Below, one piece after another: positions 1 through 64,000 of a DNA stretch of 64,000 bases; the first letter of the stretch is position 1; every line of letters begins with the position of its first letter. Origin of the DNA: Acidobacteriota bacterium (GTDB lineage: Bacteria; Acidobacteriota; Thermoanaerobaculia; Gp7-AA8); contig JAFATB010000019.1 in assembly GCA_019244185.1 (NCBI GenBank), positions 30,525 through 94,524 of the forward strand, read 5' to 3'. A program made the translations under genes and the position numbers. Below the pieces are notes generated by a model. The model was not told where the DNA came from, searched no databases, and was given only the letters and a program-made list of their open reading frames with translations.

Positions 1-548
1 CGGTCGCGCAGCGCGAAGAGCTCGTGCTCGAAGTGCTCGCGGTCGATTTCGAGCACGACGTCGGAGTACATCTGGATGAAGCGGCGGTACGAGTCGAGCG
101 CGAACCGCTCGTCGCCTGATGATTTCGCGAGTCCCTGCACGGTCTCGTCGTTGAGTCCGAGATTGAGGATCGTGTCCATCATGCCGGGCATCGACGCGCG
201 CGCGCCGGAGCGCACCGACACGAGCAGCGGCTTGTCGCGATCGCCGAACTTGCGACCGACCGATTCCTCGACGCGCGCGAGGTTCTCCGCGACGTTTTGC
301 TTCAGTTCGGGCGGATACGTTTTGCCGTGCTCGTAAAAGTACGTGCAGACGCCGGTGGAGATGGTGAAGCCCGGAGGCACCGGCACGCCGATGTTGGTCA
401 TCTCGGCGAGGCCCGCGCCTTTGCCGCCGAGGACGTTCTTCATCTTCGCGTTCCCCTCGGCGTGTCCGTCGCCGAAGTAATAGACGTACTTTCCTTCATC
501 CGGCGGTGCCGGCGCGTGCTCCGGCGCGGTCTGCTCGGTCATCGTCAT
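1..548 (-). CDS. ppdK: Pyruvate, phosphate dikinase (N-terminal part; runs off window start)
   Basis: Hand translation of minus strand: [75 protein letters not shown]; ATG at 548. Confidence 0.95.
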
Positions 549-573
549 GGCGAGCTCGATTATGTTCCAAATC

Positions 574-1731
574 TCAGCGCGCTTCGATCTCGATACGGCT
601 GGCCACGCGGCGCTGCAACTCGGTCACGACGGCGCTGATGTCGCCGCTGCTGCCGGAGGGCACGAGCTCGAGACGCGCGACGTCGACGCCGCGCGCGCGC
701 AACGCCTCGCGCACCGCGTTGAGCCGCGCGACGCAGCGCGCGCGATTCTGCGCCGCGTTCGCGAGACGGTACTCGTGCGCGACGACGCGCACGCGCGGCG
801 TGCGGCGCACGTACTCCGCCGCGGCGTCGAGCGCGGACGCGCTGGCCGCGGCGTCGATGCGATCGTTCGCGTCGAACGCGACGCCGTACAACACGAAGCG
901 GCGGTCATCGACGATGCGCGGCTGCGGCGCGCTCGCGCACGGCACGGGCGTGCCGAACCACGCGGCGCCAATGCCGAAGGCATCCATCTGGCGCTCGTAG
1001 AACGTGACGCCGGTGAGCGTGCGCGGCGCGGCGCCGATCGTCATCGCGGCCAAGCCCCAGGTCGGGCCGCGACGCCACTGCAAACGCACGAGGCGCTCCT
1101 CGATGCCGCCGTCGACGAACGTGGGAGGCGTCGTTGCGAGCTCGCCGTAGACGCGCGCGCCCTGCCGCGCAAAACGCGCCGTTTGTCCGTTGATCACCCA
1201 GCAGCCTTCGGGCGCGGGCGGCGCGGCGGCGGCGAGCGGGTTGCCGATCGCGTGCACCGAGCGGATGTGCGTGTAGTAGCGCTTCGTGCGCGAGCGAATG
1301 CGGATGAAGCGCGCGTCGAACGTGCGCACGGTGATGAACTGCGGCACGTCCGCCGCCTGCAGATTCATCGTCACGACGTCGCGCCACGTTTTGCCGTCCC
1401 TCGATGCGGAGAAGTGCACGTCCTCCGGCACGGTGGCGTCGTTCGTGGAGACGGTGAGGCCGACGCGCGTGATGCGCGAGAGCGCCGGCAGCGCGAACAC
1501 CATCGTCTCGTCGAAGCCGCCCGGCGGCGTGCTCCAGATCGTGGCGCTGTCGCCGTCGATCGCGTGCACCGCGGAGTTCTCGAGGCTCAGCTCTCCGGTG
1601 CGCGAGACGACCGTCGCGCCGTAGGCCATGTTCAGCAGGTTGTCGCGATCGGTGTCGACACGCGGCCGCGGCGGCGCGAGCTCGCCGCCGACGGCCAGGA
1701 GCAGCAGCAGCGATGCGGCCTGCCGAATCAC
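574..1731 (-). CDS. Secreted protein with discoidin (F5/8 type C)-like domain and degenerate C-terminal OmpA-like domain
   Basis: Signal peptide; [19 protein letters not shown] discoidin-like motif; C-terminal [34 protein letters not shown] resembles OmpA_C. Confidence 0.65.
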
Positions 1732-3824
1732 GGACGGTAGTCGCGGCGGTCGACGACGATCTTCGTCACGTCCGCGATCTTCATCACGGCGCCGCCGACT
1801 TTGCGCAGCAGCGACATGCGGTTCCGGCGCACGCTCTCATCGTCGACCATCACCATGACGTCCTTGAAGAACGTTTCGAGCTCCGGCGCCATCGCCGCGA
1901 ACGACTCGAGCGCGCTGCGGTACTGCCGCTCCGTCACGAGCTCGTCGATCTGTCCTGTGACCACGTCCGCGAGCTCGGCGAGCCGTCGTTCGGTGTCGTG
2001 CTCGAGCCGCGACGGATCGACGCGCGTCGCGTCGTGCCCGGCGGTGATGTTCGCGATGCGCTTCGCGGAATCGAGGATCGAGAGGAAGCCCGGCTCGTCG
2101 CGCATCGTCTTCACGGCCTGCACGCGGTCGACGAGATCGGTGAGCGACGACGCCCAGCCCGCTTCCATCGCGGCGGCGACCTCGTCGTACGCGAACTTCC
2201 ACGCCGACGCCTCGAGGATCGTGCGCACGCGTTCCGCGAAGAACGCGAGGAGATCCGCCTTCAGCGCAGGAGTCGTGGCGCGCTGCTGCGCGGCGATGCC
2301 GAGGTCGATGAGGCGGTCGATGCCGATCTTCACTTCGCGCTTGTCGCGGTTGAGCAGGATCTGCACGACGCCCTGCGCGGCACGGCGCAGCGCGAACGGA
2401 TCCTTCGAGCCGCTCGGCTTCGCGCCGATGGCGAAGAAGCCGGCCAGTGTGTCGATGCGGTCCGCGAGCGAGACGATCGCGCCGGTGATCGTGCGCGGCA
2501 GCTCGTCTTCGAGACTGACCGGCATGTAGTGGTCGTAGATGGCCTGCCAGACGTTGTCGGCGAGTCCTTCCTCGCGCGCGTAGATGCCGCCGATGCGGCC
2601 CTGCAGATCGGTAAACTCCTTGACCATCTCGGTGACGAGATCGGTCTTGCAGAGTCCCGCGGCGGTAAGCGCGTCGGCCGCATCGAGGCCGATCGTCTCG
2701 CAGATGCCTTTGGCGATGGCGACGATGCGCTCGGTCTTCGCGCGATAGTCGCCGAGCTTCTCCTGGAACTGCAGATGCGAGAGCTGCTCGACGCGTTCTT
2801 CGAGCTTGCGGCGGCGGTCCGTCGCATAGAAGAACTGCGCGTCGGCGAAGCGGGCGTTGGTGACGAACGAGTTGCCGTACGCGGCGTTTTTCTCGGGGTC
2901 GCCCTCGTTGTCGAGCACCGCGAGGAAGGAGTTCGTGAGGCGGCCGTGCGCGTCGCGGATCGGCAGCTGCTTCTGATGCACGCGCATCACGGTGACGAGC
3001 ACTTCTTCCGGCAGCGCGAGGTACTCGCGGCGGAACTCCGCGCGCACGACGCCGGGATATTCGGTGAGGTACTGCCACTGCGACCAGATCGACGGATCGT
3101 CCGACGGCGCGCCGTCGACTTCCTTCGCACACGCGAGCGCCGCCGCGGCCATGGCCTGTTTGCGGCGCTGCGGATCGACGATGACGCGCGCGAGCTCGAG
3201 ATCGCGCAGGTACTCGCCGTACGACTTCACCTCGAAGCGCTTCGGTGCGAGCGTGCGGTGGCCGACGGTGGTCGTGCCCGAGGCGACGCCGAAGAGCGCG
3301 ATCGGCAGATACGTGCCGATGCCGTCCTGGGAAAGCAGCGACACGACCGAATGAATCGGCCGGATGTATGAGGACTCGCCCGTGCTCCAGCGCATCATCT
3401 TCGGCCAGCGGATCGACTCGATCGTCTGCGGAATCAGCTCCTGCAGGATGTCCGCGGTGGCGCGGCCGGCGACGTTGCGATTCAGCAGCACGTAGTCGCC
3501 GCCGTCGGCGACGTCGTCAAGCGTGGCGTTGTTCTTCCGCAGGAAACCGTGCAGCGCCTGCGTCGGATTGCCGCTCGCGTCGTACGCGGCTTTCTTCGGC
3601 GGACCTTTCACCGTGTCGGCGTGATCGGCCTGCTTCTCCGGAAGATTGCCGAGGAAGAAGGCGATGCGGCGCGAGGTCGCGTTCACGTCGATGGTGACGG
3701 ACGATTCGGCGGCACCGGTCTGCGCGACCACTTTCGCGAGCGACGCGCGCAGCGCGGACAACGCGCTGTCGAGCATCCACGCCGGAATCTCTTCCGTCAG
3801 CAGTTCGAAGAAATAGTCAGACAT
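1728..3824 (-). CDS. glyS: Glycine--tRNA ligase beta subunit
   Basis: [40 protein letters not shown] motifs; follows glyQ. Confidence 0.97.
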
Positions 3825-4704
3825 CGGTTTTCTGCAGCAGCGGGAAGCCGAGCTCCTCGCGCGCGGCGAGGAACTGATGCGCGCAGGCGACGGCGAGCTC
3901 GCGCACGCGCTTGATGACGCCGACGCGCTCGGTCACCGAGACCGCGCCGCGCGCGTCGAGCGTGTTGAAGATGTGCGAGCACTTGAGCGTCCAGTCGTAC
4001 GCCGGCAGCACGAGTTTCGCCTCGAGACATCTCCGCGCCTCGCCTTCGTACGCGTCGAAGAGCTTCCAGTGCAGGTCGACGTCCGCGACTTCGAAGTAGT
4101 ACTTCGAGAACTCGTACTCGTCCTGCGTGCGCACGTTGCCGTAGCGGACGCCGGTCGTCCAGTCGATGTCGTACACGGAGTTCTGCCGCGCGAGGAACAT
4201 CGTCAGCCGCTCGAGACCGTACGTGATCTCCGCGGAGATCGGCGTGAGGTCGATGCCGCCCGCCTGCTGGAAGTACGTGAACTGCGTGATCTCCATGCCG
4301 TCGAGGAGGATCTGCCAGCCCACGCCCCACGCGCCGAGCGTGGGCGACTCCCAGTTGTCTTCCTCGAAGCGGATGTCGTGCTTCGTGAGGTCGAGCCCGA
4401 GCGCGCGCAGCGAGTCGAGATAGAGCTCCTGCACCTCGAGCGGCGACGGCTTCAGGATGACCTGAAACTGGTAGTGCTTGCCGAGACGGAACGGGTTATC
4501 TCCGTAACGGCCGTCTGCCGGACGTCGGGAAGGCTGGACGTACGCCACGTTCCACGGCTCAGGGCCGAGGACGCGGAGGAACGTCGCCGGGTGCATCGTC
4601 CCGGCGCCGACTTCGAGATCGACCGGCGTCTCGATCATGCAGCCGCGCTCGGCCCAGAACGTCTGGAGCCGCAGGATCATCGACTGAAACGTCATGCGCG
4701 ACAT
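3817..4704 (-). CDS. glyQ: Glycine--tRNA ligase alpha subunit
   Basis: [47 protein letters not shown]. Confidence 0.98.
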
Positions 4705-4725
4705 CGGGCGCGCATTCTAGAACAG

Positions 4726-6039
4726 TCACTGCTTGAAATACGGCGCGACGTTCGAGGCGATGACCCGCAGCTCGTCGTCGGTGAGCGGCACCGTGGCGCG
4801 GATGTTCGCCCACGACTGGCGCGGCTGCGGCGGCCCGAGGTCGGTGCCGTAGAGGACGCGCTTCAGGCCGACCTGGCGGATTCGATCCGCGAACGTCTGC
4901 AGCGCGGCGTCGGTTTGTTCGTCGGCGACGGTGGCGATGTCGAAGTAGAGGTTCTTCGTGCGCGGGTCGTGCGCGGCGATCGCATCCGCGTACACGCCGA
5001 GGGCGGAGTCGGTGTATCCCGGGCCGCCGCCGGCAAAGTGCGCGATCTGCACGACGATGTCCGGCGCCTCCGGCAGCAGCTGCGCGAGGAAGACCTTCGC
5101 CTGCTCCGCGCCGTACTCGGGACCGGTCCAGAGGTGCGCGACGATCGCGAGATGGCGCGCGTTCGCGGCGCGGAAGATCTCGCGCATGCGCGCGACGTGC
5201 TCGGGCTTCAGCAGATCTACCTTCGAGTTGCCGAAGTGCAGCTTGAGCCCGCGAAACCGCCCGCTCTTCGCGCAGCGGTCGAGCTCTTCGAGCGCGTAGT
5301 CCTTCAGCGGATTGAAGCTGCACAACGCGATGAGCCTTCCGGGATAGCGCTCGACTTCCGATGCGGTCCAGTCGTTCTCCGCGCGGACCTTCTCGTATTC
5401 GTTGTCGACCTTCGGGAAGAACGGGCTGCCGAACCAGTACGCGGTCGAGAGCACCGCCGCGCGCTGGATGTGCGCGGCGTCCAGTGCTGCGATGAGCTGA
5501 TCGGCCGTGCGCGGCTCGCGCACGCGCGGTCCGGGGAACGCCGGCGTCTCCGCGGCGATGCGCCACTTGCCGTCGCTCGCGCGCGCAATCGAGAAGAGCA
5601 CCTGTCCGAAGTGCTTCGCCGCCGCGCCTTCGCCGCGCGTGAAGTAGGCCGCGATGTAGCCGCTGTCGCCGCTCGTCGAATACGCTACCGGCGTGATCCT
5701 GTACGCGCGCGCGAAACGCCCGCTCACGTACTCGGCCACCTTGTCACGCCCGCGAATCCACTCCGGTTCGTCCTGGTTGAAGAGCAGCGCGTCTTCGACG
5801 TAGAGCTCGTTCAGCCCCGCGCGATCGTTCCAGTGCTGCTCGCGCGCGTGGAGCAACGCTGCGAGCTCCGCCGGCACCGCAATCGCCGGCTGCAGATCCG
5901 CCGCCACCAGCTTCGCCGCGGCAGGACTGACCAGATGCTGGTGATGATCGGCGAGCGGAATCAGCGCGGTCTGTGGCGGAACGCTCGCGCAGGCGGTGGC
6001 GAAGAGGAACGAGGCGAGGACAATCGTTCGCAGGCTCAT
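4726..6039 (-). CDS. Lipoprotein amidohydrolase (Amidohydro_2-like) with inserted SnoaL/DUF4440-like domain
   Basis: Lipobox-like FATAC after MSLRTIV (start 6039 preferred); DHHQH, ENDW, GLKLH, IAH, YGTD metal-hydrolase motifs. Confidence 0.75.
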   Translation of the reverse strand: MSLRTIVLASFLFATACASVPPQTALIPLADHHQHLVSPAAAKLVAADLQPAIAVPAELAALLHAREQHWNDRAGLNELYVEDALLFNQDEPEWIRGRDKVAEYVSGRFARAYRITPVAYSTSGDSGYIAAYFTRGEGAAAKHFGQVLFSIARASDGKWRIAAETPAFPGPRVREPRTADQLIAALDAAHIQRAAVLSTAYWFGSPFFPKVDNEYEKVRAENDWTASEVERYPGRLIALCSFNPLKDYALEELDRCAKSGRFRGLKLHFGNSKVDLLKPEHVARMREIFRAANARHLAIVAHLWTGPEYGAEQAKVFLAQLLPEAPDIVVQIAHFAGGGPGYTDSALGVYADAIAAHDPRTKNLYFDIATVADEQTDAALQTFADRIRQVGLKRVLYGTDLGPPQPRQSWANIRATVPLTDDELRVIASNVAPYFKQ

Positions 6040-6080
6040 CGTACGATGTTCTTCGTACGTGGCGCGAAAAGGTTTCAACC

Positions 6081-7106
6081 TCATTCGAATGCGATGACGC
6101 TGCGCAGCGTGGTCGTGCCGCGATCGAGCTTGTCAAGCACTCCGTTGATGGCGTCGGCGTCGAATGGAACCGTCTCCGAGATCGCGGCGCTCATGTCGAT
6201 CGCCTTCGTTTCCGCGAGCTCCATCAGCTCCTCGAGCTCGGCGCGCGTGTGGTCGGAGCAGCCGATGATGCGGCGTTCGCGCGCGAGAAGATCGCGATAG
6301 GGATTGACGGGCAGCGGCGCGGTGCTGAGCGCGACGAGGACGAGCGTGCCGCCGGGAACGAGCGCGCGCACCGCGCGGGCGGAGACGTCGGCGCGTCCAG
6401 CGAGATCGAGCGCGACGTCGGCGCCGCGGCCGCCCGTCGCGTCGAGGAGCGCTTGCGTGAGGTTCTCGTCGGAGCGCACGGGCGTCGCGCCCATCGATCG
6501 CGCGAAGGCGAGTTTCTCGTCGACGATGTCGACCGCGAGCACCTGCGCGGCGCCGAGCGCGCGGGCGAGCATGAGCGCGGAGATGCCGAGTCCGCCGAAG
6601 CCGAGGATGGCGATGGTCTTGTTCGCGACCGGCGCGGTGAGACGCAGCGCGTGATACGCGGTCGCGGTCGAGCACATCATCACGGCCGCGTGTTCGAAGG
6701 GGACGCTCGCGGGGATACGCACGGCGCTCGCGGCGGGGACGACGACTTCCTCCGCGTAGCCGCCGTCGATGTTGTTGCCGAGCATGCCGCCCGTCTCGCA
6801 GAACTGCTCGCCGTGCTCGACGCAGCGCCGGCAGCTTCCGCAGAAGCGGAGGTAATGCAATGCGACGCGATCGCCTTCCGTCAGTCCGTCCACCCGCCCG
6901 CCCTTGCGTGCGACGACGCCGGCGACCTCGTGTCCGAGCGTGAGCGGCAGGCGGAGTTGGTTGAAGCCGGCGCGATAGTGCGCGTCGCTGTGGCAGATGC
7001 CGGCGGCGCGGACGCGAACGACGATCTCGTCGTCCGCGGGAACGGGTGCGGGGACGTCGACCGCACGCAGCGGCTCGTGCGGCGCGAAGAGGCGGATCGC
7101 TTTCAC
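6081..7106 (-). CDS. Zinc-dependent alcohol dehydrogenase (MDR family)
   Basis: GICHSD, GHEVAG, CGSCRRC..C, GFGGLG; GTG 7106 preferred (TACTCT box 6 nt upstream; the upstream extension is a lipoprotein-gene remnant). Confidence 0.92.
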   Translation of the reverse strand: MKAIRLFAPHEPLRAVDVPAPVPADDEIVVRVRAAGICHSDAHYRAGFNQLRLPLTLGHEVAGVVARKGGRVDGLTEGDRVALHYLRFCGSCRRCVEHGEQFCETGGMLGNNIDGGYAEEVVVPAASAVRIPASVPFEHAAVMMCSTATAYHALRLTAPVANKTIAILGFGGLGISALMLARALGAAQVLAVDIVDEKLAFARSMGATPVRSDENLTQALLDATGGRGADVALDLAGRADVSARAVRALVPGGTLVLVALSTAPLPVNPYRDLLARERRIIGCSDHTRAELEELMELAETKAIDMSAAISETVPFDADAINGVLDKLDRGTTTLRSVIAFE

Positions 7107-7290
7107 GCGGTAAGAGTACGCGGTCGGGGCCGGCGATTGGCTCCGATCCGCCGCGGGATGCTCTTCGGCCGTCGCCGCGCTGGTCATGTTCTCGTTACCG
7201 GTAAGGATCCGCGACCGTCACCAGACGAGGGACGATCGCGCCGTTGCGAAATGCGCATGCGCCGCGCGCACGGCGTATGGCGGGCGGACG

Positions 7291-7647
7291 CCGCGCGAAA
7301 GCCAGTGCGCACTCCATGAATGCGGTTTGGAGCCGCGTGGAAGCCACGACACGTCGCGTGACATCCAGAACGTGACGCGTGAAAACCAGAATCGGTCGCG
7401 TGAAATCCAGAACGCGACGCGTGAAAGCCAGAATCGGTCGCGTGAAATCCAGAATCGGTCGCGTGAAAGCCAGAATCCGTCGCGTGAAAGCCAGAACTCG
7501 ACGCGTGAAAACCAGAACGCGACGCGTGAAATCCAGAACTCGACGCATGAAAACCAGAATCGGTCGCATGAAATCCAGAACGCGACGCGTGAAATCCAGA
7601 ATCGAACGCGTGAAATCCAGAACTGGTCGCGTGAAAGCCAGCACGCG
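7291..7647. repeat. 21-bp tandem repeat array: 14 well-conserved units (7354-7647) plus 3 in-phase degenerate units
   Basis: Unit WCGCRTGAAADCCAGAAYNNN read directly, e.g. tcgcgtgaaatccagaatcgg / acgcgtgaaaaccagaacgcg. Confidence 0.95.
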
Positions 7648-8006
7648 ACGCCTCGGTATGCGGCCCGATCTGATCGGCACAGTTGTCGTGCTTCGCACGT
7701 AGTCTGCCGTCACTTGTACGTTCGACGGAGCGCTGCCGCGACGGGCGATCATCTCGAACGTCTTCTGTGATGCTCCGGCCGCACGGAAACTCGTCAGTCG
7801 TCGAGCCGTCCCGTACGACCGGGTCGTGACGGTGAATGAGTCGCCAGTCGCCAGCGGGGCCGGAGCATACGGCGGCTCGGCCTCGGCCGCGCTCAGCTGC
7901 GCGGCGCCACGCGAGACGCGTGCATTGCTGGCAGCGTGGGAAGGCGCCGTGTCAGCTGCAGTGCGGCTCCCCGAACCAGCGCGCGCACGTCAGAACAACG
8001 CGCGCG

Positions 8007-8678
8007 TCAGACGCCCGGAGGCGGAGGAGGAGGCTCCTCCTGCTCGCTTCCGGTCGTATCGTTGCTCGGCTGCTGCGGCTGCGCGGAGGCGTCCGGTTTC
8101 TGCTGCGCCGCTTTGTCCTTCGCAGGCGCGGCGTTCGCTGCCGGATGTTCATCGGCTGGCGCCGCGCTGGTCATGTTCTCGTTCGCTGTCGCGGTGTCGG
8201 TCTGTTCGGCTGGGCCGGTCGGCTCATCCGTCGCCGGTTGCGCGGCGGGCGCGGGGGCGGCGGACGGAGCGGGCTCCGAACGCCGGGCGACCGCGGCGGT
8301 CGGCGGCATGCCGGCGCGCGGCGCGGCGGTGACCGGCGCGGTCATCGGCGTGCCGTGGCTGGCGAGCGGCGGAACGACGCCGGCCGCAGTCGAGGTCATC
8401 GGCATTGTGCCGGCGAGCGAGCCAGCTGACGTTTGTGCGCTGGCGACGCTCGTCGTCGCCGCCGTTGGATTGAGCGCGAAGTTCGTCGTGGTGTCGGCGT
8501 TCGTGCCGGTGATCGGCGGCAGCGTCTCGCCGGGGCCGTTGATGGTCGACGTCACGCCGCTCGCGGAGCCTTCCTGCACCACCGGATACTGCTCCTGCTG
8601 ACTGGCGCGTTGTCCGTCCCGTCCGCCACAGCCACCCAACAACATCGCAAGGGTCATCAGAGTCAGAGTCGTCTTCAT
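8007..8678 (-). CDS. Low-complexity T/A/P-rich lipoprotein of unknown function
   Basis: MKTTLTLMTLAMLLGG-C lipobox; GAAGG SD-like upstream; disordered body. Confidence 0.75.
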   Translation of the reverse strand: MKTTLTLMTLAMLLGGCGGRDGQRASQQEQYPVVQEGSASGVTSTINGPGETLPPITGTNADTTTNFALNPTAATTSVASAQTSAGSLAGTMPMTSTAAGVVPPLASHGTPMTAPVTAAPRAGMPPTAAVARRSEPAPSAAPAPAAQPATDEPTGPAEQTDTATANENMTSAAPADEHPAANAAPAKDKAAQQKPDASAQPQQPSNDTTGSEQEEPPPPPPGV

Positions 8679-8734
8679 AGCGGGCCTTCTTTCACTCTCC
8701 GAATCGCAAGGGGCTTGCCACTACAATCGAATTC

Positions 8735-9145
8735 ATGGAGCCGCGCCTGCAACACTTTGAAGCCGTCGTCCGCGAGAGCTTCGCGCGGCAGACGTTCATG
8801 GCCACGCTCGGTGCGACCCTCGCGCGCGTCGCGCCCGGTGAGGTCGACATCGCGCTGCCGTTTCGCGCCGACCTCGTGCAGCAGAACGGCGCGCTGCACG
8901 CCGGCGTCCTCGCGTCGATCGCCGACAGCGCGTGCGGCTACGCGGCGCTGACGCTCATGCCCGAAGGCTCGAACGTGCTCAGCGTCGAGTTCAAGCTGAA
9001 TCTGCTCGCGCCCGCGACGGCCGCGTCGTTTCTCGCGCGCGCCCGCGTCCTCCGAAGCGGCGGCACGCTCACCGTCTGCACCGCCGATGTGCTCGCCGGC
9101 GAAACGCTCGTCGCCACGATGCTCGGGACCATGATCCGGCGTTAG
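8735..9145 (+). CDS. PaaI family (hotdog-fold) thioesterase
   Basis: [32 protein letters not shown]. Confidence 0.92.
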
Positions 9146-9177
9146 CTCGCGCTGGAACAGGCTGTGCTCTCAAGCGG

Positions 9178-9209
9178 TTGTAGAAACCGTACCCGTATGG
9201 TACGGTTTC
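9178..9209 (+). promoter_or_regulatory. suf operon promoter (TTGTAG-N17-TACGGT) overlapped by a perfect 11-5-11 inverted repeat, probable Rrf2 operator
   Basis: GAAACCGTACC-cgtat-GGTACGGTTTC at 9183-9209, 10 bp before the Rrf2 ATG. Confidence 0.7.
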
Positions 9210-9219
9210 GCGCCCGCTC

Positions 9220-9689
9220 ATGCTGAAGATCTCGAAATTCACCGATTACGGACTGCTCGCCAGCGTCTACCTCGCCCGTCAGGCGGGGCAGATCGTGGCC
9301 GCGCGCGAGATCGCCGAGTTCTATCACCTGCCGGTGCCGATGATCACGAAAGTGCTCAAGGCGCTGCATCACGGCGGCGTGATCGGCTCGCACCGCGGCG
9401 TCGGCGGCGGCTACTCCTTCGAAGGCGACGCCGAAAGCGTCACGCTCGGCGCACTGCTCGACGTGCTCGAAGGTCCGTGGGATCTCGTCGAGTGCGAGAC
9501 GCTCGACGATGCCGGACAGGCCACCTGCGCGATCCGCGTCGCGTGTCCGTCGCGACGCCTCATGTTCGGCATCAACCGCGCGATCAAAGGCGCGTTCGAG
9601 CAGGTCACGCTCGGCGACCTCCTGCGCGGCGGCATGCCGCTGCCCGTCATCGACAAACAACATCTGGCCGCCGGAAGAGAGGCCACGCA

Positions 9690-9693
<4 letters not shown>
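9220..9693 (+). CDS. Rrf2 family Fe-S-responsive transcriptional regulator of the suf operon
   Basis: [17 protein letters not shown], three C-terminal Cys (C..C..CP); first gene of suf operon. Confidence 0.9.
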
Positions 9694-11871
<2,178 letters not shown>

Positions 11872-11875
<4 letters not shown>

Positions 11876-13056
11876 GCGCGGTCGCTCTCGACATTCGGGA
11901 ACGCGCGTCCGAGGCGTTCGCGAAACTCGGCTGGCCGACGCCGCGCGTCGAGGAGTGGCGCTACACGAACCTCGCGCCGCTGCAGCGCGTGTCGTGGAAG
12001 ACGGACGACGACACGCAGCCGACCGAGAGCGATGCCTCAATGGCCGGACGCGCCGCGCACGAATGGATCTTCGTCAGCGGACGGCAGGTCTCGGGCGCTG
12101 ACGCGTACGCGACGTCGCAGGAACCGGGACGATGGGCCGACGTCGAACGCAACGCGCTGGTCGCGCTGAACACGATGCACATGCAGGACGGCGCGCGCAT
12201 CGAGATCCCGGCGAACGAAGTCGTCGACGGCTTTCTGCATCTGCTGTTCATCGGCAGCGGCGACGGCATCTGGTCGCATCCGCGCAACCTCGTCGTCGTC
12301 GGCCGCAACGCGCAGGTGACGATCGTCGAGACGTACGTCGGCACGGGCAAGTACTTCACGAACGCGGTGACGGAGATCGTCGCCGGCGACGGCGCGGTCG
12401 TCGATCACTACCGCATCGAGTGCGAGTCGCTCGAGGCGTACCACGTCGGCAACGTCTTCATCCACGAAGAGCGCGCGGCGAACGTGACCTCGCGCAGCAT
12501 CGTCATCGGCGCGGCGCTCGCGCGCAGCGAGACGCACGTCGCGCTCGCGGGCGAAGGCGCGAGCATCGCGCTCGACGGCCTCTTCGCGGGCACGGGCACG
12601 CAGCACCTCGACAACCGAACCGTCATCGATCACATCAAGCCGCACTGCGAGAGCCTCGAGCTGTACAAGGGCGTGCTCGATCAGCACGCGCGCGGCGTCT
12701 TCGACGGCCGGATCATCGTGCGGCCCGACGCGCAGAAGACCGTCTCGCGCCAGGAGAACCGGAACCTCCTGCTCTCCGAAAGCGCGATCGTCGACTCGAA
12801 GCCGACGCTCGAGATCCACAACGACGACGTGAAGTGTAATCACGGCTCGACCATCGGCCAGATCGAGCAGGAGCCGCTGTTCTATCTCCGCTCGCGCGGC
12901 ATCGGCGAAGACGAAGCGCGCAGCCTGCTGATCTACGCGTTCGCCAGCGAGATCGTCGATCGCATGAAGATCGAGCCGGTGCGCGAGCAGATCCGCCGGT
13001 CGCTGTTCCAGCTGATGCCGGAACGCCTGCCGGAGCGGCGTGGAGGGACGCGATGA
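11872..13056 (+). CDS. sufD: Fe-S cluster assembly protein SufD
   Basis: [34 protein letters not shown]. Confidence 0.96.
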
Positions 13057-14297
13057 GCGCGGTGATAGAGACCAAATCGACCTACGACGTCGCGGCGGTC
13101 CGCCGCGACTTCCCCATCCTCGCGCGCGACGTGCGCGGCAAACGCCTCGTCTATCTCGACAACGCGGCCACGACGCAGAAGCCGCGGCAGGTGATCGATC
13201 GCCTCGTGCGCTATTACTCGGAAGAGAACTCGAACGTGCACCGCGGCGTGCACTACCTCTCCGAGCTGGCCACGCTCGAGTACGAGAACGCGCGCGCGTA
13301 CATCCGCCGCTTCCTCAACGCGCGCGACGAGAAAGAGATCGTCTTCACGCGCGGCACGACCGAGTCGATCAACCTCGTCGCGCAGACGTGGGGCCGCGCG
13401 AACGTGCGCGAAGGCGACGAGATCCTCATCTCCGCCATCGAGCATCACTCGAACATCGTGCCGTGGCAGATGCTCTGCGCCGAGAAACAGGCGTCGCTAC
13501 GTATCATCCCGGTCTTCGACAACGGCGAGCTCGATCTCGACGCGTACGAGCGCATGCTGAATCCGCGCGTGAAGCTCGTCGCGGTCGGCCACGCGTCGAA
13601 CGCCCTCGGCACGATCAATCCGCTGCGGCGCATCATCGGCGCGGCGCACGCGAACGGCTCGCTCGTCCTCGTCGACGGCGCGCAGGGCGTACCGCATCTC
13701 ACCGTCGATCTGCAGGCGCTCGACTGCGACTTCTACGCGTTCTCCGGCCACAAGGTCTACGGACCGACCGGCATCGGCGTGCTGTACGGCAAGCAGGAGC
13801 TGCTCGAGGCGATGCCGCCGTGGCAGGGCGGCGGCGACATGATCCTCTCGGTCTCGTTCGAGAAGACGACGTACAACGCGCTGCCATACAAGTTCGAAGC
13901 CGGCACGCCGAACATCGCCGGCGCGATCGGCCTCGCCGCCGCATTGCAGTACGTCGCCTCGATCGGCCTCGATGCGATCGCCGCATACGAACACGAGCTG
14001 CTCGTCTACGCGGCGGCGCGCCTCCAGGAAATCGAAGGGCTCCGCCTCATCGGCACCGCGCGCGGGAAGGCGGCCGTGATCTCGTTCGTGCTCGAAGGCG
14101 TGCATCCGCACGACATCGGCACGGTGCTCGATCAGGAAGGCATCGCCGTGCGCACGGGACATCACTGCGCGCAGCCGCTCATGATGCGTTTCAACGTGCC
14201 CGCGACCGGACGCGCGTCGTTCGGCCTCTACAACACGCGCGAGGAAGCGGACGCGCTCGTCGCCGGCCTGCACAAAGTCATCGAGGTGTTTCGTTAA
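13053..14297 (+). CDS. sufS: Cysteine desulfurase SufS
   Basis: YLDNAATTQKP, EHHSNIVPW, FSGHK, RTGHHCA. Confidence 0.97.
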   Translation: MSAVIETKSTYDVAAVRRDFPILARDVRGKRLVYLDNAATTQKPRQVIDRLVRYYSEENSNVHRGVHYLSELATLEYENARAYIRRFLNARDEKEIVFTRGTTESINLVAQTWGRANVREGDEILISAIEHHSNIVPWQMLCAEKQASLRIIPVFDNGELDLDAYERMLNPRVKLVAVGHASNALGTINPLRRIIGAAHANGSLVLVDGAQGVPHLTVDLQALDCDFYAFSGHKVYGPTGIGVLYGKQELLEAMPPWQGGGDMILSVSFEKTTYNALPYKFEAGTPNIAGAIGLAAALQYVASIGLDAIAAYEHELLVYAAARLQEIEGLRLIGTARGKAAVISFVLEGVHPHDIGTVLDQEGIAVRTGHHCAQPLMMRFNVPATGRASFGLYNTREEADALVAGLHKVIEVFR

Positions 14298-14746
14298 TGT
14301 CCGATCTGCGCGAGCTCTACCAACAGGTCATCCTCGACCACAACAAGAATCCGCGGAACTTTCACGCGATGCCGGATGCGTCGCGCACCGTCGACGGGTA
14401 CAACCCGCTCTGCGGCGATCACTACACGATCTTCCTGCGCCTCGACGGCGAAACGATCCGCGAGGTGAGCTTCACCGGCAGCGGCTGCGCGATCTCGAAA
14501 GCGTCCGCGTCCGTGATGAGCTCCACCGTCAAAGGGAAATCGAAGGAAGAAGCGGGACAGCTGTTCGACACGTTCCATCGCCTCGTCACCGGCGACGCGA
14601 GCGGGCTCAGCGCGGCAGAACTGGGGCGCCTCGCCGCGTTCTCAGGAGTGAGTGAGTTTCCGGCTCGCGTGAAGTGCGCGACTCTGGCTTGGCATACGCT
14701 CAGGAGCGCGCTCGAAGGCACCGAGGAAAAGGTCAGCACCGAATGA
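14297..14746 (+). CDS. sufU: SUF system NifU-family sulfur-transfer protein SufU
   Basis: LYQQVILDH, NPLCGD, GCAIS, RVKCATLAW. Confidence 0.95.
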   Translation: MSDLRELYQQVILDHNKNPRNFHAMPDASRTVDGYNPLCGDHYTIFLRLDGETIREVSFTGSGCAISKASASVMSSTVKGKSKEEAGQLFDTFHRLVTGDASGLSAAELGRLAAFSGVSEFPARVKCATLAWHTLRSALEGTEEKVSTE

Positions 14747-15291
14747 GAGAAGAAGTCACGTTCAGCCGCAACGCCGAAGCCATCATGATCCCCAGCGGGG
14801 AACGCGTCCTCGTGCCTCAGGGCTCGCAGGCCACCATCACGCAAGCCCTCGGCGGCGCATTCACCCTCATCACCGAGCGCGGCCTCATGGTCCGCATCTC
14901 CGGCAAGGAAGTCGAAGCCATCGGCAAGGAGCCGCAGGAGTCGAACGAGATCAAGCCCGAGGATCTGACGCCGGAGAAGATCGAGTCGATGGTGTGGGAA
15001 GCGCTCAAGACCTGCTACGACCCGGAGATCCCGGTCAACATCGTCGACCTCGGCCTCGTCTATCTCTGCGAGCTGCAGGAGGGCGAAGAGGGCGGGAAGA
15101 AGGTGCACGTGAAGATGACGCTCACCGCACCCGGCTGCGGCATGGGTCCGGTGCTCGCCAGTGACGTGCGGATGAAGCTCGAAGCGCTGCCCGGCGTGAA
15201 GCAAGCCGACGTCGAAGTCGTCTTCGATCCGGTGTGGGACCGCAGCATGATGAGCGAGGCCGCGCGCCTGCAGCTCGGCATGATGTGGTGA
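14743..15291 (+). CDS. sufT: Fe-S assembly protein SufT (DUF59)
   Basis: DPEIPVNIVDLGLVY, MTLTAPGCGMG, MSEAARLQLG. Confidence 0.93.
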   Translation: MREEVTFSRNAEAIMIPSGERVLVPQGSQATITQALGGAFTLITERGLMVRISGKEVEAIGKEPQESNEIKPEDLTPEKIESMVWEALKTCYDPEIPVNIVDLGLVYLCELQEGEEGGKKVHVKMTLTAPGCGMGPVLASDVRMKLEALPGVKQADVEVVFDPVWDRSMMSEAARLQLGMMW

Positions 15292-15298
15292 CGCGCCG

Positions 15299-17455
15299 TC
15301 AGGCGAGCAGCTGCTTGAGGTACGCGGCCACCTCGCGTCCGTTCTCGTCCCAGTAGTGCGTGTGCGCACCCGCGCCGCAGCAGAAGTCCGTGCAGCCGTC
15401 GACCGCATTCGGATTGCTGCGGATCCAAAGGCGCGCGTTCGCGTCGCCCGTCCACATGTTCCGCCCGACGTAGTCGCCGCTGCGATACGTGTTCGCCCAT
15501 TCCTGCAGCGTGAGCGTGGTCGGATCGGGCGCGGTCAGCTGCGGGGCGGCGCCGTGGATCCAATCGTAGAGGTGCGGGAACGCCTGCGCGTAGATCTGCC
15601 GCAGCGGCGAGCCCATCGTGAAGAGACGCAGCGGAATGTGCTGCGGGTGCGTGTCGTCGTTGATCAGTCGCAGCTTCGCGTCAGGACGCGCGTTGAGATA
15701 GCGCAGCACGTCAGCCGAGATGACGGTGCCCTGGCTGTGCGCGACGATCACGATGCGGTCGTACGGCCGTCCGTCCGCGTCGCGCCATTCGCAGAGATGC
15801 CGCAGCAGCGAGACGTAGCGCTCCGCGATGCGCGCGCGCGGCGTGGCGTTGGCGGGACTCTGGCGCATGTAGTTGTCGATGTCGAGCACGACGTCGACCG
15901 CCGCGCGGAACGTGCCGATGAAGTACTTGCTGGTGAGGAGTAGCGCGATGATGGCGGCGGTGCCGCTGAGCAGCGTCAGACGCCATGGGTCGAGGAACTG
16001 CATCCCTCCGGTAATCGCAACCACCAGCACGAAGACCAAGGCGAACGTGAAGGATTCCGCCACGCGCACGATCCAGCGCATCCCGGCGGTGAGCCAGTCG
16101 CCGAGTTGTTCCGATTCCACATCGCCTGACGTGTGCGGGTGTCGCAACTCGGCGACGATCGATGGCCCTGTCGCCACGAGCACGGTGACGATGAACAAAA
16201 ACATCGCGAGCGTGTAGAACTCGAGTCCGCGCGCACTCTGCTTCAGCATGTCGCCGAGGTGGTCGGACACCGACACGACCGGAGCAACGCGCCCGATCGA
16301 CTGGACGAGCAGGTCCCAAATCGCCAGCGTGAACAGGACGAATACCGCCGCCGGCATGCCGAGGCTGAAGCGCGCGGTCCACGCAGCGGCACGCGCCTGG
16401 TCCCGCTGGTTTCGCGGGGTCATGCGAACGGCAACAACGCCCGCGATCGCGGCGAGCGTCGCCGTGAGGAAGAAAAGAGCCCAAGCGACACCGACAGCCG
16501 GGAAAAGAAGCCGTCCCGCATCCACCGTGGCGATATATACGTCGGCTTTGCTCGAAGCGTACGTGCCGATGAGGAACACGATCGTCACGCCTGCCGCGAC
16601 GAGCGCCGCGGCGACGCCGAACGCGACCGCGCCGTTCTTCATCTGCTGATAGCTGATCGCTACACCAATGCACGCACCGGCGGCGATGACCGCCGCTTCG
16701 ATCGCGAGCACGAGATAGGGGTTCCGGCCGTGCACGAGCAACCATGTGACGGTCGCCGCAACGATGACGATCGGCAACCACCAGCGCCACAGCAGCGGCG
16801 CGGTCGCGCGCTTGCACATGACGAGCAGCGCGATGCCGGCGAGGATCACCGTCCCCGCCACGAGCGTCGCGGGCTTCTGATACGCCTCCGGCAGTTCCGC
16901 CGACGCGACGACGAGCACCAGCGAGAACAGCACGAGATTCAGCAGCGCCGCCGGCACGGTGAGCAGCCACACCGCGAAGGTCTGCAGCAGCACCGCGATC
17001 CTCCACGGCCGCCGGTTGTTCTGTGCGGACGACGCGGCCTGCAGCGAGTTCCGGCCGAGGCTCGGCAGGTGCAGGATCAATTGATAGACCTCGGCGATCA
17101 ACCGGTACCACGTCTCGCCCGCGCGCGAGAGATCGGCCCAGTACATCTCGTACACGTGCACTGGCGCCGTGTCGTCGATGCGCCGCCCTTCGAGACGCAC
17201 CGTTTCGTAGACCGCGGCCGTATCCGCCCGCGGATAGTCTTTGAGTTGCTCGTACATGTACTGGAGGCCCGCGGGCGACTCGATCTCGTCGCCGGGCTCG
17301 AGCCGCGCCCGCGAGACGCGCAGCGACACTTCGCTGAACGAGCTGTACGCCTCGTCGTGACAGAGCAGATCGGCGACGGCGCGCGCCGACTCGGCCGGCT
17401 TCTGGTCCGCGACTCCGTGAACTGCGACCACTGCGACAGCCTTCGGCTTCGGCAT
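15299..17455 (-). CDS. Polytopic membrane protein with split alpha/beta-hydrolase-like motifs
   Basis: N-terminal VHGV, about 10 hydrophobic segments, then AHSQG, TMGSPL, DYVG, AHTHYW; SD GAGGTG before ATG 17455. Confidence 0.7.
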   Translation of the reverse strand: MPKPKAVAVVAVHGVADQKPAESARAVADLLCHDEAYSSFSEVSLRVSRARLEPGDEIESPAGLQYMYEQLKDYPRADTAAVYETVRLEGRRIDDTAPVHVYEMYWADLSRAGETWYRLIAEVYQLILHLPSLGRNSLQAASSAQNNRRPWRIAVLLQTFAVWLLTVPAALLNLVLFSLVLVVASAELPEAYQKPATLVAGTVILAGIALLVMCKRATAPLLWRWWLPIVIVAATVTWLLVHGRNPYLVLAIEAAVIAAGACIGVAISYQQMKNGAVAFGVAAALVAAGVTIVFLIGTYASSKADVYIATVDAGRLLFPAVGVAWALFFLTATLAAIAGVVAVRMTPRNQRDQARAAAWTARFSLGMPAAVFVLFTLAIWDLLVQSIGRVAPVVSVSDHLGDMLKQSARGLEFYTLAMFLFIVTVLVATGPSIVAELRHPHTSGDVESEQLGDWLTAGMRWIVRVAESFTFALVFVLVVAITGGMQFLDPWRLTLLSGTAAIIALLLTSKYFIGTFRAAVDVVLDIDNYMRQSPANATPRARIAERYVSLLRHLCEWRDADGRPYDRIVIVAHSQGTVISADVLRYLNARPDAKLRLINDDTHPQHIPLRLFTMGSPLRQIYAQAFPHLYDWIHGAAPQLTAPDPTTLTLQEWANTYRSGDYVGRNMWTGDANARLWIRSNPNAVDGCTDFCCGAGAHTHYWDENGREVAAYLKQLLA

Positions 17456-17580
17456 GGCGTTCACCTCGATTTTTGCGATGTCCTTGCGCTTGTAGGGAGG
17501 GACACAAGTGTACTTCTCCCCCGCTGCGGAAGGAGGGGCGGCGGTACAATGCGCCGATCTCATCCAATCCGGAGCAGCGA

Positions 17581-18177
17581 ATGGCGTTTTGCGCGTACTG
17601 TGGAACTCAGGTCGCCGCGGTGTCGTACGCCGCGTGTGCGACGTGCGGCAATTCGACGAACGGCGCGCCGCGGCCGCAGGTGCCGGCGGGCGGCTCGAAC
17701 GTGGCCACGATCGCCATCATCGTGATCGTCATTGGCGTGTTCTTCGTCGCGATCGCCGGCATTCTCGCGGCGATCGCGGTGCCCAATTTCCTTACGGCGA
17801 TGCAGCGAGCGAAGCAGAAGCGGACGATGGCCGACATGCGCGCGCTCGCGATCGCGGTGGAGGCATACGCGACGGATCACAACGTGTATCCGCGCGCCGA
17901 GGACCTCACCTCGCTCCAGTCCGTGCTCACGCCGACGTACGTCAAAGCCATGCCGAAGACCGACGCCTGGGACCATCCGCTGCGCTACCAATGCTGGCCC
18001 GAGCCGCAGTGCCAGACGTACTCGGTCGGCAGCGCCGGCAAAGACGGGCGATGGGAGCACGAGTCGCTGCAGGACTACGACGCGAGGAGCGGCGGCGCGA
18101 CCACGAAGTTCGACTGCGACATCGTCTTCACGAACGGCTCGTTCGTGCAGTATCCCGAAGGCGTGCAGGTGAAATAG
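17581..18177 (+). CDS. Zinc-ribbon + GspG/PulG-like pseudopilin-domain protein
   Basis: CAYC..CATC head; GILAAIAVPNF..RAKQKRTMADMRAL; DAWDHP..SAGKDG T2SSG-like motif. Confidence 0.8.
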   Translation: MAFCAYCGTQVAAVSYAACATCGNSTNGAPRPQVPAGGSNVATIAIIVIVIGVFFVAIAGILAAIAVPNFLTAMQRAKQKRTMADMRALAIAVEAYATDHNVYPRAEDLTSLQSVLTPTYVKAMPKTDAWDHPLRYQCWPEPQCQTYSVGSAGKDGRWEHESLQDYDARSGGATTKFDCDIVFTNGSFVQYPEGVQVK

Positions 18178-18179
18178 CC

Positions 18180-18515
18180 ATGTACTGCACGAACTGCGGA
18201 CATCAACGCGCCGACGCCGACCTCACGTGCACGCAATGCGGAGCGCGCGTGCGCACCTTCCCGCCGCCGCCCGTCATCCCGAACTATCTCGTGCAGTCGA
18301 TTCTGGTCACGCTCTGCTGCTGCCTGCCGGCCGGCATCGTGGCCATCGTCTTCAGCGCGCAGGTGAACTCGAAGCTCGCCGCAGGCGACGTCGCCGGAGC
18401 GAAGGCGGCCTCGCAGAACGCGAAGACCTGGGCCTGGGTGGCGTTCGGCGTCGGAGTCGCGATCGCGCTCGTCAAAGTCGTACTCGTCGCCATCGCGGCG
18501 ATGCACAATGGTTGA
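18180..18515 (+). CDS. Zinc-ribbon + CD225/dispanin (IFITM-like) membrane protein
   Basis: CTNC..CTQC; IPNYLVQSILVTLCCCLPAGIVAIVFSAQVN..GDVAGA..S..AKTW. Confidence 0.88.
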   Translation: MYCTNCGHQRADADLTCTQCGARVRTFPPPPVIPNYLVQSILVTLCCCLPAGIVAIVFSAQVNSKLAAGDVAGAKAASQNAKTWAWVAFGVGVAIALVKVVLVAIAAMHNG

Positions 18516-18531
18516 AGGAGAACAACGAGCC

Positions 18532-18978
18532 GTGAATTGTCCGAACTGCGGAACGACGAACCTCGACAACGCAACGCTCTGCATCAACTGCGGACGCCCG
18601 CTCACCACCGCGAGCGCAGCGCCTCCACAGCCGCCGGTGCAGTCGTACACGCCGCCCCCGCCACCGCCTCCCGGCGGCTCGCCGGGGATGGCGCCGCCGA
18701 TGCCCGGCATGATGCCCGGCCCGGTGATTCCGAACTATCTCGTGCACTCGATCATCGCCACGCTCTGCTGCTGTCTGCCCCTCGGCATCGTCGCGATCAT
18801 CTTCTCCGCGCAGGTGAATCAGAAGCTCGCCATCGGCGACGTGGCCGGCGCGCAAGAAGCGTCGAACAAGGCCAAGCTCTTCTGCTGGATCTCGTTCGGC
18901 ATCGGCATCGTCGGCATCGCGCTGGCCTTCCTGATCAACGGAGCGGCGTTCCTTGCGGCGCTTCACAATCATATGTAG
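18532..18978 (+). CDS. Zinc-ribbon + proline-rich + CD225/dispanin membrane protein (paralog of previous gene)
   Basis: CPNC..CINC; IPNYLVHSIIATLCCCLPLGIVAIIFSAQVN..GDVAGA; SD AAGGAG before GTG 18532. Confidence 0.88.
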   Translation: MNCPNCGTTNLDNATLCINCGRPLTTASAAPPQPPVQSYTPPPPPPPGGSPGMAPPMPGMMPGPVIPNYLVHSIIATLCCCLPLGIVAIIFSAQVNQKLAIGDVAGAQEASNKAKLFCWISFGIGIVGIALAFLINGAAFLAALHNHM

Positions 18979-19318
18979 CAGCGCGATCGCGGCGGCGGGC
19001 GCGTGGGTGGTCTACACCTTCGCGCCCGCGGGCAACGCGTGGTTCCCGCAGTGCGTCTTTCATCAGCTGACGGGCCTCGACTGCCCCGGCTGCGGCTCGA
19101 CGCGCGCGCTGCATGCGCTGCTGCACGGCGACGTCGCCGCGGCGTGGCGCTTCAATCCGATTCTGTTCGTGTTCGCGGCGGTCGCGCTGTGCGCCGTGCC
19201 GAGCCTCGCGCGCGGCGAGGAGCCGCGCTTCTACAAGACGCCGTGGTTCGGCTGGACGAGCGTCGTCGTGGTGACCGGCTACTGGATCGTGCGGAACACG
19301 CCGCTCTGGCCGTACTGA
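18953..19318 (+). CDS. DUF2752 family membrane protein
   Basis: CVFHQLTGLDCPGCGSTRA..LLHGD..A..FNP..RN signature. Confidence 0.9.
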   Translation: MRRFTIICSSAIAAAGAWVVYTFAPAGNAWFPQCVFHQLTGLDCPGCGSTRALHALLHGDVAAAWRFNPILFVFAAVALCAVPSLARGEEPRFYKTPWFGWTSVVVVTGYWIVRNTPLWPY

Positions 19319-19332
19319 CTCAGCGCTGAGCG

Positions 19333-19362
19333 GGTGCCGGACGCCGCATGGCATCCGGCACC
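19333..19362. terminator. Hairpin between convergent genes (probable bidirectional terminator)
   Basis: GGTGCCGGACGCC-gcat-GGCATCCGGCACC; no U-tract. Confidence 0.5.
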
Positions 19363-19369
19363 ACGCATC

Positions 19370-19714
19370 TCAGCGATGGTCGTTGAAGAAAGTCCACTGG
19401 CCGACGGGGAAGCCGGCCTTCAGCTGCTGCGCCTGCAGGTAACCGTCGATCGCGCCGGCGATGGCGACCAGTCCCGCGCCCGCGCCGCACGTCGGGATGC
19501 CGATGGCGAAGCAGAGGATGATGGCCACGATGCCTTTCACCTTCTGCCCCATGATGATGTAGCCGACGCCGCCGAAGAGCAGCAGGTTGAGGATCAACAC
19601 GATCACCGGATCCTTCGGCGGAGTGGTCGGATAAACGAGCTCACCGCCGGCTCCGCCCGTGGGCGGCGTGGCGGGCGGCGGCGTGTACGGCGGAGGAGGA
19701 GGAACGGAAGTCAT
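19370..19714 (-). CDS. Small Pro-rich membrane protein, TM2-like
   Basis: KDPVIVLILNLLLFGGVGYIIMGQKVKGI..TCG..IDGY. Confidence 0.65.
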   Translation of the reverse strand: MTSVPPPPPYTPPPATPPTGGAGGELVYPTTPPKDPVIVLILNLLLFGGVGYIIMGQKVKGIVAIILCFAIGIPTCGAGAGLVAIAGAIDGYLQAQQLKAGFPVGQWTFFNDHR

Positions 19715-19723
19715 CGCGTCTCC

Positions 19724-20158
19724 TTACATCTTCTCGGCGAAGTCGGTGATGACCGGGATGCGATAGCGCTGGCCGCCGACGGCCTTGACGATGCAGATGA
19801 TGCTGATGACGAGGAAGGCGCACCAGACGATGCAGCTCAACGCACTAATGCCGCAACTGAGGACGCCGCGAAGAACGATGCCGAGGATCAGCAATACGAT
19901 CCACACGACGATTTCCGCGCCGAACAGCGCCACGCCGTTCTTGGCGTGCCACTGCACTTCGGGATCATCTTTCTTCGCGAAGAACGGCACCAGCGACAGG
20001 ATGCCGAGGTACGAGAGCACGAGCCAGAGCGTGCGGTCGGAGCTGGCGCCCGGAGTCGGCGTGTAGCCGCCCGGTGGCGGCGGCGGAGGCGTGTACGACC
20101 CACCTCCCGGAGGCGGGGGCGTGGCGGGCGGGATCGTGGGCGGAGGAATCTCGCTCAT
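19724..20158 (-). CDS. DUF4870-like membrane protein with Pro-rich N-terminus
   Basis: LSYLGILSLVPF..VQWHAKNG..IVKAVGGQRYRIPVI; SD AAGGAG. Confidence 0.75.
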   Translation of the reverse strand: MSEIPPPTIPPATPPPPGGGSYTPPPPPPGGYTPTPGASSDRTLWLVLSYLGILSLVPFFAKKDDPEVQWHAKNGVALFGAEIVVWIVLLILGIVLRGVLSCGISALSCIVWCAFLVISIICIVKAVGGQRYRIPVITDFAEKM

Positions 20159-20200
20159 TTCATCTCCTTGCGTTCGGCCTGTTTTGGGCGACGCCTGATT

Positions 20201-21850
20201 CTAATCACTTTCGCCGATGCGGGTGAGGCGGCGTTCGGCGGCGAGGATTGGTATCACCGCGAGCAGCGCCGACAGCGTGAGCGCGATCACGAGCGGCGCG
20301 AGAATCACGATGCCGTGCGCGCCGCTGTTCGACACGAGCGTGAAGACGTACTCCATCACCGGCCGCGCCATGAGCAGCATGATCGCCGCGACGTACGCGA
20401 GTGAGACCGCCATGTACGCGAAACCGCCGAGCGAGAGTCCGACCTGCAGCGGGTTCTCCGCGTTGAAGTTCGGCGCGAGCGCGCCGAGTCCGACGCCGAG
20501 ACTCACCAGCGTCACCGCGAGCAGCGACGCGCCGAACAGCGTGAACGCCCACACGACCGGCGCGGCGTCGAGCATCACGTTCGCCACCGCCGTCAGCAGC
20601 AGCGCGAGCAGCGTCAGCGGCGCGGCGTAGACGAGCACCTTCACGACGAGGAACTGCCGGAACGACACCGGCGCCGTCTGCAAAATCCAGAACGCTTTCC
20701 CTTCCGCCGACACCGACGGATACGCGAAGCGCAGACCGATCGCCGCGATGACGAAGCCGGCCATGCCGAGGTTCGCGTAGGCCACGAGCGTCGCGCGGAC
20801 GTCGCCGCCGAGCGGCAGCATGCGGATGTTGTACAGATAAATAAAGAGCAGCGCGCCCATCAGAAAGAACTGCGACCACTGCGCGACGTCGCGCCCGAGC
20901 GTGCGGATCTCCTTGCTCACCATCGCGCGCAGCGGCGGCTCGGCGTTCGCCACCAGCCGGTCGAGCACGCGCGTTGCCCACGCGGAGCCGAGCGCCACCG
21001 GCGCGAGACCTTCACGCGCGCGGACGAACGCGACAAAGTACGTCGCGCGCGCGACGATCGCGAACACCGCGAATGCGACGAGCGCCGTGATCGCGATGCG
21101 CGGCGCGAGCGGAAACGCGTTCGCGTTCGTCATCAGCGTCGCCAGCGACGTGCTCGGATAGAGGTTCATCGACGGCAGCTCGATCGCGCGCAGCACGCGC
21201 CCGACGTCGCCGGTCGAGATCTGCATGAAGAAGCGCTCGGGACGGCTCATGCGGAACGCGATCACGACGCCGGTCAGCACGAGCACCGCGATCGATGCCA
21301 CGATCTGATGCACGCGGCGCACGGGAAACCAGCGGACCAGCAGCAGGATGAGCGTCGACGCGAACGACACCGGGATCGACAGCAGCAGCGCGAGATTGAC
21401 GAGCACGATCGCGTAGAACGACGGCGGCTTCGCGAACTGCCGCGCGAACGCGACGAAGAGCGGAATGAGAAAGAGGTAGACGATGGCCGCGCTCTGCGCG
21501 AGCGTCTTGAGCCAGCGCGCGAGCGCGATGCGCAGCTTGCCGCGCGGCGACGCGTGCTGGATGTCGAGATCGAGATCCGTAAAGTACGCGCCGATGGCCG
21601 CCGTCATCGCCGACGAGAAGAGCACCACGGTCGCCACGAGAAAGACGAGGGCGAGGAGATTGCGCAGCAGTCCGAGGGCGAAGAAGGGCGTCTCGGCTTC
21701 GACTTGAGCGATCGCCCGGAAGAGGCGGCGAAACAGCACGAAGTCGCCGAAGAGGAACGACGCCATCACCGCGAGCACGACGCCGGTGCGCGTCGCGTTC
21801 GCCGCATCGAACGGCCGCAGTCTGGCGAGCGCGAGGCGGAGCGGCCACAT
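20201..21850 (-). CDS. Putative ABC-2-type transporter permease (no ATPase adjacent)
   Basis: About 12 TM segments; KEIRTLGRD and SAEGKAFWILQTAPV motifs. Confidence 0.7.
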   Translation of the reverse strand: MWPLRLALARLRPFDAANATRTGVVLAVMASFLFGDFVLFRRLFRAIAQVEAETPFFALGLLRNLLALVFLVATVVLFSSAMTAAIGAYFTDLDLDIQHASPRGKLRIALARWLKTLAQSAAIVYLFLIPLFVAFARQFAKPPSFYAIVLVNLALLLSIPVSFASTLILLLVRWFPVRRVHQIVASIAVLVLTGVVIAFRMSRPERFFMQISTGDVGRVLRAIELPSMNLYPSTSLATLMTNANAFPLAPRIAITALVAFAVFAIVARATYFVAFVRAREGLAPVALGSAWATRVLDRLVANAEPPLRAMVSKEIRTLGRDVAQWSQFFLMGALLFIYLYNIRMLPLGGDVRATLVAYANLGMAGFVIAAIGLRFAYPSVSAEGKAFWILQTAPVSFRQFLVVKVLVYAAPLTLLALLLTAVANVMLDAAPVVWAFTLFGASLLAVTLVSLGVGLGALAPNFNAENPLQVGLSLGGFAYMAVSLAYVAAIMLLMARPVMEYVFTLVSNSGAHGIVILAPLVIALTLSALLAVIPILAAERRLTRIGESD

Positions 21851-22944
21851 CACGCGATGGGGTTCACTTCGCCGAGCCACTCCATCGCGCGCACGCCGCG
21901 CGCCGCGCGCGCCTTCGAGCGCTCGATGCCGAGGACGATCAGCCGCTCGATCAGCCGCGGGTACTTGAGCTCCGTCGCCTCCCACAACTTCGGATACATG
22001 GAGATGTTCGTGAAGCCGGGAATCGTGTTGATCTCGTTCACGTACAGCCGGTTCGTGCCGCGCTCGAGGAAAAAGTCGACGCGCGCGAAGCCGGACGCGC
22101 CGACCGCCTTGAACGCGGTGATCGCGTGGCGCCGCAGCTCGTCCGACTTGTCCTTGGCGAGCTTCGCCGGAATCACGAGCTGCGATTTGTCGTCGACGTA
22201 CTTATCCGTGTAGTCGTAGAAGTCGCGCCCCGCGACGATCTCCCCCGGCACCGACGCTTCCGGATTCTCGTTGCCGAGCACCGAGACCTCGAGCTCGCGC
22301 GCGTCGACGCCGCGCTCGACGAGCACCTTCTCGTCGAACCGCAGCGCGTGCTCCATCGCCGCGTCGAGCATGCCGTCGTTCTTCACCTTCGTCACGCCGA
22401 CGGACGAGCCGCTGTTCGCGGGCTTGACGAAGTACGGCAGCCGCAGCGCGTTCGTGACCGCGCGCGTGACGCGCTCGCGCTCGTGGCGCCACTCGCGCTC
22501 CTGCACCGCGACGTGATCGACCATCGGCAGCTTCGCCGCGGCGAACGCGTGGCGCATGTGCACCTTGTCCATGCCCACCGCGGACGCGGTGACGCCGCTG
22601 CCGACGTATGGCAGACCAAGGATCTCGAGGTAGCCCTGCAGCGAGCCGTCTTCGCCGCCGGTGCCGTGGATCAGCGGAAAAACGACGTCGATGGCCTGGC
22701 CGCGCGACCACGTCTCGAACGAAAAGTCCTTGTCGCCGCTCGCGCTCTTGTCGTCGCCCGCGAGGATGCGCGCGCTGCGCTCGGGCGCGATGAAGCGTCC
22801 GTCGCGCGCGATGCAGACCGGCACGAGCTCGATGCGCTGCCGCGGCGCGGCCGCGGCCACCGAGCGCGCGGAGAGGATCGACACCTCGTGCTCGGCGCTG
22901 CGGCCGCCGAACAGGAGGATGACGCGAAGAGGCGACGTGATCAT
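21850..22944 (-). CDS. ddl: D-alanine--D-alanine ligase
   Basis: GGRSAEHEVS, HGTGGEDG, KPANSGSSVG, FYDYTDKY, EINTIPGFT. Confidence 0.96.
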   Translation of the reverse strand: MITSPLRVILLFGGRSAEHEVSILSARSVAAAAPRQRIELVPVCIARDGRFIAPERSARILAGDDKSASGDKDFSFETWSRGQAIDVVFPLIHGTGGEDGSLQGYLEILGLPYVGSGVTASAVGMDKVHMRHAFAAAKLPMVDHVAVQEREWRHERERVTRAVTNALRLPYFVKPANSGSSVGVTKVKNDGMLDAAMEHALRFDEKVLVERGVDARELEVSVLGNENPEASVPGEIVAGRDFYDYTDKYVDDKSQLVIPAKLAKDKSDELRRHAITAFKAVGASGFARVDFFLERGTNRLYVNEINTIPGFTNISMYPKLWEATELKYPRLIERLIVLGIERSKARAARGVRAMEWLGEVNPIA

Positions 22945-22977
22945 GCGAGCAGCTGCCGGATGACGACCCGCGACGGC

Positions 22978-24519
22978 TCAGTGCCCGAGCGGGATGCTTC
23001 CCAGCAGGTACTTGAGATCGTCGTCGCGCCAGCGCACGCCGCCGCCGAACGTGAAGGCGGTGTCGTTGAGCGCGTTGTCGATGCCGCCGGTGATGAAGAT
23101 GCGCGGCGTGCGCGGCTTCTCGTTGCGGATCGTGTACTCGCCGAAGAGGCGCAGGTGCGGCATGTCGTCGCGGCGCTTGCCGAAGTCGAACGCCTCGCCG
23201 GTGATGCGCAGGCGCGGGTTGTACTGGTAGTCGACGCCCGCGCCGCCGGTCGAGTCGAAGAGGCCGACGCGCACGGCGAGATCGTCGAGCACCCAGCCGA
23301 CCTGGCCGGAGATGAGGAAGTCGCGGTCGAACTTGGTCGTCTTCGTGACGATGGTCTGCGACTCGCCGGTGTCGGCGTTGGTCACGGTCTGCACGTCGAA
23401 CTTGTCGCGCCGGCGTCCGCGCGGATCGTCGGCGAGGGCGATGTTGTAGAAGCGGTTGTTCTGCGGATTCGGCGTGAGGCGCACGCCGAGCTCCGCGCGC
23501 GAGTTGCCGCCGAAGTCGGGGCTCTGGCCGCCGACTTCCTGCGGCTGGTTCGCGCCGGCGAGATACTCCGACTTGATGCCGATGTCGAGGCCGAGGCGGT
23601 TCGCGCGGCCGAGCGTTTCCTGCAGCGACTTGACGCCGCTCTCGACGGAGGCGAGCGCACTCGTGAGCCGCTCGTGCGCCTCGTCGCTGTAGAAGAGTTT
23701 GCCGACCGTGCCCTGGCCGCTCTTCACCTGTCCCGTGATGGCGTTGAGGTTGTCGGCGGTCACGCGCAGATCGCCGGAGAGGCCGCGCAGGTTCTGCACG
23801 ACGGCGCGGACGTCGTCGCGATTGTCGCCGACGGTTCCGCCGATCTGACTGGCCACGCGATCGATGGAGTTCGCGAGCCGCGGGATCTCGACGCGCAGCT
23901 GCGCGGTGATCTCGCGCGTGTTCGCAAGCGTGGCGTCGACGTTCGCGCGGTTCGCGACGATGAGCGCGCGCACGTCCGCCGTGATCCCGCGCACGTTCTC
24001 GACGATGTCGATGAGGCGCTGCTGTCCTTCCGGTCCGGCCATCACCGTGCGCAGCGACGCCGTGATCGCTTTCACATCCGTCGCGATCGCCGCGACCTGG
24101 TCGGTGACCTGATCGAACGACGCGGGCGCGGAGCCCTGCAACACGAGCGTCTGTTCCGTGCCGACGGCGGGTGAGTTCGCGGTGCCGGGCGTGAGCTCGA
24201 TGTACTTCTCGCCGAGGAGGCCGAGGTTCGCCACTTTCGCGGTCGCGTTCTGATGGAGCGGCACGTCGCCGTCGATCTTCATCGTCACTTCGGCGCGGCC
24301 GTCGGGCAGCACCTTGATGTCGCTGACGTGACCCTTGCGCACGCCGGCGATGCGCACCGCGGACTCGCGATCGAGTCCGGCGACGTCGTTGAAGATCGCC
24401 TTCACCTCGCGCGCGTTGCCCGAGCGGCGCAGATTGATGTCCTCGATGCGCAGGATGAAGAACCCGAGCACCCCGAGCGCGACCAGCATCACCAACCCGA
24501 CTTTTGCTGCAGACGTCAT
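22978..24519 (-). CDS. MlaD/MCE family protein with helical region and beta-rich C-terminus
   Basis: KVG + TM, VAGLDRESAVRIAGVRKG, GLLGEKYIELTPG, GTVGKL. Confidence 0.88.
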   Translation of the reverse strand: MTSAAKVGLVMLVALGVLGFFILRIEDINLRRSGNAREVKAIFNDVAGLDRESAVRIAGVRKGHVSDIKVLPDGRAEVTMKIDGDVPLHQNATAKVANLGLLGEKYIELTPGTANSPAVGTEQTLVLQGSAPASFDQVTDQVAAIATDVKAITASLRTVMAGPEGQQRLIDIVENVRGITADVRALIVANRANVDATLANTREITAQLRVEIPRLANSIDRVASQIGGTVGDNRDDVRAVVQNLRGLSGDLRVTADNLNAITGQVKSGQGTVGKLFYSDEAHERLTSALASVESGVKSLQETLGRANRLGLDIGIKSEYLAGANQPQEVGGQSPDFGGNSRAELGVRLTPNPQNNRFYNIALADDPRGRRRDKFDVQTVTNADTGESQTIVTKTTKFDRDFLISGQVGWVLDDLAVRVGLFDSTGGAGVDYQYNPRLRITGEAFDFGKRRDDMPHLRLFGEYTIRNEKPRTPRIFITGGIDNALNDTAFTFGGGVRWRDDDLKYLLGSIPLGH

Positions 24520-25109
24520 GGTTCCACTCCGTTGGTTTGTAGAGGATCGATTCCGGCCTTCCGCAACATCAGGAAGAGCGTAGCAAGCGGTAGTCCGACC
24601 ACGTTCGTGAAGCTGCCGTGCACGGAGTCGATGAACATCGAGCCGATCCCTTGCACGGCGTACGCCCCCGCCTTGTCGAGCGGCTCGCCTGTGCGAACGT
24701 ACCATTCGATGTCGCTCGGCGACATCGGCAGCATCCGCACTTCCGACTCCGACACGCGCGTCTCGCAGTAGCGCAGGTCGACGTTCTGCAGCGTGACACC
24801 CGTATAAACAATGTGCGTGCGTCCGGCGATGGTGGCCAGCATGCGCTCGGCATCGGCGGCGTCGGCCGGTTTCTCGAGCAGCTCGTCACCATAGAGAACG
24901 GTGGTGTCGGCGGCGATGACCCACCGCGACGGATTCGCCGACGCGAGCGCCTGCGCCTTGTCGCGGGAGAGCCGCGCGACGTACTCCTCCGGCGCCTCGC
25001 CTTCCGCGCGCACTTCCGGCACGTGGCTCGGGAGGACGTCGAAGTCGAGGCCGATCATGGCCAGCAGCTCGCGCCGCCGCGGCGATGCCGAGGCGAGGAT
25101 GAACTTCAC
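24516..25109 (-). CDS. maf: Maf-like nucleoside triphosphate pyrophosphatase
   Basis: ILASASPRRRELL, ADT, EKP, DKAGAY, NVVGLP. Confidence 0.95.
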   Translation of the reverse strand: MKFILASASPRRRELLAMIGLDFDVLPSHVPEVRAEGEAPEEYVARLSRDKAQALASANPSRWVIAADTTVLYGDELLEKPADAADAERMLATIAGRTHIVYTGVTLQNVDLRYCETRVSESEVRMLPMSPSDIEWYVRTGEPLDKAGAYAVQGIGSMFIDSVHGSFTNVVGLPLATLFLMLRKAGIDPLQTNGVEP

Positions 25110-25119
25110 GCGCGCAAGT

Positions 25120-25377
25120 CTATCGCGCGGACTGCCGAACGCGCGCGATGGTCAGCACCACGATGAACCGCGCCTCGGCCACGATCCGATAGATGATGCG
25201 CAGCGCGCCGACGCGGTACGACCAGAGCCCTTTCAGCGGATCGAACAGCGGCGCGCCGGCGATCGGATCGTCGTCGATGCGCTGCAGCGCGTCGCGCACG
25301 GCCGCGCGCTCGTCGCCGGTCAGCGCGTGAAAGTCGCGCTCGGCCGTCTCGGTGATGCGCAGCCTGTCATTCCACAT
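25120..25377 (-). CDS. RelE/ParE family toxin
   Basis: 85 aa, LKGLWSYRVGALRIIYRI; overlaps antitoxin. Confidence 0.85.
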   Translation of the reverse strand: MWNDRLRITETAERDFHALTGDERAAVRDALQRIDDDPIAGAPLFDPLKGLWSYRVGALRIIYRIVAEARFIVVLTIARVRQSAR

Positions 25378-25627
25378 CGAACAGCTCTTCGACGAGCAGC
25401 ACTTTCCCCGTGCGCCCTTCTTCTTCCGCGGTCTCGATCTGCGCGTAAAGCAACGGCTCGTTCACGATCTCGATCGTCTCGCGCAGCGCGAGGTACTCGT
25501 CGTACGAGACCAGCATGGCCACCGGGCGCTCGTTGCGCGTGAAGAGCGTCTGCGTGCCGGTGATCTCGCATTCGCTCACGAGCGCGCGCGCGGCGTCGTC
25601 GAGATCGAGCACGTCGATCGTTTTCAT
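25367..25627 (-). CDS. Phd/YefM family antitoxin
   Basis: TRNERPVAMLVSYDEYLALRETIEI; acidic 86 aa. Confidence 0.85.
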   Translation of the reverse strand: MKTIDVLDLDDAARALVSECEITGTQTLFTRNERPVAMLVSYDEYLALRETIEIVNEPLLYAQIETAEEEGRTGKVLLVEELFDVE

Positions 25628-25635
25628 CGCGTCGC

Positions 25636-26547
25636 TTACGAGGCCGCGACGGTCTCGCTCTCCGGCGCGGTGACCGCGGGCGGCGCGGCCACGCTCTCGA
25701 GGTATGCGCGGAACTCGCGCGCGAGCTGCGGGTGGCGCAGCGCGTAATCAACGGTCGCTTTGAGGTAGCCGAGCTTCTCGCCGGCGTCGTAGCGCGTGCC
25801 TTCGAAGACGTAGCCGTAGAAGTCGCCCTGCTGCACGAGCGCGCGCAGCGCATCCGTGAGCTGGATCTCGCCGCCCGCGCCGCGTTCCGTTTGCTCGATG
25901 AGCGGGAACACTTCCGGCGGCAGGATGTAGCGGCCGATGATGGCGTAGCGCGACGGCGCGTTCGCCTTCGGCTTCTCGACCATGTCCGTGACTTTGAAGC
26001 GCCGTCCGCTCTCCAGCTCGCCCGCGACGATGCCGTAGCGCGACGTTTCTTCGGCGGAGACTTCCATCAGCGCGATGACCGGCCGGCCCGTCTCCTCAAA
26101 CACCCGGCGCATCTGCAGCAGACACGGCTCCTCGGCGAGGATGACGTCGTCCGGCAGCACGACCGCGAACGGATGATTGCCGACGGCGTCGCGCGCGGTG
26201 AGCACCGCGTGCCCGAGGCCGAGCGCTTCCTTCTGGCGGACGGAGATGAGATCGACCATGCGGCTGACCAGATCGACTTCCGCGAGGAGATCGTGTTTGT
26301 TGCGCTCGCGCAGCGAACGTTCGAGCTCCGCGGTGCGGTCGAAGTGATCGAGGATCGTGTCCTTCCCCTTCGAGGTCACGATCACGAGTTTGTTCATGCC
26401 GGAGTCGCGCGCTTCCTCGATGCCGTACTGGAGGATCGGCTTGTCGACGAGCGGCAGCATCTCCTTCGGGATGACTTTCGTCGCCGGAAAGAAGCGGGTG
26501 CCGAAGCCGGCGCAGGGGAAGACGCACGTGCGTAGCGTGTCGGTCAT
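25636..26547 (-). CDS. galU: UTP--glucose-1-phosphate uridylyltransferase
   Basis: AGFGTRFFPATKVIPKEMLPLVDKP, LGLGHAV, VEKP, GEIQLTD. Confidence 0.96.
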   Translation of the reverse strand: MTDTLRTCVFPCAGFGTRFFPATKVIPKEMLPLVDKPILQYGIEEARDSGMNKLVIVTSKGKDTILDHFDRTAELERSLRERNKHDLLAEVDLVSRMVDLISVRQKEALGLGHAVLTARDAVGNHPFAVVLPDDVILAEEPCLLQMRRVFEETGRPVIALMEVSAEETSRYGIVAGELESGRRFKVTDMVEKPKANAPSRYAIIGRYILPPEVFPLIEQTERGAGGEIQLTDALRALVQQGDFYGYVFEGTRYDAGEKLGYLKATVDYALRHPQLAREFRAYLESVAAPPAVTAPESETVAAS

Positions 26548-26942
26548 GAGCGGGGGTAAGCATACAGCGAGCGTCCGCGCGGCAGAAACGCGCGCTTCCG
26601 CGGAGCGCGCGGACACGGACGTGTCACGGAACCGCGTCCGCGCTGCAAAGCAGGCGCGGAAATCCGAAGCGGCGATTCGCTTCCCTGAATTGAATTTCCG
26701 AATTTCCGCTTCCAATTCCGTAATGCCGCACAATGAATTTCTCAGCCATTGAATAAAACCTGCTGAAATACAGGTGTAACAACCGTGACCGTTCCGTGCA
26801 AATCGCGTTCAATGAACGAGATGCGTAATTACAGGCCATTGAAGAAATGCGCTGTACACCGTTCGTTCACAATGCATTGAAGGCGTTGGCCCACAATGAG
26901 TTCCGCGACATGGCACGAGCGGCTGCGATCGTGCACTGAGAG

Positions 26943-26968
26943 CGACTCCGAAAATTCGAAAGGAGTCG
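26943..26968 (+). promoter_or_regulatory. Hairpin sequestering the Shine-Dalgarno of the TonB-dependent receptor gene
   Basis: CGACTCC (26943-49) pairs with GGAGTCG (26962-68); ATG at 26973. Confidence 0.5.
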
Positions 26969-26972
26969 AAGA

Positions 26973-29900
26973 ATGAGACAACGCCCCATCGTCCGATCAT
27001 CGCTCTCTCTCTTCACCGCGCTGCTCGCGTCACTGCTCGTGACCGTCAGCGCATTCGCTCAGCTGCAGACCGGCAACATCTTCGGTACCGTCAAAGGTGC
27101 CGACGGCGCCGTGCTGCCCGGAGTCACCGTCACCCTCTCCGGCGTCGGCGCGCCGCAGACGACGGTCACCGACGAAACTGGACGCTTCCGCTTCATCAGC
27201 CTCTCTCCCGCCACCTACACGCTCAAGGCCGAACTGGCCGGCTACGGCACGGCGTCGCGGAGCGGCGTCACCGTCAACATCGGCCGCAATGCCGACGTCG
27301 AGATGAAACTCAGCCCCTCGATCTCGGACGCGATCGTGGTCACGTCGGACGCGCCGCTGCTCGACACGCGCAAGACCGGCACCGGCAACGACGTGCCGCG
27401 CGTGGAGCTCGAGAAGATCCCGTCGGCGCGCGACCCGTGGGTCATCCTGCAGCAGACGCCCGGCGTCTCGATGGACCGCAACAACGTCGGCGGCAACGAG
27501 TCCGGCCAGCAGTCGGTGTACGTGTCGAAAGGCACGGTCGGCACGCAGGCGACGTGGAACGTCGACGGCGTCAATGTCACGGACTTCGCCGCGACCGGCT
27601 CTTCGCCTTCCTACTACGACTTCGACTCGTTCGAGGAAATGCAGATCACGACCGGCGGCTCCGACCCGCGCATCATGACGCCGGGCGTGCAGCTGAACAT
27701 GGTCACCAAGCGCGGCACGAACGACTTCAACGGCTCGGCGCGCTATTACCGCACGTCCAACGCCTGGCAGGCCGACCCGCGCATTCCGTCCGAGGCGTCG
27801 TCGTACCTCGCGCGCGTCAACGAGATCAACGGCATCAGCGACGCCGGCGGCGAAGTCGGCGGCCCGATCATCAAGGACAAGCTCTGGTTCTGGGGTGGAT
27901 ACGGCAAGCAGAACATCAACATCCTGTCGGCGTCGATCGTCGCGGGCGCCCGCTTCCAGGACAAGACGCTGCTCAAAAACGAGAACCTCAAGTTCAACGC
28001 TCAGCCGTGGGCGTCGAACAGCCTCACGTTCGTCGACCAATTCGGCGACAAGATCAAGCTCGGTCGCAACGTCAGCACGACCCGCTTCCCCGCCAGCGCG
28101 TGGAACCAGGACAACCGCTACGACAACGGCACCGGCAGCCTCACCGATCCGACGCTGCTCAAGGTGGAAGACACGCAGCTCTTCGGCTCGAACCTCTATT
28201 TCACCGGCCTCGTTTCGAAGGTGCAGGGCGGCTTCCAGCTCATCGCCGACAACGGCAAGGGCTGCCGGACGTTCGACTGCGGCATGGACACGCTTCCCGC
28301 CTACATCAGTGAAGCGGACGGCGGCGCGTTCGAGCGCAGCTACCTCAGCGTCGAAGGCCTCCGCCCGCAGACACAGTACCGCCTCGACGGCTCGGCGTTC
28401 CTGAACACGGGCGCGATCAATCACGAGCTGAAGTTCGGTTACGGCTACCGCGAAGCGAAGGTCACCTCGCGCACCGCGTGGCCGGGCGGCGAATACACCG
28501 ACCTCTATTCCGAGACCGGCGGCACCGACGTCGTCGCGCTCCAGCGCTTCCCGCTCCTCACGTTCTTCTCGAAATCGACCGATGCGTACATCGGCGACAC
28601 GATGCTCCTCGGCAATCTGACCGTGCAGGCGGCCCTCCGCTTCGACCAGCAGAAGGGCGGCAACAGCGCCGGCGTCGCACAGGCGAACCCGGTCATTCCG
28701 GAGGTCCTGCCGACGATCAACTTCGACGCCGCGACCGGCCTGACGTGGCGCAATGTCTCGCCCCGCATCGGCATCACGTACGCCCTCGGCGCGGATCGCC
28801 GCACGCTGCTGCGCGCCGGCTACAACCGCTATGTCGATCAGATGTCGGCGACCACGGTCACACCCACATCCGCCGGCGCCTATTCACTGGTCTACTACTA
28901 CTTCAACGATCTCAATCACGACAAGATCGCGCAGCACGACGAGATCGACTTCGACTACGGTCCGCTCGCATTCGGCGGCTTCGATCCCTCCAATCCCACC
29001 GCCAGCACCGCGTTCACGCGCTGGGACCACAATCTCAAGGCGCCGACCACCGATGAAATCCTCCTCGGCGGCGAGCGCGAAATCCTCACGAACTTCAGCG
29101 TCGGCGTGAACCTCACCTACCGCAAACTGCGCGACTTCATCGGCACGTACGGCGAGAAGCACCAGGGCCAGAGCGACTTCCTCACCTCCGCTGATTACGT
29201 GCAGGCCGCGCCGGTCACCGCGACGCTGCCGAACGGACAGACCCGTTCGCTCACGTATTACCAGCTCGCGCCGGGCGTCGCCGTTCCGGTCTACAGCGTC
29301 ATCCGCAACATCCCCGATTACTCGCAGACCTACAAAGGCCTCGAGCTGAATCTCATCAAGCGCATGTCGAACCGCTGGATGATGCGCGGCAACCTCACAC
29401 TGCAGGACTGGACGCAGGACGCCGGCCCCGGCGCCTCCGCCGATCCGACGCTGCAGCGCACGACGCAGGGCTCCGGCTTCTTCACCGCCTGCCTCACCTG
29501 CGACGGCTCGGTCATCTATCAGTCGACCGGCTCGGGCAGCAAGGGCAACGTCTACATCAACTCGAAGTGGTCGACGAGCCTCACCGGCCTCTATCAGATT
29601 CCGATCGTCGAGACCTCGCTCGGCTTCAACCTCAATTCGCGTCAGGGTTACGCGCTGCCGTACGTCTGGCTCGTGCGTCCGCCGACGGGTGAAGGCACGA
29701 AGGCGCTCATCGCCACCGAAGACGTCGACAGCGTGCGCCTCCCGAACGTGACGCAGCTCGACATGAACCTGTCGAAGGACTTCCGCGTCCACGGCGTCGG
29801 CTTCACGGTCTCCGTCGATGCGTTCAACATCCTCAACAGCAACACGATCCTGCAGCGCAATGTCACACAGCTCAACTCCCAGGCCAATGTCAGCACTCCG

Positions 29901-29975
29901 GCCCTGTCGTCGAACCGGGTCGCGGAGGTGATGTCGCCGCGCGTCTTCCGCCTCGGTGCGCGGTTCTCTTTCTAG
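26973..29975 (+). CDS. TonB-dependent receptor, Oar-like, with N-terminal carboxypeptidase-regulatory-like domain
   Basis: Signal peptide, G.V...G..LPGVTV, VDGVN plug, NMVTKRGTN, C-terminal PRVFRLGARFSF. Confidence 0.92.
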   Translation: MRQRPIVRSSLSLFTALLASLLVTVSAFAQLQTGNIFGTVKGADGAVLPGVTVTLSGVGAPQTTVTDETGRFRFISLSPATYTLKAELAGYGTASRSGVTVNIGRNADVEMKLSPSISDAIVVTSDAPLLDTRKTGTGNDVPRVELEKIPSARDPWVILQQTPGVSMDRNNVGGNESGQQSVYVSKGTVGTQATWNVDGVNVTDFAATGSSPSYYDFDSFEEMQITTGGSDPRIMTPGVQLNMVTKRGTNDFNGSARYYRTSNAWQADPRIPSEASSYLARVNEINGISDAGGEVGGPIIKDKLWFWGGYGKQNINILSASIVAGARFQDKTLLKNENLKFNAQPWASNSLTFVDQFGDKIKLGRNVSTTRFPASAWNQDNRYDNGTGSLTDPTLLKVEDTQLFGSNLYFTGLVSKVQGGFQLIADNGKGCRTFDCGMDTLPAYISEADGGAFERSYLSVEGLRPQTQYRLDGSAFLNTGAINHELKFGYGYREAKVTSRTAWPGGEYTDLYSETGGTDVVALQRFPLLTFFSKSTDAYIGDTMLLGNLTVQAALRFDQQKGGNSAGVAQANPVIPEVLPTINFDAATGLTWRNVSPRIGITYALGADRRTLLRAGYNRYVDQMSATTVTPTSAGAYSLVYYYFNDLNHDKIAQHDEIDFDYGPLAFGGFDPSNPTASTAFTRWDHNLKAPTTDEILLGGEREILTNFSVGVNLTYRKLRDFIGTYGEKHQGQSDFLTSADYVQAAPVTATLPNGQTRSLTYYQLAPGVAVPVYSVIRNIPDYSQTYKGLELNLIKRMSNRWMMRGNLTLQDWTQDAGPGASADPTLQRTTQGSGFFTACLTCDGSVIYQSTGSGSKGNVYINSKWSTSLTGLYQIPIVETSLGFNLNSRQGYALPYVWLVRPPTGEGTKALIATEDVDSVRLPNVTQLDMNLSKDFRVHGVGFTVSVDAFNILNSNTILQRNVTQLNSQANVSTPALSSNRVAEVMSPRVFRLGARFSF

Positions 29976-29997
29976 ATTTCAGTTTCAGCGTTGCGAC

Positions 29998-30034
29998 GGG
30001 CCCGCCGGTTCATTCCGGCGGGCCCTTTGTATTT
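29998..30034 (+). terminator. Rho-independent terminator
   Basis: GGGCCCGCCGG-ttcatt-CCGGCGGGCCC-TTTGTATTT. Confidence 0.85.
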
Positions 30035-30100
30035 GTGCGCGGGTGATGGCGGCGCGTTTGCTAGGGCCGCGTATGGTAAAACTGTCGACCATCGGCCACC

Positions 30101-32032
30101 ATGCGTAAAGTCCTGATTCTCCTCGCGCTCGTCGTCACGACGAGCTCTCTCTCCGCGCAATGGCGCCGCGCAGGTCTCTTCGGCGCCGACGTGCGCGCCC
30201 TCATCGCCGATCCCGCTTCCCCCGACACGCTCTACCTCGGCACGAGCGGCGGCGAGGTGTACGTCTCCCGCGACGGCGCACAGACGTGGGTCACGCCGCG
30301 CAACGGCACGCCGTTCCCCGGCTACGTCGTCGACAACCTCGTCATCGATCGCGAGGGAAAACTGTGGGCGGCATCGTGGGGCCTCTGGGGCGGCGGCGTG
30401 ATCGCGGTGTCGAACGACGGCGGCCGCACGTGGACGCGCCGCGACGCGGGACTCGAGGACTTTTCCGTGCGCGCGATCGCGGTCGATCCGAACGACGCGA
30501 GCTTCGTGCTCGTCGGCGGCCTCACCGGCGTCTACGCGAGCCACGACGGCGGCACGACGTGGGCACAACTCTCCGATCAGGTGAACGTCGAGTCGCTGGC
30601 CATCGACCCGCGCTCGCACGACCGCATCTTCATCGGCACGTGGCGCCAGGGCTGGCGCACCGACGACGGCGGCAAGACGTGGAAGCACATCGACGAGGGG
30701 ATGGTCCTCGACACCGACATGTTCTCGATCACCGTCGATCCGGAGAAGCCGGACAACGTCTGGGTGGCGACGTGCGGCTGGGTCTACAACTCGCAGAACG
30801 GCGGCGACAACTGGACGCGCTACCGCGACGGCTTCAACAACCGCCGCATCCATGATGTGGAGATCGACCCGTGCGACAAGACGACCGTGTACGCGGGCTC
30901 GGTCGCGGGTCTCTATCGCTCCGACGACAACGGGAAGAGCTGGTACGCGGTGTCGGATGAAGGGCTGGTCGTGAACTCGATCGTGCTGCACGCGCAGCGG
31001 CCGAACCGCATCGTGCTCGCCGTCGAAGGCGACGGCGTGTACGTGTCGAACGATCGCGGCAAGTCGTTCGCGCGCACGAGCGACGGGCTGCACAACCTGC
31101 GCATCGCCACGATCGCGCCCGATCCGTTCCAGAAGAATCGCGTCTACTCCGCGGTGGTCTTCGGCGGCGCGGCATCCGGCATCTACCGCTCCGACGACGC
31201 GGGCCGCACGTGGGATCGCGCGAGCAAGACGCAGCTGCCCGAGGTGCTGTCGCTCGCGATCGCATCGGAAGCGGATGCGGACGTGAAGTTCATCGCCGGC
31301 ACGGAAAAGGGCTTCTTCTGGAGCAACGACGCGATCGAGTGGACGCAGGCGGAACCGTCCGGCTTCCCGATCCGCGTCGACAAAATCCTGCGCTTCAATC
31401 GCACGCGCTCGTTCGCCGCAACCGCGGAAGGGGTCTTCACGACGCGCGACGGCGGCAAGACGTGGTACCGCCTCGCCGGCGCAACGAATCGCGCCACCGA
31501 CATCGCCATCGGCTCCATCGACGGGAAGAAGGCGCTCGTCGCCCTGACAAACGCGGGCCTGGAAGTCTTCGACGGGCAATCATGGATCGCGATCGCCGAC
31601 GCGCCGACGCGCGGCCGCACGATCGCCGTCCGCAGCATCGACGGCTCCGACGTGATCTTCATCGCCGGCGCGCAAGGCGTGAAAGCAGGCTCGCTCGTCG
31701 AGCGCAAGTGGCAGCCGTCCATCGCTCCCGACGCGACGCTCGCCGCGGTCTACGGCGGCAGCCGCAGCAGCGGCCAGATGCTGTTCCTCACCTCACGCCA
31801 GCAACGCGAGATCCTCGTCGGCGAACCGTCCGACGCACAATGGAACGAGCTGACGCTCCCCACCGGCAATACGGAAGTGACGTCGATCGTCCCCGATCCG
31901 TTCGCCGTCGACCGCTATTACGTCGGCACCCTCGGCGAAGGCGTCTTCGTCTACGAAGGCAAGACCCGCCGCTATACCGCACCCGCCAACCAGGAACGCG
32001 CGCAGCTGACGCCGGCGGGCACAGGGAACTAG
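30101..32032 (+). CDS. Secreted BNR/Asp-box beta-propeller protein (YCF48/VPS10-like)
   Basis: Signal peptide and repeated SxDGGxTW Asp-boxes. Confidence 0.88.
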   Translation: MRKVLILLALVVTTSSLSAQWRRAGLFGADVRALIADPASPDTLYLGTSGGEVYVSRDGAQTWVTPRNGTPFPGYVVDNLVIDREGKLWAASWGLWGGGVIAVSNDGGRTWTRRDAGLEDFSVRAIAVDPNDASFVLVGGLTGVYASHDGGTTWAQLSDQVNVESLAIDPRSHDRIFIGTWRQGWRTDDGGKTWKHIDEGMVLDTDMFSITVDPEKPDNVWVATCGWVYNSQNGGDNWTRYRDGFNNRRIHDVEIDPCDKTTVYAGSVAGLYRSDDNGKSWYAVSDEGLVVNSIVLHAQRPNRIVLAVEGDGVYVSNDRGKSFARTSDGLHNLRIATIAPDPFQKNRVYSAVVFGGAASGIYRSDDAGRTWDRASKTQLPEVLSLAIASEADADVKFIAGTEKGFFWSNDAIEWTQAEPSGFPIRVDKILRFNRTRSFAATAEGVFTTRDGGKTWYRLAGATNRATDIAIGSIDGKKALVALTNAGLEVFDGQSWIAIADAPTRGRTIAVRSIDGSDVIFIAGAQGVKAGSLVERKWQPSIAPDATLAAVYGGSRSSGQMLFLTSRQQREILVGEPSDAQWNELTLPTGNTEVTSIVPDPFAVDRYYVGTLGEGVFVYEGKTRRYTAPANQERAQLTPAGTGN

Positions 32033-32044
32033 GCCCCCGGTAGA

Positions 32045-32193
32045 GACCGACCGGGAGCGCCTCCGGCGGGCCGGCGCGGCCGGCAGCGCTGAGGGCATAG
32101 CCAGACTGCACGTGCGGCTGCCCTGAACGTGTTTGTGCGCAGCAATCAGCGCTGCCGGCCGTGCCGGCCCGCCGGAGGCGCTCCTCGTCGGTC
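32045..32193. repeat. 149-bp palindromic element with 48-bp arms (REP/MITE-like)
   Basis: Arms 32045-32092 and 32146-32193 match 45/48; partial second copy at 63372-63427. Confidence 0.85.
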
Positions 32194-32194
32194 C

Positions 32195-32653
32195 TTACCG
32201 CGGGTCGTAGTACCGCACTGCCAACACGCCTAGGCCCTTCTTGCCGTTTTCCGTCTTCGGGTCGTCGTTCACGACCACCATCACGTTCGGCAGTACGTTG
32301 TCGTAGATGAGGATCGACGACGTAGCCATGCGCGGCTTGCCGCGCGTGTCGCGGAGGCGGTCGCGCGTCTCATTGAAGGCACTGCGGATTTGCGGCAGGA
32401 GGGTGAAGAGCTCGAAGCGGATCGAGGCAAGGCGGGCGTTGTGGAACTCCAGCGTGAGGGACTTATCGCCGCCGTAATCGACGACCAGCTCGTTCGCGTT
32501 TGGGCCGGGCTTCAGCTCCCACGCGTGCATCGCGTCGGTGACTTGGGCGCGCGACATCCCGATGGCGAGATGGAACGACTCGGGGCGCATCCACGAGGTC
32601 GGGCTGTTCGATGGGAACGCGGTGGCGAGCAGCAGCGCGAAGAAGATCGGCAT
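32195..32653 (-). CDS. Hypothetical secreted protein
   Basis: Hydrophobic N-terminus, LAIGMSRAQV motif, co-oriented with aldolase. Confidence 0.65.
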   Translation of the reverse strand: MPIFFALLLATAFPSNSPTSWMRPESFHLAIGMSRAQVTDAMHAWELKPGPNANELVVDYGGDKSLTLEFHNARLASIRFELFTLLPQIRSAFNETRDRLRDTRGKPRMATSSILIYDNVLPNVMVVVNDDPKTENGKKGLGVLAVRYYDPR

Positions 32654-32662
32654 GCGTCGGTG

Positions 32663-33337
32663 TCAGTGCACGTAGGGGCCGTCGGCCTGCACGAGCGCGC
32701 GGCGTCCCTGCACGACGGCGGTCGCGAGTCCGACGCGGCGGCCGATCTCTTCCCAGTTCTCGCTGCGCACGAGATCGGGCAGCGCGAGCGACGCGCCGAG
32801 GTTCACGGCGATGCAGCCGGCGTCGAGATACGTGTCGATGATGTCGAGCGGCACGAGGCCTCCGGCGAGCATCGGGACGTCGCGGATCGGGCCGCGGATC
32901 GTGCGGATGTAATCGGGGCCGCCGAGGTGATTCGCGGGATAGACCTTCACGACATCGCAGCCCGCTTCCCAGGCGCGGATGATCTCGGTGGGCGTCGCGG
33001 CGCCGGCGATGCAGAGCAGATCGTTTTCGTTCGCGTACTCGATCACGCGCGGATCGGTATGCGGCGAGACGATGATCTGTGCGCCGGCGCGCCGCGCGAG
33101 CGCCGCATCGTTCGTGCTGCGCACGGTGCCGGCGGCGATCGACAGCTGCGGATAGCGATTGGCGAGGACGGCGATGAGCTGGATGGCGTCGGGCGTCGTG
33201 AGCGTGACCTCGATGATGCCGATGCCGTTCATCGCGTACGCATCGGCCACCGATTCCGCGCTCTCGAGACTGTCTTCACGGACGACGCCGACGATCTGTT
33301 CGGTCTGTACGCGGTTGAGGAGAGTTTTGCGGGACAT
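32663..33337 (-). CDS. eda: KDPG/KHG aldolase family protein
   Basis: IEVTLTTP, AGTV, IVSP, TPTEI, KVYPA..GGPDY. Confidence 0.85.
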   Translation of the reverse strand: MSRKTLLNRVQTEQIVGVVREDSLESAESVADAYAMNGIGIIEVTLTTPDAIQLIAVLANRYPQLSIAAGTVRSTNDAALARRAGAQIIVSPHTDPRVIEYANENDLLCIAGAATPTEIIRAWEAGCDVVKVYPANHLGGPDYIRTIRGPIRDVPMLAGGLVPLDIIDTYLDAGCIAVNLGASLALPDLVRSENWEEIGRRVGLATAVVQGRRALVQADGPYVH

Positions 33338-33363
33338 GGGTTACGCCCCGAATTTTACACGCG

Positions 33364-35646
33364 TCAATGCAGCGCGGCGACGATCTCCGCGAATCCAGAC
33401 ACATCTCGCAGAGCATCCAGTCGGGGATCGACGTTGAGAAACACCATCCACGCCGAGCGATCGTCGAGCGCTTTCTCCAATTGGGAGAGTGCCGCCGCCG
33501 TATCGCCGAGCCCCGCGTGAATCACAGCGATGTCATAAGGAGAGATGTAGCGGTGCTGCGCCTGCGTCTCGAGGTCGCTCAATAGCGCGAGCGCCTGTTC
33601 GCGATGGCCGGCGATCGCGTGCGTATGCGCGAGCATCGCCAGAAGGATCGGAATGCGATCGACCTCGAGCGCGCGGCCGAACGCATCGAGCGCCTCGTCG
33701 TAGCGACGTTGTTGTCCGAGGGCCATGCCGAGCCAGCCGTGCGCGGGGATGAAATGCTCGTCGAGCTCGAGCGCCTTGCGGAAGCGGCGGATCGCGCTTT
33801 CGAAATCGCGCGCGAAGTAGAACGGCCAGCCCGCGTGCACTGCAGCGATGAGCGAGAGCGGATCGAGATCGCACGCCTTCGTCACCTGCTCGACCGCTTC
33901 GTCGGAACGCCCGCGCGCGGAGAGCAGCATTGCGTAGCCGTCGTGCGCGGTGGCGTAGTTCGGATTGAGCTCGATGGCGCGGCGATAGGCGTCTTCCGCG
34001 CCTTCCCAGTCCCATTCGAACCACCAGCGCACGGCGCCGAGGGACGCCCACGCTTCCGCGAGACCGTCGTCGAGCTCGATCGCTTTCGTCGCGGCCGCTT
34101 TCGCTTTTGGCATCGCCTCGTGGGGTGGGAGCGGGATGTTCGTCGCCAGCGTGACGAAGCTGTCCGCGAGTCCCGCGTACGCGCTGGCGAACGACGGATC
34201 GGCTTCAATGGCCGCGCGGTAGTAGCCGATCCCTTTCTTGAGGCTCTCTTCCGTCCGTTTGTTCCACTGATACCGCCCGCGCAGATACTGCTGATACGCC
34301 TCGGAATTGCCCGTCGCGCTGCGGCGCAGTTTCTTTTTCTCCGCGCCGGTCAGCTTGATGCGCAGCTTCTCCGCGATGTCGCGCGAGATCTCGTCCGGAA
34401 TCTTCGCGAGATCGGCGAGCTCGCGCACGTACGTCTCGCCCCAGACCAGCGCGCCGTCGAGCGAGTCGACGAGCTCCACGTTGATCTGCAGGCGGTCGCC
34501 GAGTTGCTTGACGATGCCGGTCAGCACCGCGCGGACGCGCAGCTCGCGGCCGACGGACTGCGCGTCGGCGTCGCGGTTCTTGTAGCGAAACACCGTGCTG
34601 CGCGCCATGACCTTCAGCTTCGGCAGATGAGAGAGCCGGTTGATGACGCCTTCGGTGATGCCGTCGCCGAGGTATTCGGCGTTCGGGTCGGCGAGCGCGT
34701 TGGCGAGCGGCAGCACGGCGATCGAGTCGATGGTCTTGCGCGAGGTGCGGCGGCGCGCGAGGTCTTTGATGAGGTCGTCCTTCATCGACGTCGCGCTGCT
34801 GCCGATGGCGCGCAGTGTGAGCGCGAGATCGCGCGCGGACTGGAAGCGCATCGACGGCGTCTTCTCGACGCAGCCTTCGATGATGCGCTGGAACTCGGGC
34901 GGCACGGAGTTGCTCAGCTCCTCGCGCGGCAGCGCGTCTTTGAGGATCGCGGCGATCGTGGCGGCGCCCGACTCGCGATGGAACGGCCGCTTCGACGTGA
35001 CCATCTCGTAGAGGATGCAGCCGAGGGAGAAGATGTCCGCGCTCGCGTCGACGGCTTCGCCGCGGAGCTGTTCGGGCGACATGTAGCCGAGCGTGCCGAT
35101 GACCGTGCCGGGCTGCGTCTGGAACCAGCGCGTGGTGGGGATGTTCGCCTCGTCGCGCTGCATGAGCGCGGGATCGGTCTGCGCGAGGCCGAAGTCGAGG
35201 ATCTTCACGCGACCTTCGTCGGTGACGAAGATGTTCTCCGGCTTGAGGTCGCGGTGCACGATCGACTTCGCGTGCGCGGCGGCGAGACCTTCCGCGACTT
35301 CGGCGCCGATCTCCACCGCGCGGCGCCAGCCGATCGCGTTCGCGCGCAGCTGGTCGCGCAGCGTCTTCCCTTCGAGCAGTTCGGTGACGACGTAGAACGT
35401 GCCGTTCTCGCGGCCGACGTCGTAGACGGCGACGACGTTCGGATGCGACAGCGCCGCAATCGCGCGCGCCTCGCGCTCGAGCCGCGCGATGGCTTCCGTG
35501 TCGTGGATCGCGTCGCTCGCCAGGATCTTGATGGCGATGTCGCGGCCGAGCCGCGGGTCGCGGCCGCGGTACACCTGCCCCATGCCGCCCTCGCCGAGCA
35601 GCGAGACGACTTCGTAGGGGCCGACCTTCGATCCGGGAGAGAACAC
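33364..35646 (-). CDS. Hanks-type Ser/Thr protein kinase with TolB-N-like and TPR domains
   Basis: LGEGGMGQVY, AIK, HRDLKPEN, DFGLA, GTLGYMSPEQ; SIAVLP; TPRs. Confidence 0.95.
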   Translation of the reverse strand: MFSPGSKVGPYEVVSLLGEGGMGQVYRGRDPRLGRDIAIKILASDAIHDTEAIARLEREARAIAALSHPNVVAVYDVGRENGTFYVVTELLEGKTLRDQLRANAIGWRRAVEIGAEVAEGLAAAHAKSIVHRDLKPENIFVTDEGRVKILDFGLAQTDPALMQRDEANIPTTRWFQTQPGTVIGTLGYMSPEQLRGEAVDASADIFSLGCILYEMVTSKRPFHRESGAATIAAILKDALPREELSNSVPPEFQRIIEGCVEKTPSMRFQSARDLALTLRAIGSSATSMKDDLIKDLARRRTSRKTIDSIAVLPLANALADPNAEYLGDGITEGVINRLSHLPKLKVMARSTVFRYKNRDADAQSVGRELRVRAVLTGIVKQLGDRLQINVELVDSLDGALVWGETYVRELADLAKIPDEISRDIAEKLRIKLTGAEKKKLRRSATGNSEAYQQYLRGRYQWNKRTEESLKKGIGYYRAAIEADPSFASAYAGLADSFVTLATNIPLPPHEAMPKAKAAATKAIELDDGLAEAWASLGAVRWWFEWDWEGAEDAYRRAIELNPNYATAHDGYAMLLSARGRSDEAVEQVTKACDLDPLSLIAAVHAGWPFYFARDFESAIRRFRKALELDEHFIPAHGWLGMALGQQRRYDEALDAFGRALEVDRIPILLAMLAHTHAIAGHREQALALLSDLETQAQHRYISPYDIAVIHAGLGDTAAALSQLEKALDDRSAWMVFLNVDPRLDALRDVSGFAEIVAALH

Positions 35647-35725
35647 GAGCGTATTCTAGGTGCGCCCGCGGCGAAGGATGCATCAGGTCGGAAAACCTGC
35701 CGGCGGTTGTACCATCTAGACGCGT

Positions 35726-36808
35726 ATGGTCCTCATCAACAAAGCGATCAACGAGGTGACGGTCAAGCTCGTCTACTACGGGCCGGGACTGTGCGGAAAG
35801 ACGACGAACCTCGAGAAGATCTACGGCAATCCGAAGCTCGATCACAAGGGCAAGATGATCTCGATGGCGACCGAGACCGATCGGACGCTCTTCTTCGACT
35901 TCATGCCGATGGAGCTCGGCACGATCGCGGGACAGAAGGTGCGCGTGCAGCTCTACACCGTGCCCGGCCAGGTCTTCTACGACGCCACGCGCAAGCTCGT
36001 GCTGCGCGGCGCGGACGGCGTGGTGTTCGTCGCCGACTCGCAGGCATCGATGCGCGAGTCGAACCTGCAGAGCCTCGAGAATCTGAAGACGAACCTGCGC
36101 ATCAACCGCATCGATCCCGACAAGGTCGCGCTTGTGTTCCAGTACAACAAACGCGACCTGCCGAACGTGGCGACGGTCGACGAGATGTCGGCCTACCTGC
36201 AGCCGCCGAGCGGCACGCCGGTCGTCGAGGCGTCCGCGATCAACGGCGTCGGCGTGACCGCGACCTTGCGCGCGGCCGTCGCGCGGATCCTCGACAACCT
36301 CAAGGCGAACGTCGACACGATCCTGCACGACGAGCCGCCGCTCGCCGCGCCGGACATGACCCAGAAAGCAGGCGTCGCCGCGCATTCGGCGGGAACGCCG
36401 AAGCTGTCGATGAAGGCGGAGACTCCGGCGCCCGCGACGTCCGTGTCCGCGACGACGGCTCCGCCGCCGCCCGCCCCGCGGGAACAAACGCTGGGCGTCA
36501 GCGCGCCGTCGTTCGCCGAACTGCAGTCGCCGTTCGAAGTGCAGCTCGACGAGGCGTCGTCCGCGCTCGAGGATGACGATCCCTTCGCGCACGTCGCCGC
36601 GCCCCTGGTGGAGGCGGAACCCGACTTTGCCGCGGAGATGGACGATCCCTTCGGCGCCTCCGTCACGGTGATGCACGACGCGTCCGCCGAACGCGCCGAG
36701 CTCGAGTCGATGCTCGCCGGCGCGCGCGCCGTCGTCGCCGCGCTCGAACGCGCGCTGGAGACCGCGCGCGAGCAGGAGCGGAAGCTGTTGGCGCGGCTGG
36801 AATCGTAG
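35726..36808 (+). CDS. mglA: MglA-family small GTPase with long C-terminal extension
   Basis: YYGPGLCGKTTNL, TETDRTLFFDF, YTVPGQVFY, QYNKRD. Confidence 0.88.
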   Translation: MVLINKAINEVTVKLVYYGPGLCGKTTNLEKIYGNPKLDHKGKMISMATETDRTLFFDFMPMELGTIAGQKVRVQLYTVPGQVFYDATRKLVLRGADGVVFVADSQASMRESNLQSLENLKTNLRINRIDPDKVALVFQYNKRDLPNVATVDEMSAYLQPPSGTPVVEASAINGVGVTATLRAAVARILDNLKANVDTILHDEPPLAAPDMTQKAGVAAHSAGTPKLSMKAETPAPATSVSATTAPPPPAPREQTLGVSAPSFAELQSPFEVQLDEASSALEDDDPFAHVAAPLVEAEPDFAAEMDDPFGASVTVMHDASAERAELESMLAGARAVVAALERALETAREQERKLLARLES

Positions 36809-36875
36809 AGGCGGCGGGCGCGCTAACGGCCGGCCGCGTGTGCGCATCGATGCCTCAGTAGGCGCGCACGGGCCT

Positions 36876-36987
36876 GAATGAAGAACGCAGAACGCAGAAT
36901 GAAGAATTGAGAAGCCCGCCCCCGCAGGACGCGTGCGCGTGCGGCTCGATTCTGCATTCTTCATTCTGCGTTCTGCGTTCTTCATTC
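36876..36987. repeat. Inverted pair of 7-bp tandem repeats (GAATGAA/GAACGCA)
   Basis: gaatgaa gaacgca gaacgca gaatgaa gaat (36876-) mirrored exactly for 32 nt at 36956-36987, followed by a T-run. Confidence 0.9.
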
Positions 36988-37045
36988 GCTTTTTCCCTCG
37001 CCACCGACTCGCACACGCCCCGCGCGATAGACTTCCCCCCACGTC

Positions 37046-37759
37046 ATGACCTGGTACCGGGAGTGGTTCGGCGAGGAGTATCTCGAGCTCTACGCGCATC
37101 GCGACGAAGAGGAGGCGCGGCGGCAGGTGGCGTTCTTCCGGCGCGTGGCCGGGCCGCTCGACGGTGCGGTGCTCGATCTCGCGTGCGGGATGGGGCGGCA
37201 CATGGCCGAGCTGCAGGCGCACGGCTACCATCCCGTCGGTTGTGACCTCTCGTTCACGCTGCTGCGCACCGGCATCGGCGAGTATGGGGCGATGCCGGTC
37301 GCACGCGCGGACATGCGCCAGTTGCCGTTCTGCGACCGCGTCTTCGCCGGTTTGGTCAACTTCTTTACCAGCTTCGGCTACTTCGCCACCGAGGACGAGA
37401 ACCTGCAGGTCGTGGGCGAGATGGCGCGCGTGCTCGCGCCCGACGCGCGCTTCCTCTTCGACTACCTCAATGTCGACCGCGAGCTGGAGAAGCTCGTCGA
37501 ACGCGAGACCCGAGAGACGCCGATGGGACGCGTCAGCATCGAGCGGTGGTTCGACCCGCAGGACCGCTCCTTCGTGAAACGCATCAACATCGGCGCGAAA
37601 CGCTACCTCGAGCGCGTGCGCGGCTACGCGCTCGAAGAGATCGCGTCGATGTTCGCCGCGCACGGCCTGGCCATCGAGCACGCGTACGGCGACTTCAGCG
37701 GCGCGGACTTTACGCGCACCGCGCCGCGGCTCATCCTCGTCGGGAGGCGCTCGCGATGA
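37046..37759 (+). CDS. Class I SAM-dependent methyltransferase, candidate bacillithiol N-methyltransferase (NmbA-like)
   Basis: LDLACGMGRH, NFFTSFGYF, N-terminal WYREWF..YLELYAHRD; ATGA-coupled to bshC. Confidence 0.75.
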   Translation: MTWYREWFGEEYLELYAHRDEEEARRQVAFFRRVAGPLDGAVLDLACGMGRHMAELQAHGYHPVGCDLSFTLLRTGIGEYGAMPVARADMRQLPFCDRVFAGLVNFFTSFGYFATEDENLQVVGEMARVLAPDARFLFDYLNVDRELEKLVERETRETPMGRVSIERWFDPQDRSFVKRINIGAKRYLERVRGYALEEIASMFAAHGLAIEHAYGDFSGADFTRTAPRLILVGRRSR

Positions 37760-39258
37760 CGCGCGTCCCGCTGGCGCGCTATCCCGGCATGAACCGCTTC
37801 GTGCTCGACTGGCTCGGCGGCGACGCGCGCTTTCTGCCGCGCCGCACGCCGATCGCCGCGCGCAGACGCGACGTGGCGCCCGCGCTCGTCGACGCGCTGC
37901 GAACGTCGAACGCACATTGGGGGTTATCGGTTGCAGAGCCGCTCGCGCGCTGGGCGTCGCAGCCGACGCTGACGTTCGTCGCCGGGCAGCAGGTCGGGTT
38001 CGCGGGCGGGCCGCTCTACACGCTCGCGAAGCTGGCCACGCTGGTGAAGATGAAGCGCGACGCGGAAGCGCACGGCACGCCGGCCACGGCGTTTTTCTGG
38101 CTGGCGACGGAAGACCACGACTTCGACGAGGTCGCGACGCTTAACGTCCCGGTCGCCGCGCTGCCGCGCACGAAAGACGTGAACCGCCAGCGCGATCTCG
38201 TCTGTATGCGCGCGGCTCGGACAGCGGAGCCTCGTGCCGCTGTGGGGTCGCTTCCCGTTCCCGACCCGCTCATCGAGCAACTCCTCTCGCTCTTCGGCCT
38301 CCCCCGCCCGCACTGGCTGCGCGCGGGCATCACGTTCCGCGATTCCTTCGCGGAGCTCGTCGCGCAGCTCTTCGGCGACGAAGTCATCCTCGTCGACGCG
38401 CTGCTTCCGGAGCTGCGCCGCGCGGGCGCGCCGCTCTTCGCGCAACTCCATGCGCGCAACGACGAGATCCAGCGCGCGCTGCACGAGCGCGGCGAAGCGC
38501 TCGCGCAGGCCGGCTACGCCGAGCAGGTCGTGGCGCGCGACGGCGACGTCTACACGCTCCTCTTCGATCTCGACGCGCACGGCAACCGCGTGCCCGCGAT
38601 GCCCGGGCAGCAGCCGGAGCGCACGTCGACGTCCGCGCTCACGCGTCCGCTGCTGCAGGATTCCGTGCTGCAACCGGACGTCTTCATCGGCGGTCCCGCG
38701 GAAGTCGCGTACTACGCGCAGATCTCGACGCTGCACGAACTGCTCGACATCGCGATGCCGCGCATCGCGCTGCGCGGCCACGCGCTGGTCGCGCCGAAAC
38801 GCGTCGCGCGCGCAATCGAACGTTACGGCCTCGACGCCGAGTCGCTCTTCCGCGCGCCGGACGCGCTGCTCGCCGAGCGCGAGCCCGAAGGCGTGGCAAA
38901 AATCCGCGAGCTCGCGAGCGACGCGAAGCGCGACCTCTTCGCGCGCATCGACGCCATCCGCGAGCTCGCGCTCCCCGCCGACCATTCACTGGCCGGCTCG
39001 ATCCAGCGCTCGGTCGGTCACCTCGACTATCACTTCAACAAGCTCGCGGAGCGCGCCATCAAAGGGCTCGTGCGCAAAGACCGCGAGCGTTACGCGGCGA
39101 CGCGCGAGCTCGTGGCGACGCTCTTCCCCGACGGGCACGTGCAGGATCGCGTCGTGAGCTGGTTCGCGTATTGGCAGGAGCACGGCGCGCAGCTCGTCGA
39201 GCGGATGGTCGAGGAGATCGAGCCCGACGCCGACGTCTTCAAGGTCGTGGAGGTATGA
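37756..39258 (+). CDS. bshC: Bacillithiol biosynthesis cysteine-adding enzyme BshC
   Basis: AGQQVGFAGGPLYTLAK, FWLATEDHDFDE, RPLLQD..GGPAEVAY, QDRV. Confidence 0.92.
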   Translation: MTRVPLARYPGMNRFVLDWLGGDARFLPRRTPIAARRRDVAPALVDALRTSNAHWGLSVAEPLARWASQPTLTFVAGQQVGFAGGPLYTLAKLATLVKMKRDAEAHGTPATAFFWLATEDHDFDEVATLNVPVAALPRTKDVNRQRDLVCMRAARTAEPRAAVGSLPVPDPLIEQLLSLFGLPRPHWLRAGITFRDSFAELVAQLFGDEVILVDALLPELRRAGAPLFAQLHARNDEIQRALHERGEALAQAGYAEQVVARDGDVYTLLFDLDAHGNRVPAMPGQQPERTSTSALTRPLLQDSVLQPDVFIGGPAEVAYYAQISTLHELLDIAMPRIALRGHALVAPKRVARAIERYGLDAESLFRAPDALLAEREPEGVAKIRELASDAKRDLFARIDAIRELALPADHSLAGSIQRSVGHLDYHFNKLAERAIKGLVRKDRERYAATRELVATLFPDGHVQDRVVSWFAYWQEHGAQLVERMVEEIEPDADVFKVVEV

Positions 39259-39265
39259 ACGAGCG

Positions 39266-40000
39266 ATGAACGACACCGTCGACCTTCTCTTTTTCGGCGC
39301 GCATCCCGACGACGTGGAGCTCGGCTGCGGCGGCACGATCGCCAAGCTGGCCAAAGACGGCGCGCGCATCGGCATGGTCGATCTCACCCGCGGGGAGCTC
39401 GGCACGCGCGGCACGCCGCAGACGCGCAAGCGTGAGGCGCAACATAGCGCCCGCATCCTCGGTGCACTATTTCGCACACAACTCGATTTCGGCGATGGGA
39501 ACCTGCAGACCGGCCGCGAACAGGAGCTCGAGATCGTCGACCTGCTGCGGCGGCACCGGCCGCGGGTCGTGTTCGTGTCGTATCCGGATGACCGGCATCC
39601 CGATCACACGCGCGCCGGACGCATCGTGACCGAGGCGTCGTTCTACTCGGGGCTGCGCGCGCTGCCCGCGCCGGGCCATGCGCACCGGCCGCAGACGGTC
39701 GTCTACTACATCCAGAACTACATGCTGCCGCCGTCGTTCGTGGTCGACACGTCGAAGACGTGGAAGACGAAGATGCGCGCGATCGCGGCGTTCAAGTCGC
39801 AGTTCTCCATTCCCGGCACGACGTCAAAGTCGAAGGAGCCGCAGACGTTCATCTCCAAGCCGGGGTTCCTCGAGACCATCGACGCGCGCGGACGCCACTT
39901 CGGCGCGCTGATCGGCGTCGAGTTCGGCGAGGCGTTCGTCACCAAACAGCCGCCGCGCGTCGACGACGTCATCGCCGCGTACGCGGGACGGGAAGTCTGA
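39266..40000 (+). CDS. bshB1: Bacillithiol biosynthesis deacetylase BshB1
   Basis: AHPDDVELGCGG, DLTRGELGTRGT, DRHPDH. Confidence 0.93.
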   Translation: MNDTVDLLFFGAHPDDVELGCGGTIAKLAKDGARIGMVDLTRGELGTRGTPQTRKREAQHSARILGALFRTQLDFGDGNLQTGREQELEIVDLLRRHRPRVVFVSYPDDRHPDHTRAGRIVTEASFYSGLRALPAPGHAHRPQTVVYYIQNYMLPPSFVVDTSKTWKTKMRAIAAFKSQFSIPGTTSKSKEPQTFISKPGFLETIDARGRHFGALIGVEFGEAFVTKQPPRVDDVIAAYAGREV

Positions 40001-41124
40001 TGCGCATCGGGATCACCTGCTATCCGACCTTCGGCGGTTCCGGCGTCGTGGCCACGGAGCTCGGCCTCGCGCTGGCGAAGCACGGCGACAACGTGCACTT
40101 CATCAGCTACGCGCTGCCGTCGCGCCTCAACCTGCTGCACGAGCGCGTGCACTTTCACGAGGTCACGGTCACGCCGTATCCGCTGTTCGATCCGTATCCG
40201 CCGTACACGCTCGCGCTGGCGACGAAGATGGCCGAAGTCGCGGCGTACGAGAAGCTCGACATCCTGCACGTGCATTACGCGATTCCGCACGCGATCAGCG
40301 CGTATCTCGCCAAGCAGATCCTGCAGTCGAAGCTGCGCGTGATCACGACGCTGCACGGCACCGACATCACGCTCGTCGGCCGCGACGAGAGCTATCTGCC
40401 GATCACGAAGTTCGGCATCGAGGTCTCCGACGGCGTGACCGCGGTGTCGCAGTGGCTGAAGGACGAGACGGCGACGCACTTCCATACGGCGAAGACGATC
40501 GAGGTCATCCCGAACTTCATCGATCCGGCACGCTTCCGCCGCGACGCGAGCAAGTTCTGCCAGATGTTCGGCGCGCCGGGTGACAAGTTGGTCTGCCATG
40601 TCTCGAACTTCCGGCCGGTGAAGCGCGTGCTCGACGTCGTGGAAGTCTTCCGCAAGATCGCGTCGGAAGTGCCGAGCCGCCTGCTCATGATCGGCGACGG
40701 CCCCGATCGTTCGCGCGCCGAGGCGTACGCGCGCGAGCATCGCCTCCGCGACCGCGTCTTCTTCCTCGGCAACGTTCCGAACCTCGAAGAAGTCCTCGGC
40801 GCATGCGATCTCTTTTTGCTGCCGTCCGAGACGGAATCGTTCGGCATGGCCGCGCTCGAGGCGATGTGCAGTGAAGTGCCCGTGATCGCGTCGCGCAGCG
40901 GCGGCTTACCCGAGGTGGTCGTCGACGGCGAGACCGGATACCTCGTCGGCGTGGGCGACACGGACGCGATGGCCGCGCGCGCGATCGAGATCCTGCGCGA
41001 CGACTCGCTGCGCCGCCGGATGGGACGCCAGGCGCGCGAGCATGCGGTCGCGGAGTTCGACGACCAGAAGATCGTGCCGATGTATCGCGATCTATACGAC
41101 CGCGCGATCGCGTCCGGCGCATAG
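40000..41124 (+). CDS. bshA: N-acetyl-alpha-D-glucosaminyl L-malate synthase BshA
   Basis: IGITCYPTFGGSGVVATELG, HVHYAIPHA, TTLHGTDITLVG, SNFRPVKR, ESFG. Confidence 0.96.
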   Translation: MRIGITCYPTFGGSGVVATELGLALAKHGDNVHFISYALPSRLNLLHERVHFHEVTVTPYPLFDPYPPYTLALATKMAEVAAYEKLDILHVHYAIPHAISAYLAKQILQSKLRVITTLHGTDITLVGRDESYLPITKFGIEVSDGVTAVSQWLKDETATHFHTAKTIEVIPNFIDPARFRRDASKFCQMFGAPGDKLVCHVSNFRPVKRVLDVVEVFRKIASEVPSRLLMIGDGPDRSRAEAYAREHRLRDRVFFLGNVPNLEEVLGACDLFLLPSETESFGMAALEAMCSEVPVIASRSGGLPEVVVDGETGYLVGVGDTDAMAARAIEILRDDSLRRRMGRQAREHAVAEFDDQKIVPMYRDLYDRAIASGA

Positions 41125-41144
41125 CGGTCGCTAAAATCGCGCGT

Positions 41145-42183
41145 ATGCTCGACCGGCGCGACTTCGCACGACTCCTCTGCGTCTCCACCGCCACCGCCGC
41201 TCTCGCCGCCGCGCCGGCCGCGCCGCGCGCGACCGCGCGCAAGCTCGTGAAGCCGAAGCGGCTCGCGGAAGGCGACACCGTCGCGCTGGTGCTGCCGGCC
41301 TCCGCGACGTTCGAGGCCGACGCGATCGCCATCGCGCGCGAGCAGCTCGAGGCCATCGGCCTCAAAGTCGCGATCGGTCAACATGCGTACGATCGCTGGG
41401 GCTACTTCGCGGGACACGACCGCGATCGCGCCGACGATCTCAATCGCGCGTTCGCCGACGACGCGATCGCCGGCATCGTCTGCTACACCGGCGGCTGGGG
41501 CTCGCCGCGCGTGCTGCCGTATCTCGACTACGACCTCATCGCGCGCAAGCCGAAAGTGCTCATCGGCTACAGCGACATCACGGCGCTGCTCAACGCGATC
41601 CATCAGCGCACGGGGCTGGTCACGTTTCACGGTCCCGTCGGCGGCTCGAAGCTCGATCCGTATTCGCTCGATTGCTTTCGCAAAGCGGTGATGACGCCGG
41701 AGCCGATCGGCGCGCTCGCACCCGCCGAAGAAGCCGGACGATCTCGTCGATCGCGACAATCGCGTGCTGCGCCTGCACGGCGGCAAAGCGTCGGGACGTC
41801 TCATCGGCGGCAACCTCACGCTGCTCGCCACGCTCATGGGCACGCCGTGCGAGCTCGAAACGGACGGCGCGATCGTCTTCACCGAGGACGTGCGCGAGGA
41901 CATCTACCGCATCGACCGCATGCTCACGCAGCTCGCCCTCGGCGGAAAGTTCGAGCGCATGGCGGGCTTCCTCTTCGGCCACTGCACCGAATGCAACAAG
42001 AACCCGTCGTTCTTCAGCCTCGAAGACGTGCTGCGCGACCGTTTCGGCAACGGACCGCAGCCCGCGCTGTCGGGACTCGCGTTCGGCCACATCGATCAGA
42101 AGCTGACGATTCCGCTCGGCGTGATGGCCACGCTCGACGCCGACGCCGGCACGGTCGAGATCACCGAGAGCGCGGTGGTGTGA
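41145..42183 (+). pseudogene. Tat-exported LD-carboxypeptidase (peptidase S66) interrupted by one frameshift near 41721
   Basis: RRDF Tat motif; GYSD, HGP in frame of 41145; GGNLTLL, EDV, FGH in the next frame; could be a sequencing indel. Confidence 0.8.
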
Positions 42184-42283
42184 GGAGACGCGGCCCGCGG
42201 ACTTGCGGCGGCGTCGAGACGCTCGGTTTGAGTTGTAGGGGGAGAATCAGGATCGCTGCTTGCCGCGTGACCGCGTCTCCTCA
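42181..42283. repeat. Intergenic inverted repeat (REP-like) between convergent genes
   Basis: TGAGGAGACGCGG (42181-93) / CCGCGTCTCCTCA (42271-83) with further imperfect pairing. Confidence 0.7.
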
Positions 42284-42317
42284 TCCGACTTAGACACGCA
42301 AAGGAGACGAATGTGGC

Positions 42318-44693
42318 TCACGGCTCCGCGCGCAGGCCGCCGACGGGCGCGGAGCTGCCGTAGATCGCGCCGTAACGCTCGTACGAGTTCATCACCTTGC
42401 GGACGTAGTTTTTCGTTTCGTCGAAGTTGATCGCGCTCAGAAAGTAATCGTCGCCGGGCGCGGGCTGCAGGCGTGTCCAGAGCGCGACCTGTTTCGGACC
42501 GGCGTTGTAGGCGGCGCTGGCGCGATAGTGATCGCCGCCGAAGGTCTTCGACAACTCGCTGATGTACTTCGCGCCGAGGCGGATGATCACGCGCGGATCG
42601 TAGAGATCCTCCGGCGCGAGATCGACGATGCCGACGTCGCGGCCGATGTCGCGTGCGGTGGTGATAATGAACTGCAGCAGTCCGCGCGCGGCCGCCTCCG
42701 ACTTCGCGCGCGGGTTGAAGCGCGACTCCTCGCGCATGATCGACAGCACGAGCGCGGGATCGGCCTCGTACTTTTTCGCGTCGTCGGCGATGTAGTTGTA
42801 GAAGTAGCGCGGGTAGAGGAGTTGCCGCACGACCTCCGGCAGAAGGTCCGGATGAAAGTCGTTCGGCACGGACTTCATCATGACCTCGATCGCATAGATC
42901 GAGTCCTTCGACGCGCCGCCCTGGTTGAGCGCGAGCGAGCGCGTGAGCGCGGCGCGCGCGGGACGCAAACCCCAGCGCTTCTCGATCGACGGCACGGCGT
43001 CGTCGTACAAGCCCATGGCGAGGAGTTGATCCTGCGGCGTGGCCGCGTTCGGAAACTGCGGCAGCGACTCCGGCGTGAGCTCGAGGATCGCGCGATACGC
43101 CGGCAGCTCGCGATAGATCGCGGCGAGCTTCTGCAGTTGCGCCGCGCGGTCGCGCGAGGAGAGCAGCACGCGATCGGTCTGCAGCTGTTTCGCGGTGGCG
43201 AAGTTCTTCGCGGCGATGAGGTTCGCGACCTGCGCCTCGCGCAGCGCGAGCTCGCGCGTGAGCTTCGGCGCCATCGCCGGCGCGTCGAGCCGCTGCCGCG
43301 CAAAGTACGCAAAGTGCGTCGGCACTTTCGCGCGCAGCACATCGAGATAGTTGCGGAACGCCGCCGGCGGATCGCGATCCTCGGCTGCCCGCGCGCGCCA
43401 GTACGCGAACTCCGCGCGGTCGTAGTCGTCGAGCAGTTTCGGCGGCACGCCGTTCAGCGTCGCGGTGGCGCCGGCGGGATTGCCGGTGCCGAGGAGCGCG
43501 ATCGCGTACGCGAGCGAGCCTTCGACGATGGCGCGCTCGTTCGGCGCGAGCTTGCGCAGCTGCGCGAGATCGGCGCCCGCTTCCGCGAGGCGATGCTGCT
43601 TCGCGCGCGTACGCAGGCGTTGCGTCAGCGCGGCCAGCGTCGCCGGAAACTTCCCCGGCACCGCGATGGCCTGCGACATCAGCTGCTCCGCGCCGCCGTC
43701 GTCGCCGCGCAGCTGCACGGAACGCGCGGCATGCCAGAGGAACGTCGCCTTCTGTCCCGGCGACTTCGTCGCGTTCGCGCCGCGCAGATAGGCCGCCTGC
43801 GCCTCCGCGAACTTCTCCGCGCCGAAGTAGCTGCGGCCGACGGCGAACTGCAGATCGTCGGTGTACGCGTGCTTCAGCGCGAGCTGCAGAAGCGCCGTCG
43901 CGCGGTCGAAGTGGCGGTGCTTCTGAAAGGTCTCGCCGAGGAGCGCCCACTGGTTGACGTTCATCCGCGGCAGGAGCTCGGGACGATCGAGCGCGCGCGC
44001 GGCGCGGTCGGCGGCGTCGTCGGACGTGCCGCCCTGCAGGAGCGCGAGGCCGCGCGTGAGCGCGCCGTTCGGATCGCGCTTCGCGGTCGCTTCGAGGATG
44101 CGCGCGGTGATGTCACGGCGCAGTGCCGTCGATGCGGACGGCGTGATCGTGGTCGCGAACTGCGTCAGGCGATTCGGGTCGTCGAGCGTCGAGAGATAGT
44201 CGATCTCGTCTTCGATCGCCTCGTCGCGATAGAGCGCGTGCGGATAGTCGGTGATGAGCGCCATGCGGTAGCGGCTCGCATCCTCGCCGTCCGCGATCGA
44301 CGCGCGGTGATACAGCGCGAGCTCGCGCAGCGGATTGCCTTTCGCGAGAAACGGCTCGAGCTTCTTCGCGGCGTCCGACTTTTCGTTGCTCTCGATGAGA
44401 GCGCGCGCGTGCAGATATGCGAGCGAGTGGCGCGCGTAGAGGTCGGGCTGCTTCTGTTCGATCTGTTCGAGGAGCTCCGCGAGGTCGTCGCCGTCGAGCT
44501 GGCGGAACGTCGCCGACCATTGTTCGACCGGCGGGATGCCGCGCGGCGTCTCCGTCTTCTTCGTCTCGCCCGCGACGGGCCGGAACACGCGATGGCGCTG
44601 CAGGCGCTCGCGGTACAGAACGATGCCGAAGATCGCGAGCAGGAGGACGAGCGCGGCGGCGGCGATGAGTACGTAGCGGCGGTTGCGGCTCAA
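42318..44693 (-). CDS. Membrane-anchored lytic transglycosylase (SLT) with TPR-like repeats
   Basis: MREESRF, ARGLLQF, AYNAG, ETKNYV; N-terminal TM; TTG start overlapping upstream stop. Confidence 0.9.
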   Translation of the reverse strand: MSRNRRYVLIAAAALVLLLAIFGIVLYRERLQRHRVFRPVAGETKKTETPRGIPPVEQWSATFRQLDGDDLAELLEQIEQKQPDLYARHSLAYLHARALIESNEKSDAAKKLEPFLAKGNPLRELALYHRASIADGEDASRYRMALITDYPHALYRDEAIEDEIDYLSTLDDPNRLTQFATTITPSASTALRRDITARILEATAKRDPNGALTRGLALLQGGTSDDAADRAARALDRPELLPRMNVNQWALLGETFQKHRHFDRATALLQLALKHAYTDDLQFAVGRSYFGAEKFAEAQAAYLRGANATKSPGQKATFLWHAARSVQLRGDDGGAEQLMSQAIAVPGKFPATLAALTQRLRTRAKQHRLAEAGADLAQLRKLAPNERAIVEGSLAYAIALLGTGNPAGATATLNGVPPKLLDDYDRAEFAYWRARAAEDRDPPAAFRNYLDVLRAKVPTHFAYFARQRLDAPAMAPKLTRELALREAQVANLIAAKNFATAKQLQTDRVLLSSRDRAAQLQKLAAIYRELPAYRAILELTPESLPQFPNAATPQDQLLAMGLYDDAVPSIEKRWGLRPARAALTRSLALNQGGASKDSIYAIEVMMKSVPNDFHPDLLPEVVRQLLYPRYFYNYIADDAKKYEADPALVLSIMREESRFNPRAKSEAAARGLLQFIITTARDIGRDVGIVDLAPEDLYDPRVIIRLGAKYISELSKTFGGDHYRASAAYNAGPKQVALWTRLQPAPGDDYFLSAINFDETKNYVRKVMNSYERYGAIYGSSAPVGGLRAEP

Positions 44694-45145
44694 GAATCCT
44701 CTCGGGCGAGAGTGCCCGACAGGATCGCCTGCGGAGCTCGCCTGAGGATCTCCGCGCGTGCAATCGCATAGCCAAGAATCGCGTCGACGAGCATCCGCCG
44801 TCCGTCGCGCGAGAGCAGGATCAGCACCTTCTGCTTCACCTCGCGCACCTCGACGATGTCCTCCCAGCGCATCCACCGCCCGTGTTTGCCGAACAGCTTC
44901 AGCAAGCGGTTCTCGTACTTCACGCCGATGTTGCTGAAGTAGATGTGATCGCCGTACTGCAGCACCGCGGCCGCGACCGTGCCCAGAAAGAGCAGGACCA
45001 GGCCGAACATCGGCAGGAACCGGTAGTCGGTCGGATGATCGGCGAGATACATGAAGAAGATCGCCGCGGAGCCGAACGACGCCGCGCACGAGATGATGCG
45101 CGACACCGGCGGGCGCTCGAATACGAGGACCTGATCGTCGTTCAT
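44690..45145 (-). CDS. Small two-TM membrane protein with bacterial PH-like domain
   Basis: Two hydrophobic helices then MRWEDIVEV motif. Confidence 0.6.
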   Translation of the reverse strand: MNDDQVLVFERPPVSRIISCAASFGSAAIFFMYLADHPTDYRFLPMFGLVLLFLGTVAAAVLQYGDHIYFSNIGVKYENRLLKLFGKHGRWMRWEDIVEVREVKQKVLILLSRDGRRMLVDAILGYAIARAEILRRAPQAILSGTLAREDS

Positions 45146-45194
45146 GGCGTCAAAAGCTCAACAAAACAACGGCTCGGATACAATCCCCGCCCTT

Positions 45195-46907
45195 ATGCGC
45201 TGGAGCCGTTTCTTCATCAATACACTGCGAGAAGTGCCCGCCGACGCGGAAGTCGTCAGTCAGAGACTGATGATGCGCGCCGGCATGATCCGTAAAGTCG
45301 CCGCCGGCATTTACACGTATCTGCCGCTCGGCCTCCGTTCCATCCAGAAGATGGAGGCGATCGTCCGCGACGAGATGAACCGCGCGGGCGCGTCCGAGCT
45401 GCTGATGCCGTCCATCCAGCCGGCGGAGCTCTGGATGGAATCGGGTCGCTGGCAGAAGTATGGAAAAGAACTTCTGCGGATCAAAGACCGGCACGACCGC
45501 GACTTCGTCTTCGGCCCCACGCACGAGGAAGTGATCACGGACACCGTGCGCGACGCGATCAACTCGTATCGCCAGCTGCCGATCAATCTCTATCAAATTC
45601 AGACGAAGTTCCGCGACGAAGTGCGTCCGCGCTTCGGCCTCATGCGCGGCCGCGAGTTCATCATGAAGGACGCGTACTCCTTCCACACGACGCGCGAGTC
45701 GCTCGACGAGACGTACGACGTGATGCGCGACGCGTACAGCCGCATTTTTCATCGCTGCTCCTTAGACCACGTTCCCGTCGAAGCCGATACCGGCAACATC
45801 GGCGGCTCCGCATCGCACGAGTTCATGGTGCTCGCGCAGTCCGGCGAGGACGCGGTCGTGAGCTGCCCGAACTGCCGCTACGGCGCGAACGTGGAGAAGG
45901 CGACGTCGAAGTTCTTCGACGACGAAGTCGAGCCCGCGCCGTCGGAGGTGCTCGCCGAGCTGCATACGCCCGGCACGCAGAGCATCGACGACGTCGGCGC
46001 TTTCCTGAACAAGCCGACCTCGCAGCTGATCAAGACGCTCGTCTTCGACACCGACCTCGGTCCGGTGATGGTGCTCGTGCGCGGCGATCGCGCCGGCAAC
46101 GAGATCAAGATCAAAAACCACCTCGGCGCGCAATGGATGGAGATGCTCTCCGACACGCGCTTCGAGGAAACGACCGGCGGCCCGATCGGCTACTGCGGCC
46201 CGGTCGGCACGAAGTGCGCGCGCGTGCTCGCCGATCATTCGCTGCGCGGCCGCAAACGCTGGATCGTCGGCGGCAACCGCAAGGACATGCATTACGACTT
46301 CGCCGTGCCCGGCCGCGACTTTCCCGAGCCGGAGTTCGGCGACTTCACGACCGCCATCGAAGGCGATCCGTGCGTGCGCTGCGGCACGCCGCTCGAGATC
46401 TATCGCGGCATCGAAGTCGGCCACATCTTCAAGCTCGGCACGAAGTACTCCGAGGCGATGCAGTGCACGTTTCTCGATGAGAGCGGCCAGCGGCAGCCGA
46501 TGGTCATGGGCTGCTACGGCCTCGGCATCGGCCGCACGGTGGCGTCGGCGATCGAGCAGAGTCACGACGACGACGGCATCATCTGGCCGATGCCGATCGC
46601 GCCGTTCGAAGTCGTGGTGACGTCGGTCGGCAAAGACGAAGCGGTGCTGCGCACGGCAACCGAGGTGTACGAGAAGCTGAAGACGGAAGGCATCGACGTG
46701 CTGTTCGACGATCGCGACGAGCGTCCGGGCGTGAAGTTCAAGGACGCGGACCTCATCGGCTTCCCGCTGCGCATCGCCGTCGGCGCGAAGAGTCTCGCCA
46801 ACGGCCAGATCGAATGGAGCTTCCGCAAGGATCGCGCGAAGCAGCTCGGCGCGCCGGACGAGGTGCTGGCGCGCGTTGTCGAGGCTGTCAGGGCGGGGCT
46901 ATCATGA
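45195..46907 (+). CDS. proS: Proline--tRNA ligase (with editing insertion)
   Basis: GPTHEE, KFRDEVRPRFGLMRGREF, EVGHIFKLGTKYS, MGCYGLG. Confidence 0.98.
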   Translation: MRWSRFFINTLREVPADAEVVSQRLMMRAGMIRKVAAGIYTYLPLGLRSIQKMEAIVRDEMNRAGASELLMPSIQPAELWMESGRWQKYGKELLRIKDRHDRDFVFGPTHEEVITDTVRDAINSYRQLPINLYQIQTKFRDEVRPRFGLMRGREFIMKDAYSFHTTRESLDETYDVMRDAYSRIFHRCSLDHVPVEADTGNIGGSASHEFMVLAQSGEDAVVSCPNCRYGANVEKATSKFFDDEVEPAPSEVLAELHTPGTQSIDDVGAFLNKPTSQLIKTLVFDTDLGPVMVLVRGDRAGNEIKIKNHLGAQWMEMLSDTRFEETTGGPIGYCGPVGTKCARVLADHSLRGRKRWIVGGNRKDMHYDFAVPGRDFPEPEFGDFTTAIEGDPCVRCGTPLEIYRGIEVGHIFKLGTKYSEAMQCTFLDESGQRQPMVMGCYGLGIGRTVASAIEQSHDDDGIIWPMPIAPFEVVVTSVGKDEAVLRTATEVYEKLKTEGIDVLFDDRDERPGVKFKDADLIGFPLRIAVGAKSLANGQIEWSFRKDRAKQLGAPDEVLARVVEAVRAGLS

Positions 46908-48310
46908 ATTTCATGCGCAAGTTTCTCGTGGTGCTCGCCGCGTTCGCGGCGCTTCCGCTCGCCGCACAGAACGTCGACATCGAGGCGTTGTCGGGCCTGC
47001 AGTTCAATTTCGGCAATCCCGGCGCGCGTTCCCTTGGCATGGGCGGCGCGTTCCTCGGACTGGCCGACGACGCCTCCGCGGCCGAAGCGAATCCCGCCGG
47101 CCTCACGATCCTGCGCAAGCCGGAAGTCTCGGTCGAAGTGCGCAACTACCTCGAGCAGCAGCTCTTCTCGACGAGCGGCACGTTCCCGAACATCCAGCGC
47201 ACGCCGTTCACGCACTACAGCGACCGCGTGGTGATCAGCTTCGCCAGCGCGGTCTTCCCGATCAAGAAGTTCACCCTCGGCGCGTACTACCACGAGCCGC
47301 TCAACAACAAAGGCGGCGGCGTGGTCGCGCCGGTGACGGACCAGTTCACGGGACGCGTCACGACGCCGCTGCCGAACTTCTATCTGCCGGCGACGAATCG
47401 CGTGCCGTCGGGCGATCCGATCACGCTCGCCGAATGCCAGGCGCTGCGCACGCAGCGCAACGATCCGTTCGCGTGCCTCGAGTTCCGCATCAATCCGTTC
47501 GTCTCCGCGCTCGACGTGCGCGAGCGGACGTTCGGCCTCGCCGGCGCGTGGCAGATCCATCCGAAGTTCTCCATCGGCGCGACCGTGCGCCACCATCGCT
47601 TCGAGGAAGCGGCGTTCACCTCGCGCTACACGCAGCAGTTCGCGCTCGACGCGATCATCGTGCAGGCCACGGCGAAGACGAACGGCGGCAACGTCGACAT
47701 CGGCGAAGTCTCGGACACCACGTTCGCGGCCGGCTTCAAGTGGACGCCGCTCGACAAGCTGAGCATCGGCGGCGTGTACAAGCAGGGACCGCAGTTCGAG
47801 GCGCCGCTCTTCTTCGCGAACACGGCCTCGCAGTTCCAGTTCAACAACGTGGCGAGCACGAAGTTCCACGTGCCCGACATCATGGGACTCGGCGTCTCGT
47901 ACCGCCCGATCCCGGTGCTGACGATCAACGCCGACGCGGTGCGCGTGAAGTACTCGAATCTCGCCGACGATTTCGTGGCGTCGGTCGCCGACGTGCGCGA
48001 TCTCGAGGATCCGTTCGGCGCGAACGACGTGACGGAGCTGCACGCGGGCGCGGAGTACTTTTTCCCGACGAAGATCCCGTTCGCGCTGCGCGGCGGCTTC
48101 TGGCGCGACCCCGCGCATTCGATCGAGTGGCAGGGACCGCTCAACCGTCCCGACTACATCGCCGAGGCGCTGCTCTATCCGAAGGGCGAGTCGCAGAACC
48201 ACTGGGCGGTCGGCGGCGGCTTCGCGTGGCCGCGCTTCCAGATCGACTTCGGCTACGACTCGTCGCCGCACTACAAGGTGGGGTCGCTATCGATGGTCAC
48301 TCGTTTCTAA
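46904..48310 (+). CDS. OmpP1/FadL-like outer membrane beta-barrel protein
   Basis: Signal peptide, GARSLGMGGAFLGLADDASAAEANPAGL, terminal Phe. Confidence 0.85.
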   Translation: MNFMRKFLVVLAAFAALPLAAQNVDIEALSGLQFNFGNPGARSLGMGGAFLGLADDASAAEANPAGLTILRKPEVSVEVRNYLEQQLFSTSGTFPNIQRTPFTHYSDRVVISFASAVFPIKKFTLGAYYHEPLNNKGGGVVAPVTDQFTGRVTTPLPNFYLPATNRVPSGDPITLAECQALRTQRNDPFACLEFRINPFVSALDVRERTFGLAGAWQIHPKFSIGATVRHHRFEEAAFTSRYTQQFALDAIIVQATAKTNGGNVDIGEVSDTTFAAGFKWTPLDKLSIGGVYKQGPQFEAPLFFANTASQFQFNNVASTKFHVPDIMGLGVSYRPIPVLTINADAVRVKYSNLADDFVASVADVRDLEDPFGANDVTELHAGAEYFFPTKIPFALRGGFWRDPAHSIEWQGPLNRPDYIAEALLYPKGESQNHWAVGGGFAWPRFQIDFGYDSSPHYKVGSLSMVTRF

Positions 48311-48986
48311 GCGCCTCCAGCGGCACATCCATCAACTCGAATTTCTCCCATCCGCCAAAGTCAAAGTGCCACCACTCGGATGGCAGCGGCGCGAAGCCGT
48401 GCCGCGTCATCACGTCGCGCAGCTTCGCGCGATTCGCGACGACGTCCGGCGGCAGGTCGTTGAAATCCTGACGCGCGCGTGACGTGAAGTCGTCGTACGG
48501 CGTCGGCATCGCCAGCTCGGAGCCCGTGCGGAGGTCGATGAGCGTGAGATCGACGGCGGCGCCGCGATTGTGGCGCGAGCCTTTGGCCGGATCGGCCACA
48601 AAGTCCGGATTCCTGATCGGCTCCCACATCGCCTCGGTCACGCAATAGGGGCGATACGCGTCGAACACCTTCACGCCGAGTCCCTGTTGCGCGAGCTCGC
48701 GCTCGACGTCCGCCAGCGCGCGGGCGGCGGGCGCGCGCAGATACGCCTTCGCCACCGGATAGAGCGTGTGCTTCATGAAGTTGTTCGGCGTCGCGTAGCG
48801 GATGTCGAGCGGGATGCCCAGCGACGCGACGTCGACGAGGCGCGTGTCGGGATTGCGCCGCGCGAGACGCTCGTACGTCGCGCGATCGGGCACGACGTGA
48901 AGACCGTAGCGGTTCGCGGGAATCGCCACCTGCGACGCGCACGCGAGCGCGCATGCGACGAGAGCGAAGTTGATCGCGCGTTTCAT
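48297..48986 (-). CDS. ddpX: D-alanyl-D-alanine dipeptidase (M15D, VanX/DdpX-like) lipoprotein
   Basis: DIRYAT, DAYRP, SRHNRGAAVD, EWWHF; LACALAC lipobox. Confidence 0.9.
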   Translation of the reverse strand: MKRAINFALVACALACASQVAIPANRYGLHVVPDRATYERLARRNPDTRLVDVASLGIPLDIRYATPNNFMKHTLYPVAKAYLRAPAARALADVERELAQQGLGVKVFDAYRPYCVTEAMWEPIRNPDFVADPAKGSRHNRGAAVDLTLIDLRTGSELAMPTPYDDFTSRARQDFNDLPPDVVANRAKLRDVMTRHGFAPLPSEWWHFDFGGWEKFELMDVPLEALRNE

Positions 48987-49006
48987 GTCGCCTAATGTAC
49001 CGCCCG
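48970..49006. promoter_or_regulatory. Candidate bidirectional leaderless promoter
   Basis: + strand TTGATC-N17-TAATGT-N8-ATG(49007); - strand TACATT-N7-ATG(48986) on overlapping bases. Confidence 0.55.
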
Positions 49007-50197
49007 ATGGAGCTGGACATCTTCTTCTCGATCTGTCAGACCGACGTGCACGGGTACGTGCCGAGCGAGCGGGAGATGTTCGAGCACTTCTTCGAGCAGG
49101 TCGAGCTCGCGGACGCGCTGGGCTTCGGCACGGCGTGGGTCGCGGAGAGCCACCTCTCGACGGAGATTCAGAAAACGAATCCCGGCGCCGTGATCCCGCA
49201 CTTCATCGGCGAGATCGGCCTCAACACCGACATCCTGCAGCTCGCCCATCGCGTGTTCGCGCGCACGAAGCGCATCGGCATGGGCTCGGCGATCATGAAC
49301 ATTCTCTGCAACGGCGGACCGATCGCCGCGGCGGAGCGCATCAAGACGTTCCTCACGCTGCACGGGCTCGACCCGAACGAGCGGCGCACGCTGACGGTCG
49401 GCTTCGCGTCGGGACGCTTTCCGTTCATCAACGTTCCGTACGGCATCGTGCCGCGCAATCCCGTCGAGGCTGCGGCGTGGCCGGTGGTGAAGAACAAGAT
49501 CTTCGAGGAAGCGACGGAGATCTTCCTGCGGCTGCTGAAAGGGGAAGTGCTCAGCTCCGCGATGATCGCGCCGCGCGCGCTGCGCCGAGGGGACTTCCGC
49601 ACCGACGCCGACTGGCAGCGCGTGCAAGAGGCATTCGGTCAATACGTTGACGAAATCGCGCTCGAGCCGCGCTGGCGCTTTCCGAACCTCAAGATCGTGC
49701 CGCAGGAGCCGCGCATGGACCTGCTGCGGCTGTCGATCGGCTCGCACGATCCGGCGACGCAGATCTTCGCGAACACGATCCTCCCCGTCGGCGTCTTCAA
49801 TCTCTCCATCACGCCCGGCGCGGAGATCGAGGAGACGAACCGCCGCATGCAGACGCACTACCACGCCGACGGCGGCGGCTGGCAGCGGCGGCTGATGCCG
49901 CGCACGGTGCTGGTCTTCATCAGCGACGACGCGCAGCAGGCCGCGGACGAGGCGCGCGACGCGCTGTCGAACTACTGGCGCGCGCTCGAAGGCACGCTCG
50001 ACGAGGAGAAGGTGCGGCGCGCGACGAACAACGCGCTCGTCGGCACGCCGGACCAGATCGCGGAACAGATGCGCGAGCGCTTCGATCCCGAGGACCGGCT
50101 CATGCTCTGGTTCGACTTCAACAACCACGACTCGAAACGCGTGATGAAGAACATGCGCGACTTCATGACGCGCGTCGCGCCGGAGCTCGCGTCATGA
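49007..50197 (+). CDS. Luciferase-like (LLM class) flavin-dependent oxidoreductase
   Basis: ELADALGFGTAWVAESH, RTKRIGMGSA, AAAERI, LVGTPDQIAE. Confidence 0.88.
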   Translation: MELDIFFSICQTDVHGYVPSEREMFEHFFEQVELADALGFGTAWVAESHLSTEIQKTNPGAVIPHFIGEIGLNTDILQLAHRVFARTKRIGMGSAIMNILCNGGPIAAAERIKTFLTLHGLDPNERRTLTVGFASGRFPFINVPYGIVPRNPVEAAAWPVVKNKIFEEATEIFLRLLKGEVLSSAMIAPRALRRGDFRTDADWQRVQEAFGQYVDEIALEPRWRFPNLKIVPQEPRMDLLRLSIGSHDPATQIFANTILPVGVFNLSITPGAEIEETNRRMQTHYHADGGGWQRRLMPRTVLVFISDDAQQAADEARDALSNYWRALEGTLDEEKVRRATNNALVGTPDQIAEQMRERFDPEDRLMLWFDFNNHDSKRVMKNMRDFMTRVAPELAS

Positions 50198-51294
50198 CCA
50201 CCGTCGACGAAACGACGACGCCCACGGCCACGTTCGACGAGAGCGTCGCGCCGAACTTCGCGCGCGCGATGCCGAACTGGCAGCCGCTCGTCGAGTACCG
50301 CCGCAACGGCGTCGCCGAGAACACGATCCACGGCGCGGTGTCGTGGGTCACCGGCAAGAACCTGCTCTACTCGTTCGGCGGGAACGTCGAGGTCTACGGA
50401 CGCTCGATGGTGAAGCCGCTGATGATGAAAGTCTTCGCGCGCGACTTCGCGTCCGCGCTGACGCCGGAGCAGCAAGCCATCTCCGTCGCCTCGCACAACG
50501 GCGACACCGAGCACGTCGCCGTCGCGCGCTCCATCCTGCGCGAGAGCGAATGGGGCCTCATGCAGACGCCGCACGACGTGCCGCTCGTGCAGTTCGGCCG
50601 GCAGGTGCGCCGCCCGCGCCGCTGGTATCACTGCTGTTCCGGCGAGCACGCGGCCATCCTGCGCGGCTGCCGCCTGCGCGGCTGGCGCCGCACCGGCTAC
50701 GTCCTGCCGCATCATCCGTTCTTCCAGGAGTACATGCAGTACATGCGCGGCGTGCTCGGCGGCGACTGGAAGATGGGCACGATCGCGAAAGACGGCTGCG
50801 GCCTGCCGACGGTGTCGATGACGGTGACCGATCTCGCGAAGCTCTTCGCGAATCTCGTCACCGAAAAGCACGACGACTGGATCTGGCGCGCGATGGTCGA
50901 ACATCCCGATCTCATCGGCGGCTTCAACCGGCTCGACTCGACGGTGCTCAAGGCGTGCGGCGGCAAGGTCCTCGCGAAGGAAGGCGCCGACGGTCTCCTC
51001 GGCCTCGCCATCGAGCATCCCGAATTTCCCGAGGGACTCGGCGTGGTCGTGAAGATCGCGCACGGCTGGAACCCGCAGGCGACGTGGTACATCGCCCGCT
51101 ACATCCTCGGCGTCCTCGGCTTCGAGTTCCGCAACCCATACAAGCTCCGGCGGCAGAAGGCGTACATCGTCCCGGAAGTGATTCCGCCGAATTTGCGCGA
51201 GCGCATGGCCGCCATCGTGCCGTGGGACTCATGGGATCCGGACATCGACCGTTGGGAGTTCGATCCGCAGGAGTTCTTCATTGCGCCTCGCTAA
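50194..51294 (+). CDS. Asparaginase II (Rhizobium AnsA-type) fold hydrolase with atypical Zn-site motif
   Basis: RSMVKP, ASHNG, CCSGEH (family NCSGKH), DGCGLP, AKEGADG. Confidence 0.85.
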   Translation: MTTVDETTTPTATFDESVAPNFARAMPNWQPLVEYRRNGVAENTIHGAVSWVTGKNLLYSFGGNVEVYGRSMVKPLMMKVFARDFASALTPEQQAISVASHNGDTEHVAVARSILRESEWGLMQTPHDVPLVQFGRQVRRPRRWYHCCSGEHAAILRGCRLRGWRRTGYVLPHHPFFQEYMQYMRGVLGGDWKMGTIAKDGCGLPTVSMTVTDLAKLFANLVTEKHDDWIWRAMVEHPDLIGGFNRLDSTVLKACGGKVLAKEGADGLLGLAIEHPEFPEGLGVVVKIAHGWNPQATWYIARYILGVLGFEFRNPYKLRRQKAYIVPEVIPPNLRERMAAIVPWDSWDPDIDRWEFDPQEFFIAPR

Positions 51295-52708
51295 CTTCAT
51301 CAACGGCACCTTCGTCCCCCCGCGCGCGAACGCCTACCTCGACGACGTCGAGCCCGCCACCGGCGAAGTGCTCGCGCACGTTCCCGACTCCGACAGTCAA
51401 GATGTTGACGATGCCGTGCGCGCGGCGAAGGCGGCGTTCCCCGCGTGGGCGGCGATGCACGCCGAGCAGCGCAGCCGGTTGCTGCTGAAGCTCGCGGAGC
51501 TCATCGAACAGAACCTCGACGAGCTCGCGCAACTCGAGAGCCGCGACAACGGCAAGTCGGTCTCGCTCGCGCGGCGGCTGGACATCCCGCGCGCGGTGGC
51601 GAACTTCCGTTTCTTCGCCACGGCCATCCTGCATCACGCCAGCGAGGCGCACATCGCCGACGGGCACGCGCTCAACTACACGCTGCGCCAGCCGATCGGC
51701 ATTGCGGGTCTGATCTCGCCGTGGAACCTGCCGCTGTATCTGCTGTCGTGGAAGATCGCGCCTGCGCTCGCGTGCGGCAATACGTGCGTGGCCAAGCCTT
51801 CCGAGCTGACGCCGTTGACGGCGCAGCGGCTCGCGGAGCTTTCGCTCGATGCCGGCATTCCGCCGGGCGTCCTCAACATCGTGCACGGCTACGGCGCGAA
51901 AGCCGGCGCCGCGCTCTGCGAACACCCCGACGTGCCGCTGATCTCGTTCACGGGCGGCACCGTCACCGGCGCGAAGGTCGCCGCAACCGCGGCGCCGAAA
52001 TTCAAGAAGCTCTCGCTGGAGCTCGGCGGCAAGAACCCGAACCTCATCTTCGCCGACGCCGATCTCGACGAAGCCGTGTCGACGTCGATCCGCTCGAGCT
52101 TCTGGAATCAGGGCGAGATCTGTCTCTGCGGCTCGCGCATCTTCGTCGAGCGCTCGATCTACGACGCGTTCCTCGAACGCTTCGTGGCCGCGACGAAGCA
52201 GCTGCGCATCGGCGATCCGGCCGATCCACAAACCGATGTCGGCGCGCTGATCAGCGCCGCGCACCTCGAGAAAGTCACCGGCTATCTCCGCCTCGCCGAA
52301 GAAGAAGGCGGCACGATCGTCACCGGCGGCAAGCGCGTCGATCGTCCCGGCTTCTTTCTCGAGCCCGCGGTGATCACGGGCCTCGGCTGCGACTGCCGCG
52401 TCCTGCAGGAAGAGATCTTCGGACCCGTCGTCACCATCACGCCGTTCGACGCGGAAGACGACGCGATCGCGTTCGCGAACTCGACGCGCTACGGACTTTC
52501 GGCAACAGTGTGGACGCGCGATCTGCAGCGCGCGCATCGCGTCGCGGCGAAGCTCGACGCCGGCACGATCTGGATCAACTGCTGGCTATTGCGCGATCTG
52601 CGCGTGCCGTTCGGCGGCGTCAAAGACAGCGGCGTGGGACGCGAGGGCGGCGTCGATTCACTGCATTTTTTCACCGAGCCGAAGAACATCTGTGTGAAGC
52701 TGTCCTGA
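51281..52708 (+). CDS. Aldehyde dehydrogenase, 2-aminomuconate/2-hydroxymuconate semialdehyde dehydrogenase type
   Basis: DIPRAVANFRFFA, ISPWNLPLYLLSWKIAPAL, LELGGKNP, NQGEICLCGSR, WLLRDLRVPFGG. Confidence 0.88.
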   Translation: MRLANFINGTFVPPRANAYLDDVEPATGEVLAHVPDSDSQDVDDAVRAAKAAFPAWAAMHAEQRSRLLLKLAELIEQNLDELAQLESRDNGKSVSLARRLDIPRAVANFRFFATAILHHASEAHIADGHALNYTLRQPIGIAGLISPWNLPLYLLSWKIAPALACGNTCVAKPSELTPLTAQRLAELSLDAGIPPGVLNIVHGYGAKAGAALCEHPDVPLISFTGGTVTGAKVAATAAPKFKKLSLELGGKNPNLIFADADLDEAVSTSIRSSFWNQGEICLCGSRIFVERSIYDAFLERFVAATKQLRIGDPADPQTDVGALISAAHLEKVTGYLRLAEEEGGTIVTGGKRVDRPGFFLEPAVITGLGCDCRVLQEEIFGPVVTITPFDAEDDAIAFANSTRYGLSATVWTRDLQRAHRVAAKLDAGTIWINCWLLRDLRVPFGGVKDSGVGREGGVDSLHFFTEPKNICVKLS

Positions 52709-53976
52709 TGGACGAGCTCGATTCGCAGAGCATTCGCTGGCATCCGGCCACGCGCGTCCTCTTCCGCTTCGCCTTCGCCTTCTTCGTCCTCATCAACGCG
52801 CCGTTCCCGCTCGACTACATCCCGGGTGTCGGCAGCGCGTGGATGAAGATGTGGCAGGCGGCGGTGCCCGTGATCGCCGAGCGCGTCTTCCGCGTGAAGA
52901 CGCCGATGCTGCCGAACGGCAGCGGCGACACGACGTGGAACTGGGTCCAGATCGCGACGATGCTCGCCGTCGCGCTCCTCGTCACGATCGTCTGGAGCGT
53001 CCTCGATCGCCGCCGCACGCAGTACACGTGGCTGCACGAGGCGCTGCGCATCTACGTCCGCTTCGCGCTCGCGCTCACGATGATCTTCTACGGCATGGAC
53101 AAGGTGATGGTGGCGCAGTTCCCGCCGCCGTCGCTCGAGAAGCTCGCGCAGCTGTACGGCGACTCCTCGCCGATGGGCGTGCTGTGGGCTTTCATGGGCT
53201 ACTCGAACGCGTATCAATGTCTCACCGGACTCGTGGAAACCGTCGCCGGCATCCTGCTCACGTTCCGCCGCACGACGCTCCTCGGCGCCTGCGTCTCGAT
53301 CATCGCGATGACGAACGTCGTTGCGCTGAATTTCTTCTTCGACGTGCCGGTGAAGATCTACTCGTCCGAGCTCCTGCTGATGGCGGTCTTTCTCACCGTA
53401 CGCGATCTGCCGCGGCTCGCGCGTTTCTTTCTCGATCAGCCCGCCGACGCGCCGCCACCGCCGCCGCTGCGCATGCGTCCGTGGGTGCGCCTCACGGCGA
53501 TCGTCGTGCGCAACGTGCTCATCGCGCTCTACATCTACCAGTGCGTCGAGCACGTCCACGACATCCGCAAGTACATGGAAGTGGGCCTCGAGTCGCCGCT
53601 GCGCGGCGTATGGAACGTCGACGAGCTCGTGTTCGACGGCAAGCCGCGCCCGCCGCTGACGACCGACTTCACGCGCTGGCGCCGCGTGGTCATCGACCGT
53701 CCCGGCTTTCTCTCGATCTACTCGATGGAAGACAAACGGCAGCGCTTCACGGCCAAAGTCGACGAGAAGAAGCAGACCATCGACGTCGAAGACCGCGACA
53801 ACGCGAGCGTGAAGTTCACGCTGCACTACCAGCGTCCCGCGCGCGACGTGCTGGTGCTCGACACGAACGCGCTGGGTCACGCGATCCACGCGACGTGCAG
53901 GCGCCGCGCGGACCAGAACTTCTTCCTGGTCACGCGCGGCTTCCACTGGGTCAACGAACAGCCGCTGAATCGCTAG
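52708..53976 (+). CDS. DoxX-like polytopic membrane protein
   Basis: NGSGDTT, YGMDK..QF, SPMGVLWAFMG, NFFFDVPVK, RGFHWVNE. Confidence 0.75.
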   Translation: MDELDSQSIRWHPATRVLFRFAFAFFVLINAPFPLDYIPGVGSAWMKMWQAAVPVIAERVFRVKTPMLPNGSGDTTWNWVQIATMLAVALLVTIVWSVLDRRRTQYTWLHEALRIYVRFALALTMIFYGMDKVMVAQFPPPSLEKLAQLYGDSSPMGVLWAFMGYSNAYQCLTGLVETVAGILLTFRRTTLLGACVSIIAMTNVVALNFFFDVPVKIYSSELLLMAVFLTVRDLPRLARFFLDQPADAPPPPPLRMRPWVRLTAIVVRNVLIALYIYQCVEHVHDIRKYMEVGLESPLRGVWNVDELVFDGKPRPPLTTDFTRWRRVVIDRPGFLSIYSMEDKRQRFTAKVDEKKQTIDVEDRDNASVKFTLHYQRPARDVLVLDTNALGHAIHATCRRRADQNFFLVTRGFHWVNEQPLNR

Positions 53977-53983
53977 CGTCGAT

Positions 53984-56078
<2,095 letters not shown>

Positions 56079-56092
56079 TGCGCGCGCGCCAG

Positions 56093-56127
56093 TTGACCTG
56101 CCGCGACGCGTCGCGCATTCTGCGCCG
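56093..56127 (+). promoter_or_regulatory. Candidate sigma70 leaderless promoter for the alpha-RidA fusion gene
   Basis: TTGACC-N17-CATTCT-N6-GTG(56128); no SD. Confidence 0.5.
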
Positions 56128-57552
56128 GTGATTCAGAAGGCGTACATCGTTCCGGGCCAGCCGCATCCGCTCCTCGCGCCGGAGAAAAATGCCGGATGGG
56201 CGTCGCTGCGGCGCAGCTACGAGGCCGTCGGGAAGGAAATCGAGCGTTCCGGAGCGGAGCTGATCCTGCTTTATTCGACGCAGTGGTTCTCCGTCATCGG
56301 GCATCTCTTCCAGATCGACCCGAAGCCGAAGTGGACGCTCGTCGATCAGAACTGGTACGCGCTCGGCGAGATCCCGTACGAGTTCCGCATCGAACCGGAG
56401 TTCGGCAAGCTCTACGCGCGCCTGTGCAAAGAGCACGGCATGCAGGCGGCGACGGTCGCGTATCACGGCTTCCCGATCGACACCGGCACTGTCGTCGCGC
56501 TGAAGCTTCTCAACCCGAACAACGCCATCCCCGCGTCGGTCGTCTCGTGCAACATCTACGCGGAGCGCGAGGAAACGCGCGCGCTGGGATTCGCCGCGCG
56601 TGCCGCGATCGAGGCGTACGGCAAGAAGACGATCGTCGTCTGCGTGACGAATCTCTCGAACCGTTACGAGGTCGCGGACATCGATCCCGCGCACGACCGC
56701 ATCTCGTCGCAGAAAGACGACGAGTGGAACCGCAAGATCCTGGAGATGTTCGGCGAGGGTCGGCTCGAAGACGTCGCGCAGGTCGCCCGCGACTTCGCGC
56801 GCGAGGCCAACGCCGACATGAACTTCAAGGCGATCTGGTGGCTCGGCGCGGTGATGGGCGAGCACAACAAGTACGACGGCAAGGTGTGGGATTACCAGCC
56901 GGTGTGGGGTACCGGCAACGCCATCGTCGAGCTCACGCCGAACGACCGCAAGCAGATGGACTGGGAGAAGGAGTTCGACGAGGGACCGGTCCCGGAGTTC
57001 GCGGCGGGCGGTACCGGACTCGAGTCGCATAACGTGCTCGCCGAAGGGCCGGACGTGCACCGGCAGAGCGAGCTCTCGTCGCAGGACGATTACGGCGGCG
57101 CCGCGCCCGCGTCCTCGCAGACGGCTGCTGCAGCGCAGCCGCCGCAGATCATCCGCAGCGAACGCGCGCCGAAGCCGGTGGGGCCGTATCCGCACGCGCG
57201 CCGCGTCGGCGACTTTCTCTTCCTCTCCGGCATCGGTCCGCGCACGCCGGGCACGAACGAGATCCCCGGCCTGCTGCGCGACGGTGCGGGCAGCGTCATC
57301 GGCCACGACATCGACGTCCAGACGCGCGCGTGCATCGAGAACGTGAAGACGATCCTCGAGGAAGCGGGCAGCTCGCTCGCGAAGGTGCTCGACGTGACGG
57401 TGTATCTCACCGACATGCAGGGCGACTTCGCGCGCTTCAACGAGGTCTACGCGGAATACTTCGGCACGATCCAGCCGACGCGCACGACCGTCGGCGTCGA
57501 CTCGCTGCCGACGCCGATCGCGGTCGAGTTGAAGGTCATCGCCGCGGCGTGA
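56128..57552 (+). CDS. Fusion: 2-aminophenol 1,6-dioxygenase alpha subunit-like domain + RidA/YjgF (2-aminomuconate deaminase-like) domain
   Basis: VPGQPHP, YSTQW, VDQNW, FPIDTGT, DDEWN, DMNFK; about 60-aa linker; APKPVGPYPHARRVGDFLFLSGIGPR..PTRTTV..LPTPIAVELK. Confidence 0.88.
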   Translation: MIQKAYIVPGQPHPLLAPEKNAGWASLRRSYEAVGKEIERSGAELILLYSTQWFSVIGHLFQIDPKPKWTLVDQNWYALGEIPYEFRIEPEFGKLYARLCKEHGMQAATVAYHGFPIDTGTVVALKLLNPNNAIPASVVSCNIYAEREETRALGFAARAAIEAYGKKTIVVCVTNLSNRYEVADIDPAHDRISSQKDDEWNRKILEMFGEGRLEDVAQVARDFAREANADMNFKAIWWLGAVMGEHNKYDGKVWDYQPVWGTGNAIVELTPNDRKQMDWEKEFDEGPVPEFAAGGTGLESHNVLAEGPDVHRQSELSSQDDYGGAAPASSQTAAAAQPPQIIRSERAPKPVGPYPHARRVGDFLFLSGIGPRTPGTNEIPGLLRDGAGSVIGHDIDVQTRACIENVKTILEEAGSSLAKVLDVTVYLTDMQGDFARFNEVYAEYFGTIQPTRTTVGVDSLPTPIAVELKVIAAA

Positions 57553-57556
57553 GCGC

Positions 57557-58624
57557 TCACGACGCGCGCGTCGAGTCGTAGGCGGTCATGAGCCGCTCGG
57601 CCGCGCGCGGGTAGCCGAACTCCAGCGAGCGCTGGTACACCGCGCGCCGCAGCGGCTCGGGCTCGCGCGCGAGAAGGTCGGCGGCGAGCGCGGCGAGGGC
57701 GCCCGGCGCCGCGGCGCTCGCCACGTGTGCGCGGCCGGTGAGCGCGAGGACGCCTTCGATTGGATAGACGGCCGGCGGCACGCCGCACGCCATCGCCTCG
57801 AGCACGGCGCGATGACCTTCGTCGGAGCCGCGCGCGGTGAAGAAGAGCAGATCCGCGGCGCGGTAATGCTCGGCGAGATCGTCCTCGTGATAGCCGGCCC
57901 AGAGCACATCATCCGCGACGCCGAGCTCGCGAGAGAGCGTTTCCAGCGCCGGCCGATGCTCGCCGTGGCCGATGATCATCAGGCGCACCTTCGTCGTCGA
58001 CGCGCGCAACTCCGCGAACGTCCGCAGCGCGTCTTCGAAGCCGCGTCCCGCGGAGAGCTTGCCGATCACGGTGACGAGCTTCGTTTCCGGCGCGATGCCG
58101 TACTGCGCGCGCACGTCGCCGCCCGCGGGCGTGAACTGCCGGTGATCGAGCGGCGGCGGCGTGAAGGTGACCTCGCGCCCGCCGAAGACCGGCGCGCCGA
58201 GGAACGCGTCGTTGATCGCGAAGAGATGCGCGGTGCGCGCGATGAGCGAGCGCGTGAAGACGTCCGAGCGCAGCACGCGCCGCGCGTGGAACGTGCGCGC
58301 GAGCCGCAGGCGCGGATGGTTGCGCGAGACGGCGCGCGCGAGCCAGTGGTCGTAGGTGAGATGCGCGTGCAGGACGTCGAAGCCGTGCTGGTGGACCATC
58401 CGGTCGAGCGCGCCGAGGGAGCGGACGAACGTCATCGGGTTCTGCGCCTTCTCGATGAGCGGATGCGCGAAGTCGTGATGCTCGAGCTTCGCCTGCAGCT
58501 TGTAGCCGCCGACGTACGCGTAGTGCGCGTCGACGCCGGCCGCGCGCAAGGCTTCGACTTCGGCGAAGGCCGGTGCCGCGGCGCCGGTCCAGCGGTTGCC
58601 CGCGGCGAGATGGAGAACGCGCAT
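57557..58624 (-). CDS. Glycosyltransferase family 4
   Basis: MRVLHL, DVLHAH, IGKLSAGRG, DEGHRAVLEAMACGVP. Confidence 0.85.
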   Translation of the reverse strand: MRVLHLAAGNRWTGAAAPAFAEVEALRAAGVDAHYAYVGGYKLQAKLEHHDFAHPLIEKAQNPMTFVRSLGALDRMVHQHGFDVLHAHLTYDHWLARAVSRNHPRLRLARTFHARRVLRSDVFTRSLIARTAHLFAINDAFLGAPVFGGREVTFTPPPLDHRQFTPAGGDVRAQYGIAPETKLVTVIGKLSAGRGFEDALRTFAELRASTTKVRLMIIGHGEHRPALETLSRELGVADDVLWAGYHEDDLAEHYRAADLLFFTARGSDEGHRAVLEAMACGVPPAVYPIEGVLALTGRAHVASAAAPGALAALAADLLAREPEPLRRAVYQRSLEFGYPRAAERLMTAYDSTRAS

Positions 58625-58646
58625 GTTTTGCTATAGTTCGCGCGCC

Positions 58647-58886
58647 ATGGCCGTCGACGCCGAACTCCTCGAGATTCTAGCCTGCCCGCTCTGCAAGCAG
58701 GAGGTGAAGCTCGTCCCGCTGACGCCGGCGCGCGCCACCGCCGTGCGCGACAAGTTCCGCGAGAAGTTCCGCGGCGAAGAGCCGGTCGTCGAACAGGGGC
58801 TGCAGTGCGTCAAGTGCGGCCGCGTGTATCCGATCGTCAGCGACATCCCCGTGATGCTCGTTGAAGAAGCTTTCGAAGAGGCGTGA
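58647..58886 (+). CDS. Trm112/YcaR-like protein with internal insertion
   Basis: LLEILACPLCK..LQCVKCGRVYPIVSDIPVML. Confidence 0.85.
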   Translation: MAVDAELLEILACPLCKQEVKLVPLTPARATAVRDKFREKFRGEEPVVEQGLQCVKCGRVYPIVSDIPVMLVEEAFEEA

Positions 58887-60103
58887 ATCCTCGCGTCAAC
58901 GAAGGCGCGAATCGTTCGGCGCTGCTCGCCTGGGCGTGCGGCCTCTATCTCGCGCACATCCTTCTGCAAGGAAAAATCGCACTCTCCGAGCTGAGCGCGT
59001 TCTGGGCGATCTTCTGCCTCGGCTGGGCCATCGCCCGCGGCGAGGCGCGCTTCTCGTTTCACATCCTCTACTACCCGCTCCTCGTGTACGGCGCCGCGTC
59101 GACGCTTTCCGCGCTCGCGGCCTCGCGCCGCATCCATCAGGGCGCCGAAGGGATGCTCTGGTTCAAGATGCTGATCTTCCCGGCGGCGCTGATCCTCTTC
59201 CGCCACTTCCCGAAGCTGCGCGAGCGGACGATCTGGGCGCACGCGATCTTCGCGGCCGGCATCGCCACGTGGGGACTCTTCCAGTTCGTCTTCCTCGACC
59301 GGCGCGATCTCGAGCATCGCATTCAGGGTCCGTCGACGCACGTCATGACGTTCTCGGGCCTCCTGCTCCCGCTCTCGCTCATGTTCCTGCTCCTCTGGTG
59401 GCACGAGCGGAAGCCGTGGCAGCTCGTGGTCACGCTCGTGGTCACGCTGACGCTGCTCCTCACGTTCACGCGCAGCGTCTGGCTCGGCTGGGTCGCCGCC
59501 GCGGCGACGGTGCTGCTGATGACGCGCGCCCGCGCGCGCATCGCGCTCTACGCGCTGCCGGTGCTGATCCTCTTCGTCACGTTCCTGCCGCTGTCGCTCT
59601 TCAGCCGCCTGATGTCGACGTTCGACACGAGCCAGTCGTCGAACTTCGACCGCATCCGCATGGTCGAAGCCGGCGTCGAGATGATCCGCGACCACCCTCT
59701 CCTCGGCGTCGGTCCCGCGAACGTGAAAGAGGTGTATCCGCTCTATCGCAGACAGGACGCGCCGCGGCCGCGGCCGCCGCATCTCCACAACAACGTCGTG
59801 CAGCTGTGGGCCGAACGCGGCATCCTCGGGCTCGCCGCGTACGTGCTGCTGCTCACGCTCTTCCTGCGTGAATGCGCGCGGGCGCGGCGCGGACCGCAGC
59901 GCATGTGGGGAGAGATCGGCATCGCCGTGGCCGTCAGCCTCACGGTGGCGGGACTCTTCGAGTTCAACTTCGGGGATACCGAGGTGTTTTATCTGATGCT
60001 CAACCTCTTCGCGCTCGTGGTCGCTTCGAGCGAAGAGCTCGCCGAGCAGCCTGAGCCGCGGACGAATGAACTGCGGACACCGCTTGTTGCCACGAGCGCG
60101 TAA
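58883..60103 (+). CDS. O-antigen ligase (WaaL/Wzy_C) family membrane protein
   Basis: TFTRS, RIRM..DHPLLGVG, HLHNN..AERGILG. Confidence 0.88.
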   Translation: MNPRVNEGANRSALLAWACGLYLAHILLQGKIALSELSAFWAIFCLGWAIARGEARFSFHILYYPLLVYGAASTLSALAASRRIHQGAEGMLWFKMLIFPAALILFRHFPKLRERTIWAHAIFAAGIATWGLFQFVFLDRRDLEHRIQGPSTHVMTFSGLLLPLSLMFLLLWWHERKPWQLVVTLVVTLTLLLTFTRSVWLGWVAAAATVLLMTRARARIALYALPVLILFVTFLPLSLFSRLMSTFDTSQSSNFDRIRMVEAGVEMIRDHPLLGVGPANVKEVYPLYRRQDAPRPRPPHLHNNVVQLWAERGILGLAAYVLLLTLFLRECARARRGPQRMWGEIGIAVAVSLTVAGLFEFNFGDTEVFYLMLNLFALVVASSEELAEQPEPRTNELRTPLVATSA

Positions 60104-60107
60104 CCGC

Positions 60108-60136
60108 AGAACCTTTCGTCCCATGGGTCCGTCGAA
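60108..60136 (+). promoter_or_regulatory. Candidate ECF sigma autoregulatory promoter
   Basis: GAACC (60109-13)-N16-CGTCGAA (60130-36), matching the AAC..CGT ECF pattern. Confidence 0.55.
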
Positions 60137-60155
60137 GAGCAGAGAAATCGGGGAG

Positions 60156-60737
60156 ATGAAGCACCTGAGCGATCAGGAGTTGATGCGCATCGTTCAGGGC
60201 GGCGACTACTCCCCCGCGTCGGAGATCTACGACCGCTACAGCGGCAGGATCTACAACTTCGCCTTCCGCTTTCTGAAGAACGCGGAGGCGGCGGAAGACG
60301 CGACTCAGGAAGTCTTCGTCAAGATGCTCAGGTACGCGAACCAGTTTCACGGCGACGCCAAGTTGTCGACATGGCTCTTCTCGATCACGGCGAACTGGTG
60401 CCGCGATTACCTGCGCAAGGCGGACAACCGGAACAAGGAATCGGAAGAAGTGCTGATCAGTCTGCCGGCGTCGAGCGAGCACGCGCCGGACCGGAATCTC
60501 GAACAGCGCGAGAACGAACAGCGGGTCCGCCGCGCGCTCGAGGCGCTCACGCCCGAACAGCGCGAGGCCATCCTGCTGTCGCGGTATCAGGGACTGTCGT
60601 ACGCCGAGATCGCGCAGATCGCCGGCTGCTCGGAAGGCGCCGTGAAAACGCGCGTCTTCCGCGCCATGGAAACGCTCAAACGCACGCTCACCGCTGAGGC
60701 GAGCGGAGGTGACCGATGTCTGAATGTAGTGCCGTGA
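60156..60737 (+). CDS. ECF RNA polymerase sigma factor
   Basis: AEDATQEVF, LSTWLFSITAN, LSYAEIA, GAVKTRVFRA; SD GGGGAG. Confidence 0.93.
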   Translation: MKHLSDQELMRIVQGGDYSPASEIYDRYSGRIYNFAFRFLKNAEAAEDATQEVFVKMLRYANQFHGDAKLSTWLFSITANWCRDYLRKADNRNKESEEVLISLPASSEHAPDRNLEQRENEQRVRRALEALTPEQREAILLSRYQGLSYAEIAQIAGCSEGAVKTRVFRAMETLKRTLTAEASGGDRCLNVVP

Positions 60738-61804
60738 ACGAGAGCATGCCGCTGCTGCTCACCGAGTCGCTCGACGCGCAGCGGCGGGAGCTCGCGCACC
60801 AGCACATCGAAAGCTGCGCCGTCTGCGGCGAGGAGTGGAGCGCCTTCAAAGAGACGTGGGCCACGCTCGGCGACCTGCCGGAAGTCGAGGTGCCGCCGCG
60901 CGTGCGCGCGCGCTTCCTCGAACGCGCCGGACTCGCCGAACGAGACGACGTCGGCGAGCTCGTGCCGATGCCGGCGCGGACGCCGGAGCCGGTGCGCGAA
61001 CGCGAGCGCGACAACGTCGTGCCGTTCCATCGCCGCTCCGCGTTCAAGTGGGTCGCGCAGGCCGCGGCCGTCGTCGTGCTCGCCGGCGGCGGCTACCTCG
61101 CCGGACATCGCAGCGCGCCGATTCTGCCGACGACCGACGCGCAGCTGACGAGCGTCACGCCGCGGACGCAGCGCGTCGCCGACGTGCGTCCGATGTCGAT
61201 CGCGGAGACGCGCGTCATCGACGCCGACGCGGTGAGCCCGATCATCGAAGGCCGTCCGAACATCGCCAACGTGCAGCTCGTCGACTCCGACGCCAGCGAC
61301 AACCAGATCGGCGTCGCGTTCGACATCACCTCGCGCTGGACCGTCACCGGCAGCCCGAAGGACAAGAGCATGGTGCGCCTGCTGTCGTACATGCTCGAGA
61401 ACGAAGGCGCGATCTCGCCGCGCTCGAACGCCATGGAGTGGGTGCGCCGCACGTACTCCGATCCGCAGAACGCGAACCCCGAGATCGCCAACGCTCTCGC
61501 CAAGGTGCTGCGCAGCAGCGACTCGCACGAGGGCGTGCGCATCCGCGCCGTCGAGACGCTGACGAACCTGCCGCCCGCGGTGGCCACGCAGACGCGCGAC
61601 GCGCTCATCAGCGCGCTCCAGAGCGATCCGAATCCGGCCGTGCGCATCAAGGCCGTCGAAGCGCTCGCGAACATGGCCCGCAGCGGCGCCGTCCTCGATC
61701 AGACCACCGTCGACACCCTGCGCAGCAAGGCCGCGCAGGATGACGAGAACCTCTACGTCCGCGTGAAAGCCGCGGAAGCTCTGAGCAACCTCAAGCCGGA
61801 ATGA
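60716..61804 (+). CDS. Zinc anti-sigma factor (zf-HC2) with TM and extracytoplasmic HEAT repeats
   Basis: HIESCAVC; TM WVAQAAAVVVLAGGGYLAG; repeats VRIRAVETL / VRIKAVEAL / VRVKAAEAL. Confidence 0.85.
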   Translation: MSECSAVNESMPLLLTESLDAQRRELAHQHIESCAVCGEEWSAFKETWATLGDLPEVEVPPRVRARFLERAGLAERDDVGELVPMPARTPEPVRERERDNVVPFHRRSAFKWVAQAAAVVVLAGGGYLAGHRSAPILPTTDAQLTSVTPRTQRVADVRPMSIAETRVIDADAVSPIIEGRPNIANVQLVDSDASDNQIGVAFDITSRWTVTGSPKDKSMVRLLSYMLENEGAISPRSNAMEWVRRTYSDPQNANPEIANALAKVLRSSDSHEGVRIRAVETLTNLPPAVATQTRDALISALQSDPNPAVRIKAVEALANMARSGAVLDQTTVDTLRSKAAQDDENLYVRVKAAEALSNLKPE

Positions 61805-63342
61805 AACAACGAGTCCTCATCGCGGCAGTCGTCCTCTTCGCGTGCGGCACGCTCAGCGCGGCCAACGTGAAGAAGTCGTTCCGCATCGAGAAGAAGTTCA
61901 CGCTCGCGCCGGGCGGCTCGCTCGTGCTCGACAACCCGAACGGCGACATCGAGATCGTCGGCACCGACGAGCCGGGCATCGACGCGATCGCGATGAAGAC
62001 CATCGTCGCGCCGGACGCCGCGGGCATCGAAGAGGGTGACGACCAGACCGCGCTTCTCGTCGACGGCGACGAGCGCTCGCGCATCCTGCGCGCGACGAGC
62101 GGCCTCAATCGCAACCGCCGCTGGACGTCGTCCGTGGCGTGGCGCCTCACGATTCCGCGCACGGCGTTCCTGCGCGTGATCTCCAGCACGAGCCAGCGCA
62201 TCCGCATCGACGCCATGACCGGCAGCGTCTTCGTGAAGAACTTCGCCGGCGACGTCGTGCTTGTCAACGACAGCGGCCAGACCACGGTCGAGAGCGTGAA
62301 CGGCTCGGTGATCTACAGCAACCTCGAGCCGCACGGCAACGTCGCGCTATCGACCGTCAACGGCAACGTCACGGTGAGCGTCTCGCCCACCGCCGATCTG
62401 CGCCTCATCGCCGAGACGGTGAAGGGCGACATCCGCACGAACCTGCCGGCGCGCGGCAGCTTCTTCGGCCAGACGTACCGCGGCAGCGTCAACGCGCCCG
62501 GCGGCCCGACCGTGACGATGGTGACGCTGATGGGGAACATCCATCTGATCGCCAACGGCACGACGCTGCAGAGCGCGCAGTCGATCCGCCCGCCCACGCC
62601 GGCGCAGGCGCCGATGTCGTCGTCGTCCGAGATCCGCCCCGCGGCGCAGCTGCCGCACGGCGGCACGTTCCACCAGCCGCTCGTGAAGGGCGTCTTCCGC
62701 TACGAGACAAACCTCGGCGACATCAAGGTCGGCGAGATCCAGGGCGACGCCTTCATCGCCACCGGCGCGGGCGAAGTGCTCCTCGGCGCCGTCAGCGGTG
62801 AATGCAACGTGAAGTCGTTCGGCGGACCGCTGCAGCTCGGCGAGATCTCCGGACCGCTCAATGCGACGACCAACGCCGGCGACATCACCATCGACGCCGC
62901 GCGCCGCGGCGGCACCGCGCTCACGCGCGGCGGCACGATCCGCGTCGGCGTCGTCAACGCGCCGGTGCGCCTCATGTCCGGCGGCGGCGACATCATCGTG
63001 CGCAACGGCGCCGCGCCGGTCAGCGCCGAGACGCGCTCCGGCGACGTCAACGTGACGCTCGAACGCGGCGCGCGCTCGCAGAAGCTCGATCTGAAGACCG
63101 ACAAGGGGAACGTCTACCTCAACGTCACGACCGGCTTCGGCGCCGACGTCGAGGCGACGATCTTCACCGACGATCCCGCCGCCGACACGATCGTCTCCGA
63201 CATCGCCGGCCTCACCATCACGAAGGAGCAGGTCGGCAATCGCACGCGCGTGCACGCCGTCGGAAAGCTCAACGGCGGAGGCGAGCGCGTGCAGATCGAG
63301 GCAACCGCCGGCGACATCCGCATCGCGTCGACGCCGCGTTAG
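61801..63342 (+). CDS. Secreted tandem DUF4097 (beta-solenoid 'Toastrack') protein
   Basis: Signal peptide; repeated T/SxxGxI/V motifs in two blocks. Confidence 0.85.
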   Translation: MKQRVLIAAVVLFACGTLSAANVKKSFRIEKKFTLAPGGSLVLDNPNGDIEIVGTDEPGIDAIAMKTIVAPDAAGIEEGDDQTALLVDGDERSRILRATSGLNRNRRWTSSVAWRLTIPRTAFLRVISSTSQRIRIDAMTGSVFVKNFAGDVVLVNDSGQTTVESVNGSVIYSNLEPHGNVALSTVNGNVTVSVSPTADLRLIAETVKGDIRTNLPARGSFFGQTYRGSVNAPGGPTVTMVTLMGNIHLIANGTTLQSAQSIRPPTPAQAPMSSSSEIRPAAQLPHGGTFHQPLVKGVFRYETNLGDIKVGEIQGDAFIATGAGEVLLGAVSGECNVKSFGGPLQLGEISGPLNATTNAGDITIDAARRGGTALTRGGTIRVGVVNAPVRLMSGGGDIIVRNGAAPVSAETRSGDVNVTLERGARSQKLDLKTDKGNVYLNVTTGFGADVEATIFTDDPAADTIVSDIAGLTITKEQVGNRTRVHAVGKLNGGGERVQIEATAGDIRIASTPR

Positions 63343-63371
63343 CCGGTGCAGCCTTCTCAGAAACCCCGTCG

Positions 63372-63427
63372 AGGGCAGCCGCACGTGCAACCTGGCTATG
63401 CCCTTAGCGCTGCCGGCCGCGCCGGCC
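63372..63427 (-). repeat. Partial second copy of the 32045-32193 palindromic element
   Basis: 53/56 identity to the reverse complement of 32069-32124. Confidence 0.85.
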
Positions 63428-63474
63428 GGCCGTGCTAGGATTCGCGGCCTGAGTTGAACACGAGGGGGTTGAAC

Positions 63475-64000
63475 GTGAAACGACTTCTGGTTGCCGTGCT
63501 GCTGGTGGCGGGCGTGGCGTGTTCGCAGCGGGGCGCGGACAGCGCCGCGCAGAGCGACACGGTTGCGACCGACACGATGACGACGGCCTCGAGCTCCACC
63601 ACGAGCAGCACGACCGCGGCGGCCGACACGGCTGCATCTGCGACAGCGACGGACACCGCCACGACGGCGGCCGCGCAGGAGAATGCGTCCATGAGCAATT
63701 ACGAGAACAAAGTCGCCGAGCTCCACACCAGCGCCGGCGAGATCGACATCCGCTTCTTCCCCGACGTGGCGCCGAACCACGTCAAGAACTTCATCGACCT
63801 CGCCAACAAAGGCTTCTACAACGGCACCAAGTTCCACCGCGTGATTCCCGGCTTCATGATCCAGGGCGGCGACCCGAACACGAAGTCCGGTGACCCGTCG
63901 TCGTGGGGCGTGGGCGGCTCGGGCACGAACGTGAAGGCGGAGTTCAACACCGTCTCGCACAAGCGCGGCATCGTCTCGATGGCGCGCGCGCAGCATCCCG
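63475..64000 (+). CDS. Cyclophilin-type peptidyl-prolyl isomerase lipoprotein (runs off window end)
   Basis: Hand translation: [19 protein letters not shown] linker, [37 protein letters not shown]. Confidence 0.92.

Follow-up and report, generated by a model that had tools for sequence, protein, structure and literature searches.

A set of five genes in the genome of a soil acidobacterium is, on balance, likely to specify a kynureninase-independent route of tryptophan catabolism. They encode a luciferase-like monooxygenase (LLM), an asparaginase-fold hydrolase (Asn2), an aldehyde dehydrogenase (ALDH), the dioxygenase subunit AmnB and an AmnA-RidA fusion; kynurenine would undergo Baeyer-Villiger oxidation by LLM, after which Asn2 would free aspartate and 2-aminophenol. 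We infer the substrate and both upper reactions from context and chemistry; the identities of the genes, their synteny and phyletic pattern, and the fusions were computed. In the proposed scheme, L-kynurenine would be made by tryptophan 2,3-dioxygenase (TDO, kynA), plus an arylformamidase where present. LLM, as a two-component FMNH2-dependent enzyme, would insert an oxygen into the bond that joins the ketone carbon to the aryl ring, with aryl migration. The resulting beta-(2-aminophenyl) L-aspartate ester can turn into N4-(2-hydroxyphenyl)-L-asparagine through an O-to-N acyl shift. Asn2, putatively a hydrolase of the aspartyl ester or of the asparagine derivative, would bind its substrate by the alpha-amino acid end through the metal site, as asparaginases do, and hydrolyse the beta-acyl bond to L-aspartate and 2-aminophenol. 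Ring opening by AmnBA would yield 2-aminomuconic semialdehyde, ALDH would oxidise this to 2-aminomuconate, and the RidA domain fused to AmnA would deaminate the product to 4-oxalocrotonate. If true, kynurenine is broken down here by an undescribed upper route joined to known ring-opening enzymes; our literature search found no paper describing such a route from kynurenine to aspartate and 2-aminophenol.

The set occupies positions 48995–57552 of the window (the whole 64,000-nucleotide stretch of DNA analysed), and Pfam matches and the sequence place all five genes where an earlier note on this DNA had put them. LLM (48995–50197, forward strand; PF00296, 50.7 bits) is a divergent luciferase-like flavin monooxygenase that probably starts at ATG 49007, by consensus and as the earlier note gave it. 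Its end shares the letters ATGA at 50194–50197 with the start of Asn2 (50194–51294, forward; Asparaginase_II family, PF06089, about 172.5 bits). Asn2 in turn overlaps ALDH (51281–52708, forward; PF00171, 584.9 bits) by 14 nt if the latter starts at TTG 51281, so that the overlapping frames claimed for these three genes are confirmed in the sequence. AmnB (55161–56078, forward; PF02900, 93.1 bits) and the AmnA-RidA fusion (56128–57552, forward; PF02900, 68.6 bits; PF01042, 95.2 bits) lie further downstream.

Sequence comparison assigns the lower half of the pathway securely to the amn type, and scores against solved enzymes of the 2-aminophenol pathway bear out the identities first proposed for AmnB, the fusion and ALDH. 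AmnB, the LigB-type catalytic beta subunit of 2-aminophenol 1,6-dioxygenase, scores 445 bits to CnbCb (3vsg_B), 421 to AmnB (8ihg_A) and 384 to 7txy_B. The AmnA part, the non-catalytic LigB-type alpha subunit (approximately residues 1–270), scores 192 bits to 7txy_A and 167 to 3vsg_A; it is followed by a linker and the RidA domain (residues ~340–474, window 57145–57552), with 95 bits to the 2-aminomuconate deaminase 6izh_A and 103 bits to PH0854. The best PDB matches of ALDH, which is AmnC-like, are the 2-aminomuconate 6-semialdehyde dehydrogenases 4npi/4i1w (469 bits); its score against the NCBIfam model of 2-hydroxymuconic semialdehyde dehydrogenase, 581.9 bits, is below the cut-off of 693. 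No 4-hydroxy-2-oxovalerate aldolase exceeded the cut-off in this genome, which is a point against the scheme.

The two upper enzymes, LLM and Asn2, are without characterised close relatives. LLM matches NCBIfam models only weakly, and comparison with the PDB brought up no relative, the best hit having an E of 0.007 with the single sequence and 25.5 bits with a profile; no similarity to any solved LLM, Baeyer-Villiger enzymes included, was detectable, and this counts against the scheme. Asn2 is, by its sequence, a Ser-Lys hydrolase of the class 3 asparaginase fold that retains the Ser-Lys tandems and both metal-site cysteines of ReAV. Compared with ReAV and ReAIV of Rhizobium etli (PF06089), it keeps S71, K74, S100, K262, C148 and C202, the equivalents of Ser48, Lys51, Ser80, Lys263, Cys135 and Cys189. 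It differs from them in scoring only 78 bits to ReAIV (8cly), in a conserved C-terminal extension (the W344–W354 region is invariant in A1), in its conserved operon context, and in Glu151, which replaces the Zn ligand Lys138 of ReAV; among 80 loci, 74 have Glu at this position and the other six have Lys. According to excerpts of PMC12951835 and PMC8602277, L-Asn is anchored in ReAV by the metal, through its alpha-amino and alpha-carboxy groups, and ReAV is described there as without glutaminase activity.

The retained catalytic residues, and the name "L-asparaginase" or "asparaginase" given to the protein by the sources, would suit a plain L-asparaginase that, like an unrelated oxidoreductase LLM, merely adjoins an amn operon. 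We give this view hardly any credence. A canonical PF06089 paralogue (328.6 bits, vs 172.7 for Asn2) is encoded elsewhere in the genome and is only 26% identical to Asn2, which supports the earlier suggestion that the hydrolase is something other than the ordinary asparaginase. The LLM-Asn2-ALDH order and its overlapping frames are moreover conserved across phyla, and three proteins (P0121–P0123) carry an Asn2 orthologue (61%–67% identical) in one chain with an AmnA-like domain (52% identical), which we read as a Rosetta-stone fusion.

Linkage was examined in 80 related loci, 57 near and 23 distant. LLM, ALDH, AmnB and AmnA adjoin Asn2 in every one of the 14 distant loci that extend 1.5 kb or more upstream and 4.5 kb or more downstream, so that the predicted linkage of LLM and asparaginase-like orthologues to amnAB, ALDH and RidA holds across phyla; the distant syntenic loci come from Bdellovibrionota, Myxococcota, Holophagaceae and others. 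LLM orthologues directly upstream of Asn2 are 53%–88% identical. The full set stands beside Asn2 in 24 of 38 near loci, the other 14 missing at least one part within 10 kb; in 5/5 genomes whose locus is without amnB, an AmnB 90%–91% identical was found elsewhere. AmnA and RidA share a single open frame in 40 of the 42 loci having both. TDO was found in 4/23 distant loci by tblastn and 6/23 by ORF clustering. A PF04199 protein, matching only the TIGR03035 arylformamidase model (180–192 bits), directly follows amnA-ridA in 10/23 distant and 11/57 near loci. The suspected co-occurrence with kynA is thus seen in distant loci, where kynA and a kynB-type arylformamidase stand beside the cluster. A Fre/LuxG-like flavin reductase occurs in 5/23 distant loci. 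An SDR beside LLM in 12–17 of the 23 has no part in the proposed scheme and counts against it; these 23 loci yielded no other family of conserved neighbours.

The phyletic pattern was drawn from 151 Acidobacteriota and 101 Bdellovibrionota genomes. Among the former, Asn2 has an orthologue in seven, and LLM and AmnB each occur in the same six of these and in 0/144 others; in the seventh (G061) only Asn2 of the three was found, and in G074 LLM is split over two frames. TDO is present in 7/7 Asn2-positive genomes vs 48/144 of the rest, and kynureninase (E ≤ 1e-40) in 0/7 vs 33/48 of the TDO-positive genomes that lack the cluster. The Bdellovibrionota agree, with Asn2 in six genomes, TDO in 6/6 vs 44/95 of the rest, and kynureninase in 0/6 vs 18/44 of the other TDO-positive genomes. 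Pooled, 13/13 Asn2-positive genomes have TDO and 0/13 have kynureninase, which bears out the expected absence of kynU; kynureninase also failed to exceed the cut-off in any of five further cluster genomes from other phyla. The absence of kynureninase alone is weak evidence, because 15/55 TDO-positive Acidobacteriota and 26/50 TDO-positive Bdellovibrionota have neither kynureninase nor the cluster, and five of the seven positive Acidobacteriota belong to one family and as kin are not independent. A search of the present genome found no kynureninase, no ACMSD-like protein (its Amidohydro_2 proteins are unlike solved ACMSDs) and no convincing 3-HAO, only a 24.7-bit stretch located elsewhere.

The cluster could instead degrade 2-aminophenol from another source, such as N-acyl-aminophenols, benzoxazinoid products or nitroarene metabolites, with LLM and Asn2 as feeders and the kynA and kynB neighbours incidental. 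Excerpts of PMC3790839 and PMC6742747 describe amn/cnb/nbz operons that serve xenobiotic aminophenols, and an N-acyl-aminophenol could be deacylated by an amidase. The window contains neither kynA nor kynB, which counts against the kynurenine route, and a search of the genome brought up no kynB-type PF04199 formamidase. Its sole TDO, on another contig next to ribBA, is short and divergent, with 93 bits in Pfam and 109.6 bits against TIGR03036, whose cut-off is 390.7. Nonetheless, we judge this explanation distinctly improbable: in several phyla the TDO and arylformamidase genes form part of this gene string, TDO accompanies every Asn2-positive genome of both samples, far above its rate in the rest, and an identity of 53%–93% across phyla, with presence in genomes of at least 593 species, would be expected for a universal substrate more than for a niche xenobiotic.

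The earlier note had LLM and the asparaginase-fold enzyme forming a non-canonical upper pathway to an o-aminophenol from a substrate such as kynurenine, with LLM hydroxylating the ring. The upper-pathway role is supported by linkage, by the kynA/kynB neighbours and by TDO without kynureninase; ring hydroxylation we rate below Baeyer-Villiger insertion, because the hydrolase partner is of the asparaginase family, the cluster is without an ACMSD-type decarboxylase, and the dioxygenase is closely related to 2-aminophenol enzymes. LLM as a KMO substitute, with AmnBA cleaving 3-hydroxykynurenine or 3-hydroxyanthranilate and Asn2 as a kynureninase substitute or a later amide hydrolase, fits the tryptophan context and missing kynureninase too, and its product would be isobaric with that of the Baeyer-Villiger reaction. 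It nevertheless seems unlikely, as the acyl-hydrolase site of Asn2 suits an amide or ester rather than kynureninase-type C-C cleavage, and 3-hydroxyanthranilate cleavage would require a decarboxylase for which neither the distant loci nor this genome offer a candidate. The match of AmnB to solved 2-aminophenol and 2-amino-5-chlorophenol dioxygenases also speaks against it, and LLM-fold enzymes do not usually hydroxylate aromatic rings. Baeyer-Villiger oxidation with alkyl migration, conceivable with the same enzymes, would give O-anthraniloyl-L-serine, to be split by Asn2 into anthranilate and serine. We regard this as very unlikely: anthranilate is not the substrate type of AmnBA-like extradiol enzymes, the AmnA-Asn2 fusions and strict co-occurrence of LLM, Asn2 and AmnB suggest that the Asn2 product feeds an aminophenol dioxygenase, and the asparaginase-type amino acid anchor fits an aspartyl, not an anthraniloyl, group.

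The favoured kynurenine route shares parts with several known systems. AmnB, AmnA, an AmnC-type ALDH and a RidA-type deaminase are common to 2-aminophenol meta-cleavage (amn of Pseudomonas sp. AP-3 and Burkholderia xenovorans LB400, cnb of Comamonas, nbz), but the present cluster has no nitroreductase/mutase feeder and no amnE/F/G/H-type lower genes, fuses AmnA to RidA, and is accompanied by LLM and Asn2, joined in other phyla by kynA and kynB. With the canonical kynurenine pathway (TDO, formamidase, KMO, kynureninase, 3-HAO, ACMSD, AMSDH, deaminase) it has in common the TDO/arylformamidase start and the 2-aminomuconate semialdehyde dehydrogenase and deaminase end, whereas the middle is replaced; in place of alanine, 3-hydroxyanthranilate and CO2, one would expect aspartate and 2-aminophenol as side products. 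The 4-hydroxyacetophenone pathway of Pseudomonas fluorescens ACB (HAPMO, esterase, hydroquinone dioxygenase) runs via 4-hydroxyphenyl acetate and hydroquinone, according to an excerpt of PMC3727088. The logic proposed here is the same, from aryl ketone to aryl ester to phenol and acid, then ring cleavage and semialdehyde oxidation; the likeness is in mode of action, not family membership, the present route having an LLM oxygenase, an asparaginase-fold hydrolase and an aminophenol. HAPMO itself differs from LLM in fold and works as a single-component FAD enzyme. LLM-fold oxygenases with Baeyer-Villiger or amide-cleaving chemistry include bacterial luciferase, the diketocamphane monooxygenases and RutA (with RutB and RutC), and the Rut pathway pairs a two-component flavin oxygenase with a hydrolase and a RidA protein. 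A similar pairing would be that of LLM with Asn2 and RidA, the flavin reductase lying nearby in some distant loci, although LLM has no detectable sequence relation to these oxygenases beyond the Pfam family.

The spacing of about 2.5 kb reported between ALDH and AmnB is correct (2.45 kb), but it is not empty. It contains a gene for a DoxX-like membrane protein whose C-terminal domain is lipocalin-like (52708–53976, forward), the ATG of this gene sharing 1 nt with the stop of ALDH, and a convergent gene for a secreted TPR protein (53984–55084, reverse; weak TPR matches). The operon in the present genome is thus broken by two unrelated genes, which counts against the favoured route. The TPR gene, without a homologue at this position in the 80 related loci, is an insert interrupting the operon, outside the pathway. 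The DoxX-like protein matches no Pfam family over cut-off and is named from its atlas neighbours, which carry the name "DoxX family protein"; its homologues lie between ALDH and amnB in 10/57 near loci and 0/23 distant ones, and the gene is either an accessory gene or an insert.

The earlier note placed five genes, the first three with overlapping reading frames, at 49007–57552, and gene calls and reading of the junctions bear this out. In the window (G+C about 0.66), which comes from contig C14 of a 5.3-Mb genome that is 98.9% complete, the forward strand carries a divergent luciferase-like monooxygenase (LLM; PF00296; 48995–50197, the consensus start probably being the ATG at 49007), an Asparaginase_II-family hydrolase (Asn2; PF06089; 50194–51294), an AmnC-like aldehyde dehydrogenase (ALDH; 51281–52708) and, farther on, two LigB-fold proteins, namely AmnB (55161–56078) and AmnA fused to a RidA domain (AmnA-RidA; 56128–57552). 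As read from the sequence, the end of the LLM gene and the start of the Asn2 gene have ATGA in common; Asn2 and ALDH overlap by 14 nt, provided that the TTG at 51281 is the ALDH start; and the AmnA-RidA gene begins 49 nt past amnB. The spacing of about 2.5 kb reported between the two halves of the string is correct, but this 2.45-kb gap between ALDH and amnB is occupied by two genes. The first (52708–53976, forward strand) encodes a 422-aa DoxX-like membrane protein that falls among 'DoxX family' clusters in the Atlas and has a lipocalin-like C-terminal domain; its ATG and the ALDH stop codon share one base. The second (53984–55084, reverse strand) is a convergent TPR gene with a secreted product, inserted between the operon halves. 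A scan of 48200–58000 found no promoter-like sites and seven terminator-like sites (5.0 ± 2.3 in shuffled sequences), which is uninformative. Divergent from LLM lies an M15 D-Ala-D-Ala dipeptidase gene (48297–48986, reverse strand), the outermost start codons of the two being 8 nt apart, and upstream of LLM is a gene for a FadL/TodX/PorV-like outer-membrane protein (46814–48310, forward strand). Ten further ORFs, of the roughly 30 outside the cluster's neighborhood, were scanned and nothing related was found among them.

The downstream enzymes have solved relatives. AmnB matches the beta subunit of 2-amino-5-chlorophenol 1,6-dioxygenase (3vsg_B, 445.1 bits) and beta subunits of 2-aminophenol 1,6-dioxygenase (8ihg_A, 421 bits; 7txy_B, 384 bits), with the matches to solved beta subunits spanning residues 3–296, and the N-terminal 270 residues of AmnA-RidA match solved alpha subunits at 161–192 bits (7txy_A, 192; 3vsg_A, 166.8). 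AmnB is closely related to the catalytic beta subunit of solved 2-aminophenol 1,6-dioxygenases and AmnA is a homologue of the non-catalytic alpha subunit, and this activity is predicted for the pair. The best PDB matches of ALDH are 2-aminomuconate-6-semialdehyde dehydrogenases (4npi, 4i1w and 5kj5; 466–469 bits), and it scores 581.9 bits against the NCBIfam HMSD equivalog, under the cut-off of 693.25. The RidA domain matches TIGR00004 at 107.4 bits, above the cut-off; it reaches 95 bits against a solved 2-aminomuconate deaminase (6izh_A) and a higher score, 103 bits, against the generic RidA PH0854, so that it is assigned as a putative 2-aminomuconate deaminase because of its fusion to AmnA, the two lying in a single open frame in 40 of the 42 related loci where both occur. 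By these matches, the lower half of the predicted pathway is amn-type. The remaining lower amn genes (4-oxalocrotonate decarboxylase, hydratase, aldolase and acetaldehyde dehydrogenase) are absent from the conserved neighbors of the more distant loci described below; the genome's best match to the 4-hydroxy-2-oxovalerate aldolase model TIGR03217 is 60 bits (cut-off 286), and its two FAA_hydrolase proteins lie away from the cluster.

The LLM belongs to its fold family (PF00296, 50.7 bits; cut-off 27.9), and none of the NCBIfam subfamilies matches it above 28 bits. A PDB search with the single sequence (best E-value 0.007) and with a 24-sequence profile (at most 25.5 bits) returned no solved relative and no sequence relation to characterized Baeyer-Villiger LLMs; the only chains matched were two entries named 'alkanal monooxygenase alpha chain' (18.8–25.5 bits). 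Asn2 scores 172.5 bits against PF06089 (cut-off 25), 78 bits against the Rhizobium etli class 3 L-asparaginase ReAIV and 61 bits against its counterpart ReAV. The catalytic residues of ReAV are Ser48, Lys51, Ser80 and Lys263 (PMC8602277), with which Asn2 S71, K74, S100 and K262 align; all four are invariant in our Asn2 alignment, and the tandem Ser-Lys motifs recur in 79–80 of the best 80 related loci. Both zinc cysteines of ReAV are kept and the zinc lysine is replaced by Glu151, so the full Cys-Lys-Cys site is not present, although a metal site in Asn2 is still plausible. The same position is Glu in 74 of the best 80 loci and Lys in six, all six from Bdellovibrionota (L067, L069, L072, L073, L076 and L077); the alignment had suggested the Lys-to-Glu change as a universal signature of the Asn2 subfamily, which was dropped given these six. 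The ReAV metal holds L-asparagine by its alpha-amino and alpha-carboxy groups, and ReAV is described as having no glutaminase activity (PMC12951835). Contig C2 of the same genome carries another PF06089 gene, of canonical type (328.6 bits, 26% identical to Asn2), which retains the zinc lysine. The operon context and this canonical paralogue argue against L-asparagine as the physiological substrate of Asn2. LLM and Asn2, the proposed upper half, have no close characterized relatives, and the whole would be a known lower pathway joined to a new upper pathway of two orphan enzymes.

A pattern scan with one genome per species recovered at least 593 Asn2 relatives among 600 candidate stretches, of which the best 80 loci were kept and sorted by tblastn with the window proteins into 57 near and 23 far loci. 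The near loci (Asn2 80%–90% identical) are from Thermoanaerobaculia and other Acidobacteriota, as are, by label, all of the nearest public loci listed; the far loci (63%–71%) are labeled Holophagaceae, Bdellovibrionota, Myxococcota, Eisenbacteria and 'Rickettsiales', together with two archaeal labels. The earlier note asked whether LLM and Asn2 are linked to amnAB and ALDH in other genomes, and among these best 80 loci they widely are: LLM, ALDH, AmnB and AmnA all lie beside Asn2 in 14/14 far loci whose flanks reach at least 1.5 kb upstream and 4.5 kb downstream, and in 24/38 near loci, where the other 14 lack at least one of the parts within 10 kb. Whole-genome searches for five of the incomplete near loci found AmnB elsewhere in all five (90%–91% identical). 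The DoxX-like gene has homologues at the same place in ten near loci and no far locus of the 80, and the TPR gene has a counterpart at its position in none of the 80. Genes that interrupt the string elsewhere lie mostly on the opposite strand and bear no relation to the pathway, which probably also applies to the TPR and DoxX-like genes here; those in other loci comprise a BNR protein, a deacetylase, an ECF sigma factor, DinB, a WYL regulator and an OmpA-like protein, and were ruled out as hidden pathway genes. On the flank, the M15 dipeptidase gene, the FadL/TodX/PorV-like gene and ProRS are syntenic in 21–35 of the 57 near loci only.

Among longer proteins, a search turned up three of 719–736 aa (P0121, P0122 and P0123) that pair an AmnA-like domain at the N-terminus (52% identity with that of the window) with a C-terminal Asn2 orthologue (61%–67%). 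Since AmnA is fused to Asn2 in this lineage, Asn2 is tied to the dioxygenase, although these are predicted proteins from assemblies and merged gene calls are possible. In most lineages the fusion partner of the silent alpha subunit is the deaminase, in another it is the hydrolase, and such alternative partners suggest that the subunit may act as a scaffold.

Further recurrent neighbors tie the cluster to tryptophan. ORF clustering over the 23 far loci of the best 80 gave four additional neighbors. An SDR gene lies directly upstream of LLM in 17 of the 23 by clustering and in 12 by tblastn (e.g., L063:8037–8819); neither the window nor any of the 57 near loci has it, and the scheme proposed here assigns it no role. 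Immediately after amnA-ridA, ten far loci have a PF04199 protein whose sole NCBIfam match is the arylformamidase model TIGR03035 (180–192 bits against a cut-off of 223), and 11 of the 57 near loci likewise have an arylformamidase-type (kynB-type) gene in this position; in the window this place is taken by a glycosyltransferase gene on the opposite strand. Tryptophan 2,3-dioxygenase (TDO, the kynA product) is encoded inside six far loci by clustering and four by tblastn (190–195 bits to Pfam, 264 bits to TIGR03036), agreeing with the co-occurrence with kynA that the earlier note had raised. The fourth neighbor, a reductase matching Fre and LuxG, is found in five Bdellovibrionota loci. It lies upstream on the opposite strand in L067, L069, L073, L076 and L077, and is not seen in L072, the sixth of the loci whose Asn2 keeps the zinc lysine.

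The genome that carries the window has a sole TDO gene (G000:C18:16308–17009, equivalent to L086:9309–10010), a 233-aa short form (93 bits to Pfam) that is unlinked to the cluster and lies directly behind ribBA. Equally low TDO matches (50–63 bits) are seen across the whole family, as well as in G020, G053 and G078, three genomes that lack the cluster. No PF04199 protein and no kynureninase candidate was found in this genome; its only 3-HAO match is a 54-residue, 24.7-bit stretch within a 720-aa frame, and no solved ACMSD is among the PDB matches of its Amidohydro_2 proteins. It shares TDO with the canonical kynurenine pathway, but no kynureninase, ACMSD or convincing 3-HAO was found in it. 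With no linked kynA, kynB lost and two inserts, the window's cluster is a degraded example.

In a sample of 151 Acidobacteriota genomes, seven have an Asn2 orthologue. The same six of the seven also have LLM and AmnB orthologues, neither of which turns up in any of the other 144 genomes; the seventh, G061, has Asn2 alone, with neither an LLM nor an AmnB orthologue found. TDO is present in 7/7 Asn2 genomes versus 48/144 of the rest, and kynureninase (E ≤ 1e-40) in 0/7 versus 33 of the 48 genomes that have TDO but lack the cluster; no genome has both kynureninase and the cluster. Fisher tests give p ~7e-4 for TDO and ~8e-4 for kynureninase, values that overstate the significance because five of the seven positive genomes belong to one family. 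The tallies include two unpublished cluster-free genomes, G029 (TDO and kynureninase) and G155 (TDO only), without which the counts become 46/142 and 32/46. Among 101 Bdellovibrionota genomes, six have Asn2; TDO is found in 6/6 of these versus 44/95 others, and kynureninase in 0/6 versus 18 of the 44 TDO-positive others. Five cluster genomes from further phyla likewise have no kynureninase above the cut-off (0/5; one has a 120-bit relative). The earlier note had raised the absence of kynU, and at the thresholds used no kynureninase was found in any Asn2-positive genome of the three sets. Of the 55 Acidobacteriota and 50 Bdellovibrionota genomes with TDO, 15 and 26, respectively, have neither kynureninase nor the cluster; kynurenine may have other fates there.

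Tryptophan degradation is textbook metabolism, and to our knowledge every described aerobic route that opens its ring goes via kynureninase. LLM-fold enzymes carry out Baeyer-Villiger and amide-cleaving reactions. The chemistry that fits all the parts, each step of which we infer, is a Baeyer-Villiger oxidation with aryl migration: LLM would oxidize the aryl ketone of kynurenine to the beta-(2-aminophenyl) ester of aspartate, which could shift to N4-(2-hydroxyphenyl)asparagine, and hydrolysis of ester or amide by Asn2 would yield aspartate and 2-aminophenol, the AmnBA substrate. Ester and amide are both beta-aspartyl derivatives, and would therefore suit an asparaginase-fold enzyme with an alpha-amino-acid anchor. 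The likeness to type II (LLM-fold) Baeyer-Villiger monooxygenases is proposed in reaction, not in family membership. Alternatively, LLM could hydroxylate the ring, a reaction whose product would be isobaric with that of the Baeyer-Villiger step, but which is unusual among LLM-fold enzymes. The Baeyer-Villiger scheme has a parallel in logic in the 4-hydroxyacetophenone route, which runs via 4-hydroxyphenyl acetate and hydroquinone (PMC3727088).

Taken together, the evidence gives about even chances to an undescribed route of tryptophan degradation, spread over the genomes of at least 593 species from several bacterial phyla and contigs labeled marine group II archaea. In it, kynurenine would be cut by the orphan LLM, the first known kynurenine Baeyer-Villiger oxygenase; an 'aryl-asparaginase' would free aspartate and 2-aminophenol; and the AmnA scaffold, fused to the upstream hydrolase or the downstream deaminase, would pass on the toxic 2-aminophenol inside a complex. 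A literature search, whose reach did not include supplementary files, found no description of such a route, and a paper on an actinobacterial ARO microcompartment with amn genes (PMC10470539) makes no mention of kynurenine, tryptophan, luciferase, asparaginase or monooxygenase. If the route is real, two enzyme activities would be new, that of a kynurenine Baeyer-Villiger oxygenase and that of a beta-aspartyl-aryl hydrolase with a class 3 asparaginase fold, and the presence of amn-type genes in organisms that have never met nitroarenes would be explained. The 'L-asparaginase' annotation of more than 1,000 database proteins would need correcting, and the metabolism reconstructed for abundant, uncultured groups of soil and sea would change.

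Two LLM relatives have unusual gene structures. At G074:C32:80593–81702, the orthologue is split over two adjacent frames (residues 2–196 and 218–396), reflecting either a frameshift or an assembly error. The search among longer proteins, run with LLM, gave one protein, P0124 (1501 aa, eukaryotic source tag), which begins with 434 residues that match the whole of LLM at 42% identity and continues with GATase-like and ApbE (FMN transferase) domains; it could stem from a merged gene model or point to a genuine connection with flavin handling.
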